Assembly (NCBI GenBank): GCA_963817915.1
Contig: CAWFQL010000012.1
Span: 608,001-672,000, forward strand
Direction of reading: 5' to 3'
DNA length: 64,000 nt
Source of the DNA: an uncultured candidate division Zixibacteria bacterium
GTDB lineage: Bacteria > Zixibacteria > MSB-5A5 > UBA10806
Part shown: piece by piece, positions 1 to 64,000 of the stretch
How positions within the stretch are numbered: position 1 is the stretch's first letter
Layout: each line of letters begins with the position of its first letter
Made by a program: the position numbers and the translations under genes
The notes under the pieces: model-generated
Seen by the model: only the letters and a program-made list of their open reading frames with translations
Database searches by the model: none
Told to the model about the DNA's origin: nothing

Positions 1-1476
1 TATAAGACATTGTTCGAACTTTCGACATTAATATCATCTCAAAATGATATCGAAGATATCCTGCCCAATGTTGTTCAGTCGACCGCGGAATTGCTCAATT
101 GCGATCATGCTGTTTTGCAGATGGTTGATGAGGACGGCGAAATACTTCTTCAAGTCAATTCCGAGGGAGCCGATGGCAAGCCAAGCAATTACGCGCCATC
201 CCGAAAAATTTCCGATGCCGTTATGAGCACCGGCGATCCGGTCTTGATCGAATCGACCAATAATGATGACTGCGGATGCACTCTTTGCTTCCCGCTTAAA
301 TCCGGCGAAAATGTCTGCGGTCTTCTACATGTGGTTCGTTCGAAAAAGGCCTTCTCCCCATCGGAGATGGAGTTGCTGAAGACGCTTTCGGGGCGAATAG
401 GGCTTTCGGTTGAATCCAATCTCATACTCTCAGACCTTGCCAATTCGCGGGAAACATTGATCGAGGATCTTCGCGATAGATATGATTTTGAGGAGATCAT
501 CGGCAATTCGCCGGAAATCGCCAGAGTACTGGCGACAATCGCCGATGTTGCCGAAACCGAAAGCGCCGTATTAATTGAAGGCGAGTCGGGGACGGGCAAG
601 GAACTGCTGGCTCGTGCCCTGCATAATAATTCGAAACGAAAAGATCAGCCGTTCGTGGCGATCAACTGCGCGGCAATTCCCGAGACTCTGCTCGAATCGG
701 AGTTGTTCGGATATGAGAAGGGCGCGTTCACCGGAGCAGTAGCCCGCAAATTGGGAAAATTCGATCTCGCCAATGACGGTACTATATTCCTCGATGAGAT
801 TGGCGAGCTGACACCGTTGCTTCAAGTCAAGCTGCTTAGATTTCTTCAATCGCATGAATTCGAGCCGCTCGGCTCCACATCGGTGAAAATAGCCAATGTC
901 AGAATAATTTCGGCCACCAAAAAGGACCTTGGCAAAATGGTCGAATCGGGTGAATTCCGCGATGATCTATATTATCGTATCAATGTCATCGCGGTTAGAT
1001 TGCCGTCATTATCCGAGCGAATCAGCGACATCGATATTCTGGCTAATCATTTTTTGAAAAAATATGCTGAAAAAAATAGCAAAAAAATCAAGGCCATCGA
1101 TGATATGGCGTTGAGCTTTCTAAAGGAATACAATTATCCCGGCAATATACGCGAGCTCGAAAATATAATTGAAAGAGCGGTTGTGCTCTGCAAGGGGGAT
1201 ATTTTAAGCTCAGCTGATTTGCCTGATTGTGTAAAGAAAAATAGCAAAGAAATAGAAAAACCGCCCGCGTCGGCTAAGGAACTCCAGGAGCACACAAAGA
1301 AGATATGGCGGGAAACAATTTTACCTCTCGAGCGAAATTTCGTGCTGCGAATGTTGGAAGCAAGCAGCGGTAATATTTCCGCCGCCGCCAGGCAAGCAGG
1401 GATGCATAGGAAGCAATTTCAACGAATTTTGCGCCGATGCGGTCTTCCTGCAAATGGGCAAAATCAGGATTCATAG
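1..1476 (+). CDS. Sigma-54-dependent transcriptional activator (GAF + AAA+ + Fis-type HTH), 5'-truncated by the window edge
   Basis: Walker [15 protein letters not shown] loop (EKGAFTGA), Walker [28 protein letters not shown]-terminal [16 protein letters not shown]. The frame is open from base 1. Confidence 0.95.
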
Positions 1477-1503
1477 AGTCTTTTTATAAATATATTTCTC
1501 CAA

Positions 1504-1521
1504 TGCGACAAACGTGTCGCA
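1504..1521. promoter_or_regulatory. Palindromic upstream activator site 1 (TGCGACA-N4-TGTCGCA)
   Basis: Perfect 7-4-7 inverted repeat about 170-185 bp upstream of a sigma-54 promoter and just downstream of a bEBP gene. Confidence 0.7.
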
Positions 1522-1568
1522 ACCTATTTTGATAGGGGAGTTTTACAATTTTCATAACTATCATATAA

Positions 1569-1594
1569 AAAATGCGACAGCGGTGACGCATTTT
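1569..1594. promoter_or_regulatory. Palindromic upstream activator site 2 (AAAATGCGACA-GCGG-TGACGCATTTT)
   Basis: Second copy of the same motif with 1 mismatch, 69 bp from site 1. Confidence 0.7.
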
Positions 1595-1688
1595 CATATC
1601 TTATTGGCTAATAACGAGATTCGTGAAATTAGTTGTATCTTGTTATGGTTTAATGGATTACGCTTTTGTGCGAGTTATTTTTGATGAT

Positions 1689-1703
1689 TGGCACGATATT
1701 TGC
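1689..1703 (+). promoter_or_regulatory. Sigma-54 -24/-12 promoter
   Basis: TGGCAC-GATAT-TTGC is an exact match to TGGCAC-N5-TTGC. Confidence 0.85.
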
Positions 1704-1728
1704 GTTTAATAATGATTCGGTGAAGTGT

Positions 1729-2124
1729 ATGAAAGAACAAAAGTTAGCGACAAAGCCAAACTCGGTTGACATTGACCTTCAAAATCAAGTCATGGAAGCG
1801 GCGCTTGAGGTCCACAAAAATATGGGTCTGGGTTTCGGGTCTGAAGAATATGGCTGGGCTCTTGCCTATGAATTTGGACTCCGCAATATACCTTTCGAGA
1901 GAAAGAAGAATGTGAAGTTATCGTATAAGGGCGCGGTTGCCGGAGAATACAATGTTGATTTTGTCATAGGGAATACTCTGATCGTATCGATTTCAACAGG
2001 GGACCATTTGACAGATATGGATGAGGCTAAATTAAAGAGCATACTTAGAGCGATAAAAATGAAAACCGGACTAACAGTTAACTTTTCCAAGGACATCTTG
2101 GAAATTAGAACGGTGGAACGTTGA
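1729..2124 (+). CDS. GxxExxY-family (PD-(D/E)xK-like) protein with degenerate catalytic motifs
   Basis: AALEVHKNMGLGFGSEEY, YKG..GEYNVDFVI and GLTVNF match the family layout. ATG 1729 chosen because it lies downstream of the sigma-54 promoter. Confidence 0.8.
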   Translation: MKEQKLATKPNSVDIDLQNQVMEAALEVHKNMGLGFGSEEYGWALAYEFGLRNIPFERKKNVKLSYKGAVAGEYNVDFVIGNTLIVSISTGDHLTDMDEAKLKSILRAIKMKTGLTVNFSKDILEIRTVER

Positions 2125-2145
2125 GTGCCGAAGGGAGGTGAAACC

Positions 2146-2211
2146 ATGCCGGCAAAGAAGAAAGCTGCAAAGAAGAAAGCCACAAAGAAGGCTGCCAAGA
2201 AGAAAAAATAA
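2146..2211 (+). CDS. 21-aa Lys/Ala-rich basic micropeptide MPAKKKAAKKKATKKAAKKKK (not in the ORF track)
   Basis: Perfect SD GGAGGTGA at 2134-2141, ATG 2146, TAA 2209-2211, terminator immediately downstream. Confidence 0.75.
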   Translation: MPAKKKAAKKKATKKAAKKKK

Positions 2212-2235
2212 TTACTGGTAAATAGCCTTATTTAT

Positions 2236-2261
2236 AAAGTCCGCTCCGTGCGGACTTTTTT
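2236..2261 (+). terminator. Rho-independent terminator
   Basis: AAAGTCCGC-tccgt-GCGGACTTT followed by a T run. Confidence 0.8.
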
Positions 2262-2301
2262 ATTTGAATTTCATGCCGATTTAATTATAGTCTGTAGTTC
2301 T

Positions 2302-2670
2302 ATGACAAAAGTAAGACAAAAATATTGGTGGCTCACCCTTGTATGGGCGGCGCTCATACTTACTGTATCATCAATTCCCAATTTATCAACACCATCGCTG
2401 GGAATTACATTCGCAGATAAAATAGCGCATTTCGGTGAATATTTTATTTTTGGAGTATTGGTGGGTTATAGCCTCTTAATCAGATTGCCAAAGAGCATCA
2501 CCTTATTTTCATATTCAGCTATTATCTGTGGAGTATTTGGGATACTCGACGAGATTCATCAGCATTTTATCAGCGGAAGAACCGCAGACCCGTTAGATGC
2601 CCTCGCGGATATTCTGGGATCGGCCGCGGGCATCGCGGTCTATATTTGGTGGAAAAGGCGCCATTCTTGA
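2302..2670 (+). CDS. VanZ family membrane protein
   Basis: DKIAHFGEY, DEIHQHFISGRTADPLDALAD motifs and hydrophobic helices. Confidence 0.88.
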   Translation: MTKVRQKYWWLTLVWAALILTVSSIPNLSTPSLGITFADKIAHFGEYFIFGVLVGYSLLIRLPKSITLFSYSAIICGVFGILDEIHQHFISGRTADPLDALADILGSAAGIAVYIWWKRRHS

Positions 2671-2757
2671 TTATCCTTAGTATTGACTATATAAATAATG
2701 TTCAATATCATTATATATTGCCGGTTGATGTATTAACTTTTGGAGGACGACCTTATT

Positions 2758-4050
2758 ATGGCAGAGCAAAAAATTAAAGCTATCTATGGAACTAAGGACA
2801 TTCTGCCGCCGGAATCCAATCTTTGGCTTCGGGTAATCTCAACTATTGCTCGAATTGCCTCTGAATATAATTACCATTTTATAAATCCTCCGATATTCGA
2901 GGCTACAGAGCTTTTCGCACGCGGAATCGGGGAAACTACCGATGTCGTATCGAAAGAAATGTATACATTCAACGATCAAGGCAATAGATCGCTTACGTTG
3001 AGACCTGAGGGCACCGCCGGGGTTGTCAGGGCTTATATTGAGCATTCCATGTGGGCCGCGCAGGGGTTGACCAAATTCTGGTATCTCGGTCCGATGTTTC
3101 GCCAGGAACGGCCTCAGGCGGGGAGGTTCCGTCAATTCCATCAATTCGGTATCGAGGCTATCGGCTCTCTTGATCCGGCTATCGACGCCGAAATTATCGA
3201 TCTCAATTATCGAATATTACAAAGACTTGGAATCGAAAATCTCGAAGTGCATATAAATTCAGTAGGGATGCCTGAAGACAGAAAACGGCATAAGGACGCA
3301 TTCGTAAAATTCGTGGAGCCGGAGCTTCCGGCGTTCTGTGCCGATTGCCAGAGAAGATTTCAACTGAATCCGCTCAGAATGTTCGACTGCAAGGAAAAAT
3401 CCTGCCAGAAAATCCTGGCTGACGCTCCGGTAATTTTTGATTTTCTCTCAAATGAAAATCACGAACACTTTGATCAGGTTGTCGAATATTTGGGAATGGC
3501 TGAAGTTCCATTCCATAAGGATAAGAGAATGGTAAGAGGATTGGATTATTATTCCCGTACCGCCTGGGAAATCAAATCATCCAAGTTGGGCGCGCAGGAT
3601 TCCCTTTCCGGCGGTGGGCGATATGATTTGTTGGTCGAACAGCTCGGCGGGCCCCCAACGCCCGCTATCGGATTTGCGGCAGGTATTGAACGAATCGTCC
3701 TGGCAATGAGCTCGGAGGATGAACAGACGACGGAGAATTTGTTCGGTTTTTATGTCGTGCTGAGCAGCTCGGAATACAAATCCGAGGCATTCAGACTTGC
3801 GACCAAAATCAGGAGTCTGGGTATTCCAGCCGATATAGATTATTTAAGGCGGTCTATGAAGGCCCAGATGAAACAAGCTGATAAGAGCGGCCTCAGCCAT
3901 GCGATCATACTGGCCGAAAACGAGCTTGCCCGGGGAGAAGTAATTATCAAGGATTTGCGAAATTCGGAGCAGATGGAAATAAAGCTGGATTATATTTATG
4001 GTTTTACAAATTCCGATCAACTTGGAGAGATAATTGGGCATATCAGATAA
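2758..4050 (+). CDS. hisS: Histidine--tRNA ligase
   Basis: LRPEGTAG, FRQERPQAGRFRQFHQ, RGLDYY, GGGRYD, GFAAGIER. Confidence 0.97.
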   Translation: MAEQKIKAIYGTKDILPPESNLWLRVISTIARIASEYNYHFINPPIFEATELFARGIGETTDVVSKEMYTFNDQGNRSLTLRPEGTAGVVRAYIEHSMWAAQGLTKFWYLGPMFRQERPQAGRFRQFHQFGIEAIGSLDPAIDAEIIDLNYRILQRLGIENLEVHINSVGMPEDRKRHKDAFVKFVEPELPAFCADCQRRFQLNPLRMFDCKEKSCQKILADAPVIFDFLSNENHEHFDQVVEYLGMAEVPFHKDKRMVRGLDYYSRTAWEIKSSKLGAQDSLSGGGRYDLLVEQLGGPPTPAIGFAAGIERIVLAMSSEDEQTTENLFGFYVVLSSSEYKSEAFRLATKIRSLGIPADIDYLRRSMKAQMKQADKSGLSHAIILAENELARGEVIIKDLRNSEQMEIKLDYIYGFTNSDQLGEIIGHIR

Positions 4051-5881
4051 TAATATTTATAAGACATGGATCAGGACGCATACCTGCGGCGAATTAAACG
4101 AATCGAATGTCGGCCTTGAAGTATCATTATGCGGATGGGTTCATGGTCATCGCGATCTCGGAGGATTGATATTCATAGATTTGCGCGATCGCTGGGGGAT
4201 TACCCAGATAGCATTCGATCCCAAGGATGTGACCGGCCCATATCTCGAAATAGCCCGTTCGGTGCGATACGAATACTCGATCAGGGTGATCGGCAAAGTC
4301 AGAATGCGCCCGGAGCCGTCACGCGACACCAACAATCCGACGCGACTGATTGAAATTCAGGCGGCTACAATTGAAATATTGAACCAATCCGCCACACCAC
4401 CCTTCATGGTTGAAAATAATACCACAGCCTCAGAGGAGCTCAGATTGAAGTTTCGCTATCTCGATCTCCGAAGACCAGTATTGCGCGATAAAATCCTTTT
4501 GCGCCACAAGGCTACGATGGAAATCAGGAAATATCTTGATTCCAAGGGCTTTGTCGAGATTGAGACTCCGCTGCTTATAAGATCGACACCGGAAGGCGCC
4601 CGGGATTTTATAGTGCCGTCGAGGGAGCACAAGGGCAAATTCTACGCCTTGCCGCAATCGCCCCAGCTTTTCAAGCAGATATTGATGATATCAGGTTTTG
4701 ATAGATATTTCCAGTTGGCCAAATGCCTGCGCGATGAGGACCTCCGAGCCGATAGGCAGCCCGAGCATACCCAGATCGATATGGAAATGACATTTGTATC
4801 TATCGATGACATATTTTCCGTTGTCGAAGGAATGATGAAGCATCTGTTCAAGGCTGTCCTGAATGAGGAAATACCGATTCCATTCAAGCGATATTCATAT
4901 CAGGAAGTAATGGACAAATACGGAAGTGATAAGCCCGATCTCAGATTCGGATTTGAAATAATCGATTACAGTGATATTTTTGGTCAAACAGGCTTTAGGG
5001 TATTCTCGGACGTAATAAAATCAGGTGGAGTTATTCGCGGCATAAAGGTGCCGGGTGGAGCCGGGCTATCCCGGAAGCAAATCGATAATTATACCGAAAC
5101 CATAAAGCAAAATGGCGGCAAGGGGCTGGCCTATATCGGGCGAGCCGATGGCGGAATTAAATCGTCAATTGCCAAAAACCTCAGCCAGGATGAAATAAAT
5201 AAATGCTTTGAACGAGCAAATCTGGCTGAAGGCGATATGCTTTTTATAGTAGCCGATAGATGGAAAGTAGTCTGTGACAGTCTCGGCGCACTCCGCAAGG
5301 AAATCGGCAGGCTCTCGATGAACGCTAATTCTCCCAAATGGGCTTTTCTCTGGGTGACGGAATTCCCGTTATTCGAATATCATCCCGAAATGAAGAGATT
5401 CGACGCCATGCATAATATTGTGACATCGCCCTGCGCATCAGATATAAAATTCCTTGATGATGGATTTAATAGCCAACTGCCTCTCGACCATCCTGACCAT
5501 CCCTGGGGGAAAATCAGAGCCAATCAATATGATATGGTTATCAACGGCATGGAAACGGCATCCGGAGGCATAAGAATTCACGACCGCAAGATGCAGGAGA
5601 AAGTGCTTTCGATTCTTGGAATAAACGCGGAACGGGCAGACAAAATGTTTGGTTTCCTACTGCGTGCTCTGGAATATGGAGCTCCTCCGCACGGCGGGAT
5701 AGCACCGGGATTAGATAGAATAATTACACTTATGACAGGATCAGATTCAATACGCGACGTTATAGCATTCCCAAAGACAACCGCCGCTCAATCGCTCATG
5801 GATGGCTCTCCGGCGGATGTCGATTCGAGCCAACTCGATGAATTGGGGATATCAATCAAGGAATCTAAATCCTCGGAATAG
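4034..5881 (+). CDS. aspS: Aspartate--tRNA ligase
   Basis: RTHTCGEL, FIDLRD, ALPQSPQLFKQ, RDEDLRADRQPE, GAPPHGG, IRDVIAFPK. Confidence 0.96.
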   Translation: MGISDNNIYKTWIRTHTCGELNESNVGLEVSLCGWVHGHRDLGGLIFIDLRDRWGITQIAFDPKDVTGPYLEIARSVRYEYSIRVIGKVRMRPEPSRDTNNPTRLIEIQAATIEILNQSATPPFMVENNTTASEELRLKFRYLDLRRPVLRDKILLRHKATMEIRKYLDSKGFVEIETPLLIRSTPEGARDFIVPSREHKGKFYALPQSPQLFKQILMISGFDRYFQLAKCLRDEDLRADRQPEHTQIDMEMTFVSIDDIFSVVEGMMKHLFKAVLNEEIPIPFKRYSYQEVMDKYGSDKPDLRFGFEIIDYSDIFGQTGFRVFSDVIKSGGVIRGIKVPGGAGLSRKQIDNYTETIKQNGGKGLAYIGRADGGIKSSIAKNLSQDEINKCFERANLAEGDMLFIVADRWKVVCDSLGALRKEIGRLSMNANSPKWAFLWVTEFPLFEYHPEMKRFDAMHNIVTSPCASDIKFLDDGFNSQLPLDHPDHPWGKIRANQYDMVINGMETASGGIRIHDRKMQEKVLSILGINAERADKMFGFLLRALEYGAPPHGGIAPGLDRIITLMTGSDSIRDVIAFPKTTAAQSLMDGSPADVDSSQLDELGISIKESKSSE

Positions 5882-5888
5882 GACAAAG

Positions 5889-6866
5889 ATGGTAACTCAA
5901 AAGACAATAGAATTAAAGGATATTGATCCACGTCTGCTTCTTGGCAATGACCATTCGCATCTAAAGCTTATCGAAGACGAGCTCGAAGTTCAGATTATTG
6001 CCCGCGGCGATTGGATCAATGTCAAAGGCGAATCCGACAATGTCGATAAAGCGATCAAAATAATCTATGACATCATAGATCATGTAAAGGCCACCGGCGA
6101 GCTTAATGAACGGTATATCATATATTCCATAGCGGTTGTCATGGAAAATGGCTCCGGCCCGTCAAAAGATGTGGATAATGAATCCGGGGTCATCGCCTCG
6201 CTTGCCACTCAGAAAATAATAAAACCCAAGACAGTCGGCCAGAAATCATATATAGATATGATGGAAGCGAAAGATATCGTATTCGTAATCGGACCGGCTG
6301 GAACGGGAAAAACCTATCTTGCTGTAGCCATGGCAGTCAAAGCGTTCAAGAATAAGCAGGTTGCCAGGATTGTCCTGACCAGACCCGCGGTCGAGGCTGG
6401 TGAGAATCTGGGCTTTTTGCCGGGAGATATTCGCGCGAAAGTTGACCCATACCTAAGACCGCTTTATGACGCACTTCAGGATATGATGATGTTTGAGAAA
6501 GTTAAAAAGCTCATGGAATTAGGTGTAATCGAAATCGCCCCACTGGCCTTCATGCGCGGGCGCACGCTCAATAACGCTTTTGTAATTCTAGATGAAGCGC
6601 AGAACACGACCAGCGCCCAGATGTTAATGTTTCTAACTCGATTAGGTGAAGGTTCTCAAGCCGTAATTACCGGTGATGTTACTCAAATCGATTTAGTCAA
6701 CAAAGGCGCCTCCGGTCTTCTACCCACGCAAAAAATATTGGGCCATATTAATGGAATCGGATTTTGCCAGCTAACTGAAAAAGATGTGGTCAGGCACAGG
6801 CTGGTTCAGGATATAATCAAAGCCTATGGCAAGGTATCTGAAGCCAAGAAAAAGGCCAAAGGATAA
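5889..6866 (+). CDS. phoH: PhoH family ATPase (YbeZ-like)
   Basis: GPAGTGKT, RPAVEAGENLGFLPGD, LAFMRGRT, DEAQN, DVVRHRLV. Confidence 0.93.
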   Translation: MVTQKTIELKDIDPRLLLGNDHSHLKLIEDELEVQIIARGDWINVKGESDNVDKAIKIIYDIIDHVKATGELNERYIIYSIAVVMENGSGPSKDVDNESGVIASLATQKIIKPKTVGQKSYIDMMEAKDIVFVIGPAGTGKTYLAVAMAVKAFKNKQVARIVLTRPAVEAGENLGFLPGDIRAKVDPYLRPLYDALQDMMMFEKVKKLMELGVIEIAPLAFMRGRTLNNAFVILDEAQNTTSAQMLMFLTRLGEGSQAVITGDVTQIDLVNKGASGLLPTQKILGHINGIGFCQLTEKDVVRHRLVQDIIKAYGKVSEAKKKAKG

Positions 6867-9104
6867 TGTTGTTTAATCTATTCAGAAAAAAACCGATGCA
6901 GGTTTCTATTGGAGCCGAGGAAAATAGTTCGGAGAAGACCAATGGTTCCTTTAGCGGCTACAAGCTTTGGTTTAGAATCGTACTCCCCGCGGCGCTTATA
7001 TTCGGGATTACGTTTCTTTATCCCATAGACAAAATTTATATGCCTATTGAGATTCCGCAGGTAGGCGAGATCGCATCTAGAGACGTACTGGCGCCCTTCG
7101 ATTATCCTATATTCAAATCTGATGACGAGCTCCGTAGAGACCGGCAGCTGGTTGTAGCCAATCTCAGGCCGGTTGTCGCGTTGGATACATTGATGACGAA
7201 TGCCATAGAATACCGCATCAGATATTTTTTCAAAATCGCCGACTCTCTCAACTCAAAATATACGAATCCTCCCCGGTTTATTCAGCTTATGCGCTCGGAA
7301 TTTCCATCGATCCCGGATAGTATTATTGTAGGTGTTAGAAACAATCTGAAAAGTCGCAGTTTTTCAAAAGTATGTATCGGTGTTGTTGATTCGGCAATGG
7401 AAACGGGTATATATTCGGATATAAATAATCTCCCTCTGGAGACTTCGGGCCTGGTTACCCTTGATAACAGGGGGCTTATCAAGACGATTGCTAGGGATCA
7501 ACTGGTTGATTCAAGTGAAGCCAGGATATATGTAGCGGCTCAAGTTCAGAAAATGCTTGGTTCTCAATCGCCAGCTCAGACTATCGCCGAAAGCCTGATA
7601 TGGCATTTTCTCGAACCCAACCTCGATTTCGATGAAGACGCGACTGAAATAAATAGAAATATAGAATTAGATGCCATCAAGAATGATAAGGGATGGGTCT
7701 ATAAGGGCGAAAAAATAATTCGCGCCAACGAAAGAGTAACCGAGCTTCATCGAGATAAACTTCTTTCATTGGCCCGTTACAGCAAGACCAGCCTTCGTCA
7801 GCAGGGATTCTGGCATTTTATCCTGCCTCCATTGGGACGGCTGTTCTTTATCGTATTTCCGATAATGCTCTTTGGATTTTACCTATATTCTTTTAGGCGG
7901 CATATTTTTGATTCCGATACGGCACTGACGCTATTTGCGTTTTTATTCGCGATACTGGTGATAATCCTGAATATCGTGATGGGGCAGACATATCTATCTC
8001 CCTATTTGGTGCCAATTACCATAGCCTCTATGCTCATAACTATTGCATATGATATAGAGACAGGACTTTTCCTTACATTCTCGGCATCATTATTAATGGG
8101 GATTTTGGCCGGCTTCAAGCTCGATATTGTTTTTGTAAGCATGGCGGCCGGGACTGTAGCGGCATTTGCGGTTAAGCAGGTGAGGCATAGGCATGAGTTT
8201 TATCGTTCGATATTGTATCTATCGATTGTCTATTTTGGAACCGTTTATGTGATTGAATCGGTAAAATTGACTCCGCCAGTCGATCTCTGGCGGCATGTGG
8301 GTTTTGCGGTCATTAACGGTTTTCTTTCGCCGATTCTGACAATAGGATTTTTACCGCTGGTTGAAACTACATTCAAATTGACTACCGATATCACGTTGCT
8401 CGAATTATCGGACTTAAACCGTCCGTTGCTAAAACGGCTCGCCCTAGAGGCTCCGGGCACTTACCATCACTCTATAATGATTGGTTCGCTGGCCGAGGAC
8501 GCCGCCAAGGCGATCAATGCCAATTCGCTTCTTAGCGAGGGTAGGCTCATATTATCATGATATAGGCAAAATGCTGAAGCCGGAATATTTTGTAGAAAAT
8601 CAAATGGGGGCCAAAAACAAGCACGAAAAATTGGCGCCATCCATGTCGGCATTAATTCTCGAAGCCCACGTAAAAGAGGGGAAAGAACTTGCGCAAAAGC
8701 ATGGCTTGCCCGAATGCATAATTGATTTTATTACGGGCCATCATGGCACCAGCGTAATGACATTTTTCTATGAAAAGGCCAAGACTCTGGAAGGCGAGGA
8801 TGTCGATATAAATGAATATCGTTATCCGGGGCCGAAGCCGTTAAGCAAGGAAGTGGCGATAGTGATGCTGGCCGATTCAGCGGAGGCCGCTTCGCGCGCG
8901 CTCGAAGATCCCAAACCGGCGAGAATTAAATCTTTGGTCAAGAAGACCATTTCGCTCAAATTTGAATCGGGCGAGCTTGAAAACTGCGATTTGACTCTCC
9001 GTGATCTCCATCAAATAGAGGAAAGTTTCTCGCGAGTCCTCACCGGGATATTCCATAGAAGAATAGTTTATCCCGAAAAAAAGCCTGAAGGGGTTAGATT
9101 CTGA
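6866..9104 (+). CDS. 7TM-HD phosphohydrolase (PgpH-like cyclic-di-AMP phosphodiesterase), split by a +1 frameshift near 8534
   Basis: Extracellular domain, 7 TM helices and APGTYHHS in ORF 6866-8560; YYHDIGK, HHGT and MLADSAEA in ORF 8481-9104. Removing one base gives about 745 aa. Conserved phoH-HD-ybeY context. Confidence 0.85.
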
Positions 9105-9118
9105 GCATTAATATCGTA

Positions 9119-9511
9119 ATGGCCGATAAAAGGTTTAAAATTGATTATAAAGAGATTTCAGGCATAGCCCGAAAAGTAATCGCTTCAGAATCGGCAAAAT
9201 CGAAATTCCTTGATATTATCTACTGCAACGACTCTCTGATAACCAAATTAAACAATATGTTTTTAAGCAAGAATAATACGACCGACGTCATGGCGTTTAA
9301 TCTGGATGATAATGCAAAAAAGGATTACCTCGGAGAAGTTTATATCAATTTGATGCAGGCCCGCAGGCAATCAATGGTCTTTGAGGTCGACTATTTCGAA
9401 GAAGTAAAACGATTGACAATTCATGGGATTTTGCATCTCTTGGGGTATAATGATAACGATAATAAGAATCGTCTAAAAATGTGGAGCCGTCAGGAGAGTT
9501 ACCTAAGGTGA
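9119..9511 (+). CDS. ybeY: rRNA maturation RNase YbeY
   Basis: TDVMAF, LGEVYI, HGILHLLGY (the third His of HxxxHxxGxDH reads N here); operon context. Confidence 0.85.
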   Translation: MADKRFKIDYKEISGIARKVIASESAKSKFLDIIYCNDSLITKLNNMFLSKNNTTDVMAFNLDDNAKKDYLGEVYINLMQARRQSMVFEVDYFEEVKRLTIHGILHLLGYNDNDNKNRLKMWSRQESYLR

Positions 9512-10425
9512 ATAACAATCCCAAAAGTGATCCGCAGCGTTCGCAAGTCCCCGCGAAGCGAAAAGGCTTTTCGTTGGCGAGATGGTTTGCCAGAAAATTC
9601 GGATTGACCCATGATAATAATTTTGTATCAAATGCCAAGAATAAGGCAATAGAGGATTCTATCGATATAATCGCCAGCAAACTTTCCGATGGCGAGGTCG
9701 CCCTTGAAGGTGACGAACGAGAAATGATTCATGGCGTGGTCGAGCTTGGTGAGACCACCGTCAAGGAGATAATGATTCCCCGGGTTGATATTATTGGTGT
9801 CGAAGTTGGAACACCTTTAAGAGATGTCATTAGCGTGATAAATAAGACCGGTCATTCGCGTATCCCGCTTTATGATGAGTCTCTCGATGATATCAAAGGG
9901 ATGCTTTATGCCAAAGATCTGCTTTCCTGCGCTATAGATGAATTGGATATCGATCTGATTAAAATTTCGCGGAAGCCTTATTTTATTCCGGAAAATAAGA
10001 AAGTCGATGATCTGCTCAGGGAACTCAGGAAAAAGCATATTCATATTTCAATAGTTGTGGACGAATACGGCGGGACCTCCGGCCTGGTGACCATGGAAGA
10101 TATCATTGAAGAAATAGTCGGCGAAATTGAGGATGAATATGACCAGGAGCCGCCGCCAGTATCAAGGTTATCGCCGGGGCAGTTCCTGGTTGATGGGTCG
10201 CTCTCATTATCTGACCTGAACAAAGAAATAGACATAGACCTTCCCGAACGAGAATTCGAAACCGTAGGTGGACTTATTTATGACCTTGTCGGCTCGCTGC
10301 CCGAGAAAGGCAGAAAATTATCATATCATGGTGTCACATTTATAGTCGAAGAGATCGAAGGCCAAAGAATAGTTGCTGTCAAGATTCTTATTGATCAAAA
10401 ACCGCCTTCAGAGAAATCCATTTAA
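9508..10425 (+). CDS. CBS-pair/CorC-HlyC domain protein (hemolysin/YbeX family)
   Basis: EIMIPR, HSRIPLY, VVDEYGGTSGLVTMEDIIEEIVGEIEDEYD. The GTG start overlaps the ybeY stop. Confidence 0.9.
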   Translation: MNNNPKSDPQRSQVPAKRKGFSLARWFARKFGLTHDNNFVSNAKNKAIEDSIDIIASKLSDGEVALEGDEREMIHGVVELGETTVKEIMIPRVDIIGVEVGTPLRDVISVINKTGHSRIPLYDESLDDIKGMLYAKDLLSCAIDELDIDLIKISRKPYFIPENKKVDDLLRELRKKHIHISIVVDEYGGTSGLVTMEDIIEEIVGEIEDEYDQEPPPVSRLSPGQFLVDGSLSLSDLNKEIDIDLPEREFETVGGLIYDLVGSLPEKGRKLSYHGVTFIVEEIEGQRIVAVKILIDQKPPSEKSI

Positions 10426-10446
10426 CACCATACAGAAGAAAATAAA

Positions 10447-11571
10447 TTGAAAAGCCGCGTTGTATCAGTCGCTATAGATTCTTATGATTTGGAGAAAATT
10501 TCCGCATCGCTGAATATCCTCATGGCACCTCTCGGCGGATTCGCCAAATTTATCAAACCGGGGATGAAGGTACTAATAAATCCCAATCTCCTTTCGGCCA
10601 GAACTCCTGATCGCGCGGTGACTACCCATCCCATGCTGGTTGCCGCAGTAGCGGCCAAATGCAAGGAATTGGGCGCGGAGCCTATAATCGGTGATTCACC
10701 CGGTGGAGTTGAGAAGGGGCTAAAGAGGGTCTGGGATAATACTGGCATGGCGTCAACGGCAGAATCGACGGGATGTCAGCTTGTCGGGTTTGAATCGGGG
10801 AATATCAGGCAAGTCTCGGTCGATGGAAGAATCTACCATCTTTCCCGATATGCCTTCGATGTCGATTTTATAATTTCATTGCCGAAACTAAAGACTCACG
10901 TGCTTACTCTTTTCACGGGAGCTATTAAGAACTGCTATGGATTTATTCCCGGATTGAAAAAATCAGATTACCATAAAAGTAACGTCAAGCCCAAATCCTT
11001 CTCCAACGTACTGGTGGATATATTTTCTCAAGTGAAGCCCGGTCTCTTTATAATGGATGGCGGTCTTGTAATGGAAGGTGATGGACCGGCGTCGGGCCAA
11101 TCCCGATGGATGGGATATCTTTTTGCCTCTACCGACGGCGTTGCAATGGATAGTTCTGTCGCGTCTCTGCTCGGGAAATCGAAAAAAATAATATGGCCGA
11201 CAATTATCGCCGCCGAAAGAAAGTTAGGTATCGCCGACCTGAATCTGATAGAGAGAACCGGCCCGGCTTTCAGCAACGGCGTTATTTCGGATTTTAAGCT
11301 GCCAAGCAATGCCTATATGAGTCTAATTCCAGAATCTTTATCCAAATCAGTCGGCTCGCTCATCTGGGCTCGTCCCGCGATAAACCATGATCTCTGTACA
11401 TTGTGCCAGACATGCGTCGATAATTGCCCTCAGAATGTCATTAGCGAATCTGGAGGTAAATTAGTATTTGACTACGACAATTGCATAAAATGTATGTGCT
11501 GCCACGAGCTCTGCCCCGAAAAAGCGGTATATCTCGAAAAAAGCTGGCTGGCCAGCCGCATCGGCCATTGA
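10447..11571 (+). CDS. DUF362 domain protein with C-terminal 2x[4Fe-4S] ferredoxin domain
   Basis: PNLL, TTHP, LPKLKTH, GAIKNCYG, MEGDGP; CTLCQTCVDNCP and CIKCMCCHELCP. Confidence 0.88.
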   Translation: MKSRVVSVAIDSYDLEKISASLNILMAPLGGFAKFIKPGMKVLINPNLLSARTPDRAVTTHPMLVAAVAAKCKELGAEPIIGDSPGGVEKGLKRVWDNTGMASTAESTGCQLVGFESGNIRQVSVDGRIYHLSRYAFDVDFIISLPKLKTHVLTLFTGAIKNCYGFIPGLKKSDYHKSNVKPKSFSNVLVDIFSQVKPGLFIMDGGLVMEGDGPASGQSRWMGYLFASTDGVAMDSSVASLLGKSKKIIWPTIIAAERKLGIADLNLIERTGPAFSNGVISDFKLPSNAYMSLIPESLSKSVGSLIWARPAINHDLCTLCQTCVDNCPQNVISESGGKLVFDYDNCIKCMCCHELCPEKAVYLEKSWLASRIGH

Positions 11572-11618
11572 TCCAAATTTAATATTACTAAAAGCTTCTA
11601 TAGTCTGGAATCATGCTC

Positions 11619-11652
11619 AAAAAGAAAAGCCCCCATTTTTCAATGGAGGCTT
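11619..11652 (-). terminator. Terminator downstream of the SWIB gene
   Basis: On the minus strand, AAGCCTCCATT-loop-AATGGGGCTT followed by TTCTTTTT. Confidence 0.65.
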
Positions 11653-11674
11653 CCGCGAGTCAACAAATCAAATT

Positions 11675-12043
11675 CTACTTAAGATGCTTGGATACTAACT
11701 TTGTCATCTCGAACATGCTTACTTTGTTCTTGCCGCCAAATACAGCAGCGAGAGCTGAGTCAGCATTGATCATGCGTCTGTTAACCTTATCCTGCAACCC
11801 GTTCTTCTTGATATAGTCCCAAAGCTTCTTGGTGACTTGGGTTCTCGGTAGAGGTTTGCTTCCGACTACTGCCGCCAACGCGTTGCTCGGAGTCATCGGC
11901 TTCATGAATGCCGCATTTGGTTTCCGTTTGGATTTAGCCTTTGGGGCTTTCTTCGCGACTTTCTTCTTAGCTACTTTCTTCTTTGCAACTTTCTTCTTGG
12001 CGGGTTTCTTCTTGGCTGTCTTTTTTGCTTTCTTAGCAGGCAT
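11675..12043 (-). CDS. SWIB/MDM2 domain protein with Lys/Ala-rich histone H1-like N-terminal tail
   Basis: FMKPMTPSNALAAVVG..LPRTQVTKKLWDYIKKNGLQD..INAD..VSMFEMTK; AGGAGG SD before ATG 12043; KKKVA repeats. Confidence 0.92.
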   Translation of the reverse strand: MPAKKAKKTAKKKPAKKKVAKKKVAKKKVAKKAPKAKSKRKPNAAFMKPMTPSNALAAVVGSKPLPRTQVTKKLWDYIKKNGLQDKVNRRMINADSALAAVFGGKNKVSMFEMTKLVSKHLK

Positions 12044-12535
12044 TCTAGCCTCCTTCATTGTGCGCCGTGATGGCGTCAGGTTTAATGTTTATTCGCGGTT
12101 TCACTTTCTTTCGCTTTTAATTTTCTTTCACCCCCAGATCACATTATCTCTTTCCAAGACTGATTGTAGGGGGTAATGCAAAAATATTTCAACTAAAAAT
12201 ATTCACTTTTTAGAGGAAAAATGCATTTTTTTTCAAAAAAACCCGTTTTTTGCCCCGAAAAGGCTGTTTTTGCCCTTTATTTCACTCTCGCGAAGTATGA
12301 AGATCGTCATTTCCGCTTCCTTGAACCCTCGATAGTCACCGTGAAATATTTTTTATTTGCTGTGAAGCAAATTGTAAATCAGCGCTTGCGGCAGTCGCAA
12401 ACACATGAATTTTGTCTATGAAGATTAAGAAAATTTTGAGATTAATAAGAGTACGATTACAGTCGATGGAGATATATGAAACTCTTAATCAGATAATTCC
12501 ACTTGAATCCTAAGCCTTGAAATCCTAATATTTCG

Positions 12536-12730
12536 ATGCTTATGAAAATATTAAATTTAAAAATCAGTGTTGATGAAAATCTCTGCGGCCAGTGTGGGGC
12601 CTGTGTCGCCGTTTGCCAATTCGAGGCCATATATCTTTCTCCCTTAGCTCTTGAAATAGATGACGATTCTTGTACATCCTGCGGAGATTGCGTCCAATTC
12701 TGTCCGGTAGGAGCATTAAATCTTGCCTGA
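12536..12730 (+). CDS. 2x[4Fe-4S] ferredoxin
   Basis: CGQCGACVAVC and CTSCGDCVQFCP. Confidence 0.9.
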   Translation: MLMKILNLKISVDENLCGQCGACVAVCQFEAIYLSPLALEIDDDSCTSCGDCVQFCPVGALNLA

Positions 12731-13902
12731 TATAAAAAAATACGACGTAATTGTGATTGGAGCAGGGCCCGCCGGATCAATGGCTGCGCGATATGCCGCC
12801 GAGGGCGGGGCGAAAACGTTGCTGCTGGAAAAACATGAATCGATCGGCCTGCCGGTTTGTTGCGCGGAGGGAATTACCGACGCCGGTTTGAGGAATTATG
12901 TGGAACCTCGTCCTGAATGGATTGCGACTTATATAAGCAGGGCGAGCCTGGTCGGGCCATCGGGAAAGACTATCACCGTAACACACGAGAACGCCGGATT
13001 CATTTTGCATAGGGATAAATTCGATAATTATTTAACCCAGATGGCGAAAGATTCAGGCGCCGAAGTTGAGACTTACTCGCCAGTCGTATCATTGAATATT
13101 AGAGACCAGATAATAAAAAGCGTCGTAGTTGAGAACTCGAGTCATCGCGTAGAATACGAAGCAGATATTTTCATAGCGGCGGATGGGGTCGAATCGCGAA
13201 TCGCTATGATGGCGGGAATCGCCACCAATGCTGAATTGACTCAAATAGATACGACATGCCAGTACTATGCGGATAATCTCACTATAGATGATGACAAAGT
13301 TGATATTTATATTGGCAATAATATCGCGCCCGGCGGCTATATCTGGGTTTTTCCAAAATCGGCAACCTCAGCCAATATCGGAGCTGCTATCTGGCCTCCA
13401 AGGCTGGATGGGAAATTCGCCAAAAATTACCTTGATGATTTTATCGACAATCATTTTCCCGGACATAAAAAGGTGAGACTTACGATGGGAGGTCTGCCGG
13501 AATTCAAGTCTGATATCCCGAGGGTTCAGGGAAACCTGATGCTGATTGGCGACGCCGCCAGAATATTGGATTCGCTTTCCGGAGCGGGAATCTCGAATGC
13601 CATGATTTCGGGCAAAATCGCGGGAGAAACAGCCGCAAAATCGCTGGGGAATATTCCGAACCTTCGCGAATATTTTAAAGAATTCATGAAGCTCAAATCC
13701 AAGGAACTTCATGCTTATAAAGTGCTGAAATCGCTTTTAGTAAAGGCAACCGATAATGACTTCAATATTATAGTCGATGCTCTCGACGATCTATTTCCCG
13801 AATAAGAAAATCCGGGATGTTAATTTCCCGGATCTCATTTTCAGACTTATCTTGAAAAAACCGAGCCTGATTACTCTGGCCCGTTATCTGGTGGCAAGTT
13901 GA
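12723..13902 (+). CDS. Geranylgeranyl reductase family flavoprotein (DGGR-like); premature stop at 13805 from a probable +1 frameshift near 13794-13799
   Basis: GAGPAG, PVCCAEG, AADGVES, PGGYIWVFPK (PxxYxWxFP), GDAA..SGAGI. The shifted frame continues FPNKKIRDVNFPDLIFRLILKKPSLITLARYLVAS to TGA 13902, giving about 392 aa. Confidence 0.85.
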
Positions 13903-13904
13903 AT

Positions 13905-14156
13905 CTATTTAGCGTTAATCTTCTTAGCGAGCCTCGATTTAAGTCTGGCTGCCTTGTTTTTATGGATTACGCGTTTGCGGGCGGCCATATCAAGCTGGCG
14001 AACCGCGTCACCAAATTCGGTTTTCCGTTTCTCTTTATCCTTTTCGGAACGAACTGTCTTGATAGCTGCACGAAGCTCGGATTTGGTCTTTCTATTTCTT
14101 TGACGGGCTACTTCTGCCTGCTTTTTTCTCTTTACCGCCGATTTGTGTTTGAGCAA
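13905..14156 (-). CDS. rpsT: 30S ribosomal protein S20
   Basis: KHKSAVKR..RNRKTKSELR..IHKNKAARLKSRL; AAGGAG SD before TTG 14156. Confidence 0.95.
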   Translation of the reverse strand: MLKHKSAVKRKKQAEVARQRNRKTKSELRAAIKTVRSEKDKEKRKTEFGDAVRQLDMAARKRVIHKNKAARLKSRLAKKINAK

Positions 14157-14214
14157 TTGAATCTCCTTTTTCAAAAATCAAAATCGAGCCCGAAATATAA
14201 ATTATTGGTGAACA

Positions 14215-15786
14215 TTGTCAACTGAAAAAAAATCGTTTCTAAGAAGAACCGGCCGTTTTTCGCTGGCCACGATAATTTCCCGTTTCACGGGCCTCCTCCG
14301 CGAAGCGACGCTGGCGGCCCTTTTCGGGGCATCCGGCTCTATGGACGCCTTCGTGGCGGCATTTCGTATACCAAACCTGCTTAGGGACCTTTTCGCTGAA
14401 GGCGCCCTTTCCGCGGCCTATATCCCGGTTTTTACGGACAAGCTGAAAAAAGAGGGCAAAGAACAGGCATTCGAAGTCACTTCGTCGGTTTTCTCCATAA
14501 TGCTTGTCTTTTTGGGAATATTGGTGACACTTGGCATAGTGCTGGCCCCATATTTTGTACAATATTATGTCTCGGGCTTTTCGGCCGATCCCGCCAAAAT
14601 TGATCTGACCATAACCTTATCGCAGATCATGTTTCCATTTCTGCTTTTGGTGGCATTGGCGGCCGCCTGCATGGGGACATTGAATTCACTGGGCAGATTT
14701 GGCATCCCGGCAGTCGCCCCTGCGGTCTTCAATATAATCACGATAATCATGGCCCTGTATTTTTCTCAATATTTTAACCCGCCGATTTTAGTCCTTGGCG
14801 TAGGGGTCATCGTGGGTGGTTTGGGGCAATTTCTGATTCAGGCGCCTCAGATGGCTCGGGCTGGCTATCGTTTTCATTTTCATCTCAATTTCAACGATCC
14901 TTCTGTTAGGAAAATATTCAAGCTTTTGCTACCGGCCGCGCTTGGAGTGGCGGCATGGCAGATAAATGTCGTAGTCGGAACAGTTATAGCATCCCATCTT
15001 TCAGAGGGGAGTATATCCAATTTGTACTATTCTCTACGGTTGGTGCATTTTCCATTAGGCATTTTCGGAGTGGCATTGGCAGCGGTATCGCTGCCTGAGA
15101 TATCCGGCATGGTGTCGTCAGGGGATTTTAAGGGTGCAGGTGAGGCCCAGCGATATTCATCTCGAATGGTGATCTTCCTGCTTTTGCCATCGGCAGCTTA
15201 CCTGATTGGCGCGGCCGATTCTGTCGTGGCATTGGCATATCAACGAGGGAATTTTTCGTGGAATGACACGCTTGATGTCGCCATGGGGCTGCGGGCATAT
15301 TCGGTCGGTCTGGTGTTTTTCGGACTGGTTAGAGTAACGGCCCAAGTTTTTTACGCATTCAAAGATACAGCGACACCCGTGAAAATTTCGGTGGTTGCAG
15401 TACTGGTGAATATAGGATTGAGTCTTTTATTAATGAAACCCCTGGGGTTTGCCGGGTTGGCTCTGGCGACCTCGATTTCAGCCCTGACTAATTTTTCTCT
15501 ATTATATTATTCATCAGGGAAGAAGGCGCCCAGGCCAGATAGCATGGGTTTGCTAAAATATTCGGCAAAAATCCTGCTCGCGTCTTTTCACTGCTATCTG
15601 GCGTCAGCGGCGGTAACTTTCGCATTTAAGGGAGCTAATGGCTACAATGGTATTTGGGGCTCTGGCATGGCGGCCTTGCTCTCCGCGATTGCTGGCGGAG
15701 CGGTATATTTTTCCTTTTGCTATATTCTGAAGATCGATGAGCTCAAGCATGTCAAAGAAGCGTTCTTCAGCCGGAAAAAGTCCTAA
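14215..15786 (+). CDS. murJ: Lipid II flippase MurJ
   Basis: SRFTGLLRE, DAFVAAFRIPNLLRDLFAEGA, FYAFKDTATP; many TM helices. Confidence 0.95.
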   Translation: MSTEKKSFLRRTGRFSLATIISRFTGLLREATLAALFGASGSMDAFVAAFRIPNLLRDLFAEGALSAAYIPVFTDKLKKEGKEQAFEVTSSVFSIMLVFLGILVTLGIVLAPYFVQYYVSGFSADPAKIDLTITLSQIMFPFLLLVALAAACMGTLNSLGRFGIPAVAPAVFNIITIIMALYFSQYFNPPILVLGVGVIVGGLGQFLIQAPQMARAGYRFHFHLNFNDPSVRKIFKLLLPAALGVAAWQINVVVGTVIASHLSEGSISNLYYSLRLVHFPLGIFGVALAAVSLPEISGMVSSGDFKGAGEAQRYSSRMVIFLLLPSAAYLIGAADSVVALAYQRGNFSWNDTLDVAMGLRAYSVGLVFFGLVRVTAQVFYAFKDTATPVKISVVAVLVNIGLSLLLMKPLGFAGLALATSISALTNFSLLYYSSGKKAPRPDSMGLLKYSAKILLASFHCYLASAAVTFAFKGANGYNGIWGSGMAALLSAIAGGAVYFSFCYILKIDELKHVKEAFFSRKKS

Positions 15787-16784
15787 TGAAAATCGCAGTT
15801 ATTCAAACAGCGTTTCCGGGCGATGTCATATTATCCACGCCGATATTTCAGGCATTAAAAGATAAATATATCGGATGTAAGACAGTCGCGGTAGTCAGGC
15901 CGGAATCGGTTTGTTTATTGCAAAATAATCCTTATATCGATACGATTCTGCCATATGATAAATACGGCTCCGACAGCGGAATCTCAGGTATCTTGCGCAT
16001 AGCGTCCAAATTAAAGGGATGCGATCAAGCTATTATAATTCAAAGGCATTTTCGCTCGGCGCTGCTGTCATTATTGGCAGGAATCAAGGAGCGAGTTGGA
16101 TTTGATAATTCATCTTCAGAGATTTTGTATGCAAAAAAGGTGAAATATCAAAAAGACCATCATGAAGTCCAAAGATGCCTTGAATTGATAGGAATAGATA
16201 ATATTGATAAAAGGTATTCGCCCAGAATATTTCTCGATAACGATGTAAACGCAAGAGCAGAAAAAAAACTTCTCGAAGCCGGGATTAATTCTGATTTTGC
16301 GGTGGTGGCGCCCGGTTCTGTATGGGCAACCAAGCGGTACGCGCACTATTTGGAATTAACCGATCTAATTGCGAATAAGTTGAATTTAAAGGTTGTTATG
16401 GTAGGCGGGATTTCGGATTCTGCTGACGCCGAATATTTAGCAAGTAATGCTCAAAATCATCCGGTAAATTTGGTAGGGAAGACCGATCTTTTGGAATCGG
16501 CCGCAATTATTTCAAAAGCCAAAATTGCATTTACCAATGATTCCGCGCCGGCGCATATTGCCGCTGCTGTTGGCACACCTGTAGTGGCAATTTTCGGGCC
16601 GACTTCGCCGTCATTTGGGTTTTCTCCATACTCAGAAAAATCGAGAGTTGTCGATATTGGAAATCTATATTGCCGTCCATGCACAATACACGGATCGAAA
16701 AAATGCCCTGAAAAACATTTTCGATGTATGATTGATTTGCAACCTGAAGTAATTATCGAGGCGGCAAAATCACTGCTTTCCTGA
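15786..16784 (+). CDS. Glycosyltransferase family 9 (LPS heptosyltransferase, WaaF-like)
   Basis: QTAFPGDVIL, APGSVWATKR, TNDSAPAHIAAAVGTPVVAIFGPT, CRPC. Confidence 0.9.
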   Translation: MKIAVIQTAFPGDVILSTPIFQALKDKYIGCKTVAVVRPESVCLLQNNPYIDTILPYDKYGSDSGISGILRIASKLKGCDQAIIIQRHFRSALLSLLAGIKERVGFDNSSSEILYAKKVKYQKDHHEVQRCLELIGIDNIDKRYSPRIFLDNDVNARAEKKLLEAGINSDFAVVAPGSVWATKRYAHYLELTDLIANKLNLKVVMVGGISDSADAEYLASNAQNHPVNLVGKTDLLESAAIISKAKIAFTNDSAPAHIAAAVGTPVVAIFGPTSPSFGFSPYSEKSRVVDIGNLYCRPCTIHGSKKCPEKHFRCMIDLQPEVIIEAAKSLLS

Positions 16785-19076
16785 TGATTTCAAGAGCGAT
16801 TCGGCCAGATTCAGTTTTTCTCGCGCCTCGGGAAAATCGGGTTTAATATCCAACGCCTCTTTAAAGAATTGAATCGCCTGATCTAATAAACCGACCTTGG
16901 CCAATGTCAACGCGCAGTTGTAATATGTAAGGGCGTTTTCGGGATCGAGTTCGATCGATTTCTTGAACGCTGCCAACGCTTCTTTATACATTTTGACATA
17001 ATCATAAGCCAGCGCTAGATTTGTCCAGGCATCGGGTAATTCGGGTAAAAGCTCGGTGGTCTTTTTAAAATAATTAAGGGCGGTGTCGGCCTTTCCCTTT
17101 TTTACTTGAATCAAGCCGAGCTCATAATTCGCTAATCCTGTTACCCTATCAGGTTTATAACCATATTTGACCTGTGAAGAATAGATGGTCGAAAGGTCGT
17201 ACCTTTCGACAATATCCTGGGGATTTTTAGATACTATTTGAAGGAATTCATTTTCTGCCTCGGGCAATTGCCCCCTGTCTTCCAGCATCTTCCCCTTGAA
17301 ATAATGCCCAGGCAAGTAATCCGGGAACAATGTTGTCAGGCTATCGGCAATTTTATAGGCTGTGTCATTATCTTTTAGTCTGGATGATGCCAGTATGATA
17401 TTGACGTAAGCGTCAAGAAATTGAGGCGATATATTGATAGCCTGGCGCGCTTCTTTCAATGATCCTTCGTCATCGCCCTGCAATCTGTCAAGAACCGCGA
17501 GATTGTTGTGCGCCGCCGCCGAGACATGACATTTGGCGATCTCAAGGTCGAATTCCTTGCGGGCATTTTCAAAATCCTTCTGCTCGAAAAATATTATTCC
17601 TCGATTGAGATGCGCGGATGGTGTACATTCCGAAAGCGCCAATGCCTTATCGTATTCATCGAGCGCTTTATCATTCAATCCTTTTTTTAGGTAAACATTG
17701 CCAAGTGAAAAATGAGACATGGCGAAATTCTCATGGGAGACTCCATAAAAATCAATATTGGTTAATGCAAATAAAATGATCAAAATTATGGCGGATTTTA
17801 CTATTTTTCTGATACTTCGGGTCTTAATTATTTCAAAACTTTTATAGAATGCTAAGGCCGCGAGAATAATTAGGAACGGCCATACCGGCAACCTGAAACG
17901 ACCATTCACGAAAAAGACAACCACTGTCAGCATATAAATGATAATGAAATGTCCCATGAGATGATATTTGATGTTATAGCGAAATATCAGAATCAGTCCA
18001 ATAAGTGAAAATGGCGCAATTATGAAAAATAAGGGGGGAAGAATTTTGGTAATAGAAGCAAATTGCCTGAAGAAATAAAGATTTTGATTATTTGATATTT
18101 CGTACGAATTCCAAAATAGGCTTATCTTCTTTATAGATAGTCTAATCCAATCTGCGGGTTTGCTTTTAATAAAGTCGTACGCCTTTTCATAATAAAATGA
18201 CGAGACTGCGGAAGGTTTCATCGGCTGGCCAAGACGACCGGTTTCTTTTTTCGCCAAATATTCGCAATCGGAATACTGCCAGGTATTGCCAAATTCAGGC
18301 ATGACCGCGGATGCACCGTCGGCATATTGATTGTTGCCGATATAAAAATTTATTCCGCCCTGCGAGGCGATCAGGACATTATCGTGACCGATTATCAGAT
18401 TTCTCAGATAAACTGGCAAAATAATTATTCCGCAAGCGATAGCGTAAATGGCAAATCGCCATAATGCCGTCTTATACTTTTTATCGAATACAAATATCAT
18501 CCAGATAAATACAGCGGGCAGGAACGCCAGATAATTTGGCCGAGTTATACTCGCCACGCCAAGAGTCAGACCCGCCAAAATGATGCGCCAGCGCGATGGT
18601 TTTTCAATTGAACGGAATAATGTCCAGATGACAAGAATACTGAATAAAACCAAAAGCGAGTCGAGCAGCAGCTCATCCTCATAATAAATGAAAACCCAAT
18701 TAAATGCCGCTATCAGGCCGACAGTCAATGATAACTTCCTGCCAAAATAACGATCCGAAAAAAGGAAGAGCATCGAGCAGGTAAATGCTCCCAAAAAATG
18801 CTGGATAATTTTCGCAACTGCCAGCGAAGAGCCGAAGATGGCGTATATTAATCCCAAAAAATAGGCGTAAAAAGGCGCTCGGAAAAATGGCCCCGACCCC
18901 AGGATATCGCCGCCCGCTATCTGCCTTGCCCAAAGATCATGATAGAGCGGATCGATTGTGGGAGAGTCCCAGCCGGGGAAATTGGCTTTGATTTGATAGA
19001 AATATATTAATCTCACTGTGAGCGAAATTAGGAAAATAATCCCTGCCCATAGATATTTGGAATCTATCTTTTTCAT
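16770..19076 (-). CDS. GT-C fold (family 39/ArnT-PMT-like) membrane glycosyltransferase with C-terminal TPR repeats
   Basis: IDPLYH..PFFRAPFYAYFL, GGINFYIGN, RFRLP; many TM helices followed by TPRs (AWTNLALAY, YYNCALTL). Confidence 0.82.
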   Translation of the reverse strand: MKKIDSKYLWAGIIFLISLTVRLIYFYQIKANFPGWDSPTIDPLYHDLWARQIAGGDILGSGPFFRAPFYAYFLGLIYAIFGSSLAVAKIIQHFLGAFTCSMLFLFSDRYFGRKLSLTVGLIAAFNWVFIYYEDELLLDSLLVLFSILVIWTLFRSIEKPSRWRIILAGLTLGVASITRPNYLAFLPAVFIWMIFVFDKKYKTALWRFAIYAIACGIIILPVYLRNLIIGHDNVLIASQGGINFYIGNNQYADGASAVMPEFGNTWQYSDCEYLAKKETGRLGQPMKPSAVSSFYYEKAYDFIKSKPADWIRLSIKKISLFWNSYEISNNQNLYFFRQFASITKILPPLFFIIAPFSLIGLILIFRYNIKYHLMGHFIIIYMLTVVVFFVNGRFRLPVWPFLIILAALAFYKSFEIIKTRSIRKIVKSAIILIILFALTNIDFYGVSHENFAMSHFSLGNVYLKKGLNDKALDEYDKALALSECTPSAHLNRGIIFFEQKDFENARKEFDLEIAKCHVSAAAHNNLAVLDRLQGDDEGSLKEARQAINISPQFLDAYVNIILASSRLKDNDTAYKIADSLTTLFPDYLPGHYFKGKMLEDRGQLPEAENEFLQIVSKNPQDIVERYDLSTIYSSQVKYGYKPDRVTGLANYELGLIQVKKGKADTALNYFKKTTELLPELPDAWTNLALAYDYVKMYKEALAAFKKSIELDPENALTYYNCALTLAKVGLLDQAIQFFKEALDIKPDFPEAREKLNLAESLLKSSGKQ

Positions 19077-19410
19077 TGGAATGATGATATTATTATCGCT
19101 ATTCACTGGCAAGATGTTTGTTTTCAGCACATTCCGGATTATGAAATGAATTGCAGCTTTATGCTACCCGGTGTCATTTCCGGCTATTCGATTTCAATTT
19201 ATTTGTTCAATTGGATATCGATTTTATGCTTAATATGAGATTTGGAAAGCGATTACGCTGAGAATCTGGAACGGACGAGGATTGATTCCTGTTAATAACT
19301 TTGATTATGATGGGCACGGTTTTTGACTTGATTTTAGCGGGGATTATAGTTAGTTTATATTAATTTGGATGGAATAAGGTGTTTTTAAAATTAAAAAAGA
19401 GGAGCCTTAA

Positions 19411-22400
19411 ATGAAAACAGCGTTAGTTATTCTGTCTTTGCTAATGCTTCCGGCTATGCTTTTCGCCGCAGACCTGGAAACTACTGCATTCCTTTCTAAT
19501 GGCGCGGAGTATATTACGGATCAATTTCTCGTCACTACGACCGTCTCCACTCCCGCCTTGGAAATCGGCCAAATGTCCGCTGGCACGGCATATACGGGCG
19601 TTGCGGCAATCGACAATTTTTGCGCACAATATAATGTCGTATCGGTCGAACCCTTTTATAAGGCTCCGGTAAAAAGCCCGATTCTTCGCGAGGTGGTTTC
19701 AAGAATGTATATAATGCACATCGCTCCGGGCAATGATGTTGTTTCCACGTCCGATGAGTTCAAAAAATGCCCCAATCTCGAATATTCCGAACTCTATGTT
19801 ATTCCGCATGCAACATATTTCCCTAATGACCCCAATCGAACTTCACAATACCATTTGGCGAGAACTCGTGCATACGAAGGCTGGGATGTTTTCCGCGGAG
19901 ACCCCACGAGATATGCAATTATAGGAATTGTAGATACCGGTGTTTATTATACTCATCCTGATTTAAACGCCAATATCTGGGTCAATCCCGGGGAAGATCT
20001 AAATGGTGACGGTGTTTGGGATAGCAGCGATGTTAATGGTATTGATGACGATGGCAATGGATACGTAGATGATGGTGTCGGCTGGGATCTTGGTGTTGGG
20101 GATAACAACCCGTCCGAAGAGACTCCTACGCATGGAACTCATGTCGCTGGTTGCGCATCCGAAGTTACTGATAATGGCCTTCGAGGCGCTGGTATAGGTT
20201 TTTCGGCCCGATTGATGCCTGTAAAAGGCGCAAATAGATCAGGTCAGTTAACTGCCGTATATCAGGGCATGACCTACGCTTCAGAAAATGGCGCTCATGT
20301 TATCAACTGTTCATGGGGTTCCAACCAGTATATTGGACAATATCAAAATTTGATAAACGCTATTTGGGCTAATGATGTTGTAGTTGTCGCCGCCGCGGGC
20401 AATGATGGTGTTTCATCGATGTTCTATCCTGCAGGCTACAATAACGTTCTTTCGGTTGTGGCAACAGATCAGACCGATCATAAAGCGAGCTGGTCCAATT
20501 ACGGAACCTGGGTCGATGTTTGCGCTCCCGGAGTCAGTATATATTCGACCTGGGCTCAAAATACGATGCAATATCTCGATGGCACATCTATGGCGTCACC
20601 GATCGTTTCCGGCTTGGTGGCTCTGATAAGGGCGCAGAATACCCATTGGACTAATGAGCAGATTGTCGATCTTATACTGGCCACATCAGATAATATCGAT
20701 GCCCTCAATCCAAACTATGTTAATCAACTTGGTGCCGGTCGAATCAATGTTTATGCGGCTCTAGCTTCCGGAAATTCGCCAAATCTGGGAATTTCAGCTA
20801 TGTCCGCGACGATAACGAATGACGATGGCGATGGAATTCTCAATCCAGGGGAATCATTTAACCTGGTTATAACCTTACACAACTCTTGGAGTGCCGCATC
20901 TAATGTCACGGCAACATTGCGTGGCAATCCCAATTTTGTAATAGCCGACTCGGTTAGATCGTTTGGCAATATCGGTAATGGCGAGGATGGCAGTAATCAG
21001 TCATCACCATATGCCGTGACCGCGTTGAGAAGCCTTATTCCGGGCATGATTCCAATCTCTTTGCATATCACGGCCGATAGCGCTTATGCGGTCGACCGCG
21101 ATACTTCGATAATGGTTTCACTTGATCAAGCGGGATTCCCAAAACAGATTCCCGCGAATATCGAATCTAGCCCGTCTATTCGTCGATTTTGACGGCGACA
21201 ACAATAAGGAACTTGTATTCGGCGCGTCCGATAACAAAGTATATTCATTTGAATCCAATGGTGTTGCCACTCCCGGCTGGCCGCAAACCACCACTGGTAT
21301 GGTGATATCCGGTCCTGCCGTTGGCGATCTTGATAACGATGGCAATGATGAAGTGGTAGCGGTTTCCAAGGATGGCAAATTCTATGCATGGGAAGCGAAC
21401 GGCAGCCTTATGCCCGGTTTCCCTGTTACTAAAGGCGGTACATTCTATTCCGGTCCGCTACTCATTGACCTTGATGGAGACGATCATCTTGATATCGTAG
21501 CCGGCTCATATTCGGATAATAAAGTTTATGTTGTCGATTACACAGGCGTTGATCGCCCGGGTTGGCCCGTCACGGCGACCTCGAGATGGTATGGTTCACC
21601 TTCATCCGGCGATATCGATAACGACGGAATCCCTGAAATAGTCTATGCGGGTTTTGATTCCTTGCTTCATGTATGGAATGGCGACGGGACCGAAGTGGCA
21701 GGTTTCCCTGCCAGATTAAATTCCACCTGCTGGGTTTCGGCTGCCGTAGGGAATATCGATGGCGATAATCGGCCCGAAATAGTTGTCCCTGTATCTGGCG
21801 GCAGTGTATTCGCATTCAATGATGACGGCTCAACTGTAGCCGGATTCCCATTAAATTTAGGCGTAGTTTTGAAATCCTCTCCTTCGATGGCCGATTTGAA
21901 TGGCGATAACAGGCCGGATATTGTTTTTGGCGCGAACGACGGAAGAATATACGCGATTGATGGAAGCGGCGCCAATTTAGCGGGATTTCCTGTTACTCCG
22001 GGCGGAACTATATCGGGAAGCCCCGTAATCGGTGATATCACCGGTGACGGCCAGCCTGATATAATTGTTGGCTCTTCTAACGGCAATGCCTGCTATCTGA
22101 ATGGTTATGACAGAAATGGGCAGATTCTGAGAAATTTCCCAATCCCGGGTGAAGCTACCGGACAGATAACTTCTTCCGCAGCCATAGGGCTTTTTGATAG
22201 TGATGCCAGTATGGAAATCGCAATTGGAATTAAGGCTACCTCTGGAAATAATTTAATGGTTATCGATTATAAAGAGAATGCCTCAGCGCTTAACTTGATA
22301 TGGCCAGTATTCGGCAAGGATATTTGGCGTTCCAATAATTCCGGAAATACGATTACCTCAGTAGATAACCCGGTAATCGCGCCGACATCATTCTCTTTAT

Positions 22401-22663
22401 CCCAGAATTATCCCAATCCATTCAATGCTTCTACGCGCATCGAATTTTCTTTGAAAAACGCCGGTGACGCACAATTGACTGTTTTCGATCTTCTTGGACG
22501 TCAGGTAAAGACATTGCAGTCCGGGCTCCTTACTGCTGGAAAACATAGTTTCTTGTGGAATGGCAACGATGAATCCGGAAGCGTAGTTTCCTCGGGAGTC
22601 TATTTCTACAGATTATCAAGTGCGGAAGGTACTGTCGTAAAACAGATGCTTCTCCTCAAATAA
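19411..22663 (+). CDS. Secreted S8 subtilase with FG-GAP repeats and T9SS-type/FlgD-Ig C-terminal domain, split by a +1 frameshift near 21175
   Basis: Signal peptide; triad IVDTG / HGTHVAG / GTSMASP; GDxDxDG repeats; NYPNPFN..GVYFY..KQMLLLK. Repaired length about 1083 aa. Confidence 0.9.
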
Positions 22664-22681
22664 CAAATTCGCGCAATTATT

Positions 22682-22716
22682 AAAAGACCCGGCTTAAAAG
22701 GCCGGGTTTTTTTATT
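22682..22716 (+). terminator. Rho-independent terminator
   Basis: GACCCGGC-loop-GCCGGGTT followed by a T run. Confidence 0.8.
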
Positions 22717-22772
22717 GAATATATGCAAGATTGTGCGCAATTGATATTTAAGTGAAATTAATAATTTAAAGC

Positions 22773-22788
22773 AGGCATTATCTTTGCA
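22773..22788 (+). promoter_or_regulatory. Probable sigma-54 -24/-12 promoter
   Basis: AGGCAT-TATCT-TTGCA with correct GG-N10-GC spacing, in the intergenic region. Confidence 0.6.
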
Positions 22789-22988
22789 ATAGATGATTTG
22801 TATAAGGAGGATAAAGTAGATTTTACTTGACAAGTTGGGTAAATTTTTTAAATTTTACTTAAAGGTGGCTTGTCCACCGGGTTTGCTAAGTTATGATATT
22901 TTTCTTAACTGTTTTTCGATCAAGTTCGCTGCAAGCGTGGATCTCCTCGTTCAATAGTTTAACTTTGGATTGAAAGGGAGCAGAGGCC

Positions 22989-25900
22989 GTGTCGAAATCT
23001 TTTATGGCAATACCAATTAGAATAGTAATCATAATTGCGATTTTTGGTATTCCGGCCTTATCTCAGGCTTCGGGTATAATTTCAGGTATTTCTGGCCAGG
23101 ATTATTATTCTGATAAATTCATTATTTCCATAAAGGAAGGTGTTGAGCTTTATCCAGCCGTTCTGCAAAATGGTCAATTTCAATCGTTGGGGAATCGATC
23201 TATTGAGCAAATTTCACTGGCGGCCGGTGTTATTGAAATCAAGCCTTTTTACGATGCCCGTATAAGAAATGAATATATGCGCAGTGTTGTAGAGAGAATA
23301 TTTATATTGAAACTTACGGATAATGCTAACCTTGAAACGGCCATAGGAGTATTTTCGAATTCATCCGAGGTGGAATACGCCGAGCCGTATTATATTTGCC
23401 ATGCGGATTATACCCCCAACGACCCTCTATCTTTTAATTGGTATCATCTCAGAAATATCGAGGCTTATTTTGCTTGGGATGTTATCCGCGGTGATTCTAC
23501 GAGAAGCCCGATACTGGCCATAGTGGATTCCGGCGTTTACTGGGATCATCCCGATCTTGAGCCGAATATGTGGATAAATGCCGGCGAAGATATCGATGGC
23601 GACGGCCGATTCACGGAAGCTGATATTAATGGAATCGATGATGACGGCAACGATTTTGTAGATGATGTTGTCGGTTACGATATTTCGATGCAGGACAATA
23701 ATCCGTTCGAGCCGATTCCCTGGCACGGGACCCATGTGGCAGGTTGTGCATCGATGACTACTGATAACGGTTACGGCGGCGCGGCCGTGGGATGGGCTGC
23801 CAGAATTATGGCAGTCAAATGCGCCCGAGACAATGACCCCAATAGTATTCCGAATGGATTCCAGGGGATAATATATGCCACCGATAACGGCGCCAAAGTG
23901 ATTAATTGCAGTTGGGGAAGGCCCGGCTCGCCCTCTCAATCCGAACAGAGTATAATTACCAGCGCTTATAACGCAGGTGTGACAGTAATATGCGCCGCTG
24001 GTAATGAAAGCAGTTCTGCCAGACATTACCCGGCGGCTTATGAACATGTCATTTCGGTTGCCTCGGTCGGGAGTGACGATACCAAATCAAGTTTCTCTAA
24101 TTTTGGTTCATGGGTCGATATAAGCGCGCCCGGCGATGGAATTATCTCGACCTGGGATCATTCTTTGTTTACGTCGCTGAGCGGGACATCGATGGCCTCT
24201 CCCATAGTCTCCGGCACTGCCTGCCTGATTCTTGCGGCAAATCCGAGTTATACGCCTGATGAGGTGGAACAGCGACTCGGCGATACAGCCGACGATATCG
24301 ATTCTTTAAATCCGGATTACATAGGTCTTTTGGGGCATGGAAGGGTTAATGCCGCGGCTGCGGTCGGCATGGGTGTCGCTCCCAGGATTGAAGTCGTCGG
24401 TGTAGGAGTGATATTAACAAATGATCTTGATAACGATGGAATGCCGAATCCAGGCGAAACGATAAATGTCGTAATTGATCTCAGCAACGCCTATGCCGAT
24501 GCGAATAACGTAACCGGTATGCTTGTTTCCGATGGCCAATTTACGCTTAACGATTCCATCGCCGATTTTGGTTCTATTCCCGGGAATGGAGGAATGGGAA
24601 ATAATTCATCGAACCCATTCAGTGTGACTATCAATGATGATGCGACTATCGGGCAACATGTCTTTACGCTATATATTAATTCCGGTTCGAATTACCGCAT
24701 TCAGCGCCCAATTTCGTTGATGGTTACTCTACAGCAGCGCGGTTTTCCTGCCAATATTCTGGGTCAGATCGAATCATCGCCGCTTGTATTTGATGTTGAC
24801 GGAGACCAAAGCAATGAAATAATTGTCAGCGCCAATGATAGAAAATACTATGTGTATGAATCCGATGGTTCGCTGAAGGCCGGATGGCCGGTCAATGTGG
24901 CCAGTGAAACCCCTGGCGGTCCTTCGGTCGGGGATTTGGATAATGATGGACAGATTGAAATTGTCGGCACCGATAGGTCGGGCAATATCTATGCGTGGGA
25001 TTCCGAAGGGAATTTCGTTGACGGATTTCCGTTCGCGGGTTCCTCGATAATGTATTCATCTCCGGTCTTAGGCGATATCAATGGCGATTCCTATCTCGAA
25101 ATTGTGGCTTGTGGATTTACGTCCAAAAAAGTTTATATATTAAATCATGACGGAACAGCGTTTCCGAACTGGCCGTATCAGGGGATCGGGAATTTTTACG
25201 GATCGCCGGCGCTTGCTGATATTGATAATGACGGACTGCCGGAGATTATTGCCTGTGATTTCGATTCTACGATTCATGTTTGGAATCAAGATAAGACTTA
25301 TGTCGAAGGATTCCCTAAAAAGGCATCTGGACAATTCTGGGTGAATCCGAGCGTGGTGGATATCGATGGAGATGGCAATCTTAATATAATCGCGGCCACA
25401 TCCGCGGGCGACTTGTATGTTTATGACAACAATGGTTCGGTGATGCCCGGTTGGCCGGTGCGATTTTCGCCAGGGCCGCTTCGTTCAAGTCCATCTCTGG
25501 CCGATATTGACGGCGATGGCCATATCGAAATTTTGATCGGCTCCAATGATGGGAATATGTATGTTTACAACAGCGATGGCACGCCGCAATCCTGTTTCCC
25601 CTTCATAGCGGACGGCAATGTTTCATCGTCACCGGTAGTGGGCAAGATTGACGGTGATAATATTTATGATATTGTGATCGGTTCATCCGAAGGTTTAATA
25701 TATGCATTCAATGTACATGGTCGAATCCTCAATCATTTCCCGATAAGGGCGACTTCCGACAGGATCGATTACTGGGTCGGCGGCACTGGCCGATCTCGAT
25801 GGTGATAATGACGTGGAAATTATTATCGGTTCCAAGGGCGCGGGATACAATCTGGATGTTATCGATTATAAAGATCAGGTAACCGATATGCATTTTCCGT

Positions 25901-26262
25901 GGCAATTCTTCGGCAATAACGTTCGCAGGACGTCATATTATGGCGAATTTCTGACGGGTTTGGAGAGAAAATCCGATATTCCACATGAATTTTCTCTCGG
26001 ACAAAATTATCCAAACCCGTTCAATATGGCGACTAAAATCGAATTTTCTGTTCCGGCGGATGGTCGGGCTGATCTGCAGATTTATGACCTGCTTGGCAGA
26101 CGATCAAGGATGCTTTATTCGGGTTATATTAAGGCAGGTAATTACAATATGACATGGGATGGCTCTGACGATAGGGGCAATCCGGTGTCGTCGGGTATAT
26201 ATTTTTATAAATTAAATGTAGGAAAAACGACATTAACGAATAGGATGACTCTAATTAAATAG
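22989..26262 (+). CDS. Second secreted S8 subtilase with FG-GAP repeats and T9SS-type C-terminal domain, split by a +1 frameshift near 25756
   Basis: Triad IVDSG / HGTHVAG / GTSMASP; same architecture as the upstream paralog; ends NRMTLIK. Repaired length about 1090 aa. Confidence 0.9.
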
Positions 26263-26368
26263 GAGGTAATTTGAAAACTGATCTTGGTGAAAGATCCTTA
26301 AAAGGAGGTGAAGCCTAACGGCAAATTATTTTTAGTTTAATTTTTTTTAAATTCACTTGGAGGATTCA

Positions 26369-28211
26369 ATGAAAAGAATGTTAGTTTTGTTTGTAGGAAT
26401 GTTTTTGTTGGCCGGAATGGCTTCGGCCGGTACATTTAGTCAGCAAGTTTTGTCGACTCCGATCATTACCGATAATGGCGGCCCGGATGCCTTCGGTTAT
26501 AGATGGATTGATAATGATGGCGGCGGCGGCCCGACTTATAACTGGATTGATATTTCGAGCCGTCGGAGTGCCTGTAACAGGCTTAGCCGATGATAATAAT
26601 GTCGGTCCTTTTTCCTTCGGTTTTGATTTTCCGTACTACTGGTATACAGTAAACCATATGTGGATCGGTTCCAATGGCTATACGTCATTCTCATCGAACG
26701 CGAATTTCGCGCATCCATTCGCGGATATTCCGACAGCCACACAGCCGAATGATTTAATGGCAGTTTTGACGGGCGATCTTGATTTTTCAAGAGGCAACGC
26801 TCATTGCTATTTCTATACCAATAACTCTGACAGCGTAATTGTGTCATGGGTAAACGTCGGCGAATTCGGTTATATCGATTCATTACATACTTTCCAGGTT
26901 ATTTTGTCGAAAGCTGATTCTTCCATCACCTATCAATACGGCGCCAATCATGGCCGCTTCCTTGATAGCAGCGGTGGCACCATGACTGTAATCGGTATTG
27001 AAAATGTCAACGGTCAGGTGGGAATTCAGTATCTTCGTAGCAACCTGCCGGCCAACCATATGTGGCATGAAGGACTGGCTTTGAGATTCTACCCACAGCC
27101 AGATCCGAATTTTGTAGTTCATGATTTTGGAATGATGAATTCATTCAATGAAACCTCCGGCGCGGAATTTATTCCACTAAGCCAGGGGTACCAGATTCGC
27201 GCCGAAGTGAAAAATTTCGGAAACCAGGCTGAATCGAACATGAAGGTGCGCGTTCAGGTTAAAAGAGGCGCCACTATAGTAGTAACTGATACGGTATTAG
27301 TCGCCAGTCTGAGCCCGAGCCAGGCTATCTGGGTTGATTTCGCAAGGCTGCTTACTCCGACAGTTGCGGGCACATACAAGGCCACATTCTCATCAATTCT
27401 AACCGGCGACCAGAATCCGAATAATAATTCATTGATTTCCGAGCTCGATGCTTTCCAGCTGCCGCAAGTTTTGCGTTATTGCGGCGATCTGGCGGCGACA
27501 GGCCGTAGCTGGACCGGCGATTTTTCGGGATTTGGTTCCGAATATGTGGTTCCCCAGGCTGTAGAATTGACATCATGCGGATTTTACGTCTATTCAGTAA
27601 CAGCCGCCGGACCTGGATATGTTTATATCCTGGTTAACAACGATCAGAGTCTGCCTGATTTTGATCATCCTCTATTCGTTGATACAGTCCAGGTATCCGA
27701 TACTGGCTGGGTCAATGTCGATCTTTCAAACGCCAGCTTGACTTTCGGTGCAAACCAGAAATTCTATATGGTCGCCCTCCACGCGCTCGAAAATACATTC
27801 CAATTTGGTATGGACCAGACCACTCCTCTTTCCAATAGAGGCTGGGAATATACTGGCGGATTGGCTCCAGATAGAGATCGCAGTGTTTCCGATATCATGT
27901 TCAAGGTCAATGCCGAGGGTGCAACCGGCATCGAAGAATCGATTACTCCGAAATCCTTTACACTCTCCCAGAACTATCCGAATCCATTCAATGCTCAGAC
28001 TAACATCAGTTTCTCACTTGCGAAGGATTCAGATATATCGCTTAAGATCTACAACATCATTGGTCAGCAGGTACAAGACCTTTCCGGCAGATACAAAGCT
28101 GGAAATAATATCGTAACCTGGGACGCTTCCCGAGTTGCTTCCGGAGTCTATTTCTATAGAGTCGATACCGGAAATGCTTCAGAGACAAAGAGAATGTTAC
28201 TGCTTAAGTAA
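26369..28211 (+). CDS. Secreted protein with CARDB-like Ig domain and T9SS-type C-terminal domain, split by a +1 frameshift near 26560
   Basis: Signal peptide, [12 protein letters not shown] motif, [26 protein letters not shown]. No catalytic motif seen. Repaired length about 613 aa. Confidence 0.82.
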
Positions 28212-28233
28212 TTTTTCTTCATCTTCTAGCTTT

Positions 28234-28263
28234 GAGCCCCCGAGCTTTTTCGGGGGCTTTTTT
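28234..28263 (+). terminator. Rho-independent terminator
   Basis: AGCCCCCGA-loop-TCGGGGGCT followed by a T run. Confidence 0.85.
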
Positions 28264-28472
28264 ATTATTTTAAAATTCGTAATCATTTCTTTCACTATTA
28301 TGCAAATCGTTTCACAGAGAAATATTATAGATTACCATGACAAGAAAACGACATTTCTCATGGAATCGCATCTCGTTTGATATCAGCGGTTTACGGGTGG
28401 CAGTCCGATTTGCTGGTTATGTGATTTTCGGGCATAGGTTTTGTTCTAAAGGAAGGTGGCGAAGGAGGCTAT

Positions 28473-31331
28473 TTGAGAAAAATTTATTATTTTGCAAAAT
28501 TCATTTCTATTTGCATGATCGTGGTATCATTCTCTTCCTCTGTTAGCTTTGCGGAAACTATGATTTTTAGGATGAAGGATGTCGGCCCGGTTCTCATGTC
28601 ATCAGCGAAGATCGGCGACAAAAAGCTCGGCCATCAGCCAATAATCGCGAATCTCCAGAATCGCGCTACATTTTCGCAATCTGATATTATCGCGGTCGTA
28701 GAAAAACTCAAAGCCGAAGGCAAAATTACTTCTTATAAGCAATTTTGGATTACGAATGCTATTTCTATTACCGGTAATTATGATGAACTAATTCGATTGT
28801 CGCAAAGAGCTGATGTTGAATCTGCTGTCAACGATGCCCCTGTCAGTCTCATAGCGCCTGTCGATATCAGTGGTGCAGAATCAGCCGCTACAGGCGCGGA
28901 ACTCGGCCTGAGAGTCATTAAGGCGCCCGATGCCTGGAGTATCGGCCTTACCGGCGCGGGAAGCCTGGTTTGTAATTTTGATACTGGAGTCTTCGGAAAT
29001 CATCCGGCCCTCATGTCAAAATATAGAGGGAATAATGGCGGAACAGTCTCCGAAAGCTGGTTCGACCCTTATAGCAATACGAATTATCCCATAGATAATA
29101 ACGGCCATGGGACTCATACGATGGGCACAATGCTTGGATCAGATGGCGCCGACACAATCGGAGTCGCGCCGGGAGCACAATGGATCGCGGCGGCGGTAGT
29201 TGATAGAGGCGGCGGTATTCAAAGAACTATTTCCGATATCCTATCGGCATTCCAATGGGTGGCCGATCCCGATGGCGATCCCAATACTACTAATGATGTC
29301 CCCGATGTCGTCAATAATTCATGGGGGATTCCGCTGGGTTATTATCCGGCTTGTGAACAGACTTTCTGGGAAGCGATCGATAATCTTGAAGCAGTCGGAG
29401 TTGTCTGTCTTTTTGCAGCCGGCAATGAGGGCCCTACCGCGAGAACAATCCGTACGCCAGCAGATAGAATCAGTTCCGATTTTAATTCGTTTTCTGTAGG
29501 CGCTGTAGATGGCAGCAGCCAATCATTGACGATTGCAACTTTTTCCAGCCGCGGCCCATCCGGCTGCGATGGCATAACTATCAAGCCAGAAGTCAGCGCC
29601 CCGGGAGTCGCAGTTCGCTCGTCCAGCAGGCTCGGCGGATATGCATCAATGTCGGGTACTTCGATGGCAACTCCGCACGTCGCTGGGGCAGTGGCAATTC
29701 TGAGGCAATTCAATCCCAGCGCCACTCCCGCGCAGATTAAGCAGGCTCTGATGTATTCAGCACGCGATCTTGGGCAGGCAGGCGAGGATAATACTTATGG
29801 ATGGGGCGTTATCGATATCAGAAGAGCGCTTTATTATATGCCCCCGCCCGATGGTCTCTTTCCAGTCTTTATAAGCGAGACAGTGTCCGGCAATGGCGTC
29901 GCTTTTCCCGGCGAAACGTTTTCAGTGCGGCTTCGCATTGAAAATATCGGTCGCCCGGCGTCAACAGTTGCCGCACGTTTGATTTCGAATGATTCCAGGG
30001 CTACAGTTTTGACTTCGGATATTGCATTTGGACCGGTTGACCACATTGATACTGTCGAAATTGGCCCCTTTGATATAGAATTCGCGAATTCAATCAATAA
30101 CGGAGAAATCATGCCCTTCCAATTGTTGTTGACGTCGGGCTCATGGCATGGGACAGTTAATTTTACGTTAGTCGCAGGCGGCGAGGCCTTACCCGGAGTC
30201 GCTTCACATTATAATGATCTGCTATCAATGTCATTTTCCAATTTTGGTCAATTCGGGCTCGGGCCTGGTTCGCTAAATCCTCAGGGCGGTATCGGCTTTA
30301 AATTCCCATCTTCAGGCGCCGATCTGCTTCGCAATGGCTCGTTGATATTGGCAACCAATTCCAGCCATGTCTCCGATGGAGCCATATCTTCCAATCCGAA
30401 CATCACAGACAATGATTTTGCGCCGGTAGCCGGCGGCTATCCGCGAGTATTGTCTCCGGGGCCACATTCCGATCAGGACGGGTATTCTTCATATTCTGAC
30501 GCGGCGGCCGAATCACCGATCGGACTTAATATATCGCAAAAAAGCTTTTGCTGGATAGGATCCGGATCGAGACCATTTGTAATATTCGAATTCACAATAA
30601 AGAATACTACCCCCAATGCTATTAACTCCTTATTTGCCGGTTTATACTGCGATTGGGATTTGCCTTTGACTTCCGGAAATGATGATAATGTCGGTTATAT
30701 AGATTATGAGTCTTTGGGATATATGCAGGATCCGGCCACGGGACTTGCGGTAGGAATAAAATCAATCACTTCGAATGCATCATCATATGCGGCGATAAAC
30801 AACAATTCTGTAATATCCGATGGCTTTACCGATCTGGAAAAATTCAACCTGATGACATCAGGTTTTTCGTTTACATCCAACAGCAGTCCCGACAACTATT
30901 CGCATCTTTTGACTGTCGGACCTTATAGTATCGCCTCAGGTGATTCTGAAGTAGTAGCCTTCTCGTTTGTCGCTGGCAACAGTCTTCAGGAACTCATTGC
31001 CTCGGCTGACCAATCATTTTGGATGTATCCCGGGCTGACAGGGATTTCAGAAAATACAGTACTTCCTGAGCGAAACTCAATTATCTCGAATTATCCCAAT
31101 CCATTTAATAGCAGCACTGTAATAAGTATCAGCGGCCCATTGAGTGAAAATGGAGCAATCGGAATTTATGATATTATAGGGCGTTTGGTAAAACGGATTG
31201 ACCTAAACGGAAAAGACCAGACTGTCTGGAATGGTACGGATGATAATGGACAAAATGTATCGTCGGGTATGTATTTCGCCCGCCTTTTGGATGGAAACGG
31301 CGGCGTAAAAAAGATGATTTTAATGAAGTAA
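28473..31331 (+). CDS. Secreted S8 peptidase (bacillopeptidase F-like catalytic domain) with T9SS-type C-terminal domain
   Basis: NFDTG, GHGTHTMG, VVNNSWG, FSSRGP, GTSMATPH; NYPNPFN..KKMILMK; AAGGAGG SD. Confidence 0.92.
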   Translation: MRKIYYFAKFISICMIVVSFSSSVSFAETMIFRMKDVGPVLMSSAKIGDKKLGHQPIIANLQNRATFSQSDIIAVVEKLKAEGKITSYKQFWITNAISITGNYDELIRLSQRADVESAVNDAPVSLIAPVDISGAESAATGAELGLRVIKAPDAWSIGLTGAGSLVCNFDTGVFGNHPALMSKYRGNNGGTVSESWFDPYSNTNYPIDNNGHGTHTMGTMLGSDGADTIGVAPGAQWIAAAVVDRGGGIQRTISDILSAFQWVADPDGDPNTTNDVPDVVNNSWGIPLGYYPACEQTFWEAIDNLEAVGVVCLFAAGNEGPTARTIRTPADRISSDFNSFSVGAVDGSSQSLTIATFSSRGPSGCDGITIKPEVSAPGVAVRSSSRLGGYASMSGTSMATPHVAGAVAILRQFNPSATPAQIKQALMYSARDLGQAGEDNTYGWGVIDIRRALYYMPPPDGLFPVFISETVSGNGVAFPGETFSVRLRIENIGRPASTVAARLISNDSRATVLTSDIAFGPVDHIDTVEIGPFDIEFANSINNGEIMPFQLLLTSGSWHGTVNFTLVAGGEALPGVASHYNDLLSMSFSNFGQFGLGPGSLNPQGGIGFKFPSSGADLLRNGSLILATNSSHVSDGAISSNPNITDNDFAPVAGGYPRVLSPGPHSDQDGYSSYSDAAAESPIGLNISQKSFCWIGSGSRPFVIFEFTIKNTTPNAINSLFAGLYCDWDLPLTSGNDDNVGYIDYESLGYMQDPATGLAVGIKSITSNASSYAAINNNSVISDGFTDLEKFNLMTSGFSFTSNSSPDNYSHLLTVGPYSIASGDSEVVAFSFVAGNSLQELIASADQSFWMYPGLTGISENTVLPERNSIISNYPNPFNSSTVISISGPLSENGAIGIYDIIGRLVKRIDLNGKDQTVWNGTDDNGQNVSSGMYFARLLDGNGGVKKMILMK

Positions 31332-31373
31332 TGAACCATTAAGGTTCATAAATTAGAAGGAGTTGATAGTAAG

Positions 31374-31586
31374 TTGATTCAAAAAATGCCTCAATTAAGT
31401 CCCGGCATGTCGACCACGGAGACATTCTACATGGCGGTGATAGGAACGATTTTCGGCATAATGGTAGCGTACCCACTGCAGAAATATCTGTACCGAAAAT
31501 ACATCCGTCGTCATTCCAAAGGCAAAGTTGTTATTCTCTACAAAGACAACGAACCCGAGGAACGCAGAGTATTGCCGAATCTTTAG
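31374..31586 (+). CDS. Small single-TM hypothetical protein
   Basis: SD GAAGGAG, one hydrophobic helix followed by a basic stretch, then a terminator. Confidence 0.55.
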
Positions 31587-31645
31587 TCGTCTCAAAATTG
31601 TAGTAATTTCCAGATTATCGGATAAATCGGATAACAACATCTTTC

Positions 31646-31674
31646 AGGCCTCCAAAGTCATGGAGGCCTTTTTT
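31646..31674 (+). terminator. Rho-independent terminator
   Basis: AGGCCTCCA-loop-TGGAGGCCT followed by a T run. Confidence 0.8.
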
Positions 31675-31806
31675 ATAATTCGGCTACAAGGAACATCCTT
31701 TATAGCAGTTAAGTTTTTCATGCAGACGTTGAGAGAGAAAGCAGTAAATGACTTGACGGAAATTATCGAAAACTTTATTGGAGCAAATGACCAGCGGAGC
31801 GAAGAT

Positions 31807-33924
31807 ATGATTGTTGATATCGGGAAAATAAAATCACAACCTGCTCATAATCATTTAATTAATGAGAAGAGCCCTTATTTGATTCAGCATGCTTACAATC
31901 CGGTGGATTGGTATCCCTGGTGCGAGGAAGCGTTTGAGAAAGCGCTCCGTGAAAATAAACCGATCTTTCTCTCGATAGGATATTCCAGCTGTCATTGGTG
32001 TCATGTCATGGAAAAAGAATCATTCGAGGATCCGCTAATAGCTGAAATGATGAATAATAGTTTTATAAGTATCAAAGTCGACAGGGAAGAGCGGCCGGAT
32101 ATCGACAATATCTATATGACAGTCTGTCAGCTTATATCCGGGAGCGGCGGCTGGCCTCTTAATATTATCATGACTCAGGATATGAAACCTTTTTTCGCCG
32201 CGACCTTTATTCCTAAAGAATCTCGTTTCGGGAAAATGGGGCTGATCGATCTTATTCCAAGAGTAAACGATGTGTGGGTGAATAGGCATTACGAAGTAAT
32301 TGAATCGGCATCCGGTATAACGGAAGCGTTGCTCCAGGTTGACAATGATCGGCAGTCGGGCAGCATAAATGATAATTCAATGGAGCTTGCATATCGGCAG
32401 CTTCATCGTCATTTCGATAAGACTAATGGCGGATTCGGCCGGGCACCCAAATTTCCCACACCGCATAATTTGTCTTTCTTATTAAGATATTATGAGAAAA
32501 CCGGTGATGACGAAGCTCTCGTGATGGCGGAAAAGACATTGCAGCAAATGGGTAACGGGGGAATATTCGACCATATAGGCTTTGGTTTTCATAGGTATTC
32601 AACCGATAGTCAATGGCTGGTTCCGCATTTCGAAAAAATGCTTTACGATCAGGCCCAGATCGCGAATGCCTATATTGAAGCCTTTCAACTGACTCGAAAT
32701 GCCGAGTATGAAAAAACGACCCGCGAGATTTTTGATTATGTCGGCAGAGAATTGAGAGATGAGAAGGGCGGATTCTATTGCAGCGAGGACGCCGACAGCG
32801 ATGGTATCGAAGGCAAGTATTATCAATGGGACGAAAACGAAATTCGGAGTATTTTGGGAGATGACGCCGACCTATTTATCAGAGTATTTAATATTTCCGC
32901 TGATGGTAATTTTATACATCAGCCATCGGGCAAGCGAATTGGCAAAAATATTCTCTATCGAACCTCATCTATCGATGACCTGGTGCGAAGTCTATCTATC
33001 ACCAAATCCGATATCGAATCAAAAATAGAGACCTGCCGACAAAAATTATTTGCGGTAAGGAATATGAGGTCGCGGCCGTTCAAGGATGACAAGATTCTTG
33101 TCGACTGGAATGGCCTCATGATAGCGGCTCTATCAAAGGCATCTCAGGTATTCGATGATAGCCATTTTGCGGAAATGGCGAAAGCGGCCGCCGATTTTGT
33201 ACTCGATAATATGCAAACACCTCAGGGAAGATTGCTGCATAGATATAGAGACGACCAGGCGGCTGTGACGGGCAATCTTAACGATTGTGCATTTTTTGTC
33301 TGGGGATTAATGGAATTATATGAAGCGACATTCGATATTAAATATCTCAAAGAAGCAATCAGGCTTAATGATGACATGATAAGTCATTTCTGGGATTCTC
33401 AAAATGGTGGATTCTTTTTCCTTCCAGACGACGGCGAAAAGCTTCTTGTCCGGCAAAAACAATTTATTGATGGCGCCGAACCGTCCGGCAATTCTGTCGC
33501 CTTAATGAATTTAATCCACCTCGCCCGAATTACGGGAAAGGCGGACTATTATGCGATAATAGCGAGGCTCTTCGATCTATTCGCCGGGCAAATCGAAAAA
33601 TCTCCAACCGCTTTTACTCAATTTTTATGCGCCGTGAATTATGAATTCGGGCCGTCCGCGGAAGTTTTGATAGTTGGTGATTCAGCGGATAAGGATACCA
33701 GGGAAATTCTGAGAACAATTCGAAAAAGTTATTTTCCCAATATGATAATGCTGCTACGCTCCCCCAATGGAAATTTGGCCGAATTCGATTCCATAGTGGA
33801 TTTTGCAAAAGACATGGTTATGATAAACAACAAGCCAACTTTATATTTATGCCGCAATCGAACATGTGAATTGCCGACAAACGATGTCAATGAAGTGATA
33901 CTAATATTGAAAGAAAATAAATAA
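31807..33924 (+). CDS. YyaL/SSP411-family protein (thioredoxin-like DUF255 + alpha/alpha toroid)
   Basis: [70 protein letters not shown]. The start is uncertain (31720 or 31807). Confidence 0.92.
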
Positions 33925-34086
33925 CGCTCCAACGAGTATTTTTTAATTCATAATCAAATGAAATATAATAAGTTAAGATGCAAAATAAACTTGACATTCG
34001 GTGATATTTTCATATCTTAACGAATGAAATGGAAATATTGAAAAATACTCGTTTTTCAGAAAAATAGATTTCGAGGGAGCTTCTAA

Positions 34087-36708
34087 ATGAAAACAAAATT
34101 GCTATTAATTTGTCTTTTCTTTTCATTCGCCAACATTGCTTCGGCAGTCAGCATATCTCCTAAAATCATAGAATATCTAAAATCGACAGGTCAGATTGAA
34201 TCGATTGTTAATGCCGATAGGGCCGCGCGTGCCAATGGAGTTTGGGCACCCAATCAATATCCATATCGTCCAAATGTAGCGACCGATGTTGATACACTTC
34301 ACTGCTTGATAATATTGGTTGATTTTGATGACATGCCGCATGAAAACGGTTTTCATTCCGAGCCGCCTGATTTTGACACATTGCTTTTCTCCGAAAACTT
34401 CACGCAAACGGGCAGCATGACTGATTATTATATGGAAAATTCGTATGGCCAGGCGCTTTTATTGGGCCAGGTCACGGATTGGTATAGAATGCCCGAACTG
34501 TATTCTTATTATGTCAATGGTCAACGCGGATTTGGTTCGTATCCTCGTAACGCTCAAAGATTAACCGAAGACGCCATCGCGGCCGCTGACCCCGACGTCG
34601 ATTTCTCACAATATGATAATAATGGCGACGGAAGAGTAGACGCGCTTTTTGTTATTCACGCGGGCCCCGGATACGAGGATACAGGAAATTTAAATTATAT
34701 CCATTCACACGCCTGGGTAATCAGCCACCAGACTGAAATGGATGGCGTAATAATTTATGGTTATTCAATGGAACCGGAAGAAACCGGATCAGGCAATTTG
34801 GTCACAATCGGCGTTTTTTGTCATGAATTCGGTCATGTTCTGGGAGTGCCTGATCTGTATGACTATGATTATGATTCCGATGGCACCGGAATGTGGTCGC
34901 TTATGTCAGGCGGAAGTTGGGGAGGCGGCGGTGCGGTTCCGGTCCAGCTCGATGCCTGGAGCAAAATACAATTGGGATTTATCGCGCCGGTAATCTTATC
35001 AGATAATCTGGTCAATCAGCAGATCGATGCTGTCGAGTATAATCCGCAGGTCTATCAGCTATTTGATCAAGGGTCATATGACTCGCAGTATTTTCTGGTC
35101 GAAAATCGGCAGAGGAGGCTGTTTGATGTCAGTTTGCCTGGGAGCGGTCTTTTGATTTACCATGTAGATGAAACGCAACCAAACAATGACGATCAGACCC
35201 ATTATAAAGTAGCGGTCGAGCAGGCTGATGGCAGATTCAATCTCGAGCACGCACAGGGTAGCGATAACGGCGATCCCTGGCCTGGTTCAACAAATAACCG
35301 TGTTTTCAATGATCAATCGGTTCCCAATTCCTATTTCTATTTTGATGTGCCTTCCCAGGTCTCAATAACAGCTATCAGTGATTCCGATTCATCTATGTTT
35401 GCGGATTTATCAATTATGTATCTTGACCCGTACTATGAGATTCTAGGAATATCAATTAATGATTCCACTGGAAATAATAATGGTCGTCCGGACGCAGGAG
35501 AGACATGCAGAATGCTCTTCACCGCCCAGAATTCCAGGGCTCAAGTAGATGATTTGGTGGTAACAGTAAGCAGCGACGATCCCAATATCGCGTTTGGCGA
35601 TTCAGTCTCGAATTTTGGTTTTATGCCGATTAACGAGCCATTTAATAATTCTACGGATCCGATCGCTTTTTCAGTCGCTCAAAATTATACAGCGCGTTTT
35701 GCTACATTCTATTTCGATTTTTCTGCCCGCAATGGCACTTATAATCAGCGGATCAGCCGACGTTTATTAGTTGGGAATCCTGAAATAATCCTTGTTGATG
35801 ATGATGCCGGAACAGCCATAGATACATTTTATACGACCATGCTCGACAGCCTCGGGAATACATATGAAGTATGGAACGTCTCTACTCAGGGATCTCCCTC
35901 ATCGACCCTATTAAGTTACTCCAGCGTAATCTGGGAAACTGGTGATGCTCGTTCAAACGCTATATCTCCTGAAAATGTCAGCGCGATCACCGCATATCTC
36001 TCAAATGGCGGAAGGATTCTGATTTCCAGTCAGGATTTTGTCCAGAATCTTTCTGAGAGAGCCCAGCCAGCCGATTTGACTCTTCTTAACGATTATTTAA
36101 AGGTTACCTATTCTATGCGCGAAATTAATGCCGCGGTTAATGGCGATTCGGGAACCATATTTGAGGAACATAGCTATATTACCGCCGGCAATGGTGGCGC
36201 GGGTAACCAATCATCCCGCGATGCTCTTCTGGTTCAGCAGGGCGGAATAGAAATTATGAAATATCTCAGCGGACGAACCGCAGCTGTCGGTGTCATCAAT
36301 GGTTATGTAGCATTGACGGTAGGGTTTGGCGCGGAATCGATCAATAACCGGGCTAATACTTTTGATCATCGCGATGATTTTTTGCACACGGCTCTGCTGT
36401 TTTTAGCCACGCCGACATCTATCAGCGATCCCAATGCGACATTGCCGAGCAAAAGCCTAATTGCCGAAAATTACCCGAATCCATTCAATAGTAGCGCCAA
36501 TATCAAGTTTGTCCTGAATAGAAATGCTGAAGTTTCATTTAAGATATTCAATATTGCGGGGCAAATAGTGGCGGATCTTTCGGGAAATTATCATACCGGC
36601 GAAAATATCGTAAACTGGGATGCTTCGAAATTTACATCAGGGGTCTACTTCTACAATATCAGAACCGATGAAGCATCAATTGCGAAGAAAATGATTTTGA
36701 TCAAATAA
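34087..36708 (+). CDS. Secreted M6 family (immune inhibitor A-like) metalloprotease with T9SS-type C-terminal domain
   Basis: ILVDFDD, SMTDYYMENSYG, IHAGPG, HEFGHVLGVPDLYD, WSLMSGGSW, YFLVENRQ; ends KKMILIK. Confidence 0.93.
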   Translation: MKTKLLLICLFFSFANIASAVSISPKIIEYLKSTGQIESIVNADRAARANGVWAPNQYPYRPNVATDVDTLHCLIILVDFDDMPHENGFHSEPPDFDTLLFSENFTQTGSMTDYYMENSYGQALLLGQVTDWYRMPELYSYYVNGQRGFGSYPRNAQRLTEDAIAAADPDVDFSQYDNNGDGRVDALFVIHAGPGYEDTGNLNYIHSHAWVISHQTEMDGVIIYGYSMEPEETGSGNLVTIGVFCHEFGHVLGVPDLYDYDYDSDGTGMWSLMSGGSWGGGGAVPVQLDAWSKIQLGFIAPVILSDNLVNQQIDAVEYNPQVYQLFDQGSYDSQYFLVENRQRRLFDVSLPGSGLLIYHVDETQPNNDDQTHYKVAVEQADGRFNLEHAQGSDNGDPWPGSTNNRVFNDQSVPNSYFYFDVPSQVSITAISDSDSSMFADLSIMYLDPYYEILGISINDSTGNNNGRPDAGETCRMLFTAQNSRAQVDDLVVTVSSDDPNIAFGDSVSNFGFMPINEPFNNSTDPIAFSVAQNYTARFATFYFDFSARNGTYNQRISRRLLVGNPEIILVDDDAGTAIDTFYTTMLDSLGNTYEVWNVSTQGSPSSTLLSYSSVIWETGDARSNAISPENVSAITAYLSNGGRILISSQDFVQNLSERAQPADLTLLNDYLKVTYSMREINAAVNGDSGTIFEEHSYITAGNGGAGNQSSRDALLVQQGGIEIMKYLSGRTAAVGVINGYVALTVGFGAESINNRANTFDHRDDFLHTALLFLATPTSISDPNATLPSKSLIAENYPNPFNSSANIKFVLNRNAEVSFKIFNIAGQIVADLSGNYHTGENIVNWDASKFTSGVYFYNIRTDEASIAKKMILIK

Positions 36709-36731
36709 TTCTAAAATATATTTAGCCTATG

Positions 36732-36772
36732 AAGAATATGAGGTTTTGCCGAAAAACCTCATATTCTTTTTT
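36732..36772 (+). terminator. Rho-independent terminator
   Basis: 15-bp stem AAGAATATGAGGTTT/AAACCTCATATTCTT followed by a T run. Confidence 0.85.
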
Positions 36773-36926
36773 CACTATTTATTTCTCATATAACCAGTAA
36801 CAATGCGTGCGACCTGTGAAGCAGATTGCACACATTTTATCATCAGAATAGGGACTTCCAATTGGGGGAATACGACAACTCCGTTTGACATTTGGAATCC
36901 GACATTAATTTTACTGCTAATCTTTT

Positions 36927-36939
36927 TAACTCATTGATA
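36927..36939 (-). promoter_or_regulatory. IHF-binding site
   Basis: The reverse complement TATCAATGAGTTA exactly matches WATCAANNNNTTR and lies about 60 bp upstream of a -24/-12 element. Confidence 0.6.
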
Positions 36940-36997
36940 AATAATGCGTTATATATTTAAGATTGAGCCATTAAAGCGGCAATTTCGTGGCTTTGCA

Positions 36998-37013
36998 GGG
37001 CACGCATTTTGCT
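36998..37013 (+). promoter_or_regulatory. Probable sigma-54 -24/-12 promoter
   Basis: GGGCAC-GCATT-TTGCT with correct spacing and an IHF site upstream. Confidence 0.7.
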
Positions 37014-37175
37014 CTTAATGATTTTCGGATAATCGTCTTATTTATTAAAAAATCAATAGAATGAATTGGAAGTCAAAAAAAGGTGAAAGGAGCAGTAAAT
37101 GAGGGAAGGGGCTTTATGCCCAAAGGTAGTTTTTTTCTTAAACCAATTAGACTTGAATAATGAAGGAGAATGGAA

Positions 37176-39443
37176 ATGAAGAAATTTTTAATCACTTTTT
37201 TGGCATTAGCTTTAATGTGTAATATCGCATTAGCGGAAAGCTTGACTGCTGACCGCGCTGTTAATGTTGAGCGGGCCAAAATATCGCCAATTAGTTCGGC
37301 TGATCTTTCAAATGTCGCGACACCCAAGCCACAGGTGGGAATTGCCCCGACCCCCAATCAGAATATCATTCTGCAGGGCGGCGACAATGTTAGCTCACCC
37401 ACAGTCATAGCTTCATTGCCGTACAGTGATAATGGTACTACTGTCGGTTACACTAATGATTACGCTGGCAGTTGCAGCTCAGACAACGGCGCGCCGGATG
37501 TCGTATATTCATATGCTCCTGCCGGCAATGCAAGCATCAATATTGAATTATGCGGCAGCAGTTTTGATACACGTCTTTATGTGTTCGAAAATTCGCCGTC
37601 GACAGAAATTGCCTGCAATGATGATGATTGCGCTCTTCAATCGAGACTTACCGATGTCAGCTTAACTGCTGGAAATACCTACTATATCGTAGTAGATGGT
37701 TACTGGGTTGCCAGCGGCGCCTATGTTATCAATGTTACTGAAAATTTGGCGTGCGACGTAGTATGCCCAGCCGCTAGTATTCCCGAAGGCGAACCGGCTT
37801 GCGGCGATGATTATGTTGACGCTACCAATGGCGGCTGCAATTCAGCTCCGCCGGTATTTGGATCGATAGCCGATGGTGATACCATCTGTGGTACATCCGG
37901 CACGTTCATTTTAGGCGGTTCTGATTACCGCGATACAGATTGGTATCTATTCACAATTACTGAAGCCAAGGATATCGTAACTTCGGTAGTTGCGGAATTC
38001 GATGTTAATTTTTACCTTATTCAAATGGGCAATCCGGATCTTTGCACCGGATATACAATCGTATCGAACACTAATGCGGCTCCCTGCGTTACTGCGTCAA
38101 TTGAATCAACTATACAGCCCGGCAGCTATGTTATCTGGGTTGGTCCCAGCACCTATACCGGAGTTCCCTGCAATTCCGATTACTTTGTTTCGTTGAACTT
38201 TACTAATCCTCCTGGCCCGCCCGCGAACGATAATTGCGCCAACGCCACTTCAATTGGCGATGTCAACGCTCTTCCGTTCTCCACCACACTTGCCACATTC
38301 GATGGCTCTGGCGGCTGCCTGACTTCTCCAAACGTTTGGTATCTCTTTTCAAATCCAGATGGCGGACAGGTTACAGTCAGCCTATGCGGATCATCTTATG
38401 ATACCAAAGTCGCAGTTTATGATGGTTCAAATTGCGATGCCGCTCAGATCGGTTGCAATGATGATTTCTGCAATTTACAGTCACAGCTCGTATTTACGGC
38501 GGCTCCCGGCAGCGACTATCTTATTGAAATCGGCGGCTGGCAGTCCTCTATTGGAGACGGTGTCTTGACAGTCACAACAGCCGCTCCTCCGCAGGATCCA
38601 TGCACCAATTCGGTATACCATAATGGTTCGCCTGATTGGATTAATGGATTAGCATGCGACCGCAGAGCCGATGGCAGTCTCGAAGCCTGGATTGTCGACG
38701 ATGTCGTCGTAAGCAGCAGCATAGATATCGAAGAACTCCATTTCTGGACATTGACTCAGAATGGCTATGATTTCCAGAATACAGGCGACGTAGTTATTTA
38801 CAATAATGACGGCGCAAATGGGACTCCCGGCTCAGTAGTAGTTGAGCTTAATGATGTGCCCGCGACAAGAGAGGATCTTGGCGAAACTCATTTCAATATT
38901 CCAGCCTACATCTATGAAATTTCAGGCTTGAATATTCATCTCAATGCTGGAACCTACTTCATCGGCATGCGTCCGGTCAATTCCGGCACTATCGCCCAGA
39001 ACTACTGGGGTACAACAGCTGTCAACGGCTCCGAAATCTATTTCAAATCAGTCTATTTTGGTTATCCGAACTTTGTACCGGGTAGCACATTATTCGGCGG
39101 CGCTTACGATGTAGCATTCTGTATCTCCGGTACCGCTACTTCAGTTGACGACAATAATGTTCCTACCAAGGTCAATATTCTTTCCAACTATCCGAACCCG
39201 TTCAATCCATCAACCGATATTTCCTTCGCGGCTTTGAAGAACGGCGATGTCAGACTTGAAGTCTTCAACCTTACCGGTCAGAAAGTAAGAACCTTGATCG
39301 ATGGTTATATGATGTCAGGTCCGAAGTCGGTTAAGTGGGATGGTAAATCCGATAATGGCTCTTCGGTTTCATCCGGCGTCTATTACTACAAACTCACGAC
39401 AGAAGACGGAGTTCAGGTTAAGAAGATGACTCTCATGAAGTAG
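37176..39443 (+). CDS. Secreted Cys-rich multidomain protein (PPC-like repeats) with T9SS-type/FlgD-Ig C-terminal domain
   Basis: Signal peptide; duplicated LCGSS(F/Y)DT..CNDDxCxLQS modules; NYPNPFN..KKMTLMK. Confidence 0.82.
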   Translation: MKKFLITFLALALMCNIALAESLTADRAVNVERAKISPISSADLSNVATPKPQVGIAPTPNQNIILQGGDNVSSPTVIASLPYSDNGTTVGYTNDYAGSCSSDNGAPDVVYSYAPAGNASINIELCGSSFDTRLYVFENSPSTEIACNDDDCALQSRLTDVSLTAGNTYYIVVDGYWVASGAYVINVTENLACDVVCPAASIPEGEPACGDDYVDATNGGCNSAPPVFGSIADGDTICGTSGTFILGGSDYRDTDWYLFTITEAKDIVTSVVAEFDVNFYLIQMGNPDLCTGYTIVSNTNAAPCVTASIESTIQPGSYVIWVGPSTYTGVPCNSDYFVSLNFTNPPGPPANDNCANATSIGDVNALPFSTTLATFDGSGGCLTSPNVWYLFSNPDGGQVTVSLCGSSYDTKVAVYDGSNCDAAQIGCNDDFCNLQSQLVFTAAPGSDYLIEIGGWQSSIGDGVLTVTTAAPPQDPCTNSVYHNGSPDWINGLACDRRADGSLEAWIVDDVVVSSSIDIEELHFWTLTQNGYDFQNTGDVVIYNNDGANGTPGSVVVELNDVPATREDLGETHFNIPAYIYEISGLNIHLNAGTYFIGMRPVNSGTIAQNYWGTTAVNGSEIYFKSVYFGYPNFVPGSTLFGGAYDVAFCISGTATSVDDNNVPTKVNILSNYPNPFNPSTDISFAALKNGDVRLEVFNLTGQKVRTLIDGYMMSGPKSVKWDGKSDNGSSVSSGVYYYKLTTEDGVQVKKMTLMK

Positions 39444-39470
39444 TCTTTTTCTAAGCAAATAAACTCTAAC

Positions 39471-39500
39471 AGCCCCTTCCAATTCGGGAGGGGCTTTTTT
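39471..39500 (+). terminator. Rho-independent terminator
   Basis: AGCCCCTTCC-loop-GGGAGGGGCT followed by a T run. Confidence 0.85.
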
Positions 39501-39514
39501 AATTCACAAAAATC

Positions 39515-39543
39515 TTGACAATGTTAATCGCAAAATCTATGAT
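39515..39543 (+). promoter_or_regulatory. Sigma-70-type promoter
   Basis: TTGACA-17 bp-TATGAT directly upstream of the riboswitch. Confidence 0.75.
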
Positions 39544-39549
39544 TTCGCT

Positions 39550-39710
39550 GTTGTAAGCAGGGTCTAAAGACCCCGATGGGAAGATGGTGAGATGCCATCA
39601 CAGCCCCGCTACTGTAAGCGGATAAGCGCCATGATATAAGCCACTCCGGAAAGCCGGGGGAAGGCATGGCCGCCTCGCAAGAGGTTCGCAAGTCAGGATA
39701 CCATCGCATG
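39550..39710 (+). ncRNA. Cobalamin riboswitch
   Basis: GGGAA..GGTG..GCCCCGCTACTGTAA..GCCACT..GGGAAGG..AAGTCAGGATACC (B12 box), upstream of a TonB-dependent receptor. Confidence 0.92.
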
Positions 39711-39743
39711 AATAATCACTTACCTTCGAGGGCGAGGTTGGGA

Positions 39744-41997
39744 GTGATAAGCAGAGACTTAAAATTTCATAAGGCATTTTACTTTAATTGCGTTATTTGG
39801 CATTCGAATTATTTTAGATATCAAAAATCAATAATCTCGATTAGTGTAATTGCCATAATACTGGTTTTTGGCTTTTGCTCAGATATTTTTTGTCAAAGCG
39901 AAATAAAGATATCCGGCGAAGTAATAGATCAATCTACTGGCGCGCCGATTCCTGGTGTTATTGTCACATGTAATAACCTTAATAAAACGGCAATTTCGGA
40001 TAATAGGGGATATTTCTATTTTGTCGATCTGCCGAATGGCACAGTCCTACTTGCGGCCAAAAGAATCGGTTATAAAGATTCATCGCCCATCAATGCGGAA
40101 ATAAACAACAATTCTGCGAATCGAATAACAATCCTGATGTATCCGGAGCCCCTGATAACTGAGCCGCAAGAGATTTTGGGCAGTCGTCTTCAGCCAGTAA
40201 CTATCGAGAATGTCGGGAATAAGACTTATGTGGAAATTAGAGGCGAGAATTCCGAGCCTATCGAACAGATAATTGATCGCATCCCGGAATTGGAATTAGT
40301 GCATTCAGGATCATCGGAGTTTCTGCGAATCAGGGGAGCGCAACTCAACGGCACCCTGGTGATGTTGGATGGCCGGGAAATAAATTCAGGATTGACATCG
40401 AAGGGTGATATCTCATCAATTCCCTTCGCGTCTGTCAGAAAAATCGAAATTATCAGAGGTGGAAACTATGAACTATCTGGTCTGGCCGGAAGCGTTAATT
40501 TTATTACCACACAATTTAATAATAAAGTCTCGGCGGCTGCTAATATCGATAGGGGAAGTTTTGGTTATGAATCATATAATCTGACTCTGAGTAAACCACT
40601 AAATTCCTGGCTAAATCTTGGTATTGATTCCAAAAGCACATATTCAAGAGGCGATTTTAAATATTCCAATCCTCGCGACTCAATTGAAGCGCGACGGAAT
40701 AATTACTTTAAGGATGTGAATATATTCGGCCGTTTGAATTTTGATTTTAGTCCGCTTAAAGTCAATATTAAGGGTCGGCTATTCAAAAGAAATGCGGGAG
40801 TTCCGGGGCCGATGCTTCAGCTTACCCCACTGGCGAATTATACATTGAAAGAAGAAGAGCTTTGGTCCGATGCGACTCTGGCTCTCGGAAACCGATCCGA
40901 AATTGGATATATCGCCGGGATATCAAACAGGCTGGCGGAATATGATAGTCCGCGGACACCTGACCAATTTTATACCCTACGAGACATCATTCAAGGAAAA
41001 TGCCGGCGATCTGAAAATCCAATATCAATTTCGCGGCGGATTTGATTCGGATATTTATCTTTCGCTTCGTGATGAAAGCCTCGATGGTGAAGATCATATC
41101 CGGCCGCAATCAAGCTTTGGGAAGCATAACCGGTTTACGAATTCGTTCGGGTTGGGCGCCACCTTCCGCCTTCCGGAGATATTGAATGACAGAATACAAA
41201 ATATAGTAATTATGGGATTCAGAAAAGATGGAGGAAATGAGGGCGATTTTTGGGCGCCGTCAGGGACTTTTCGTTCAAATTTAAAATTACCATTCAATCC
41301 CGGATTTGATTTTTCCATATATCGTACGCGCCGTCTGCCTGATCTGACGGATCTATATTGGAAAGAAGATGTTTTTGCAGCCTCCAATCCAGACCTAAAA
41401 CCTGAAACTTCGACCGGTTTTGAAATAAGATTTGATTGTAGTTTCGATGTAAAAGGCCAATTCAAGTTCAAGGGATCGAAATTTCAGAATAGTTTCGATA
41501 ATATCATTGTTTGGCGCAAATGGAGCGGAGATAAATTCAAGCCTGTTAATATTTCGAAATCCGAAATTTCGGGTTGGGATTTCTCGGCAGAGTACAAATC
41601 CGCATTTATTCCAATGACTATCTCCTGGAACGCCGATATCATCAAGCCTCTAAATAAAGAGCCCGAGATTGTTCATCACAACAAATACCTGACTTTCAGG
41701 CCAATTGGCACTCAATCTTCGGGCATTGAGTACGACAATAACCGTCTGAAGCTTAAGCTAACAGGGCATCATATTGGCAGGAGATACACAACCGAAGAAA
41801 ATACTAAATCGCTTCCCGCTGTTTTTACAATCGATTTTTTGTCGGAGTATCGTATTAATCTTAAATCCCTGGCCATTTTCATGGGATTTACAATCAAGAA
41901 TTTGACCGACAAACAATACGAAATAATCGACAATCAACCCGAGAGGCCGAGAGAATATATTATTCATTTGGGACTTTCAAGAGGAGACCACCTATGA
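39744..41997 (+). CDS. btuB: TonB-dependent receptor (BtuB-like) with N-terminal carboxypeptidase-regulatory-like domain, split by a +1 frameshift near 40960
   Basis: ISGEVID..PIPGV, plug motifs IRGA..TLVMLDG..IEIIRG, NPDLKPETS, KNLTDKQY. Cobalamin riboswitch upstream. Repaired length about 750 aa. Confidence 0.8.
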
Positions 41998-43313
41998 TTC
42001 GCAGAATTATTTTTTTTGTCCTGGCCGCGTTTTCAATTTCATCCGCGAGACGAGAGGCATTTGTCGTCAATAATCTCGCCGAGACGTTATCGAGAATAGA
42101 TCTCGAAGCAGGGACAGTACAAAATCATATTACCGTATTGGGACGGGTGCCGAATCAAGTGGCTTACCATAATGGATATCTATATGTGGTTAATTCTATA
42201 TCAGCCAATATTCAAAAGATAGATTCTCAAAGTTATAGCGTTGTCGCGACAATTTCATTACCAGTGGGATCGAATCCCTATAATATGACATTCGATAATA
42301 ATTATTGCTATGTGACCGGCTGGATATCGGGCGAAATATATCGAATCAATTTATCATCAGACCAGCTTGATGGCGAGATTACTATTGGCGGTTATCCTGA
42401 GGGAATTTTAGCGCTTGAAGATCATATATATGCCGCTCAAACAGCCTTCAATCCCAATGATTTCTCGTACGGGCAGGGGCAAATGGCGATTATAAATAGG
42501 GCAGGCTTTACATTGGAAGATGAAATCAACATTGGCAAAAATCCGCAATGGATTAATCCAGGTCCGGCAAACACATTGCATATTGTCTGCACAGGAAATT
42601 ATGCAGGCGTTCAAGGATCGATATACATTTATGACTTACTATCATCGACGATATCCGATTCAATTCTAATCGGCGGGCAGCCTGTTAATATGGCAATTTC
42701 CAGGGATAATATTGGCTACGTGGCCGCGGGCGGCTGGGTCGGCAATGGCGTGGTTTATTCTTACAACGCGGTTTCGCATTCAATTCTGCACGGCCCGGCG
42801 AACCCTATCAATGTCGGTATAGGAGTCGCGGCGGTTGCGGTAGATTCCGTCGGCTTTGCATATTCATGCAATATGTCGACCAGTACGGTATCCAAATTCG
42901 ATTCATCGGGTTCAATAATCTCGACATTCCAGATGGGGGACGGGCCCAATTCGATTGTAATACTTGATAATCCGCCGACATCAATCAGCGACAATTCGAA
43001 TCAAATTTTGCCCGTCGAATTTGGCCTGATCAATAATTATCCGAATCCATTCAATGCAGTTACCTCGATCGTCTACCATTTCCAAGCTCAAGGCGCAAAT
43101 AGCGCTAAGGTCGAGATATTCGATGTTTTGGGGCGAACAATAAAAATGATTGCCATTGCCAATTCCGGATCGAATGGAACAATCACATGGGATGGAACTG
43201 ACGAAAATGGTTTTTCTTGTGCCAGCGGTGTATATTTCGGGCGGCTTGTTATCGACAGCTCTGACGGGCTTTATTCCACCAATAATGTGATTCGAATGAC
43301 ACTGCTTAAGTAG
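41994..43313 (+). CDS. YncE/BtuG-like beta-propeller protein with T9SS-type C-terminal domain
   Basis: Repeats xGxxP..YV(V/T)N; Sec signal without a lipobox; NYPNPFN..IRMTLLK; coupled to btuB. Confidence 0.8.
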   Translation: MIRRIIFFVLAAFSISSARREAFVVNNLAETLSRIDLEAGTVQNHITVLGRVPNQVAYHNGYLYVVNSISANIQKIDSQSYSVVATISLPVGSNPYNMTFDNNYCYVTGWISGEIYRINLSSDQLDGEITIGGYPEGILALEDHIYAAQTAFNPNDFSYGQGQMAIINRAGFTLEDEINIGKNPQWINPGPANTLHIVCTGNYAGVQGSIYIYDLLSSTISDSILIGGQPVNMAISRDNIGYVAAGGWVGNGVVYSYNAVSHSILHGPANPINVGIGVAAVAVDSVGFAYSCNMSTSTVSKFDSSGSIISTFQMGDGPNSIVILDNPPTSISDNSNQILPVEFGLINNYPNPFNAVTSIVYHFQAQGANSAKVEIFDVLGRTIKMIAIANSGSNGTITWDGTDENGFSCASGVYFGRLVIDSSDGLYSTNNVIRMTLLK

Positions 43314-43570
43314 AAGGCGGCTTTTGCATGTCAGATGCGAGGGGGTTTGGTTGGCCGGCGTATCTTTTTGCGGCATAACGTATTAGAATTGCAATTGGAA
43401 GGATATGTTTCCCATGTTCAGTAGAATTTCGAAAAAAACGGAAACCGGAGCGAGGGAATTCCCGTTAGGCTTTTCAGACGGGCAGTGGACGAATTTAGGA
43501 TTAAACGGCAAAAATAAGAGTTGCGTATTTGTATTTGGTTCATATATTGATACGATTTTAGGAGGTTACT

Positions 43571-43795
43571 TTGAAGGAAGGCATTCACCCAAAATACTAC
43601 GAGACCAAGATCAAGTGCGCTTGTGGTAATGTGATTGAGACGAGATCTACGGTCAAAGATATCAGCGTAGAAATTTGTTCGAGCTGCCATCCGTATTTCA
43701 CGGGTAAGCAGAAATTGCTCGATACCGCCGGCCGCGTGGAGCGATTCCGCCGCAAATACGGCGATACATCGGGTATCCAGAAAAAGGACAAATAG
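43571..43795 (+). CDS. rpmE: 50S ribosomal protein L31 (zinc-binding type)
   Basis: [32 protein letters not shown]. Confidence 0.96.
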
Positions 43796-43804
43796 GCATT
43801 TTAG

Positions 43805-43832
43805 ATCAGGCCTTAATTTGGCCTGATTTTTT
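43805..43832 (+). terminator. Terminator-like hairpin after rpmE
   Basis: ATCAGGCC-loop-GGCCTGAT followed by a T run. Confidence 0.65.
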
Positions 43833-43833
43833 A

Positions 43834-44841
43834 TTGGGGAGATTCTTATTGTATTATAGAATTGTATCATTTGTAGTTTATCCATTTCTATGGTTTTTAA
43901 ACTCTATAGATAAGAATGTAGGCGGTCAGGCCGTTATCGAAGGCGTGATGATGCGATCCCCCGAACGGGTAGCCACGTCGCTCCGTTTGCCTGACGGCAG
44001 AATTATCACCAGGACTGAGCCTTATATTTCACTGACAAAGAAGATTAAGATTTTGGGGAAACCGATAATACGCGGCATAATATCATTTTTCGAAATGCTT
44101 GTCCTCGGAATCAAGACGTTGAATTATTCCGCCGAGGTTGCCGCTCACGAGGGAGAAATTCCCGAAAAGGATTCCAAGGATTCGAAGTCCAGTAAAATGA
44201 GCATGGCGATTATTATTACCATGACAGTTTCGCTGGCAATCGGTATTGCGATTTTCTTTTTCCTGCCTATCCTTCTTACTCAAATTTTATCAATCAATAA
44301 AAAGGCTATCGGTTTTAATATTGTCGCCGGTTCGATCAGGCTTTTGATCTTCCTCGGCTATGTCTGGACTCTTTCGAAATTCAGGGAATTCCGCAGACTA
44401 TTCGAATATCATGGGGCAGAGCATAAATCCATATTCGCATTCGAGGCCGATCTTCCGTTAGTTCCGGATTCTACACGATCATTTAAGACATTTCATCCGA
44501 GATGCGGAACAAGTTTCGTATTGATAGTCGCAATGCTGGCCATACTCACTTATTCGATTTCAGATACGCTTTTTGTCGTGGTTTTCGGCCATGCCCAGGG
44601 TGTCTTTGAACGGTTTGGCACGCATCTGGCATTCCTTCCTTTGATCGCCGGATTGTCATTTGAATTGCTAAAACTTTCAGGGAAGACACGAAATAGCGCA
44701 ATTACCAAGTTTTTAATCGCCCCCGGTCTATGGCTTCAGCATATCACAACCAAAGAGCCCTCCGATGATCAGATCGATGTGGCAATAACTGCCCTGAAAA
44801 GCGCCATAAATAGTACATCGGTTTCTCCAAACACCCTTTAG
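43834..44841 (+). CDS. DUF1385 membrane protein
   Basis: GGQAVIEGVMM, YHGAEHK, HPRCGTSF, LQHITTKEP; typical rpmE-prfA context. Confidence 0.92.
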   Translation: MGRFLLYYRIVSFVVYPFLWFLNSIDKNVGGQAVIEGVMMRSPERVATSLRLPDGRIITRTEPYISLTKKIKILGKPIIRGIISFFEMLVLGIKTLNYSAEVAAHEGEIPEKDSKDSKSSKMSMAIIITMTVSLAIGIAIFFFLPILLTQILSINKKAIGFNIVAGSIRLLIFLGYVWTLSKFREFRRLFEYHGAEHKSIFAFEADLPLVPDSTRSFKTFHPRCGTSFVLIVAMLAILTYSISDTLFVVVFGHAQGVFERFGTHLAFLPLIAGLSFELLKLSGKTRNSAITKFLIAPGLWLQHITTKEPSDDQIDVAITALKSAINSTSVSPNTL

Positions 44842-44865
44842 ATACTTCCAAGATAAAATTATAAT

Positions 44866-45945
44866 ATGCAATCAGATCTAATTAAAATCTTAGAGCCGGT
44901 CGAAAAACGATTTGCCGAGCTTACCGACCAATTGGGCGATCCGAAGGTAATTTCTGATCAAAAGCTATATCGTTCGCTTGCCAAGGAACATTCCGACCTG
45001 AAGACTGTCATGGAAAAAGGTAAGGAGTACCGGCAGGTAGTAAAGCAGCTCGAAGATAATCATGAACTGCTTGGTTCCGCCGAAGACCCTGAAATGATGG
45101 AATTGGCCAAGGCCGAATCGCAGGAGCTGGAAGGTCGATTGACAAAACTGAGTTCAGAACTCGAACTTCTTCTTATCCCCAAGGACCCTGAAGATGATAA
45201 GGGCGTCATAATCGAAATACGCGCTGGCACCGGCGGGGAAGAAGCGGCCCTTTTCGCGGCGGATCTTTTCAGAATGTATTCGCGCTATATCGAACGAAAA
45301 GGCTGGAAGATCGATATCATGAATACCCATGATACCGGTATTGGCGGCCTGAAGGAAATAATTTTTGCGGTCGAGGGTACTGGTGTCTACGGATTGCTGA
45401 AAATGGAATCGGGCGTTCATCGAGTTCAGAGAGTGCCGAGGACCGAAGCGTCCGGTCGTATTCACACATCGGCGGCCAGTGTAGCTGTGCTTCCTGAGGC
45501 AGAGGATGTTGATATTCATATCGAGGCTAATGAATTGAAAATCGATGTCTATCGTTCATCGGGTCCGGGCGGCCAGTCCGTGAATACCACCGATTCCGCT
45601 GTAAGAATTACCCATATTCCTACCGGAACAGTTGTCACCTGTCAGGATGAAAAATCGCAATTGAAAAATAAAAATAAAGCGATGAAAGTCCTCAGGGCTC
45701 GTCTGCTCGACAGGGCAATTCAAGAGCAACAGGCTAATATTGCCCGACAGAGAAAAACCCAGGTAGGGTCGGGAGATCGCTCCGAAAAAATTAAGACATA
45801 TAATTTCCCTCAGAACAGAATTACGGATCATAGGTTTGGCTTGACACTATATAACCTTGAAGATATTCTTAACGGTGATCTCGATGAGATCATTGGAGAG
45901 GCAAAAAAATCGGCCCACGATATGCAATTGAAAGGAATGCAATGA
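44866..45945 (+). CDS. prfA: Peptide chain release factor 1
   Basis: GGQ motif (GPGGQSVN), RF1 PxT motif (VPRTE), ESGVHRVQR. Confidence 0.97.
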
Positions 45946-46754
45946 AGTTAATAATTCGTTACGCGGCGGCATTCATCCTTACTATCCTGATGCTCGCCAT
46001 AGCCAGAAAAACATCAACGAGGCATGCGGTTGAATTCAATACCGCCATCGAAGGCGTCAGTTTTAGCCATAATACGACAACTGAAAGCTTTGGCGAATCT
46101 CCAGTGCTTACCGTTAAGGCATCCGACACTAATAATATTACGGCAATGGTTTATTTCTCCAATAAGGCTGGCGGGCCGTATGAATCATTGGTCATGAATC
46201 CCGGTCCCGATGGTTTTTCCTGCGAGCTTCCTGTGCTCCCCAAAGGGCAGAAATGGTTTTATCATATAAATATTTCAAGGAATGGCGTGCCGTTGGCAGT
46301 ATTCCCCGCAAAAGATGATCAATTCATAAAATTCAAGGGCCATGTATCGCCATTGGTAATTTATCCTCATATTTTCTTCATGTTTGCCACTATCTTTACC
46401 GGATTGATTACCGTATTCCTGGCATTCGAGGCATTAAAGAATAAGGAATATATAATAAAATCAGTGAAGTATCTTATGTGGACGGTGATATTTGTTTTTA
46501 TCGGCGGAATCCCATTAGGGTATCTTGTCGCTTATCAGACATTCGGCCAGGGTTGGGGAGGTATCCCGATCGGATGGGATATCACTGACAATAAAACATT
46601 GATAATTCTATTTTTCTGGCTTATCACTTTCTTGCTGTCGTTAAAGGGCTTGAAAGGCGGGGATTTGAAAATATCCAGAAGCCTATATTTTGCTCTGGTA
46701 ATTCTAAGCTTCGTGGTCACCTTCATTTCTTACATGATACCTCATTCAATCTGA
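45942..46754 (+). CDS. Hypothetical membrane protein (N-terminal TM, soluble Ig-like region, 4 C-terminal TMs)
   Basis: Translationally coupled ORF; motifs [28 protein letters not shown]. Confidence 0.75.
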
Positions 46755-46755
46755 T

Positions 46756-48204
46756 ATGGCAGATATAGAAAAAATCGCGTCGATTGCGATAGACAAGGCC
46801 GTGTCGTCAGGTGCAACCTATGCGGATTGCCGCTATGTAGAGACCCTGACTGAATCCCTATCATATACCGATGGCGCCCCGGATGCTGTCAGCAACGCAA
46901 GTGACCGGGGAATAGGCGTCAGAGTCGTTGCCAATGGAGCCTGGGGATTCTTCGGTACATCCACGATCAATGAAAAAGAGGCTCGCAGAGCGGCCGAAAT
47001 CGCGGTTAATATTGCCAAGGCATCCGCGATTGTGAACAATTCTCCCGTCGCTTTAGCTCCGACCGAGGCCTACAATGATAATTACAAGAGCAATTTTAAA
47101 ATCGATCCCTTTACAATTTCGTTAAAAGAGAAATTAGCATTTCTTTCGGGGCTCGATGGCTTAATGACGCAGAATTCGCAAATCAATTCGCGAAGCGCCG
47201 ACCTCGATTTCAGAAAGATCAATTCGTATTTCGCATCAAATATCGGATCGAAAATAAATCAGACTATAATTCACTCCGGCGCCGGTATCGCCCTCGGAGT
47301 GAGAAAATCGATGAGGGAACGATCCAGTCGCAGTTACCCTCAGAATGGCGGCCAATTTGAGGCATGCGGCTACGAGCTTTTGGATCAATATAATTTTGCG
47401 GCTGAAATTCCGAAGCTGTCTGAAGAAGCTATCGCGTTAATGGCCGCGCCTGATTGTCCATCGAGCAATACCATGCTGCTTCTCGAAGGTTCAGTGGTCG
47501 GATTGGTGATACACGAGCTGATTGGCCACCCGCTCGAACTGGACAGGGTGTTCGGTTCGGAGAGAAATTTCTCAGGTACAAGTTTCGCCACAACAGATCA
47601 ATTGGATAAATTGCAATATGGTTCGCCGCTTATCAATGTTGTCGCGGACCCGACTCATTCCTATGGCCTGGGATCATTTGGATATGATGATGAAGGCATC
47701 AAGTCTTATAAGGCGGATTTGATCAAAGGCGGTTTGCTGGTTGGCTATCTGTCATCGAGAGAAACTGCCGCCAGAATCAATCGCAAATCAACCGCCGCCG
47801 CTAGAGCCGATGGTTGGGGAAATATCCCGCTCGTCCGAATGACCAATACCTGTCTTATGCCGGGCGACAAGTCTTTCGATGATTTGCTATCGGCAGTACA
47901 GGATGGCATCTATATGTCAACAATTTCGTCATGGTCGCCTTCGGATGATCGTTCCAGTTTTGAATTCGGATGCGAAATTGCCTGGGAGATCAAGGGCGGA
48001 AAGCTTGGGCAGGTTTTCAAAAATCCAACGTTTTCAGGTAAGACCGTCGATTTCTGGAATTCGGTTGTCGAGATTGGAAATGAAAGCCTCTGGAAAATCT
48101 GGGGTACTCCCAATTGCGGCAAGGGCCAGCCCGGCCAGAATGCCCGCACGGGTCAGGGAGCCTCGCCGATACTTTTGAATAATATCAAGGTTGGTCGTTC
48201 ATGA
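46756..48204 (+). CDS. tldD: TldD metalloprotease subunit
   Basis: GIGVRV..GAWGF, HELIGHPLELDR (HExxxH), YDDEG, RMTN, CGKGQP. Confidence 0.92.
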   Translation: MADIEKIASIAIDKAVSSGATYADCRYVETLTESLSYTDGAPDAVSNASDRGIGVRVVANGAWGFFGTSTINEKEARRAAEIAVNIAKASAIVNNSPVALAPTEAYNDNYKSNFKIDPFTISLKEKLAFLSGLDGLMTQNSQINSRSADLDFRKINSYFASNIGSKINQTIIHSGAGIALGVRKSMRERSSRSYPQNGGQFEACGYELLDQYNFAAEIPKLSEEAIALMAAPDCPSSNTMLLLEGSVVGLVIHELIGHPLELDRVFGSERNFSGTSFATTDQLDKLQYGSPLINVVADPTHSYGLGSFGYDDEGIKSYKADLIKGGLLVGYLSSRETAARINRKSTAAARADGWGNIPLVRMTNTCLMPGDKSFDDLLSAVQDGIYMSTISSWSPSDDRSSFEFGCEIAWEIKGGKLGQVFKNPTFSGKTVDFWNSVVEIGNESLWKIWGTPNCGKGQPGQNARTGQGASPILLNNIKVGRS

Positions 48205-49529
48205 TAGATAAAAAAATCATAGATGAATTCAAGGCCGCGCTGAAGTCATCAGCGGCGGAGCAGACTGAGTTGGTAGCGGAATCTCAGGAATTTTATTTAA
48301 CCCGATTCGCCGAAAATATCATTCATCAAAATATGGGGCGCTCGGATTCCACGGTCTGGTGCCGTTCGGTCTATGGCAAAAAGATCGGCGTGGCAAGGTC
48401 CAATGATACTTCCGCTGAGGGGCTTATAGGGCTGATCAAGGCATCGTCGGAGATCGCCCAGAGCCAGAATGACGATCCCAATTTAACATCATTTGTTAAA
48501 GCTGCGACAGTTAAAGAATCGGTAGGCAATTATAAAAAGACGCTTGAATTTCCGCCATCGGATAGAGCTTCGGCCATCAAGGAAATTGTAAACCGCGCTA
48601 AAACCAAAAATCTTATTTGCGCGGGCACCTACGAATCATCGGGCACAGCTTTGGCCGTGACCAATTCGCTGGGAACCGAGCAATTCGGCAAGAATACTCA
48701 ATATAAATTTTCTATCACAGCCGCGGCGCCTAATGGCCGTTCGGGGTGGGCGCAGGCCGCTGGCCGTGATATCAGTAAATTCGATTCTATTGCTATCGCG
48801 CAAATGGCTATCGATAAAGCCGCGTTTCCCGGCGAGCCGGCGACAATTCCGACCGGGCAATACACCGTGATTCTTGAGCCTGACGCTGTCGCCAATTTCT
48901 TGCTGTTTCTGGCGTTCCTGGGTTTCGGCGGAAAAACACTGGCCTCGGGTCGAAGCTTTATGAGCAATAAGATCGGCCAGAAAATTATGGGCGACAATGT
49001 TACTATATCCGAAGATCCCGCTAATCCATTAATGGAATACATGCCGTTCGATTATGAAGGTGTTCCGCGGAAAAAGGTCGTGATGGTCGAAAACGGAATC
49101 GCCCGGGCGGGAGTCTATAATAGCTACTACGCCAATCAGGCCAAGACCGAATCCACCGGCAACGCTCTCGAACCGGATAATAATTACGGTCCATATCCGA
49201 AATCAATGGTGCTTTCCGGCGGCAATACTTCAGTAGAAGATATGATCAAATCAACGCAATCTGGTATTTATGTTACTCGTTTTTGGTATTTGAATTTTCT
49301 CAATCCGATGAAGACAATGGTAACTGGCTACACTCGTGACGGAACCTTCCTTATCGAAAATGGCAAAATCACAAAACCGGTTGTCGACATGCGGGTACAG
49401 CAATCGATGTTGGAAGCGTTTTCCAACGCCGAAATGATTTCGTCCGAGCAAAGATTGATTCCCCAATACGGCGCTATGATGCTGGTGCCATTCATGAAAA
49501 TAGCGAATTTCAACCTTAGCTCGACATGA
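48201..49529 (+). CDS. pmbA: TldE/PmbA partner subunit
   Basis: TRFAEN.IHQN, YTVILEP.AV, PFDYEG, TGYTRDG; no HExxH; follows tldD. Confidence 0.88.
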   Translation: MIDKKIIDEFKAALKSSAAEQTELVAESQEFYLTRFAENIIHQNMGRSDSTVWCRSVYGKKIGVARSNDTSAEGLIGLIKASSEIAQSQNDDPNLTSFVKAATVKESVGNYKKTLEFPPSDRASAIKEIVNRAKTKNLICAGTYESSGTALAVTNSLGTEQFGKNTQYKFSITAAAPNGRSGWAQAAGRDISKFDSIAIAQMAIDKAAFPGEPATIPTGQYTVILEPDAVANFLLFLAFLGFGGKTLASGRSFMSNKIGQKIMGDNVTISEDPANPLMEYMPFDYEGVPRKKVVMVENGIARAGVYNSYYANQAKTESTGNALEPDNNYGPYPKSMVLSGGNTSVEDMIKSTQSGIYVTRFWYLNFLNPMKTMVTGYTRDGTFLIENGKITKPVVDMRVQQSMLEAFSNAEMISSEQRLIPQYGAMMLVPFMKIANFNLSST

Positions 49530-50155
49530 TTTCCAAATTATCATTGTCAATTTTTATGGCAATTTCACTTTTTTCTTATTCCAATTGTAAGGCCAACAAT
49601 GGTTTTTCAATTGACGCGAGTTTCGATTATTATCCGGTGGCGAAATTGAGCTACATAAACAGCAATATCGGATCGTATGAATATTACGACAATATGACCT
49701 ATGGGCTTGGAGTCAATTATCATTTTGCCAGCGGTTTCGGGATTGGCGCCTCTTACGATATCTACAGGAAAGAGCTTTCTGATTACGGCAATTCTCATTC
49801 GCGGCTATCGATAAATGGAGTTACATTTTCGGGCGACTATGGCTATGAGATTACAGAATCCGGAAATCTGCTCTTGATGGCAGGTATTGAAATGGGCCTG
49901 GATCGTTTTACCGACCAAAATGACGTATGGAATCGTTCAAAAAACGCTTTTAATATCGGGGGCCTCGGAGGACTGAGATATTTTATTAAGAACAAAGTCT
50001 ACGCGGATTTCGATGTAGTGTATCGATGGAATGAATACTCTATTAAATCCAATCCGAAAATGAAATATCAATATTCGGGCACAGTTTTGAAATTATCAAT
50101 TGGCTGGCTGCTATTTTCAAGAGAAAGTAAAATATTGGGAGATATTAACAAATGA
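49526..50155 (+). CDS. Putative outer-membrane beta-barrel protein
   Basis: Signal peptide; alternating Gly/aromatic strands (YGLGVNYHF, GGLGGLRYF). Confidence 0.7.
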   Translation: MISKLSLSIFMAISLFSYSNCKANNGFSIDASFDYYPVAKLSYINSNIGSYEYYDNMTYGLGVNYHFASGFGIGASYDIYRKELSDYGNSHSRLSINGVTFSGDYGYEITESGNLLLMAGIEMGLDRFTDQNDVWNRSKNAFNIGGLGGLRYFIKNKVYADFDVVYRWNEYSIKSNPKMKYQYSGTVLKLSIGWLLFSRESKILGDINK

Positions 50156-50373
50156 ATCGACGTGATTTTTTTGGAAGATTTGCCCAGGTCGCCGCGGTTC
50201 TGTATGCAGGAAGTATGGTGGCGAAGGCCGATAATCTGGCAAATTTTAATGATGAAATGCCGCGATCGCCGCTGGGATTCGATCATCGCATGGCGGGCGG
50301 AGCCTGCAGTGATTTCCGCATGATGGAAAAGGGGCCATCGGTCAAATGGGAGCGGGAGATTTTCGGGGCCTGA
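50152..50373 (+). CDS. 73-aa protein with twin-arginine signal peptide
   Basis: MNRRDFF + hydrophobic core + AKA cleavage site. Overlaps the upstream stop and ends 1 nt before prmC. Confidence 0.7.
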   Translation: MNRRDFFGRFAQVAAVLYAGSMVAKADNLANFNDEMPRSPLGFDHRMAGGACSDFRMMEKGPSVKWEREIFGA

Positions 50374-50374
50374 T

Positions 50375-51238
50375 TTGGTAAGTCGCCTTGGCGAGCTCTT
50401 GAAATGGGGCAAGGCAACCCTGAAATCCGCCGGAATCAGTGATAATGAAATTTCGGCCACGCTTCTGCTGCAATCTATATTAAATAAATCCCGACATCAA
50501 ATCCTGCTCGATCAAAATCTATCTATTAATCAAAACAATATAGAAAAATATAAAGACCTGATTCAGAAAAGGTCTCGGCATGTTCCGCTACAGCATTTGA
50601 TTGGCGAAGTTGAATTTTATAATATCAAACTTAAATGCGATAATAGGGCATTGATCCCCCGACCGGAAACCGAGATACTTGTCGAGACCATAATCGAGAA
50701 ATTACGCAATGAAAAATCACCTTCAATTCTCGATATAGGTACCGGATCCGGCAATATCGCCATCGCCCTGGCATACAACCTAAGCAACGCGAGGATCACA
50801 GCGATCGATATAAGCCAGGATGCCCTTGATCTGGCCATATCAAATGCCCAATTGAATGGTGTCGAGGATAAAGTAACTTTCGCCAATATCGATATTTTCA
50901 ATTCCGATTCACGGAATAATATCAGCCAATTTGATTGCGTGGTTTCCAATCCGCCCTATGTGGATAGCGCTGATAAATCATCACTCCAGCCGGAAGTCCG
51001 GGATTTCGAACCGGATGTTGCTCTTTATAGCCCCGGGGATCCTTTGCGCTTTTTTAAAGACATCATTAGCAATATTACCATGATCCTTAAGCCGGGCGGC
51101 CTGCTGGCTTTCGAGACTGGCAAGGGCCAGGCCGAATCAATTAGAGAGCTAATGAAGCCTGTGTTTCGAGATATAAGTATCGTAAAGGATTTGGCAGGGA
51201 TAGATAGGGTGGTTTACGGCATATACGGATTGTTGTAA
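50375..51238 (+). CDS. prmC: Release factor glutamine methyltransferase
   Basis: ALIPRPETE, LDIGTGSG, SNPPY, KDLAGIDR. Confidence 0.95.
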   Translation: MVSRLGELLKWGKATLKSAGISDNEISATLLLQSILNKSRHQILLDQNLSINQNNIEKYKDLIQKRSRHVPLQHLIGEVEFYNIKLKCDNRALIPRPETEILVETIIEKLRNEKSPSILDIGTGSGNIAIALAYNLSNARITAIDISQDALDLAISNAQLNGVEDKVTFANIDIFNSDSRNNISQFDCVVSNPPYVDSADKSSLQPEVRDFEPDVALYSPGDPLRFFKDIISNITMILKPGGLLAFETGKGQAESIRELMKPVFRDISIVKDLAGIDRVVYGIYGLL

Positions 51239-51313
51239 AATTTAGACATTTAAAAAGAATTGGTTTCAAGCATCCGCTTGACTCGTGCCAGCCGCTGTTT
51301 ATATAATTATCAT

Positions 51314-52177
51314 ATGTATTCTACCATTCATTATAGATTACGCTTTTTTCTGATTAATGCGTTGTTGATTATATTGGCATTGTTTTGTCTTTATCCGGTT
51401 TTAGCGATGGCTCAATCAGATTCTCTCAAATCCAGTCAGCCGCAAGGTATCGTATGCCCCAAATGCGGTACATTAAATCCATCGAATGCGAAATTTTGCT
51501 TACAGTGCGGCGCCAGCCTGATTTCAAGGCCGGGCTCCTATGATGATCCTAATCGCAGCCGATTTATAATCTTGCCAACCGGCGAATTAATTCCCAAGGG
51601 GACTCAGTATTTTGCCAATTATGAACTGTTTTTTGTCCAGTATGGTTACGCTCCGCTGAATCGGCTGCAGATCGGAGTGGGAATGACCATATTTCCGTTT
51701 GGTGGTTTTGAAAATCAACTATTTACCGGCGGATTCAAGATAGCGTTGTATCGTTCGAATACCTACGGCTTTAATCTTGCCACTGGGGCGAATATCATTC
51801 TTTGGAAGGAATGGTTATTCGACGAAGATTCCGATCCATATACCCTTAACACTTTCTACATCTCGGGCGATATTCATACGGAGAAAATAGTCTTTGGCGC
51901 TGTGCTCAATGGCACCATGGTGGGGGGCACGAAAAATGGCGAACGAGCGCTCTGGGGCGGCCTGGGATTTTCTGGCAAATTGTCAAACAGGGTACAATTC
52001 ATTTCGGAAATATTGGGGGCGGATTTTTTTAATGAAATAGATAATTCGGTTGTCACATATGGATTTAGAGTTCATGGCGAGAGAATATCGGGCGAGCTTG
52101 CGTTCCTTAGACCAATGCAGACGACGGGAAAAATGTTTCTGGGTGCGCCATTGCTTAATATCACAATCTATTTCTAA
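51314..52177 (+). CDS. Exported protein with zinc-ribbon domain and probable beta-barrel
   Basis: Signal-like N-terminus, CPKCG..AKFCLQCG, beta-rich remainder ending ITIYF. Confidence 0.7.
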   Translation: MYSTIHYRLRFFLINALLIILALFCLYPVLAMAQSDSLKSSQPQGIVCPKCGTLNPSNAKFCLQCGASLISRPGSYDDPNRSRFIILPTGELIPKGTQYFANYELFFVQYGYAPLNRLQIGVGMTIFPFGGFENQLFTGGFKIALYRSNTYGFNLATGANIILWKEWLFDEDSDPYTLNTFYISGDIHTEKIVFGAVLNGTMVGGTKNGERALWGGLGFSGKLSNRVQFISEILGADFFNEIDNSVVTYGFRVHGERISGELAFLRPMQTTGKMFLGAPLLNITIYF

Positions 52178-52608
52178 GCTGACTGTAGACTGTTTACTGC
52201 CTGAATAACCTGTGTTTCCGGAGCCAGCACGATATAGAACTCCTTACCGATATAGTCCTGGACTAATTCCATAGCCTTAAAATCAAATGGGTTTGATACA
52301 GCCAAATGTGTATGTCCAACTATTTTGAATGCCGGCACGACCTTGTGCGCGATTTCAAATTCAATTGGAACTGATTTTACCACCTCGGGATTTAGAATAA
52401 CATCCTCAAGATCAATCCGGGGAAGGCCCAAATGCTCCCTCGCGAATTCCTGTACCTGATCAGTATTCATCCCGGTATAATTAATAAGTACTTTGAGAAG
52501 ATCAATATTGCGATTTTTGCACGTAATTCCAATTCTCATAAGCATCTGTTTATTAATAAGCCCAATCTCAAGCATTTTTTGAATGATATACGCCTTATCG
52601 AATTGCAT
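52174..52608 (-). CDS. Stand-alone GspE/PilB N-terminal (T2SSE_N/MshEN-like) domain protein
   Basis: LGLPRIDL..VVKSVP..HKVVP..LAVSNPFD; GGAGG SD; no ATPase domain. Confidence 0.78.
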   Translation of the reverse strand: MQFDKAYIIQKMLEIGLINKQMLMRIGITCKNRNIDLLKVLINYTGMNTDQVQEFAREHLGLPRIDLEDVILNPEVVKSVPIEFEIAHKVVPAFKIVGHTHLAVSNPFDFKAMELVQDYIGKEFYIVLAPETQVIQAVNSLQSA

Positions 52609-52672
52609 TAACGATTCCTCCCTGTGTTGAGAATTATCGAGCGGAAAGTTGAATGCTGAAGGTTTATAAAAA

Positions 52673-52703
52673 TAAACGCGGTCTTTCTACAAGACCGCGT
52701 TTA
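52673..52703 (-). terminator. Terminator downstream of the PLP lyase
   Basis: TAAACGCGGTCTT/AAGACCGCGTTTA 13-bp stem with a T-rich tail on the minus strand. Confidence 0.8.
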
Positions 52704-52745
52704 ACTGCGCAACAAATTAATATTAAGATATTTACAAATAACGAC

Positions 52746-54023
52746 TTAGATTTTGTTCAAAGCTTGATCCAAATCTCTAATCAAATCGTCCGCATCTTCA
52801 ATTCCCAGCGAGAGTCTTATCATTGAGTCGGTCATGCCTACTTTCTGGCACATCTCCTCGGGCACCTCGGAATGAGTCATTCGTCGGGGATGCTCAATTA
52901 ATGTCTCAGTGCCACCCAGGCTGACAGCCAATCTGCAGACTTCAAGGCTATTTAGCATCTTGAATGCTTCCTTCTTGCCGCCTTTTATATAAAATGAAAT
53001 CAATGATCCCGGACCAGTGCATTGTTTTTTATAAATCTCAAATTGTGGATCTGGAGCTTTCAAAAGCCCCGGATATACAACCTTTTCGACTTTCGAATGA
53101 GCCACGAGGAATTCGGCGATCTTCATCGCGTTCTCGGCACTTTTTATCATGCGAAGTTCGATGGTCTCCAATGAACGCGACATCATCCAGCAGCAGAATG
53201 GATCGGTAGTGGCGCCCAATACTGAACGAATAGGCTTTATCTGACCGATTAATCGTTTGCTGCCAAGAACAAACCCACCAATCAGATCCGAATGGCCTCC
53301 GATAAACTTGGTAGCTGAATACACGACCAAATCCACTCCAAATGGGAAACAGGCTTGAAAGACAGGGCCCATAAAGGTGTTATCTACTACTACGGGAATT
53401 TTGCCATTTGTGCCTTTGAAGCCTTTTGCGATCTCTACAACGGCCTGAATATCGGTCAGCACAATTGTTGGATTGGCAGGTGTTTCAATGAAAACCATCG
53501 CCAGGTTATCTTTATAAGCCGACATGACCTTTTTATATTCGCTGGCGTTCTGGGAACACACGGGTACAGCCTTAATATTAAATTTCGGCAGCACTTCCTC
53601 GAAAAGATGTTCCGTGCCACCGTATACGGGCGCGGAATATACAATTACATCACCCGGTTTGAGCAATGCAAAGCACATCATGGCGATAGCCGACATCCCT
53701 GACGGAAACACTGCCGCCGCTTCAGCGCCGACTTCCATTACAATCATTTTGTCTTCGACGATTTCCATATTGGGATTATTCATTCGCGAGTAAATCAGAC
53801 CCTGGTCTTCGCCATCTTTCCTGTCTTCCGGATGATTTTGAAGATGGAAAAAGCGTTCGCCGTCTTCGGCGGTCTTAAATAGGAATGTTGATGTTGGGAA
53901 AATTGGGACTTTAGCGGACATTTCTGATAGTCGGGGATCATAACCTGCCGTCAATACTCTCGTGGACGGCTTACAATGAGGCAATGCCTCTTTCCACCAA
54001 TGCTTCTTGCTTTCGTCGTGCAC
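52746..54023 (-). CDS. PLP-dependent Cys/Met metabolism enzyme (methionine gamma-lyase/cystathionine gamma-synthase family)
   Basis: YSRMNNP, SGMSAI, ETPANP, VDNTF, SATKFIGGHSD, AVSLGGTETL, IRLSLGIED; GTG 54023 has a GGAGAGG SD. Confidence 0.92.
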   Translation of the reverse strand: MHDESKKHWWKEALPHCKPSTRVLTAGYDPRLSEMSAKVPIFPTSTFLFKTAEDGERFFHLQNHPEDRKDGEDQGLIYSRMNNPNMEIVEDKMIVMEVGAEAAAVFPSGMSAIAMMCFALLKPGDVIVYSAPVYGGTEHLFEEVLPKFNIKAVPVCSQNASEYKKVMSAYKDNLAMVFIETPANPTIVLTDIQAVVEIAKGFKGTNGKIPVVVDNTFMGPVFQACFPFGVDLVVYSATKFIGGHSDLIGGFVLGSKRLIGQIKPIRSVLGATTDPFCCWMMSRSLETIELRMIKSAENAMKIAEFLVAHSKVEKVVYPGLLKAPDPQFEIYKKQCTGPGSLISFYIKGGKKEAFKMLNSLEVCRLAVSLGGTETLIEHPRRMTHSEVPEEMCQKVGMTDSMIRLSLGIEDADDLIRDLDQALNKI

Positions 54024-54294
54024 TATTACCTCTCCATTATTAGACTCTATCATCGATTCATTTTATCCATATTACATTCCAACCGTCCGAATATATCAAT
54101 AGGGCAATCAAATGGCAATCCCAAAGGGTGCTGGATATCGTTTTAGAATTCTATATCTTTATTGTGGAAAAATGTGGATATCGCGAAAATAATTTCATAT
54201 CATATCGAACCAAGAAAATTCCCGTGAGTATAATATTTTTTTGAAGGGGAAATTATGAGCAGGATCAAAATAAAGACAAGGAGAGCCAAATTCA

Positions 54295-55266
54295 ATGGTT
54301 GAGGCCAATGGATTATGCATGAGCTATGGCCCCGTGGTGGCCCTGGCCGACGCTTCATTCAAAGCGGTTAAGGGCCAGGTACTTGGGCTTCTCGGACCCA
54401 ACGGCGCCGGGAAAACTACCACAATGAAAATTCTAACCACTCAAATGGTCCCCACTGGGGGCACCGCCATGGTAGCAGGATTTGATATTCTAAAGGACCC
54501 AATTGAGGTTCGCAGACGAGTCGGCTATCTGCCGGAAACACCTCCATTATATGGCGAGATGGAAGTATTCGAATATCTCGAATTCGTGGGAAAGGCCAGG
54601 GGCCTGGATCAGCCGATGTTGAAGTCGCGAATTGACTACGTTGTCAATTCCTGCGGCCTGAGGTCGGTATTTAGAACACCGGTCGGCACTCTTTCCCGGG
54701 GCTATGGCCAGAGAGTGGGATTGGCACAGGCGTTGATACACGATCCTGAGGTTCTCATTCTCGATGAACCGACATCCGGACTTGATCCTATCCAGATTAT
54801 GGGAATAAGGGATCTGGTAAGGTCATTAGCCCATGACAAAACGATAATTTTCTCGACTCATATTTTGCAGGAGGTCGAGGCGATTTCTGATCGCGTTGTT
54901 ATCATCAATGAAGGCGTTATCGTTGCCGACGGCACACTCGAGGAATTGGAGTCAAAAGTGACAAAGTCAAAAAGATTCATCCTCGAAGTATCGACAAGCG
55001 CGTCGAATCTCAAGGCGGCATTGAATACATTGAAAGATCAGATTCCAGTCAATTTCAATGTGAACGAAAGAGATGGCTACTCGCAGGCCATGGTGGAAGC
55101 GGGGGCGTCGCACGATTTGGGCAAAATGCTTACAGATATGATTCATAAGAACGGCTGGCCGGTTCGTGAATTCGTTCGGGAAAAGGCGTCGCTTGAGGAA
55201 GCGTTCCGCTACTACGTAAAGACCGGCGCGTCTAAATCATCCAAGACAAACACGGCAGCGGCATAG
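54295..55266 (+). CDS. ABC transporter ATP-binding protein (GldA-like)
   Basis: GPNGAGKTT, LSRGYGQRVGLAQAL, ILDEPTSGLDP, STHILQEV. Confidence 0.93.
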   Translation: MVEANGLCMSYGPVVALADASFKAVKGQVLGLLGPNGAGKTTTMKILTTQMVPTGGTAMVAGFDILKDPIEVRRRVGYLPETPPLYGEMEVFEYLEFVGKARGLDQPMLKSRIDYVVNSCGLRSVFRTPVGTLSRGYGQRVGLAQALIHDPEVLILDEPTSGLDPIQIMGIRDLVRSLAHDKTIIFSTHILQEVEAISDRVVIINEGVIVADGTLEELESKVTKSKRFILEVSTSASNLKAALNTLKDQIPVNFNVNERDGYSQAMVEAGASHDLGKMLTDMIHKNGWPVREFVREKASLEEAFRYYVKTGASKSSKTNTAAA

Positions 55267-55276
55267 GAGAGATGAT

Positions 55277-57755
55277 ATGAAAAATATAAAAACCATATTC
55301 AATCGCGAATTCTCATCATATTTCAACTCGCCGATAGCCTATATTTTCATAATTTCGATCCTGGCGGTCTGCTCGGGGCTATACATGTTCTTTTTCTTCT
55401 TCGCGGCCCAACTGGCGGAGATGAGAGACTTTTTCTCGATCAATTCCTGGCTGATGCTTTTCTTCCTGCCTGCCATATCGATGAGGCTTTGGGCGGAGGA
55501 TCAAAAGTCAGGTTCGATCGCGCTGCTTCAATCATTGCCTATGAAGCCGTTCGAATTGGTAATCGGCAAATTCATGGCTGGTGTATCATTCTACATTTTA
55601 TACCTGGTCGGCACATTGCCGATACCGATAGCCTTGATGTTTCTCGGCAAGCCCGATTTTGGCCCGATATTCGGCGGTTATCTCGGCCTCTTCTTCCTGG
55701 GCGCATTGTATACTTCCATCGGAATATTTTTCTCCGGCCTTTTTAAAGACCAGATCACCGCATGGGTAATGGCGCTCTTGGGCTGCTTATTGCTTCATCT
55801 TTTGGGCTGGCTGCCTGTCGCGGCCCAACTCGATTCCTGGATTGGCGGATTCGGCACGTTCCTCCAGCGCGCCCTGGGCTCATTGAATCATTTCGAGGAT
55901 ATGTATAAAGGGATTGTCGGTCTAAATGATATTATCTACTTCGGCTCGTTAATCACGGTTTTCCTTGTTCTCAATGCCCTGACTGTCGAACAGAGAATGA
56001 GACGGCAGGCCGATCTGAAATTTTTCGGTTCGGCAATAGTGATGTTAGCCGTGGCGGCCATGCTCAATCTGGTGATATACAGACTTCCGCTCGGAAGAAT
56101 CGATACGACCGCCGGCAAAATTTATACTGTCAGCAGCGCCGCCAAGAATATTCTAAAGAATTTGAAAACGAAAGTGACAGTCAGATATTATGTCACCCCG
56201 GAAGACAAAATGCCTCCGGGCATGAAGGATATGCAGCGGAATATCAGCGATAAGCTTTCCGAATTTTCGCAGATTTCCGATAAAGTTTAAATTCGAGGTG
56301 GTCGATCCTACCGCCAATGAGGATGTCAGCAACGCTCTTGCGCAAAAAGGCATAGCGTCATTTACACTTCGCACTCAGGAAAAGGACGCTGTCGGTATCA
56401 AGAAGGTCTTTTCTTCTATCGCTATTTCTTATCTCGATAAGCCGGACGATATTCTGCCGCAGGTCTTGCCCCAAAGCCTGCCGACATTGGAATATGATAT
56501 CTGCTCCCGTATTTTCAGATTGACTCAATCGGGCACTCCAGGACTGGCAATAGTCGCCCCCTATGAACCGATGGATCAACGGTATAACGATCCTCGGATG
56601 CGCCAGATGATGCGTCAGATGGGACAGCAGGTGCCGGAAAAGACCGATAGATTCAAGAATCTGACCGGCACTCTCCAGGAACTCGGTTATCAGGTTTCAA
56701 GAGTTGACTTGTCGTCCAAAGAGAATCTTCCCGGTAACCTCAAAACATTATTTGTCGCCGATCCCGATAATCTTTCGGACCGTCAGAAATACGAAATTGC
56801 AAAAGCGCTGGCGGAGGGTAAAAATGTGATTATTGCCGCCCAGCAATATAAATATAATTACAATCCTGTTCGCGGCGACGTCATGATCATGCCGGGAAAG
56901 AACGAAACAGGTATCAACGGCCTGCTTTCGAATTATGGAGTTTCGCTCAACGATAAAATCCTGATGGATGATCAAAATCAAATAGTAAGCATTCAGACAC
57001 AGGGATCATTAGGTGGATTTATTCCGGTGCCAATTAATGTCGACGTGCAGTCGCCGGTTCAAATTAAGGTCACGCCCGATAATATGAATGACGCCTTTGG
57101 ATTTACGCAGAATCTTGGTCCAATGGTTTATCTCTGGGGTTCGGCGTTGAAAATAGATTCCACAAAGGTAAATCAACTGGGCTTGAAATTCGCGACTTTG
57201 TTTACGTCGAGTCCGAAAACATGGGAGGTAGATTATACCGGTTCGCCTCTGGCAACCAAAACCTCGGATGGCCAAAAGATGATCGGCCGCCAGCCGTTGG
57301 GAATTATTCTTACCGGGCAATTCCCATTCCCTTATGAAAATCAGCCTGTTCCCAAATGGCAAGACCAATCCGATTCAATCCCGTCTCCCACCGAGACCCA
57401 GTCGGTTACTAAAGAGCCTGGCAGGCTAATGCTGATCGGATGCAGCGAGATATTTACAGATCAATTTATACCGGATGCACGTTTCCAGGGTCAAAAACCC
57501 GCCCACGAGGATTTGATTTTGAAGGCAGTAGAAGGATTTACTCTAAGCGAGGATTTATTGCAGATCAGGAGCAAATCAGTCGAACAACGTTTCCTCAAAG
57601 AAACATCGCCGGCCGCCAAGATTCTATGGCGAATATTTACTATTCTTTTAGCTCCCGCAATCATTATAGCATTCGGAATTGTCAGAATGTATATGCGGCA
57701 GGATAGAAGACAGGCATATCGAAGACTTCTGGAACAAGCGGGTGGAGGTAACTAA
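55277..57755 (+). CDS. GldF-like permease fused to GldG-like auxiliary domain, split by a +1 frameshift near 56283
   Basis: REFSSYFNSPIAY, SMRLWAED, RIDTTAGKIYTVS in the first ORF; VDP..LEYDI in the second. Removing one A gives DKFKFEVVDP and about 825 aa. Confidence 0.85.
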
Positions 57756-57756
57756 A

Positions 57757-58803
57757 ATGAAGAATAAAACCCTTGGCATATTACTGATAATACTGGTCGC
57801 CTTGACTGCCGGCTTTTTACTGCAAAAATATTTCGGGCGCGCCAGTTCCTCTGTGGAGAGTTTTTCGGAATTGAAGATCAAGTTCGATCCGCAAAGCGTG
57901 AATACAATTCAGGTATTCAAGCAGGCCTATCCGGATTCCGGCCTTTATTTCGCCAGGAAAGATACGGGGTGGGTCATCTCAAATGAATTCAACGCTCCCG
58001 CTAAGAATGCCGATGTTTCGAAGCTGATCGCCGAGCTCGATACTGTAACAGGATCGATCAGAGCCGAAACTCCCGATCTCTATCCCGATTTCGATATTAC
58101 CGACGAAAAGGCATTGCAGATTAAATTGCTCGATATATCAGGCTCAACCCTGGTTCATGTCTTTGTGGGTAAGGGCGGACAGAGCGGCAAGGATTGCTTC
58201 GTTAGAATCGCGGGGGATCCCAAGGTTTATCTGGCTGACAACAATTTTATCTCGCGCTTCGCGGCCTGGAACGCCGAGCCATCCAAAAGACTCCCGACCA
58301 ATCGCTGGTTGGAGCTTTCCGTCTGCTCTCTGAAACGGGACGAAATCAATTCTATCAAAATTCATACTCCCAAAGCCGATTATGATTTTGTTTCGATGAA
58401 GCCCGCTCAGGCTGATAGCACATCGCCGACTCCGCCTCAAGCCACCTGGGAGCAGATAGCCCCCACTAAAGGCACTAAACTCGATGATTCTAAAATTCGC
58501 GGAATTCTCGGCGGTATTAGCGGATTGAGGGCTACAGGAGTCAGCGATCCGGCCAATAGAGATAAATTCGGATTGCCAAATTCACAGTATAATCTTTGGG
58601 CCGGCGACAGCCTCGGAAGATCAACCTTGATTAAATTCAGCGATAAGATTAATGAAGCCGAGGATCGTTATGTCGCGATCGAGGGGAATCCGAATCTTTT
58701 CATAGTCAATAAACCATCTTTCGAACGGTTTTTTGTAACTCCATTTGAGAAGCCAAAAGAGCCGGTAAAGACAAAAGAACCGATTAATTCAAAAACAAAA
58801 TAG
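57757..58803 (+). CDS. DUF4340 domain protein
   Basis: N-terminal TM, W..PA..V..L pattern, FGL..; canonical position after a GldG-like gene. Confidence 0.8.
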   Translation: MKNKTLGILLIILVALTAGFLLQKYFGRASSSVESFSELKIKFDPQSVNTIQVFKQAYPDSGLYFARKDTGWVISNEFNAPAKNADVSKLIAELDTVTGSIRAETPDLYPDFDITDEKALQIKLLDISGSTLVHVFVGKGGQSGKDCFVRIAGDPKVYLADNNFISRFAAWNAEPSKRLPTNRWLELSVCSLKRDEINSIKIHTPKADYDFVSMKPAQADSTSPTPPQATWEQIAPTKGTKLDDSKIRGILGGISGLRATGVSDPANRDKFGLPNSQYNLWAGDSLGRSTLIKFSDKINEAEDRYVAIEGNPNLFIVNKPSFERFFVTPFEKPKEPVKTKEPINSKTK

Positions 58804-58821
58804 TATTAATTACATTTATTA

Positions 58822-58858
58822 AAGGCGGCCGTGACCATCGTCATGGCCGTTCTTTTTT
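58822..58858 (+). terminator. Rho-independent terminator
   Basis: GGCGGCCGTGAC-loop-GTCATGGCCGTT followed by a T run. Confidence 0.7.
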
Positions 58859-58927
58859 GCCCGCGGGATTTGAAAATTGTTATCAAAATCGCTTGCGCCT
58901 GTAGCCACCCCATTTTATATTTCCGAT

Positions 58928-59003
58928 GTCCGTAGGGGCGGCCATTGGCCTGAGAAAGAACCCTCCGAACCTGAAACGGGTAATTCCGGCGTAGGGAACG
59001 GAC
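58928..59003 (+). ncRNA. TPP riboswitch
   Basis: P1 GTCCGT/ACGGAC, AGGGG..CTGAGA..ACCC..GAACCTGA..GGTAAT.CC.GCGTAGGGA; upstream of thi genes. Confidence 0.93.
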
Positions 59004-59073
59004 TTACGGCCACTGCAAGGGTGGTCCTATTGTCGCAATTTCCGTTACGCCGCAAAATATATATGGAGCAGCT

Positions 59074-59874
59074 ATGAAAAATCTAAATTTGGATGTTATG
59101 CTGAAGACGATCAGGCATGACCATCCGCTCATTCATAATATCACCAATTACGTCGTCATGAATTTTACCGCCAATACTCTTCTGGCGATGGGCGCGTCAC
59201 CGGTGATGGCGCATGCGCCTAATGAAGTCGAAGAGATGGTATCGCTGGCCAAGGCCCTGGTAATAAATATTGGCACGCTGTCGGATCATTGGATCGATTC
59301 GATGATAAAGGCCGGCAAAAAAGCCAATCAACTGGCTGTGCCGATAATTCTCGATCCTGTCGGTTCCGGGGCAACCTCGCTTAGAACCAACACATTCAAG
59401 AAATTGGCGAAGGAGCTTGATATCTCCATAATCAGGGGCAACGCGTCAGAGATTCTGTCAATTGCATCTGATGATATTAAAACCAAGGGAGTTGACACGG
59501 CTCACAATGTCGATCAAGCGACCGAAACAGCGATGAAGGAAGCTCATCAGCTTAATTCGATCGTCGTCATTACCGGGCCGATCGATTTGATTACTGACGG
59601 CAAAAGCATTATTCGCTGCAGTAACGGCCACCCGCTATTAAGTTCGATCACTGGTACCGGATGCGCCTCGACTGCGACTATCGCGGCATTTGCGGCGGTA
59701 TCTGTCAATATGATGTTTGCAGCTGCGGCAGGGCTGGCGTTTTTTGGAATGGCTGGTGAAATTGCCGCTGAAAAAGCCAAATCACCCGGATCATTTATGG
59801 CCGCATTAATCGATGCCATGTATGAGATTACTCCTGAGCAATTCGCAGACATGGCGAAGCTGGAACTATGCTGA
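59074..59874 (+). CDS. thiM: Hydroxyethylthiazole kinase
   Basis: PLIHNITNYVVMNFTAN, INIGTL, LDPVGSG, IRGNASEI, ITGTGC. Confidence 0.96.
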   Translation: MKNLNLDVMLKTIRHDHPLIHNITNYVVMNFTANTLLAMGASPVMAHAPNEVEEMVSLAKALVINIGTLSDHWIDSMIKAGKKANQLAVPIILDPVGSGATSLRTNTFKKLAKELDISIIRGNASEILSIASDDIKTKGVDTAHNVDQATETAMKEAHQLNSIVVITGPIDLITDGKSIIRCSNGHPLLSSITGTGCASTATIAAFAAVSVNMMFAAAAGLAFFGMAGEIAAEKAKSPGSFMAALIDAMYEITPEQFADMAKLELC

Positions 59875-60560
59875 TTTCAATGATAGATAAATCGAAAATC
59901 GATTACTCTCTGTATCTTGTGACCGATAGAGAATTATCTTTTGGTCGAAGTAACCTCGATATAGTTATGGCGGCAGCCAATGGCGGTGTAACGCTGGTGC
60001 AATTACGCGAGAAAAAAGCGACCACCGCCCAATTTTATGAAGAAGGCCTCAGGATAAGTGATTTTCTGAAATCGAGAAATATCCCTCTCATAATCAATGA
60101 TCGAATCGATCTCGCATTGGCTCTTGACGTCGATGGTGTGCATATAGGATCAGACGATATGCCGCTCGATATTGCCAGAAAAATCCTCGGCCCCGATAAA
60201 ATAATAGGCGTATCGGTGTTCACGGTTCAGGACGCGATCAACGCGGAATCCGGAGGCGCGGATTATCTTGGACTTTCACCAATATTTATTACCGCGACAA
60301 AACCTGAGCTGACCGCTCAAATTGGTATTGAGGGCATCCCGGCAATTAGTAAAGCTGTGAATATTCCGATTGTTGGAATCGGCGGGCTGAATCAAACCAA
60401 TGCTTATGCGGCTATTTCAGCAGGTTTAGATGGAATCGCAGTAGTTTCGGGTATCTGCTCGCAAAAGAGTCCAACTATGGCAGCAAAGGCAATCAAAGCC
60501 GAAATTATGCGCGCGAGAGGATTGTTTCTAAATGGTGTCGCGCATGGGGAATTGAAATGA
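59868..60560 (+). CDS. thiE: Thiamine phosphate synthase
   Basis: LYLVTD, VQLREK, LIINDRID, GVHIG, TATKP, GIGG. Confidence 0.95.
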   Translation: MLISMIDKSKIDYSLYLVTDRELSFGRSNLDIVMAAANGGVTLVQLREKKATTAQFYEEGLRISDFLKSRNIPLIINDRIDLALALDVDGVHIGSDDMPLDIARKILGPDKIIGVSVFTVQDAINAESGGADYLGLSPIFITATKPELTAQIGIEGIPAISKAVNIPIVGIGGLNQTNAYAAISAGLDGIAVVSGICSQKSPTMAAKAIKAEIMRARGLFLNGVAHGELK

Positions 60561-61561
60561 AGCTGAAGGAAATTGGCGAATTCGGATTTATCGATCGTAT
60601 CAAGAATGGCTGCTTTATAAGAGAGAAAAATGTCATAAAAGCTATCGGCGATGACTGTTGCGTATTTAGAACATCATCCAATCTTGTCACTCTCCTTACG
60701 ACAGATATGCTTGTGGAAAATATACATTTTCTACGCGAGCCGATGTCAACATTCAAATTGGGCCGAAAATCATTGGCGGTGAATATCTCCGATATTGCCG
60801 CAATGGGCGGTACGCCCCGCGAGGCTGTCATCTCAATTGCAATACCCGATTCAATCAACGTGGAATATCTCGATAGTCTTTATAATGGCATGAAAGCGAT
60901 AGCCGGCGAATTCGATGTAAATTTGCTCGGCGGGGATACGACTGCCTCGCCCCAACATCTCGTAATCAATATCTCTCTTGTAGGCGAGATTGCCGAAGAT
61001 GAAATTCTATATCGTTCAGGGGCAAAGGCGGGAGATAAAATTTTTCTGACCGGGACAATTGGCTCTTCGGCCGCCGGATTGGATTTGATTCTATCAAATC
61101 GCGAATTCGAGAAAGGCGAAGAACTGATCGAAGCGCATTTTAATCCCCTTCCTCATATAAAAGCCGGGCGGCAGATTGCGATATCAAAATTGGCCAATTC
61201 CATGATTGATGTTTCCGACGGAGTAGCCTCCGATTTAGGGCATATATGCATTGAATCGAATCTCGGGGCGGTTATTGACGAATCCCAATTGCCAGTAACG
61301 GAATTATTTAAAAATTATTGCAAAGAATTTAATCTCGATTTTGAAAAGCTGTCATTGCATGTCGGCGAAGACTATGTACTGCTGGGAACTGTGCCGGCTG
61401 AAAATTCTGCCAAGCTCAGTGCGATTCTCAATGCAAATGGCTGCCAATTATATATTATAGGCGAAATGATTAATGGTTCGGGCATTAAAATTAAGGGCTT
61501 CGATGGCAATCTGCGTCCAATAAAGGCGAGCGGATATGATCATTTTAAAAGCGGACAATAG
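60557..61561 (+). CDS. thiL: Thiamine-monophosphate kinase
   Basis: GEFGFI, IGDDC, VNISDIAAMG, GGDT, MIDVSDG, GEDY. Confidence 0.95.
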   Translation: MKLKEIGEFGFIDRIKNGCFIREKNVIKAIGDDCCVFRTSSNLVTLLTTDMLVENIHFLREPMSTFKLGRKSLAVNISDIAAMGGTPREAVISIAIPDSINVEYLDSLYNGMKAIAGEFDVNLLGGDTTASPQHLVINISLVGEIAEDEILYRSGAKAGDKIFLTGTIGSSAAGLDLILSNREFEKGEELIEAHFNPLPHIKAGRQIAISKLANSMIDVSDGVASDLGHICIESNLGAVIDESQLPVTELFKNYCKEFNLDFEKLSLHVGEDYVLLGTVPAENSAKLSAILNANGCQLYIIGEMINGSGIKIKGFDGNLRPIKASGYDHFKSGQ

Positions 61562-61573
61562 GGGTATATCGAT

Positions 61574-62368
61574 ATGATGAAAAATTGTGTCGCGCTGACA
61601 ATCGCGGGCTCCGATTCCGGCGGCGGCGCTGGAATTCAAGCCGATCTAAAAACATTCTCCGCGCTGGGCGTATATGGAACAAGCGTAATTACCGCGATAA
61701 CCGCACAGAATCTGAAAGGAGTCTATGCTATTCAGGCAATCGATAAAGATGTCGTGCGTGAGCAATTGAAGGCAGTTCTGAAGGGCTTTCCAGTCAAAGG
61801 AATTAAAACCGGAATGCTATATTCAAGCGAAATAATCGATACTATTGCGGAAGTCCTGGAAGATTACAAATCAATTTCACTTATCATTGACCCCGTTTTC
61901 GCGGCTACGTCTGGCAGCAAACTCATTCAGGATGACGCGATCGCATCGCTGACTGAAAAATTATTTCCTTTGGCAAGCTTGATCACCCCGAATATACCGG
62001 AAGCGGAATTTCTTACAAACCAATCCATCAGGACGGTCGATGACCTGAAAAAGGCTGCCGAAATGCTTTATAAGAAATTCAACGTCCCATTTCTGATGAA
62101 AGGCGGCCATCTGGATGATTCCGCCGATGATGTTTTGTTTGATTCCGAAGGCATGATAGTTTTCCAGGGTAATTCGATAAAAAATGTAAATAACCATGGT
62201 TCGGGGTGCACATTATCCTCGGCCATAGCCGCCGAATGCGCCAAGGGGAGCCAACTTAGAGATTCAGTTCGTATCGCCAAGGATTACCTCTACAATGGCC
62301 TGAAAAATAGCCATAATCTTCAAGACGGTGTAAACGTCATTGACCATTTTTGGCGCTGGTTTAGATAG
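61574..62368 (+). CDS. thiD: Hydroxymethylpyrimidine/phosphomethylpyrimidine kinase
   Basis: TIAGSDSGGGAGIQADLKT, TAQN, KTGML, TPNIPEA, KGGH, HGSGCTLS. Confidence 0.96.
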   Translation: MMKNCVALTIAGSDSGGGAGIQADLKTFSALGVYGTSVITAITAQNLKGVYAIQAIDKDVVREQLKAVLKGFPVKGIKTGMLYSSEIIDTIAEVLEDYKSISLIIDPVFAATSGSKLIQDDAIASLTEKLFPLASLITPNIPEAEFLTNQSIRTVDDLKKAAEMLYKKFNVPFLMKGGHLDDSADDVLFDSEGMIVFQGNSIKNVNNHGSGCTLSSAIAAECAKGSQLRDSVRIAKDYLYNGLKNSHNLQDGVNVIDHFWRWFR

Positions 62369-62506
62369 ATTTTTTGCGATATCGGAAGCCCGAAGCCTTT
62401 TTTGGGCATTTACAAGCTACAAGTAATATTTGACCACATTTAGACGATAATATAATGGGGTAATACCTATAGTTGGCTTTTCCGGGGATTTTGAAAAGGG
62501 ATATTT

Positions 62507-63004
62507 TTGATCAAAAAAGACCAGAATCAGATTTTTGAAGAGCTGTATCATCTTCAAAATTGCGAATTGGCGTTAGGTGAGTATTTCAATGAACTCGCCC
62601 GATTATATCCAGATGAAAAATGGTTTTGGGAACAGGCAGTCGGCGAGGAAGTTAATCATGCCCGGCAGGTTGGCCGTCTCATCGCCCAGGTATCATCTAA
62701 TCTCAACAAATTTGCGTTCGGACGATATAGAGTGGAATTACTTAAGACATTCTTAGATGGTATTTATGCCAATGTCCAAAAAATCAGATCGAAGCAGTTG
62801 AGCCGCCCTGAGATTTTGCAGATCGCCCTGGACTACGAGACATCGTTTATAGAATCCAAACCCTATGATATTGTCAGTTCAGCTGATTCCGATTTCCTGC
62901 TTTTTAAGACGACCTTTTCTGAGGAGCTGCTGGAGCATACCAGTAAAATGAAAGCCTATATCCAGCAGAAGCTTGCGACCGCCGTCGCAGCCAATCAGCC
63001 TTAA
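62507..63004 (+). CDS. Ferritin-like/rubrerythrin-like four-helix protein
   Basis: E..GEYF, FWEQAVGEEVNHA (ExxH), ALDYE; helical. Confidence 0.65.
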   Translation: MIKKDQNQIFEELYHLQNCELALGEYFNELARLYPDEKWFWEQAVGEEVNHARQVGRLIAQVSSNLNKFAFGRYRVELLKTFLDGIYANVQKIRSKQLSRPEILQIALDYETSFIESKPYDIVSSADSDFLLFKTTFSEELLEHTSKMKAYIQQKLATAVAANQP

Positions 63005-63128
63005 TCAAGACCTCAATCCAATTCCACACCTCCAATTTTAAAAATCCGTTGCTAAATTCGTAATATAAGCCTACATTATTTTAGACAATTTCATAGGGAT
63101 TTTTGATGATTGTGTTAAGGAGCAATAA

Positions 63129-64000
63129 ATGTCCGAAAAGATGAGGGCAGTAGTAAAAACAAAACCGGAATTGGGAGCTGAATTAAGAGAAGTCCCGATT
63201 CCCAAAATCGCCGATGACGAAGTACTTGTCAAGGTAAGCGCTACTTCTGTCTGCGGTACAGATGTTCATATTTATAAATGGGATAATTGGTCTCAAAATA
63301 GAATCGGAGCCAAAGCTCTGCCGCAGATTCTTGGCCATGAAGTAGCTGGCGAAGTCGTGGAAAAAGGCAAGTTCGTAAAGAAAATCTCGATAGGCGATTA
63401 TATCTCTGCCGAAACCCATATACCGTTTACCGGCGATCTTCAATATTTGCTGGGTCAGGCCAATATTGGAGAGAGGATGAAGATTCTCGGAGTCGATCGC
63501 GACGGAGTATTCGCCGAATATGTCGCGGTGCCTGAAATCGTATGCTGGGTCAATGATAAATCAATTCCGCCGGAATTCGCTACAATTCAGGAGCCATTGG
63601 GCAACGCTACCTACTCGGTTCTCGGAGAAGACAATGATGTCGCCGGCAAATCGATGGTTATTATAGGCGACGGGCCGGTAGGGCTTTTCGCGACAGGAGT
63701 CGCCCGCGCGGTCGGAGTGACCAATATATTTCTTGTAGGAATCAGCAGATTCGCGCTTGAAATTGGCAAGAAAATGGGCGCCGATCATATCCTGTATGCC
63801 GATGATAATTCAGTCGATCGAGTTGCCTATGTTAAGGATCATACCGGAGGATATGGCGCCGATATCGTTCTCGAATTAGTTGGAGCACAACAGGCCATAA
63901 ATGAGGGATTTCAGATGATTCGCAAGGGTGGCCGATTCACCGCCTTCGGCGTGGTTTCCAGCCCGACAGTTACTATTGATTACAATGACGGCATAGTATT
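63129..64000 (+). CDS. tdh: L-threonine 3-dehydrogenase-like zinc-dependent MDR, 3'-truncated (absent from the ORF track)
   Basis: Manual translation: MSEKMRAVVKTKP..VCGTDVHIYKWDNW..LGHEVAGEV..SAETHI..GVDRDGVFAEY..QEPLGNA..GDGPVG; TAAGGAG SD. Confidence 0.82.
   Translation, partial: MSEKMRAVVKTKPELGAELREVPIPKIADDEVLVKVSATSVCGTDVHIYKWDNWSQNRIGAKALPQILGHEVAGEVVEKGKFVKKISIGDYISAETHIPFTGDLQYLLGQANIGERMKILGVDRDGVFAEYVAVPEIVCWVNDKSIPPEFATIQEPLGNATYSVLGEDNDVAGKSMVIIGDGPVGLFATGVARAVGVTNIFLVGISRFALEIGKKMGADHILYADDNSVDRVAYVKDHTGGYGADIVLELVGAQQAINEGFQMIRKGGRFTAFGVVSSPTVTIDYNDGIV

Follow-up and report, generated by a model that had tools for sequence, protein, structure and literature searches.

Regulators of the NifA/FhlA/NorR type are sigma-54 enhancer-binding proteins (bEBPs) in which a GAF domain is followed by an AAA+ domain with a GAFTGA loop and by a helix–turn–helix (HTH) domain. 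They act from paired dyads located 100 to 180 bp upstream of a GG-N10-GC promoter, and their own genes are adjacent to those they control. The site recognized by NifA is TGT-N10-ACA. In the RtcR–RtcBA system, a dedicated bEBP with a CARF sensor is likewise encoded beside a small sigma-54 operon for nucleic-acid-related products. Highly basic, lysine/alanine-rich, repeat-built proteins of variable length include chlamydial Hc2 (HctB, PF07382), the Burkholderia-type H1-like proteins (NF038053), and Coxiella Hq1/ScvA, the production of which is stage- or condition-specific. For the GxxExxY family (TIGR04256/PF13366, also PDDEXK_3), we know of no member with a tested function, and the available portions of the literature mentioning the family do not address what it does.

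The locus described here lies on a Zixibacteria contig, at the start of a stretch of 64,000 nucleotides that we refer to as the window. All parts of the module were located (Table 1), and the elements listed in an earlier sequence-only reading of this DNA were each found again at their given positions. No published description of such a module was found in the accessible parts of the literature, which likewise gave no work on sigma-54 in Zixibacteria or on enhancer-binding proteins together with lysine-rich small proteins; those parts that combine sigma-54 with histone H1-like proteins concern unrelated organisms only.

Table 1. Features of the module, in window coordinates.
Feature	Position	Strand	Remarks
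Sigma-54 enhancer-binding protein (bEBP)	1..1476	+	5'-truncated by the window; GAF, AAA+, putative HTH
Distal dyad UAS1, TGCGACA-AACG-TGTCGCA	1504..1521	.	0 mismatches; centre 177 bp upstream of the first base of TGGCAC
Proximal dyad UAS2, TGCGACA-GCGG-TGACGCA	1573..1590	.	1 mismatch; centre 108 bp upstream of TGGCAC
Third, imperfect dyad	1597..1622	.	TTATCTTRTTG-N5-7-CAAYRGGAT in relatives; from an alignment of 15 intergenic regions
Sigma-54 promoter TGGCAC-N5-TTGC, TGGCACGATATTTGC	1689..1703	+	Exact consensus; GG and GC 10 nt apart
GxxExxY-family (PDDEXK_3) predicted pseudo-nuclease, 131 aa	1729..2124	+	TIGR04256, PF13366
Strong Shine-Dalgarno site GGGAGGTGA	2133..2141	+	GGAGGT(G/A) before the small ORF in 20/20 related loci
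21-aa polycationic protein MPAKKKAAKKKATKKAAKKKK	2146..2211	+	Begins MPAKKK; 12 K
Intrinsic terminator	2236..2265	+	9-bp stem, 5-nt loop, T-run; hairpin 2236–2258

The activator resembles NifA/FhlA/NorR-type bEBPs in domain order, with GAF at approximately nt 46–414 of the window, AAA+ with GAFTGA at 496–996, and a putative HTH at 1327–1425, and its gene sits beside the predicted target. The full ORF encodes some 592 to 604 residues and starts about 300 to 340 nt upstream of the window. Compared with the described proteins, it has an additional coiled-coil-like region of approximately 115 residues preceding the GAF domain. The AAA+ part matches Sigma54_activat (PF00158, E 3.5e-70) as well as AAA_lid_14, and the translation shows both the GAFTGA loop and a Walker A motif, GESGTGK. 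The C-terminal HTH_8 match (residues 443–475) scores 20.4 bits, just under the cut-off of 22 (E 4.2e-4); the segment is conserved among relatives and changes along with the dyad half-site. NifA was considered as an identity and rejected because the equivalog score (TIGR01817) is 373.3 bits against a cut-off of 528.85, and no NCBIfam equivalog cut-off is reached by the protein. Among solved structures, the sensor region is closest to a cyclic-nucleotide-type GAF domain of an adenylate cyclase, a weak match (E 1.6e-5). PADLOC models of the RtcR/PspF type match the activator in the generic AAA+/HTH part only; the sensor is a GAF domain rather than the CARF domain of RtcR, and the products of the operon are unrelated to RtcB and RtcA. 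An rpoN gene is present in the source genome.

The two dyads have the placement relative to a GG-N10-GC promoter that is typical of NifA/FhlA/NorR-type systems, and their sequence, TGCGAC-N6-GTCGCA, differs from the NifA site. Two matches occur in the window, compared with 0.10 expected from shuffled sequences (two or more in 0 of 100 shuffles), and these are the only matches with at most one mismatch in the entire 3.33-Mb genome. The promoter TGGCACGATATTTGC is the sole match in the window (0.08 expected) and one of five strict matches genome-wide. Related loci keep the dyads at 169–176 and 101–108 bp upstream, and in 48 of 51 loci a dyad occupies one or both of two positions, approximately −105 and −173 relative to the −24 element; counted strictly, 33 of the 51 have both sites, 15 have one, and three have none. 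The promoter, in the form [TCG]GGCA[CT]-N5-TTGC, precedes the module in all 51. Alignments show conserved dyad arms and variable spacers. When the half-site changes from TGCGAC to TGCAAC or TGTAAC, the recognition helix changes from MHRKQFQR to MHRVELQR/HR, a covariation that is confounded by shared ancestry. The third conserved dyad, which sits between UAS2 and the promoter, may be a site for a bending protein or for another regulator. Conservation, position, uniqueness, and covariation thus give strong sequence-based support to the regulatory scheme proposed earlier, in which the bEBP acts through two dyads and a −24/−12 promoter on two genes. We consider it very probable that this is a genuine sigma-54/bEBP-controlled operon, and we infer that the bEBP activates it and that both ORFs are cotranscribed. 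Transcription is predicted to start at about 1714–1716; given a start near 1715, the geometry of the locus implies a bicistronic transcript of about 545 nt. The regulon would consist of this single operon, unlike those of NifA/FhlA/NorR-type regulators.

Judging from the promoter, dyads, and K-rich ORF kept across related loci, the module is a real and conserved unit in several Zixibacteria families. In 19 of 20 loci, and in 29 of 48 in a larger set, the gene immediately upstream encodes an activator orthologue (54–69% identity). The homologues do not refute the proposed linkage. The bEBP sensor region was detected in 39 of 201 genomes of the phylum and GxxExxY in 37, with both present in 34, in the same families, and 0 of 73 in family f9. 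Activator and module co-occur even on different contigs or some 500 kb apart, although this phyletic co-occurrence is confounded by shared ancestry. The locus occurs as a single copy and is conserved by vertical descent within families, in stable housekeeping surroundings (nuo, hisS or aspS) rather than in a variable island.

The GxxExxY protein, encoded by a single copy in the source genome, belongs to its family by profile score (TIGR04256, 88.8 bits versus a cut-off of 35; PF13366, 80.5 bits versus 22, 1.5e-22) and by predicted fold. The folds closest to its AF2 model (pLDDT 86.6) are those of Cas4, lambda exonuclease, RecE, and Hjc, with tRNA splicing endonuclease among the weaker matches; when the GxxExxY profile was searched against the sequences of solved structures, nothing credible emerged, the best match being a ribosomal protein (E 0.041). 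The eponymous motif is altered, reading G35-F-G-S38-E-E-Y41 with serine at the E position. D77 is kept, and the ExK position reads S-I-S, which means that both E and K are replaced. Canonical Zixibacteria paralogues, which score 129–140 bits, keep all of these residues (the E of GxxE, D, and ExK), whereas members of the module clade (83–111 bits) always lack the E of ExK: it is missing in 9/9 module-type proteins aligned with five canonical ones and in 20/20 of another alignment. The E of GxxExxY is kept in the canonical paralogues and in families f8, f12, and f18 (GFQESAY). These losses support the earlier suggestion that the protein has no active site; it is probably, and only probably, catalytically dead, because catalytic residues of PD-(D/E)xK enzymes can migrate. 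The orthologues are near neutral (net charge −3 to +5) and therefore give no hint of a DNA-binding surface. A search for fused or longer forms gave one canonical member of 265 residues with 30% identity and no fusion of GxxExxY to a K-rich tail, a negative result that is weak evidence against the reading favored below.

The small ORF is, by comparison of its sequences, shown to be a gene under protein-level selection. A K-rich ORF of 15 to 146 residues, with 47–68% K+R, is intact in 51 of 52 loci, the exception (L062) having a K-rich frame without an in-frame start; each intact ORF has a Shine-Dalgarno site, which is not independent evidence because the finder demanded GGAGG. Two congeners differ at 19 synonymous versus 3 nonsynonymous positions, lysine is encoded by AAG in 70% of cases compared with 51% in the adjacent gene, and protein length changes by pentad repeats of the (KKKTA)n type. 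Acidic and aromatic residues are absent from MPAKKKAAKKKATKKAAKKKK, as are large aliphatic ones other than the initiator methionine. In composition, repeat structure, and variable length, these proteins resemble Hc2, the NF038053 proteins, and Hq1, for which predicted sigma-54/bEBP control and a pseudo-nuclease partner have no counterpart; DNA binding by the module peptide would be argued by analogy with them. MPAKKKAAKKKATKKAAKKKK matches neither the HC2 (PF07382) nor the NF038053 profile. Three longer orthologues (62–116 aa) reach 10–12 bits with HC2 in two cases and no match in the third (cut-off 40), and 10–18 bits with NF038053 (cut-off 80), scores so far under the cut-offs that the likeness is one of composition only. 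A simple heuristic detected a comparable hairpin with a T-run at 37 of the 52 loci, and the only Rfam match, to RyhB, is below threshold and falls on the terminator.

Three genomes (L075–L077) have lost the GxxExxY gene while keeping the bEBP, dyads, promoter, and peptide; tblastn found no remnant (single match, E 17). The nuclease-fold protein is thus dispensable, and the polycation is, on this comparative evidence, the core output of the module. What stands of the sequence-only reading is the regulation and the missing catalytic residues, both as predicted from sequence. The unit is not always self-contained, the activator being unlinked to the module in one large family, and the nuclease-fold protein is not a constant part of it.

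The explanation that we favor, with confidence evenly balanced, is that several Zixibacteria families share a dedicated sigma-54 circuit with a polycation effector that coats a polyanion. A signal perceived by the N-terminal coiled-coil/GAF region would trigger the activator, which would bind both dyads, at distances of some 105 and 173 bp from the −24 element on its upstream side, and open an otherwise silent TGGCAC-N5-TTGC promoter. The bicistronic mRNA would yield a disabled PD-(D/E)xK (GxxExxY) protein and a cytoplasmic (KKKTA)n-type polycation, the latter translated from a far stronger ribosome-binding site. As the core effector, the polycation would coat a cellular polyanion, most probably DNA, resulting in nucleoid compaction, protection, or global silencing, as with histone-H1-tail-like bacterial proteins; the pseudo-nuclease would most likely be a nonessential, noncleaving helper that binds nucleic acid. 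We infer the molecular target of both proteins from composition, nuclease fold, and analogy, as we do the functional reading in terms of DNA binding and compaction. Polycations bind DNA no more readily than RNA, ribosomes, polyphosphate, or membranes. Binding of nucleic acid by the polycation is, by this analogy, a call that could go either way, and nucleoid compaction specifically is a tentative, less probable proposal.

Among other targets, the polycation could be a small RNA- or ribosome-binding protein, for example an RNA chaperone or an inducible accessory or hibernation factor of the ribosome, with the pseudo-nuclease binding RNA. Very small basic ribosome components are known (bS21, bS22, bTHX, Sra), MPAKKK-type N termini occur on ribosomal protein S1 and other small nucleic-acid-binding proteins of the same phylum, and some PD-(D/E)xK folds act on RNA, as does the tRNA splicing endonuclease seen among the weaker fold matches. 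However, the folds matched best are those of DNA nucleases, the tenfold range in length would be unusual for a defined ribosomal site, and the patchy distribution within the phylum disfavors a core ribosomal role, which leaves this explanation unlikely. The extreme cationic composition would also be compatible with, for instance, a matrix or antimicrobial function in which the peptide works extracytoplasmically or targets polyphosphate, envelope polymers, or extracellular DNA, and a VanZ-family membrane protein gene is a conserved downstream neighbor. That gene lies 3' of the terminator with its own predicted sigma-70-like promoter, though, and with a peptide that has neither signal peptide nor hydrophobic residue, an operon without transporter or processing gene, and a partner with a cytoplasmic nuclease fold, we regard such a role as improbable. 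We give a similarly low probability to a stress, defense, or abortive-infection device in which a second-messenger GAF domain releases a growth-arresting polycation, with the pseudo-nuclease as adaptor or moderator. Sigma-54 promoters are tightly off, which would suit a toxic product, the sensor is weakly closest to a cyclic-nucleotide-type GAF domain, and RtcR-type bEBP models exist in the defense library; yet the PADLOC matches are confined to generic parts of the activator, none of three GxxExxY proteins matched defense models, and a single-copy, vertically inherited locus among housekeeping genes does not resemble a variable island.

Two further alternatives concern the RNA or the DNA itself, and both seem very improbable. 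The run of lysine codons right before a terminator hairpin is superficially attenuator-like and could suggest a cis-regulatory leader sensing lysine or Lys-tRNA instead of a functional protein. Against this, the ORF is the last one in the operon, has a strong Shine-Dalgarno site and a conserved MPAKKK start, and varies tenfold in length; the terminator follows 22–70 nt past the stop codon across loci with no alternative pairing evident, and the genes downstream (VanZ, hisS/aspS, or PTS IIC/IID) are not lysine-related. The palindromes, for their part, could be RNA hairpins that, for example, terminate transcription of the activator gene, and 1504–1521 did score as terminator-like in a simple scan. 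But the arms are conserved and the loops variable without RNA-type compensatory changes, both copies keep a fixed distance to the promoter, and the dyads stay upstream of the promoter even where the activator gene is elsewhere in the genome.

If true, the proposed polycation circuit would provide a directly testable case of signal-inducible production of a histone-tail-like polycation in an uncultured sediment phylum, and its GxxExxY protein a clear example of a conserved pseudo-nuclease. The circuit is compact and defined, with a single regulator, a pair of 18-bp sites, and one promoter, and lends itself to reconstruction in a laboratory host; the natural half-site and recognition-helix variants are material for studying the evolution of bEBP specificity. 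Genes of 15 to 146 codons may be overlooked by ORF size cut-offs.

A more general idea, which we consider distinctly doubtful, is that sigma-54-gated polylysine-like proteins form an overlooked bacterial class of "protamine switch." A signal-activated promoter would flood the cell with a disordered polycation, the chromosome would be condensed or nucleic acids phase-separated, leading to dormancy, and Zixibacteria would have recruited and disarmed a nuclease fold to target or moderate the polycation. A scan of metagenomes for M-x-x-K-K-K ORFs that, with their Shine-Dalgarno site, come directly after a sigma-54 promoter gave at least 119 stretches. Among the 80 examined, one ORF of meaningful length was K/R-rich (≥40%; L144, 93 aa), besides an 8-aa fragment, and the remainder were ordinary proteins with an MxxKKK start, receivers and histidine kinases among them; with so loose a pattern, the scan is uninformative either way on a cross-phylum theme.

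Sequencing runs were sampled for words of the locus, and no run contained more than 11% of them; most pieces derived from these runs were low-complexity lysine-codon matches from other organisms. One metatranscriptome contig of 159 nt, with seven differences, covers positions 2061–2218 across both ORFs. Coming from a relative, and possibly representing DNA carry-over, it gives a weak hint of cotranscription.

On comparative sequence evidence, the sigma-54 module is real and conserved; it is also apparently undescribed, no published account of it having turned up in the literature searched. Its regulatory logic is ordinary, and its output, a polylysine-like protein together with a disarmed nuclease, is unusual. 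In the source assembly (G000; 3.33 Mb, 22 contigs; the window is G000:C12:608001-672000), the bEBP gene, palindromes, promoter and two small ORFs of the sequence-only reading were recovered where it had placed them.

Parts of the module and its downstream neighbors (window coordinates)
Feature	Position	Strand	Remarks
Activator (bEBP) ORF	1-1476	+	3' 491 codons; ORF start ~300-340 nt before the window
Dyad 1, TGCGACAAACGTGTCGCA	1504-1521		Pattern scan
Dyad 2, TGCGACAGCGGTGACGCA	1573-1590		Pattern scan
Third imperfect dyad, conserved	1597-1622		Between proximal dyad and promoter; TTATCTTRTTG-N5-7-CAAYRGGAT in 15 aligned relatives
Sigma-54 promoter, TGGCACGATATTTGC	1689-1703		Pattern match
GxxExxY/PDDEXK_3 ORF	1729-2124		131 codons; profile matches
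Shine-Dalgarno site of small ORF, GGGAGGTGA	2133-2141		
Small ORF, MPAKKKAAKKKATKKAAKKKK	2146-2211		21 codons
Hairpin and T-run	2236-2265		Terminator-like
VanZ-family gene	2264-2670		Span includes its own sigma-70-like promoter, TTGAAT-16-TATAGT at 2264-2291
hisS	2758-4050		Next after VanZ-family gene

A DNA-bending protein or a second regulator may bind the third dyad. In several families, VanZ is the neighbor conserved downstream of the module; family f18 has PTS IIC/IID-like genes inserted before it. Divergent from the activator gene, ORF translations indicate a nuo-like NADH dehydrogenase cluster (minus strand, G000:C12:599999-607279).

GxxExxY orthologues (42–100% identity) are present in 22 of 41 genomes (G000 and 40 relatives). 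The proposed linkage of these homologues to a bEBP, palindromes and a K-rich ORF is borne out: counting the window's own locus, 19 of the 20 loci fetched have an activator orthologue (54–69% identity) directly upstream on the same strand, and all 20 have two dyads, a TGGCA(C/T)-N5-TTGC promoter, GGAGGT(G/A), and a K-rich ORF. Scanning a single genome per species yielded 48 loci, for which the lineage-naming records were all Zixibacteria except MAGs labeled “uncultured Ignavibacteria” or “Terriglobales.” The earlier description of the module as self-contained suits the 29 of 48 loci where the activator adjoins it and fails in f18, where the activator orthologue is on a different contig; in one closed genome, the two are ~500 kb apart.

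Across 201 genomes of the phylum, the activator sensor region (first 259 residues) matched in 39 at E ≤1e-10, and TIGR04256 matched in 37, 36 of them above the cut-off. Cross-tabulation, which is descriptive because kin genomes are not independent, gave 34 genomes with both, five with the activator only (G014, G019, G020, G022, and G185), three with GxxExxY only (G058, G163, and G190, the last below the cut-off) and 159 with neither. Positive genomes belong to families f1, f2, f3, f6, f8, f12, and f18; no sensor match was obtained in the large families f9 (0/73), f16 (0/21), f5 (0/17), f13 (0/12), and f10 (0/12). Module-type GxxExxY matches of 105–111 bits occur at G058:C14:41669-42004 and G163:C2:137838-138176, genomes with no sensor-region match at E ≤1e-10; the G163 gene has a K-rich ORF beside it, and the activator may have been missed or be divergent in both.

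With up to two mismatches allowed, the dyad pattern has two matches in the window versus 0.10 expected, and no other site in the whole G000 genome has one mismatch or fewer; the strict promoter string occurs five times in 3.33 Mb. Under the strict criterion, 33 of 51 loci (the 48 scanned plus three from f2) have both dyads, 15 have one, and three have none (L022, L042, and L056, of which L022 has two under a looser pattern). Dyads always lie ~81–108 and ~151–176 bp upstream of the promoter, which matched (T/C)GGCA(C/T)-N5-TTGC in 47 of the 48 loci, and in all 48 once G was permitted at the first base.

The activator comprises an N-terminal region of ~115 residues that has no Pfam match and looks coiled-coil-like by eye, a GAF domain, a sigma-54 AAA+ domain (PF00158, 3.5e-70) carrying GAFTGA and GESGTGK, an AAA lid, and a C-terminal Fis-type HTH scoring slightly below threshold. 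It reached no NCBIfam equivalog cut-off (NifA, 373 versus 528.85), and the sole solved relative of its sensor region by sequence is an adenylate cyclase GAF domain (1ykd, E 1.6e-5). G000 encodes rpoN, ~15 full-length sigma-54 activators and one GxxExxY protein. The dyad half-site is TGCGAC in f1, f2, and f3. Lineages whose activator is adjacent and whose promoter lies 75–99 nt before the gene have TGCAAC/TGTAAC, and those with an unlinked activator have TGTAAC. The presumed recognition helix is MHR(K/R)Q(F/L)QR alongside TGCGAC and MHRVELQR or MHRVELHR elsewhere. Such co-variation would be expected of a cognate pair, but it tracks phylogeny and is no independent proof.

Five canonical Zixibacteria paralogues (L070–L074; second GxxExxY copies in f12, f18, and f8, positioned without relation to a sigma-54 module) score 129–140 bits against TIGR04256 and retain G-x-x-E-x-x-Y, D, and V-E-I-K, versus 83–111 bits for module-type proteins. 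All of the latter lack the E of ExK, with S, M, L, N, or T in its place; the K of ExK is also gone in f1 and f2, and the E of GxxE in f1, f2, and f3. The Q of the following helix has become K. In the nuclease superfamily, the E of ExK is required for metal-dependent cleavage. These losses agree with the earlier claim of a protein without an active site, which we infer to be catalytically inactive. Twenty-two columns are invariant over 20 module-type orthologues, and the pseudo-nuclease is thus under constraint. Its AlphaFold model (37-row alignment, pLDDT 86.6, pTM 0.77) has the α-α-β-β-β-α-β-β order of the nuclease fold, the best Foldseek matches being Cas4 SSO0001 (E 1.5e-4), LHK exonuclease, RecE, MGME1, lambda exonuclease, and Hjc.

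A K/R-rich ORF downstream of GGAGG was picked up in 52 of 52 loci. The L062 call is in the wrong frame (the K-rich frame there is open, with no in-frame start beside the Shine–Dalgarno site), and the L064 ORF runs off the contig end. Complete ORFs encode 15–146 residues (median 29; K+R 47–68%), with an acidic residue in one of the 52, and are built from pentads such as KKKTA, KKKVA, and KKKAT. Most begin MPAKKK, some MPMKKK, MVMKRKK, or MAVAKKR; GTG or TTG start codons are seen in f18. Over the first 49 codons, the congeners L009 and L010 differ at 19 synonymous and three non-synonymous positions, and in the small ORFs of 12 f1 loci, 192 of 276 Lys codons are AAG, versus 86 of 168 in the neighboring gene. 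Both features mark the small ORF as a gene under selection at the protein level, with long A-runs avoided.

A pattern search also found copies of the small-ORF start in f2 genomes devoid of GxxExxY. Three such loci (L075–L077, from G014, G019, and G022) have an activator with 46–47% identity over residues ~71–595, dyads (two in L075 and L077; L076 has one under the strict criterion), and the promoter. A non-coding leader of ~190–220 nt, a Shine–Dalgarno site, and a 20–21-aa MPAKKK peptide come next, followed by a terminator, VanZ, and aspS. No GxxExxY remnant was found in them. Since the peptide is kept where GxxExxY is absent, these loci indicate that the pseudo-nuclease is dispensable and the polycation the constant output.

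A sigma-54 promoter stays silent in the absence of its activator, which would suit a product that does harm at the wrong time. As the ribosome-binding site of the GxxExxY gene is at best weak (GGTGA-like) and that of the small ORF near-perfect, the polycation would be made in excess. Since it lacks a signal peptide as well as hydrophobic and acidic residues, the window polycation is most probably disordered and binds polyanions in the cytoplasm; the modeled fold of its partner points to DNA as the target. Chlamydial Hc1/Hc2 are precedents for basic DNA-binding proteins of a condensed-nucleoid stage. A very small one is Coxiella ScvA/Hq1, which is linked to such a stage (PMC4766238). The likeness of the long small-ORF orthologues to PF07382 and NF038053 stays below threshold.

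None of the sequencing runs searched covers the locus well. One 159-nt metatranscriptome contig with seven differences spans 2061-2218 (the first gene's stop and the whole small ORF); it would fit with the two ORFs being co-transcribed in a relative, but such libraries may contain DNA.

Other Zixibacteria proteins (L078–L089) likewise carry the lysine-rich MPAKKK start as an N-terminal tag. Judged by eye, they are small Cys-rich zinc-ribbon-like proteins (34–64 aa), small SWIB-like proteins (55–149 aa), and a homologue of ribosomal protein S1 (>530 aa); all lack a sigma-54 promoter within 420 nt upstream. Among 80 loci of a loose metagenome pattern scan, the only clear K/R-rich match was L144, a contig encoding a 93-aa repeat protein (47% K/R) 52 nt behind TGGCAC-N5-TTGC. 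In L098, L100, L103, L104, and ~25 more loci, the scan also returned two recurrent sets: sigma-54 promoters directly before a ~128-aa stand-alone receiver gene (M..KKK(V/I)LLIDDDKDF...), where the locus often contains a bEBP gene as well, and sigma-54 promoters before a ~610-aa membrane sensor (MTLKKKILIGYG...).

Follow-up and report, generated by a model that had tools for sequence, protein, structure and literature searches.

The locus described here raises the question of whether a lysine- and alanine-rich reading frame of 21 codons, found in the genome of an uncultured bacterium of the candidate phylum Zixibacteria, is a gene and, if so, what its product could do. The stretch of DNA analysed, referred to below as the window, comprises 64,000 nucleotides of one contig. 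An earlier note, made from the sequence of the window, had described the frame as an unannotated, free-standing micropeptide gene that standard gene callers would miss, and had likened its product to histone H1 tails and chlamydial Hc1/Hc2 proteins. The elements of the locus, given as position, strand, identity and basis, are as follows.

1-1476, plus: 3' part of the sigma-54 activator gene, encoding a helical hairpin, GAF, AAA+ with GAFTGA, and HTH (Pfam GAF, Sigma54_activat, HTH_8)
1504-1521, no strand: putative enhancer palindrome 1, TGCGAC-N6-GTCGCA (alignment conservation; best matrix score in the genome, 23.7, with a matrix trained on the same loci)
1573-1590, no strand: putative enhancer palindrome 2, about 115 nt upstream of the sigma-54 box (second-best score in the genome, 22.7, same matrix)
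1688-1704, plus: putative sigma-54 -24/-12 promoter, TGGCAC-N5-TTGC (box upstream in 50/50 loci)
1729-2124, plus: GxxExxY-family protein of the PD-(D/E)xK fold, 131 aa (TIGR04256, 88.8 bits against a cut-off of 35)
2134-2141, plus: Shine-Dalgarno (SD) site GGAGGTGA (GGAGG core ahead of the ORF in 50/50 loci; anti-SD in 16S)
2146-2211, plus: Lys/Ala micropeptide gene, MPAKKKAAKKKATKKAAKKKK, 21 codons, net charge about +12 (ORF reading and conservation)
2236-2266, plus: intrinsic terminator, 9-bp stem and T-tail, closing the operon (hairpin and T-run in 47/50 loci)

The reading frame and its signals

The SD site is separated from the ATG at 2146 by four nucleotides (AACC), and the frame is closed by TAA at 2209-2211, ahead of the terminator, whose hairpin and T-run occupy 2236-2258. 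Lysine accounts for 12 of the 21 residues (AAG eight times, AAA four times), alanine is encoded twice each by GCA, GCT and GCC, and acidic residues are absent; the SD site with its 4-nt spacing, the composition of the peptide, the terminator and the mixed use of Lys and Ala codons had been pointed out in the earlier note and were confirmed. The 3' end of the 16S rRNA from the same genome is complementary to the SD site. By itself, the combination of SD site and ATG is poor proof of a micropeptide gene, since shuffling the window 100 times yields a match by chance in 11 cases and since, among 57 GGAGGTGA sites present genome-wide, 13 are followed by ATG and seven of these 13 begin ORFs no longer than 25 aa. 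Profile searches of Pfam and NCBIfam with the micropeptide of the window matched no family. A GTG at 2125, giving 28 aa, was considered as the start and rejected, as it lacks an SD site and the orthologues begin at the position of the ATG. An Rfam assignment of RyhB over the terminator was discarded as a chance-level match (E 0.79).

The runs of Lys codons stand directly before the terminator, and hisS and aspS lie downstream in the window, an arrangement that would suit an ORF acting in cis, in which translation of a Lys-rich leader controls the terminator (attenuation) or stabilises the mRNA, the peptide arising only as a by-product. Such a role is considered highly improbable. A separate sigma-70-like promoter sits 3' of the terminator, RNA folding of the micropeptide/terminator region yields no competing structure, and the downstream genes differ from locus to locus (vanZ, 5'-nucleotidase-like, PTS-like and uvrA-like, names read from sequence), with no lysine gene seen; moreover, the composition of the peptide is held over a 15-fold range of length.

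Further along the plus strand, an HD-domain membrane protein gene (6866-9104) appears to be divided between two frames that overlap (6866-8560 and 8481-9104), possibly by a frameshift or an assembly error.

Conservation in orthologous loci

The coding potential of the frame was assessed in the sequence that follows the GxxExxY gene at 50 orthologous loci (L001, L023 and L026-L073). Locus L025, whose GxxExxY gene is a paralogue retaining all four catalytic residues, was excluded; a K-rich ORF, sigma-54 box and palindrome are all absent from it. A GGAGG site and a K-rich ORF follow the GxxExxY orthologue in 50/50 loci. The ORF is complete and in frame in 48 of them, is cut by a contig end in one and is frameshifted in L066, where a 2-nt insertion behind the start codon breaks the frame. 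Starts are ATG (33), GTG (16) and TTG (1), stops are TAA (28), TAG (18) and TGA (3), and all 49 unbroken copies have P, V or A as residue 2. The peptides range from 15 to 146 aa (median 30) and differ by in-frame gain or loss of xAKKK pentamers, the frame being preserved through these changes in 49/50 loci. Their pooled composition is 53% K, 16.5% A, 13% T and 8% R, with D and E together at 0.2%, and the commonest pentamers are TAKKK (58 units), ATKKK (43), PAKKK (40) and VAKKK (18).

At the nucleotide level, 243 pentamer units correspond to 138 DNA sequences, in which third codon positions vary most, positions 1 and 2 being partly fixed by the procedure used to pick the units. Among Lys codon pairs, AAG-AAA is favoured (224 observed, 127 expected) and the slippery A-AAA-AAG is avoided (8 observed, 30 expected; range 18-45 in 500 shuffles), contrary to the genome-wide preference for AAA over AAG, although the 50 loci are kin, so that both the counts and the codon statistics overstate independence. 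Iterated AAA codons have been described to cause ribosome sliding (PMC4363877, in part).

Because all 50 orthologous loci carry the ORF, it is, on this comparative evidence, a real and conserved gene. The contrary reading, that of an untranslated, A/G-rich tandem DNA repeat mimicking a gene, draws on the low complexity of the sequence and on the frameshift in L066; it is scarcely credible, since a DNA repeat would not so preserve SD site, start, stop and frame while the codons interchange, and since it is the synonymous positions that vary most and the order of codons that avoids slippery runs. The earlier claim of selection at the protein level is thus borne out by the related loci.

Representation in databases

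In locus L043, the genes flanking the peptide bear consecutive NCBI tags (AMJ90_00935/00930) and accessions (KPL04422.1/KPL04421.1), and hence the NCBI annotation skips the peptide. When 14 of the peptides were compared with a set of 15 billion proteins, none was present (0/14), as against four of five neighbouring proteins used as controls; the GxxExxY protein of the window is likewise absent from this set. A 67-aa orthologous peptide is present letter for letter in the Atlas, in which the clusters found for the peptide are labelled only "hypothetical", apart from one with 23% HC2 members. The prediction that gene callers overlook the peptide therefore holds wherever it could be checked. A search for RNA sequencing runs containing the stretch returned none, which speaks neither for nor against transcription. 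In the literature searched, which comprised main texts and few subscription papers, no description of the peptide or of the operon was found.

A predicted sigma-54 promoter and its dedicated activator

The micropeptide gene is the last gene of a unit in which activator, two palindromes, sigma-54 promoter, GxxExxY gene, peptide and terminator follow one another. The earlier term "free-standing" is consequently apt for the protein, which carries no other domain; the gene is the last one of a predicted sigma-54 operon with its own activator. The activator comprises about 592 aa and starts 303 nt before the window (G000:C12:607698); its N-terminal helical hairpin and GAF domain were recognized from a model of an orthologue and from fold matches, and GAFTGA is kept in 21/21 rows of the activator alignment. 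The features of a sigma-54 operon are all present, including the -24/-12 box, upstream enhancers, GAFTGA and Walker motifs, and rpoN. Besides rpoN, the genome contains two HU/IHF genes and 13 sigma-54 AAA+ domains.

In the alignment of promoters, GGCA and TTGC are invariant or nearly so. At least one palindrome occurs in 50/50 loci and two occur in 36/50, with conserved spacing. Since the two top genome matches of the palindrome matrix fall at this promoter and the third-ranked site scores only 13.9, the activator is suggested to govern a one-operon regulon, with the reservation that the promoter and palindrome matrices were trained on the same loci and the argument is circular to that extent. 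In 29/50 loci the activator gene is found no more than 700 nt upstream; other genomes have it elsewhere. Across 251 genomes of the phylum, it was detected in 47, the nuclease-fold gene in 44 and both in 41 (E<1e-40). IHF-like sites in the window have two mismatches each; over all loci, 48 sites with at most one mismatch were counted, in 29/50 loci, compared with 20.5 in base shuffles (maximum 35).

The GxxExxY partner

The structural model of the GxxExxY protein (pLDDT 85) resembles Cas4 and restriction-type nucleases (Cas4 4ic1: Foldseek E 9e-5, VIA Z 7.9, rmsd 5.0, 101 aligned). The acidic residue of the (D/E)xK motif is missing in 50/50 orthologues, and the other motif residues are kept in part (E in 30; D in 16, with E in 32; K in 33). 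As the copy in the window also lacks the motif Glu and Lys, it is probably catalytically dead. The predicted complex of activator and pseudo-nuclease scored 0.56, the best control scoring 0.00 (at least 89% of contacts shared between runs, partner pLDDT at least 78), a weak pass of a kind that 18 of 157 solved complexes gave in calibration, as did both of the two mismatched pairs, among 215, that passed. As regards a feedback role, the prediction is a lead and not evidence; the pseudo-nuclease is regarded as accessory and may be a partner of the activator.

Variation of the module within Zixibacteria

The peptide is the most constant part of the module, as it outlasts in turn the nuclease gene, the sigma-54 box and the activator. 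In L121-L123 the nuclease gene is gone, while activator, palindromes, box and a peptide of 20-21 aa stay; the distance of 189-264 nt from box to start leaves no room for a nuclease gene. Family f10 encodes a divergent activator in 13/14 genomes, whose best match outside the family is a module activator. Here the Walker-A Lys is replaced by Arg in 12/12 loci, the GAFTGA loop is absent from all 11 loci parsed, and the sigma-54 box is gone (best score at most 3.7 in 11/12 loci and 11.2 in one, all 50 training sites scoring at least 14.2), whereas peptides of 27-222 aa are retained in 12/12 loci and the palindrome also stays. The f10 activator has likely been converted to a sigma-54-independent regulator. 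A decayed nuclease-fold ORF precedes the f10 peptide (10 ORFs; HHalign E 2.4e-4, probability 44%). In f15, short K/A ORFs stand before vanZ or a PTS-like gene, and in two f16 genomes two tandem K/A ORFs of 22-23 aa stand ahead of a SWIB gene; neither activator nor box was detected with these ORFs.

The f10 activators of L205-L216, with their dead Walker A and without GAFTGA, still span about 600 aa, and a conserved A-rich TTGC element comes after the f10 palindrome. In L203, a sequence resembling a -24/-12 box, 152 nt ahead of the f10 peptide, was rejected, as it falls inside the preceding ORF and is not conserved.

In 10 of the 19 families sampled, among them f9 with its 95 genomes, the queries used did not find the module, which is therefore not essential phylum-wide. 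Matches to the SD+MPxKKK pattern that proved to be N-terminal tails of larger proteins were not counted, and L141-L143, cut at contig ends, were left out of judgement.

Such tails are found in the phylum on SWIB, ribosomal protein S1 and zinc-ribbon proteins, so that K/A richness is a general trait of Zixibacteria. The window itself encodes a SWIB/MDM2-domain protein whose N-terminal K/A tail is H1-like (11675-12043, minus strand, 122 aa from the second ATG), and tailed SWIB proteins are common across the phylum. S1-like ORFs, recognized by eye, with a long K/A-rich N-terminal extension occur at G000:C9:95449 and in L124, L140, L151 and L153, and K/A-tailed proteins of 34-59 aa with strong SD sites, mostly CxxC...CC zinc-ribbon-like, in L129-L137 (f8, f12, f18).

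Other small ORFs were noted as well. A second free-standing ORF of 25 aa, with an SD site, a CxxC start and then K/A repeats, is located at G000:C16:395192 (minus strand, L022); no sigma-54 box was seen at it. Directly after an HU/IHF gene, at G000:C9:217631 (minus strand), there is a K/R/H-rich ORF of 31 aa, which we take to resemble ribosomal bS22. A conserved ORF of 46-47 aa with the motif YWHLYSLQ recurs in several families (L093, L100, L114-L119), one copy having a sigma-54 box 120 nt upstream.

Related loci outside the phylum

A scan of metagenomes with the peptide pattern returned 28 loci, namely four of the Zixibacteria type, six without a detected box (one of which has just 42 nt of upstream DNA) and 18 of high GC content with peptides of 16 or 21 aa; since the pattern itself selects similar peptides, their likeness does not amount to orthology. 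Viral contigs scanned in the same way gave no match. The 18 high-GC loci are probably from Eisenbacteria: three of the four organism-named homologues of one of their activators, at 80-82% identity, belong to this group, and the top Atlas cluster for the receiver protein agrees. A -24/-12-like box is found in 17/17 of these Eisenbacteria-type loci that have enough upstream DNA, at 151-169 nt (six loci) or 484-493 nt (11 loci) from the peptide, a receiver-only gene lying between box and peptide in the latter. A conserved GGCACGTCC motif was observed before the hairpin that follows the peptide in 17 Eisenbacteria-type loci (among L156-L183).

The Eisenbacteria-type activators, where the contig shows them, have the architecture receiver-AAA+-HTH. 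In a midpoint-rooted tree with the f10 rows excluded, they form a clade of their own (100/99), parted from the module activators of Zixibacteria by a branch (97/86) which they share with 11 paralogues of the window genome. Because they fall in another clade, either the link between peptide and sigma-54 would have arisen twice or the activator would have been swapped. As the peptide has repeatedly been coupled to sigma-54 with unrelated activators, tight control of its off-state is suggested to matter.

These arrangements also bear on the proposal that the peptide lends the pseudo-nuclease nucleic-acid affinity in trans, as a detached basic tail or as a cofactor. The two share an operon in 50/50 loci, loci that were, however, chosen by the nuclease gene, and a remnant of the nuclease fold still precedes the f10 peptide; yet a peptide is still encoded where the nuclease gene is missing, as in L121-L123, f15, f16 and the Eisenbacteria-type loci, in the last of which it is preceded by a receiver-domain gene or by nothing, and the proposal is considered very unlikely.

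Proposed function

The evidence is judged to lean slightly in favour of the micropeptide being an inducible, minimal polycation of the H1-tail/Hc2-like kind, which coats and compacts nucleic acid and is the principal output of a dedicated sigma-54 switch. From the conserved anatomy of the unit, a signal sensed by the helical-hairpin/GAF region of the activator would switch on its AAA+ domain, and the activator bound at the two palindromes would open an otherwise silent sigma-54 promoter. The short mRNA would carry the pseudo-nuclease with a weak SD site and the peptide with a perfect one and with anti-sliding codons, presumably yielding the peptide in excess. Judging by composition and by the precedent of Hc2 and AlgP, the unstructured xAKKK repeats may be sequence-nonspecific ligands of DNA, and probably of RNA, that neutralise the backbone and, in a stress or resting state, compact the nucleoid or quiet it, with the number of repeats tuning avidity. 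Against condensation it counts that peptides of only 13-17 aa, the shortest seen, may fall below the length needed to condense DNA well in the cell, that composition does not separate DNA from RNA, ribosomes or other polyanions, and that K/A richness is general in the phylum; the similar peptides without a detected box in f15, f16 and 6/28 metagenome loci count against the tie to sigma-54.

An RNA or ribosomal target, with the peptide as a stress-induced, small basic factor that silences translation or binds rRNA or the ribosome, is regarded as unlikely. The shortest peptides (13-23 aa) do match bS22, Thx and eL41 in size, and ribosomal protein S1 of the phylum bears similar K/A tails. Hc2 binds RNA more strongly than DNA and represses translation (PMC2848022, in part). 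On the other hand, lengths of 13-222 aa set by repeat number are unlike those of pocket-filling ribosomal proteins, the sigma-54 design points to an inducible product, ribosomal genes are not nearby in the loci read, and the genome has a separate ORF that is presumably bS22-like.

Quite unlikely, too, is a role as a counter-ion or scaffold for another polyanion, such as polyP or storage granules or anionic membranes, in the manner of AlgP/PhaF tails, or as a rapidly recycled store of lysine or nitrogen. Sigma-54 systems commonly respond to nitrogen or envelope stress. The KPAA repeats of AlgP, whose number varies, are found at polyP granules (PMC11894788, in part). However, ppk1 and ppk2 were not found in the genome (93.9% complete), in which a SET-domain methyltransferase was not found either, and the peptide has neither a targeting or dimerisation domain nor a hydrophobic segment.

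The nucleic-acid-compacting reading can be extended to a broader scenario, in which a sigma-54 switch of Zixibacteria, separately recruited in Eisenbacteria, would serve chiefly to flood the cell with a protamine-like micropeptide. Like the chlamydial Hc proteins, this peptide would package the nucleoid of cells that become dormant or differentiate, and the dead nuclease would be a feedback partner of the activator; as a whole, this scenario is doubtful. Should the compacting reading hold, bacterial H1-like polycations would be reducible to 13-30 residues, and such small polycations would be undercounted because gene callers and trypsin-based proteomics miss them. The module would give experimental access to nucleoid packaging and resting states in phyla without a cultured member, as well as a test of the minimum length at which a polycation still acts on chromatin, and the unit of activator, enhancers, promoter and peptide is compact enough to be rebuilt in E. 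coli.

Comparison with known systems

The closest likeness is to Hc2/HctB (PF07382) and the Hc2-like proteins of Bordetella/Burkholderiales (NF038053), which share Lys-rich pentamers with Ala, Thr, Val and Pro and the lack of acidic residues (PMC2848022, in part). Hc2 varies by such pentamers, condenses DNA, represses transcription as well as translation, and prefers RNA over DNA in binding (PMC2848022, in part). Expression of hctB involves alternative sigma factors, with sigma-54 upstream of sigma-28, and impairs growth of E. coli (PMC10597470, in part). Size set by repeat number without loss of frame and a tie to an alternative sigma factor, predicted in the present case, are thus common to both (PMC2848022 and PMC10597470, each in part). 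The differences are that Hc2-type proteins have 165-237 aa and the micropeptide family 13-222 aa, mostly below 35 (median 30); that a pentamer holds three basic residues here and two in Hc2 (PMC2848022, in part); that Hc2 has a conserved non-repeat C-terminal part, whereas most orthologues here end in K/R runs after the repeats; and that control would be exerted directly by a dedicated sigma-54 system instead of by sigma-28. The micropeptide is not a member of either family: the best of seven longer orthologues reached 19.3 bits with PF07382 (cut-off 40), and with NF038053 (cut-off 80) the 146-aa orthologue reached 24.9 bits, the 116-aa one 18 and the five shorter ones gave no match. The likeness to H1 tails and Hc2 put forward in the earlier note stands, therefore, for composition and variation in pentamer number; the family models are matched far below their cut-offs.

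AlgP/PhaF tails and the C-terminal domain of linker histone H1 likewise consist of disordered K/A(/P) repeats of variable number that are thought to bind DNA, and the K/A tail of AlgP, with its KPAA repeats, associates with the nucleoid and polyP granules (PMC11894788, in part). In these proteins the tail is attached to a folded domain; here there is nothing but the tail, which is also more basic (about 60% K+R). The folded N-terminal dimerisation or targeting domain of the Hc1/AlgP/PhaF type is absent, as the repeats run from residue 2 to the end. The ribosomal proteins bS22, Thx and eL41 have a fixed short length and a conserved sequence for one rRNA pocket; the peptides described here span 13-222 aa and match no Pfam or NCBIfam family.

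The partner gene passes the family cut-offs of GxxExxY (TIGR04256, PF13366) and shares the PD-(D/E)xK fold, and differs in that its orthologues lack the (D/E)xK acid in 50/50 cases and are single-copy and syntenic. With GAF-containing enhancer-binding proteins of the NifA/Nlh1 type the system shares the order GAF-AAA+-HTH, palindromic enhancers some 110 nt upstream, IHF-like sites and the -24/-12 box; it differs from them by the additional N-terminal helical hairpin of the activator and by a regulon that seems to consist of a single operon, encoding a pseudo-nuclease and a micropeptide.
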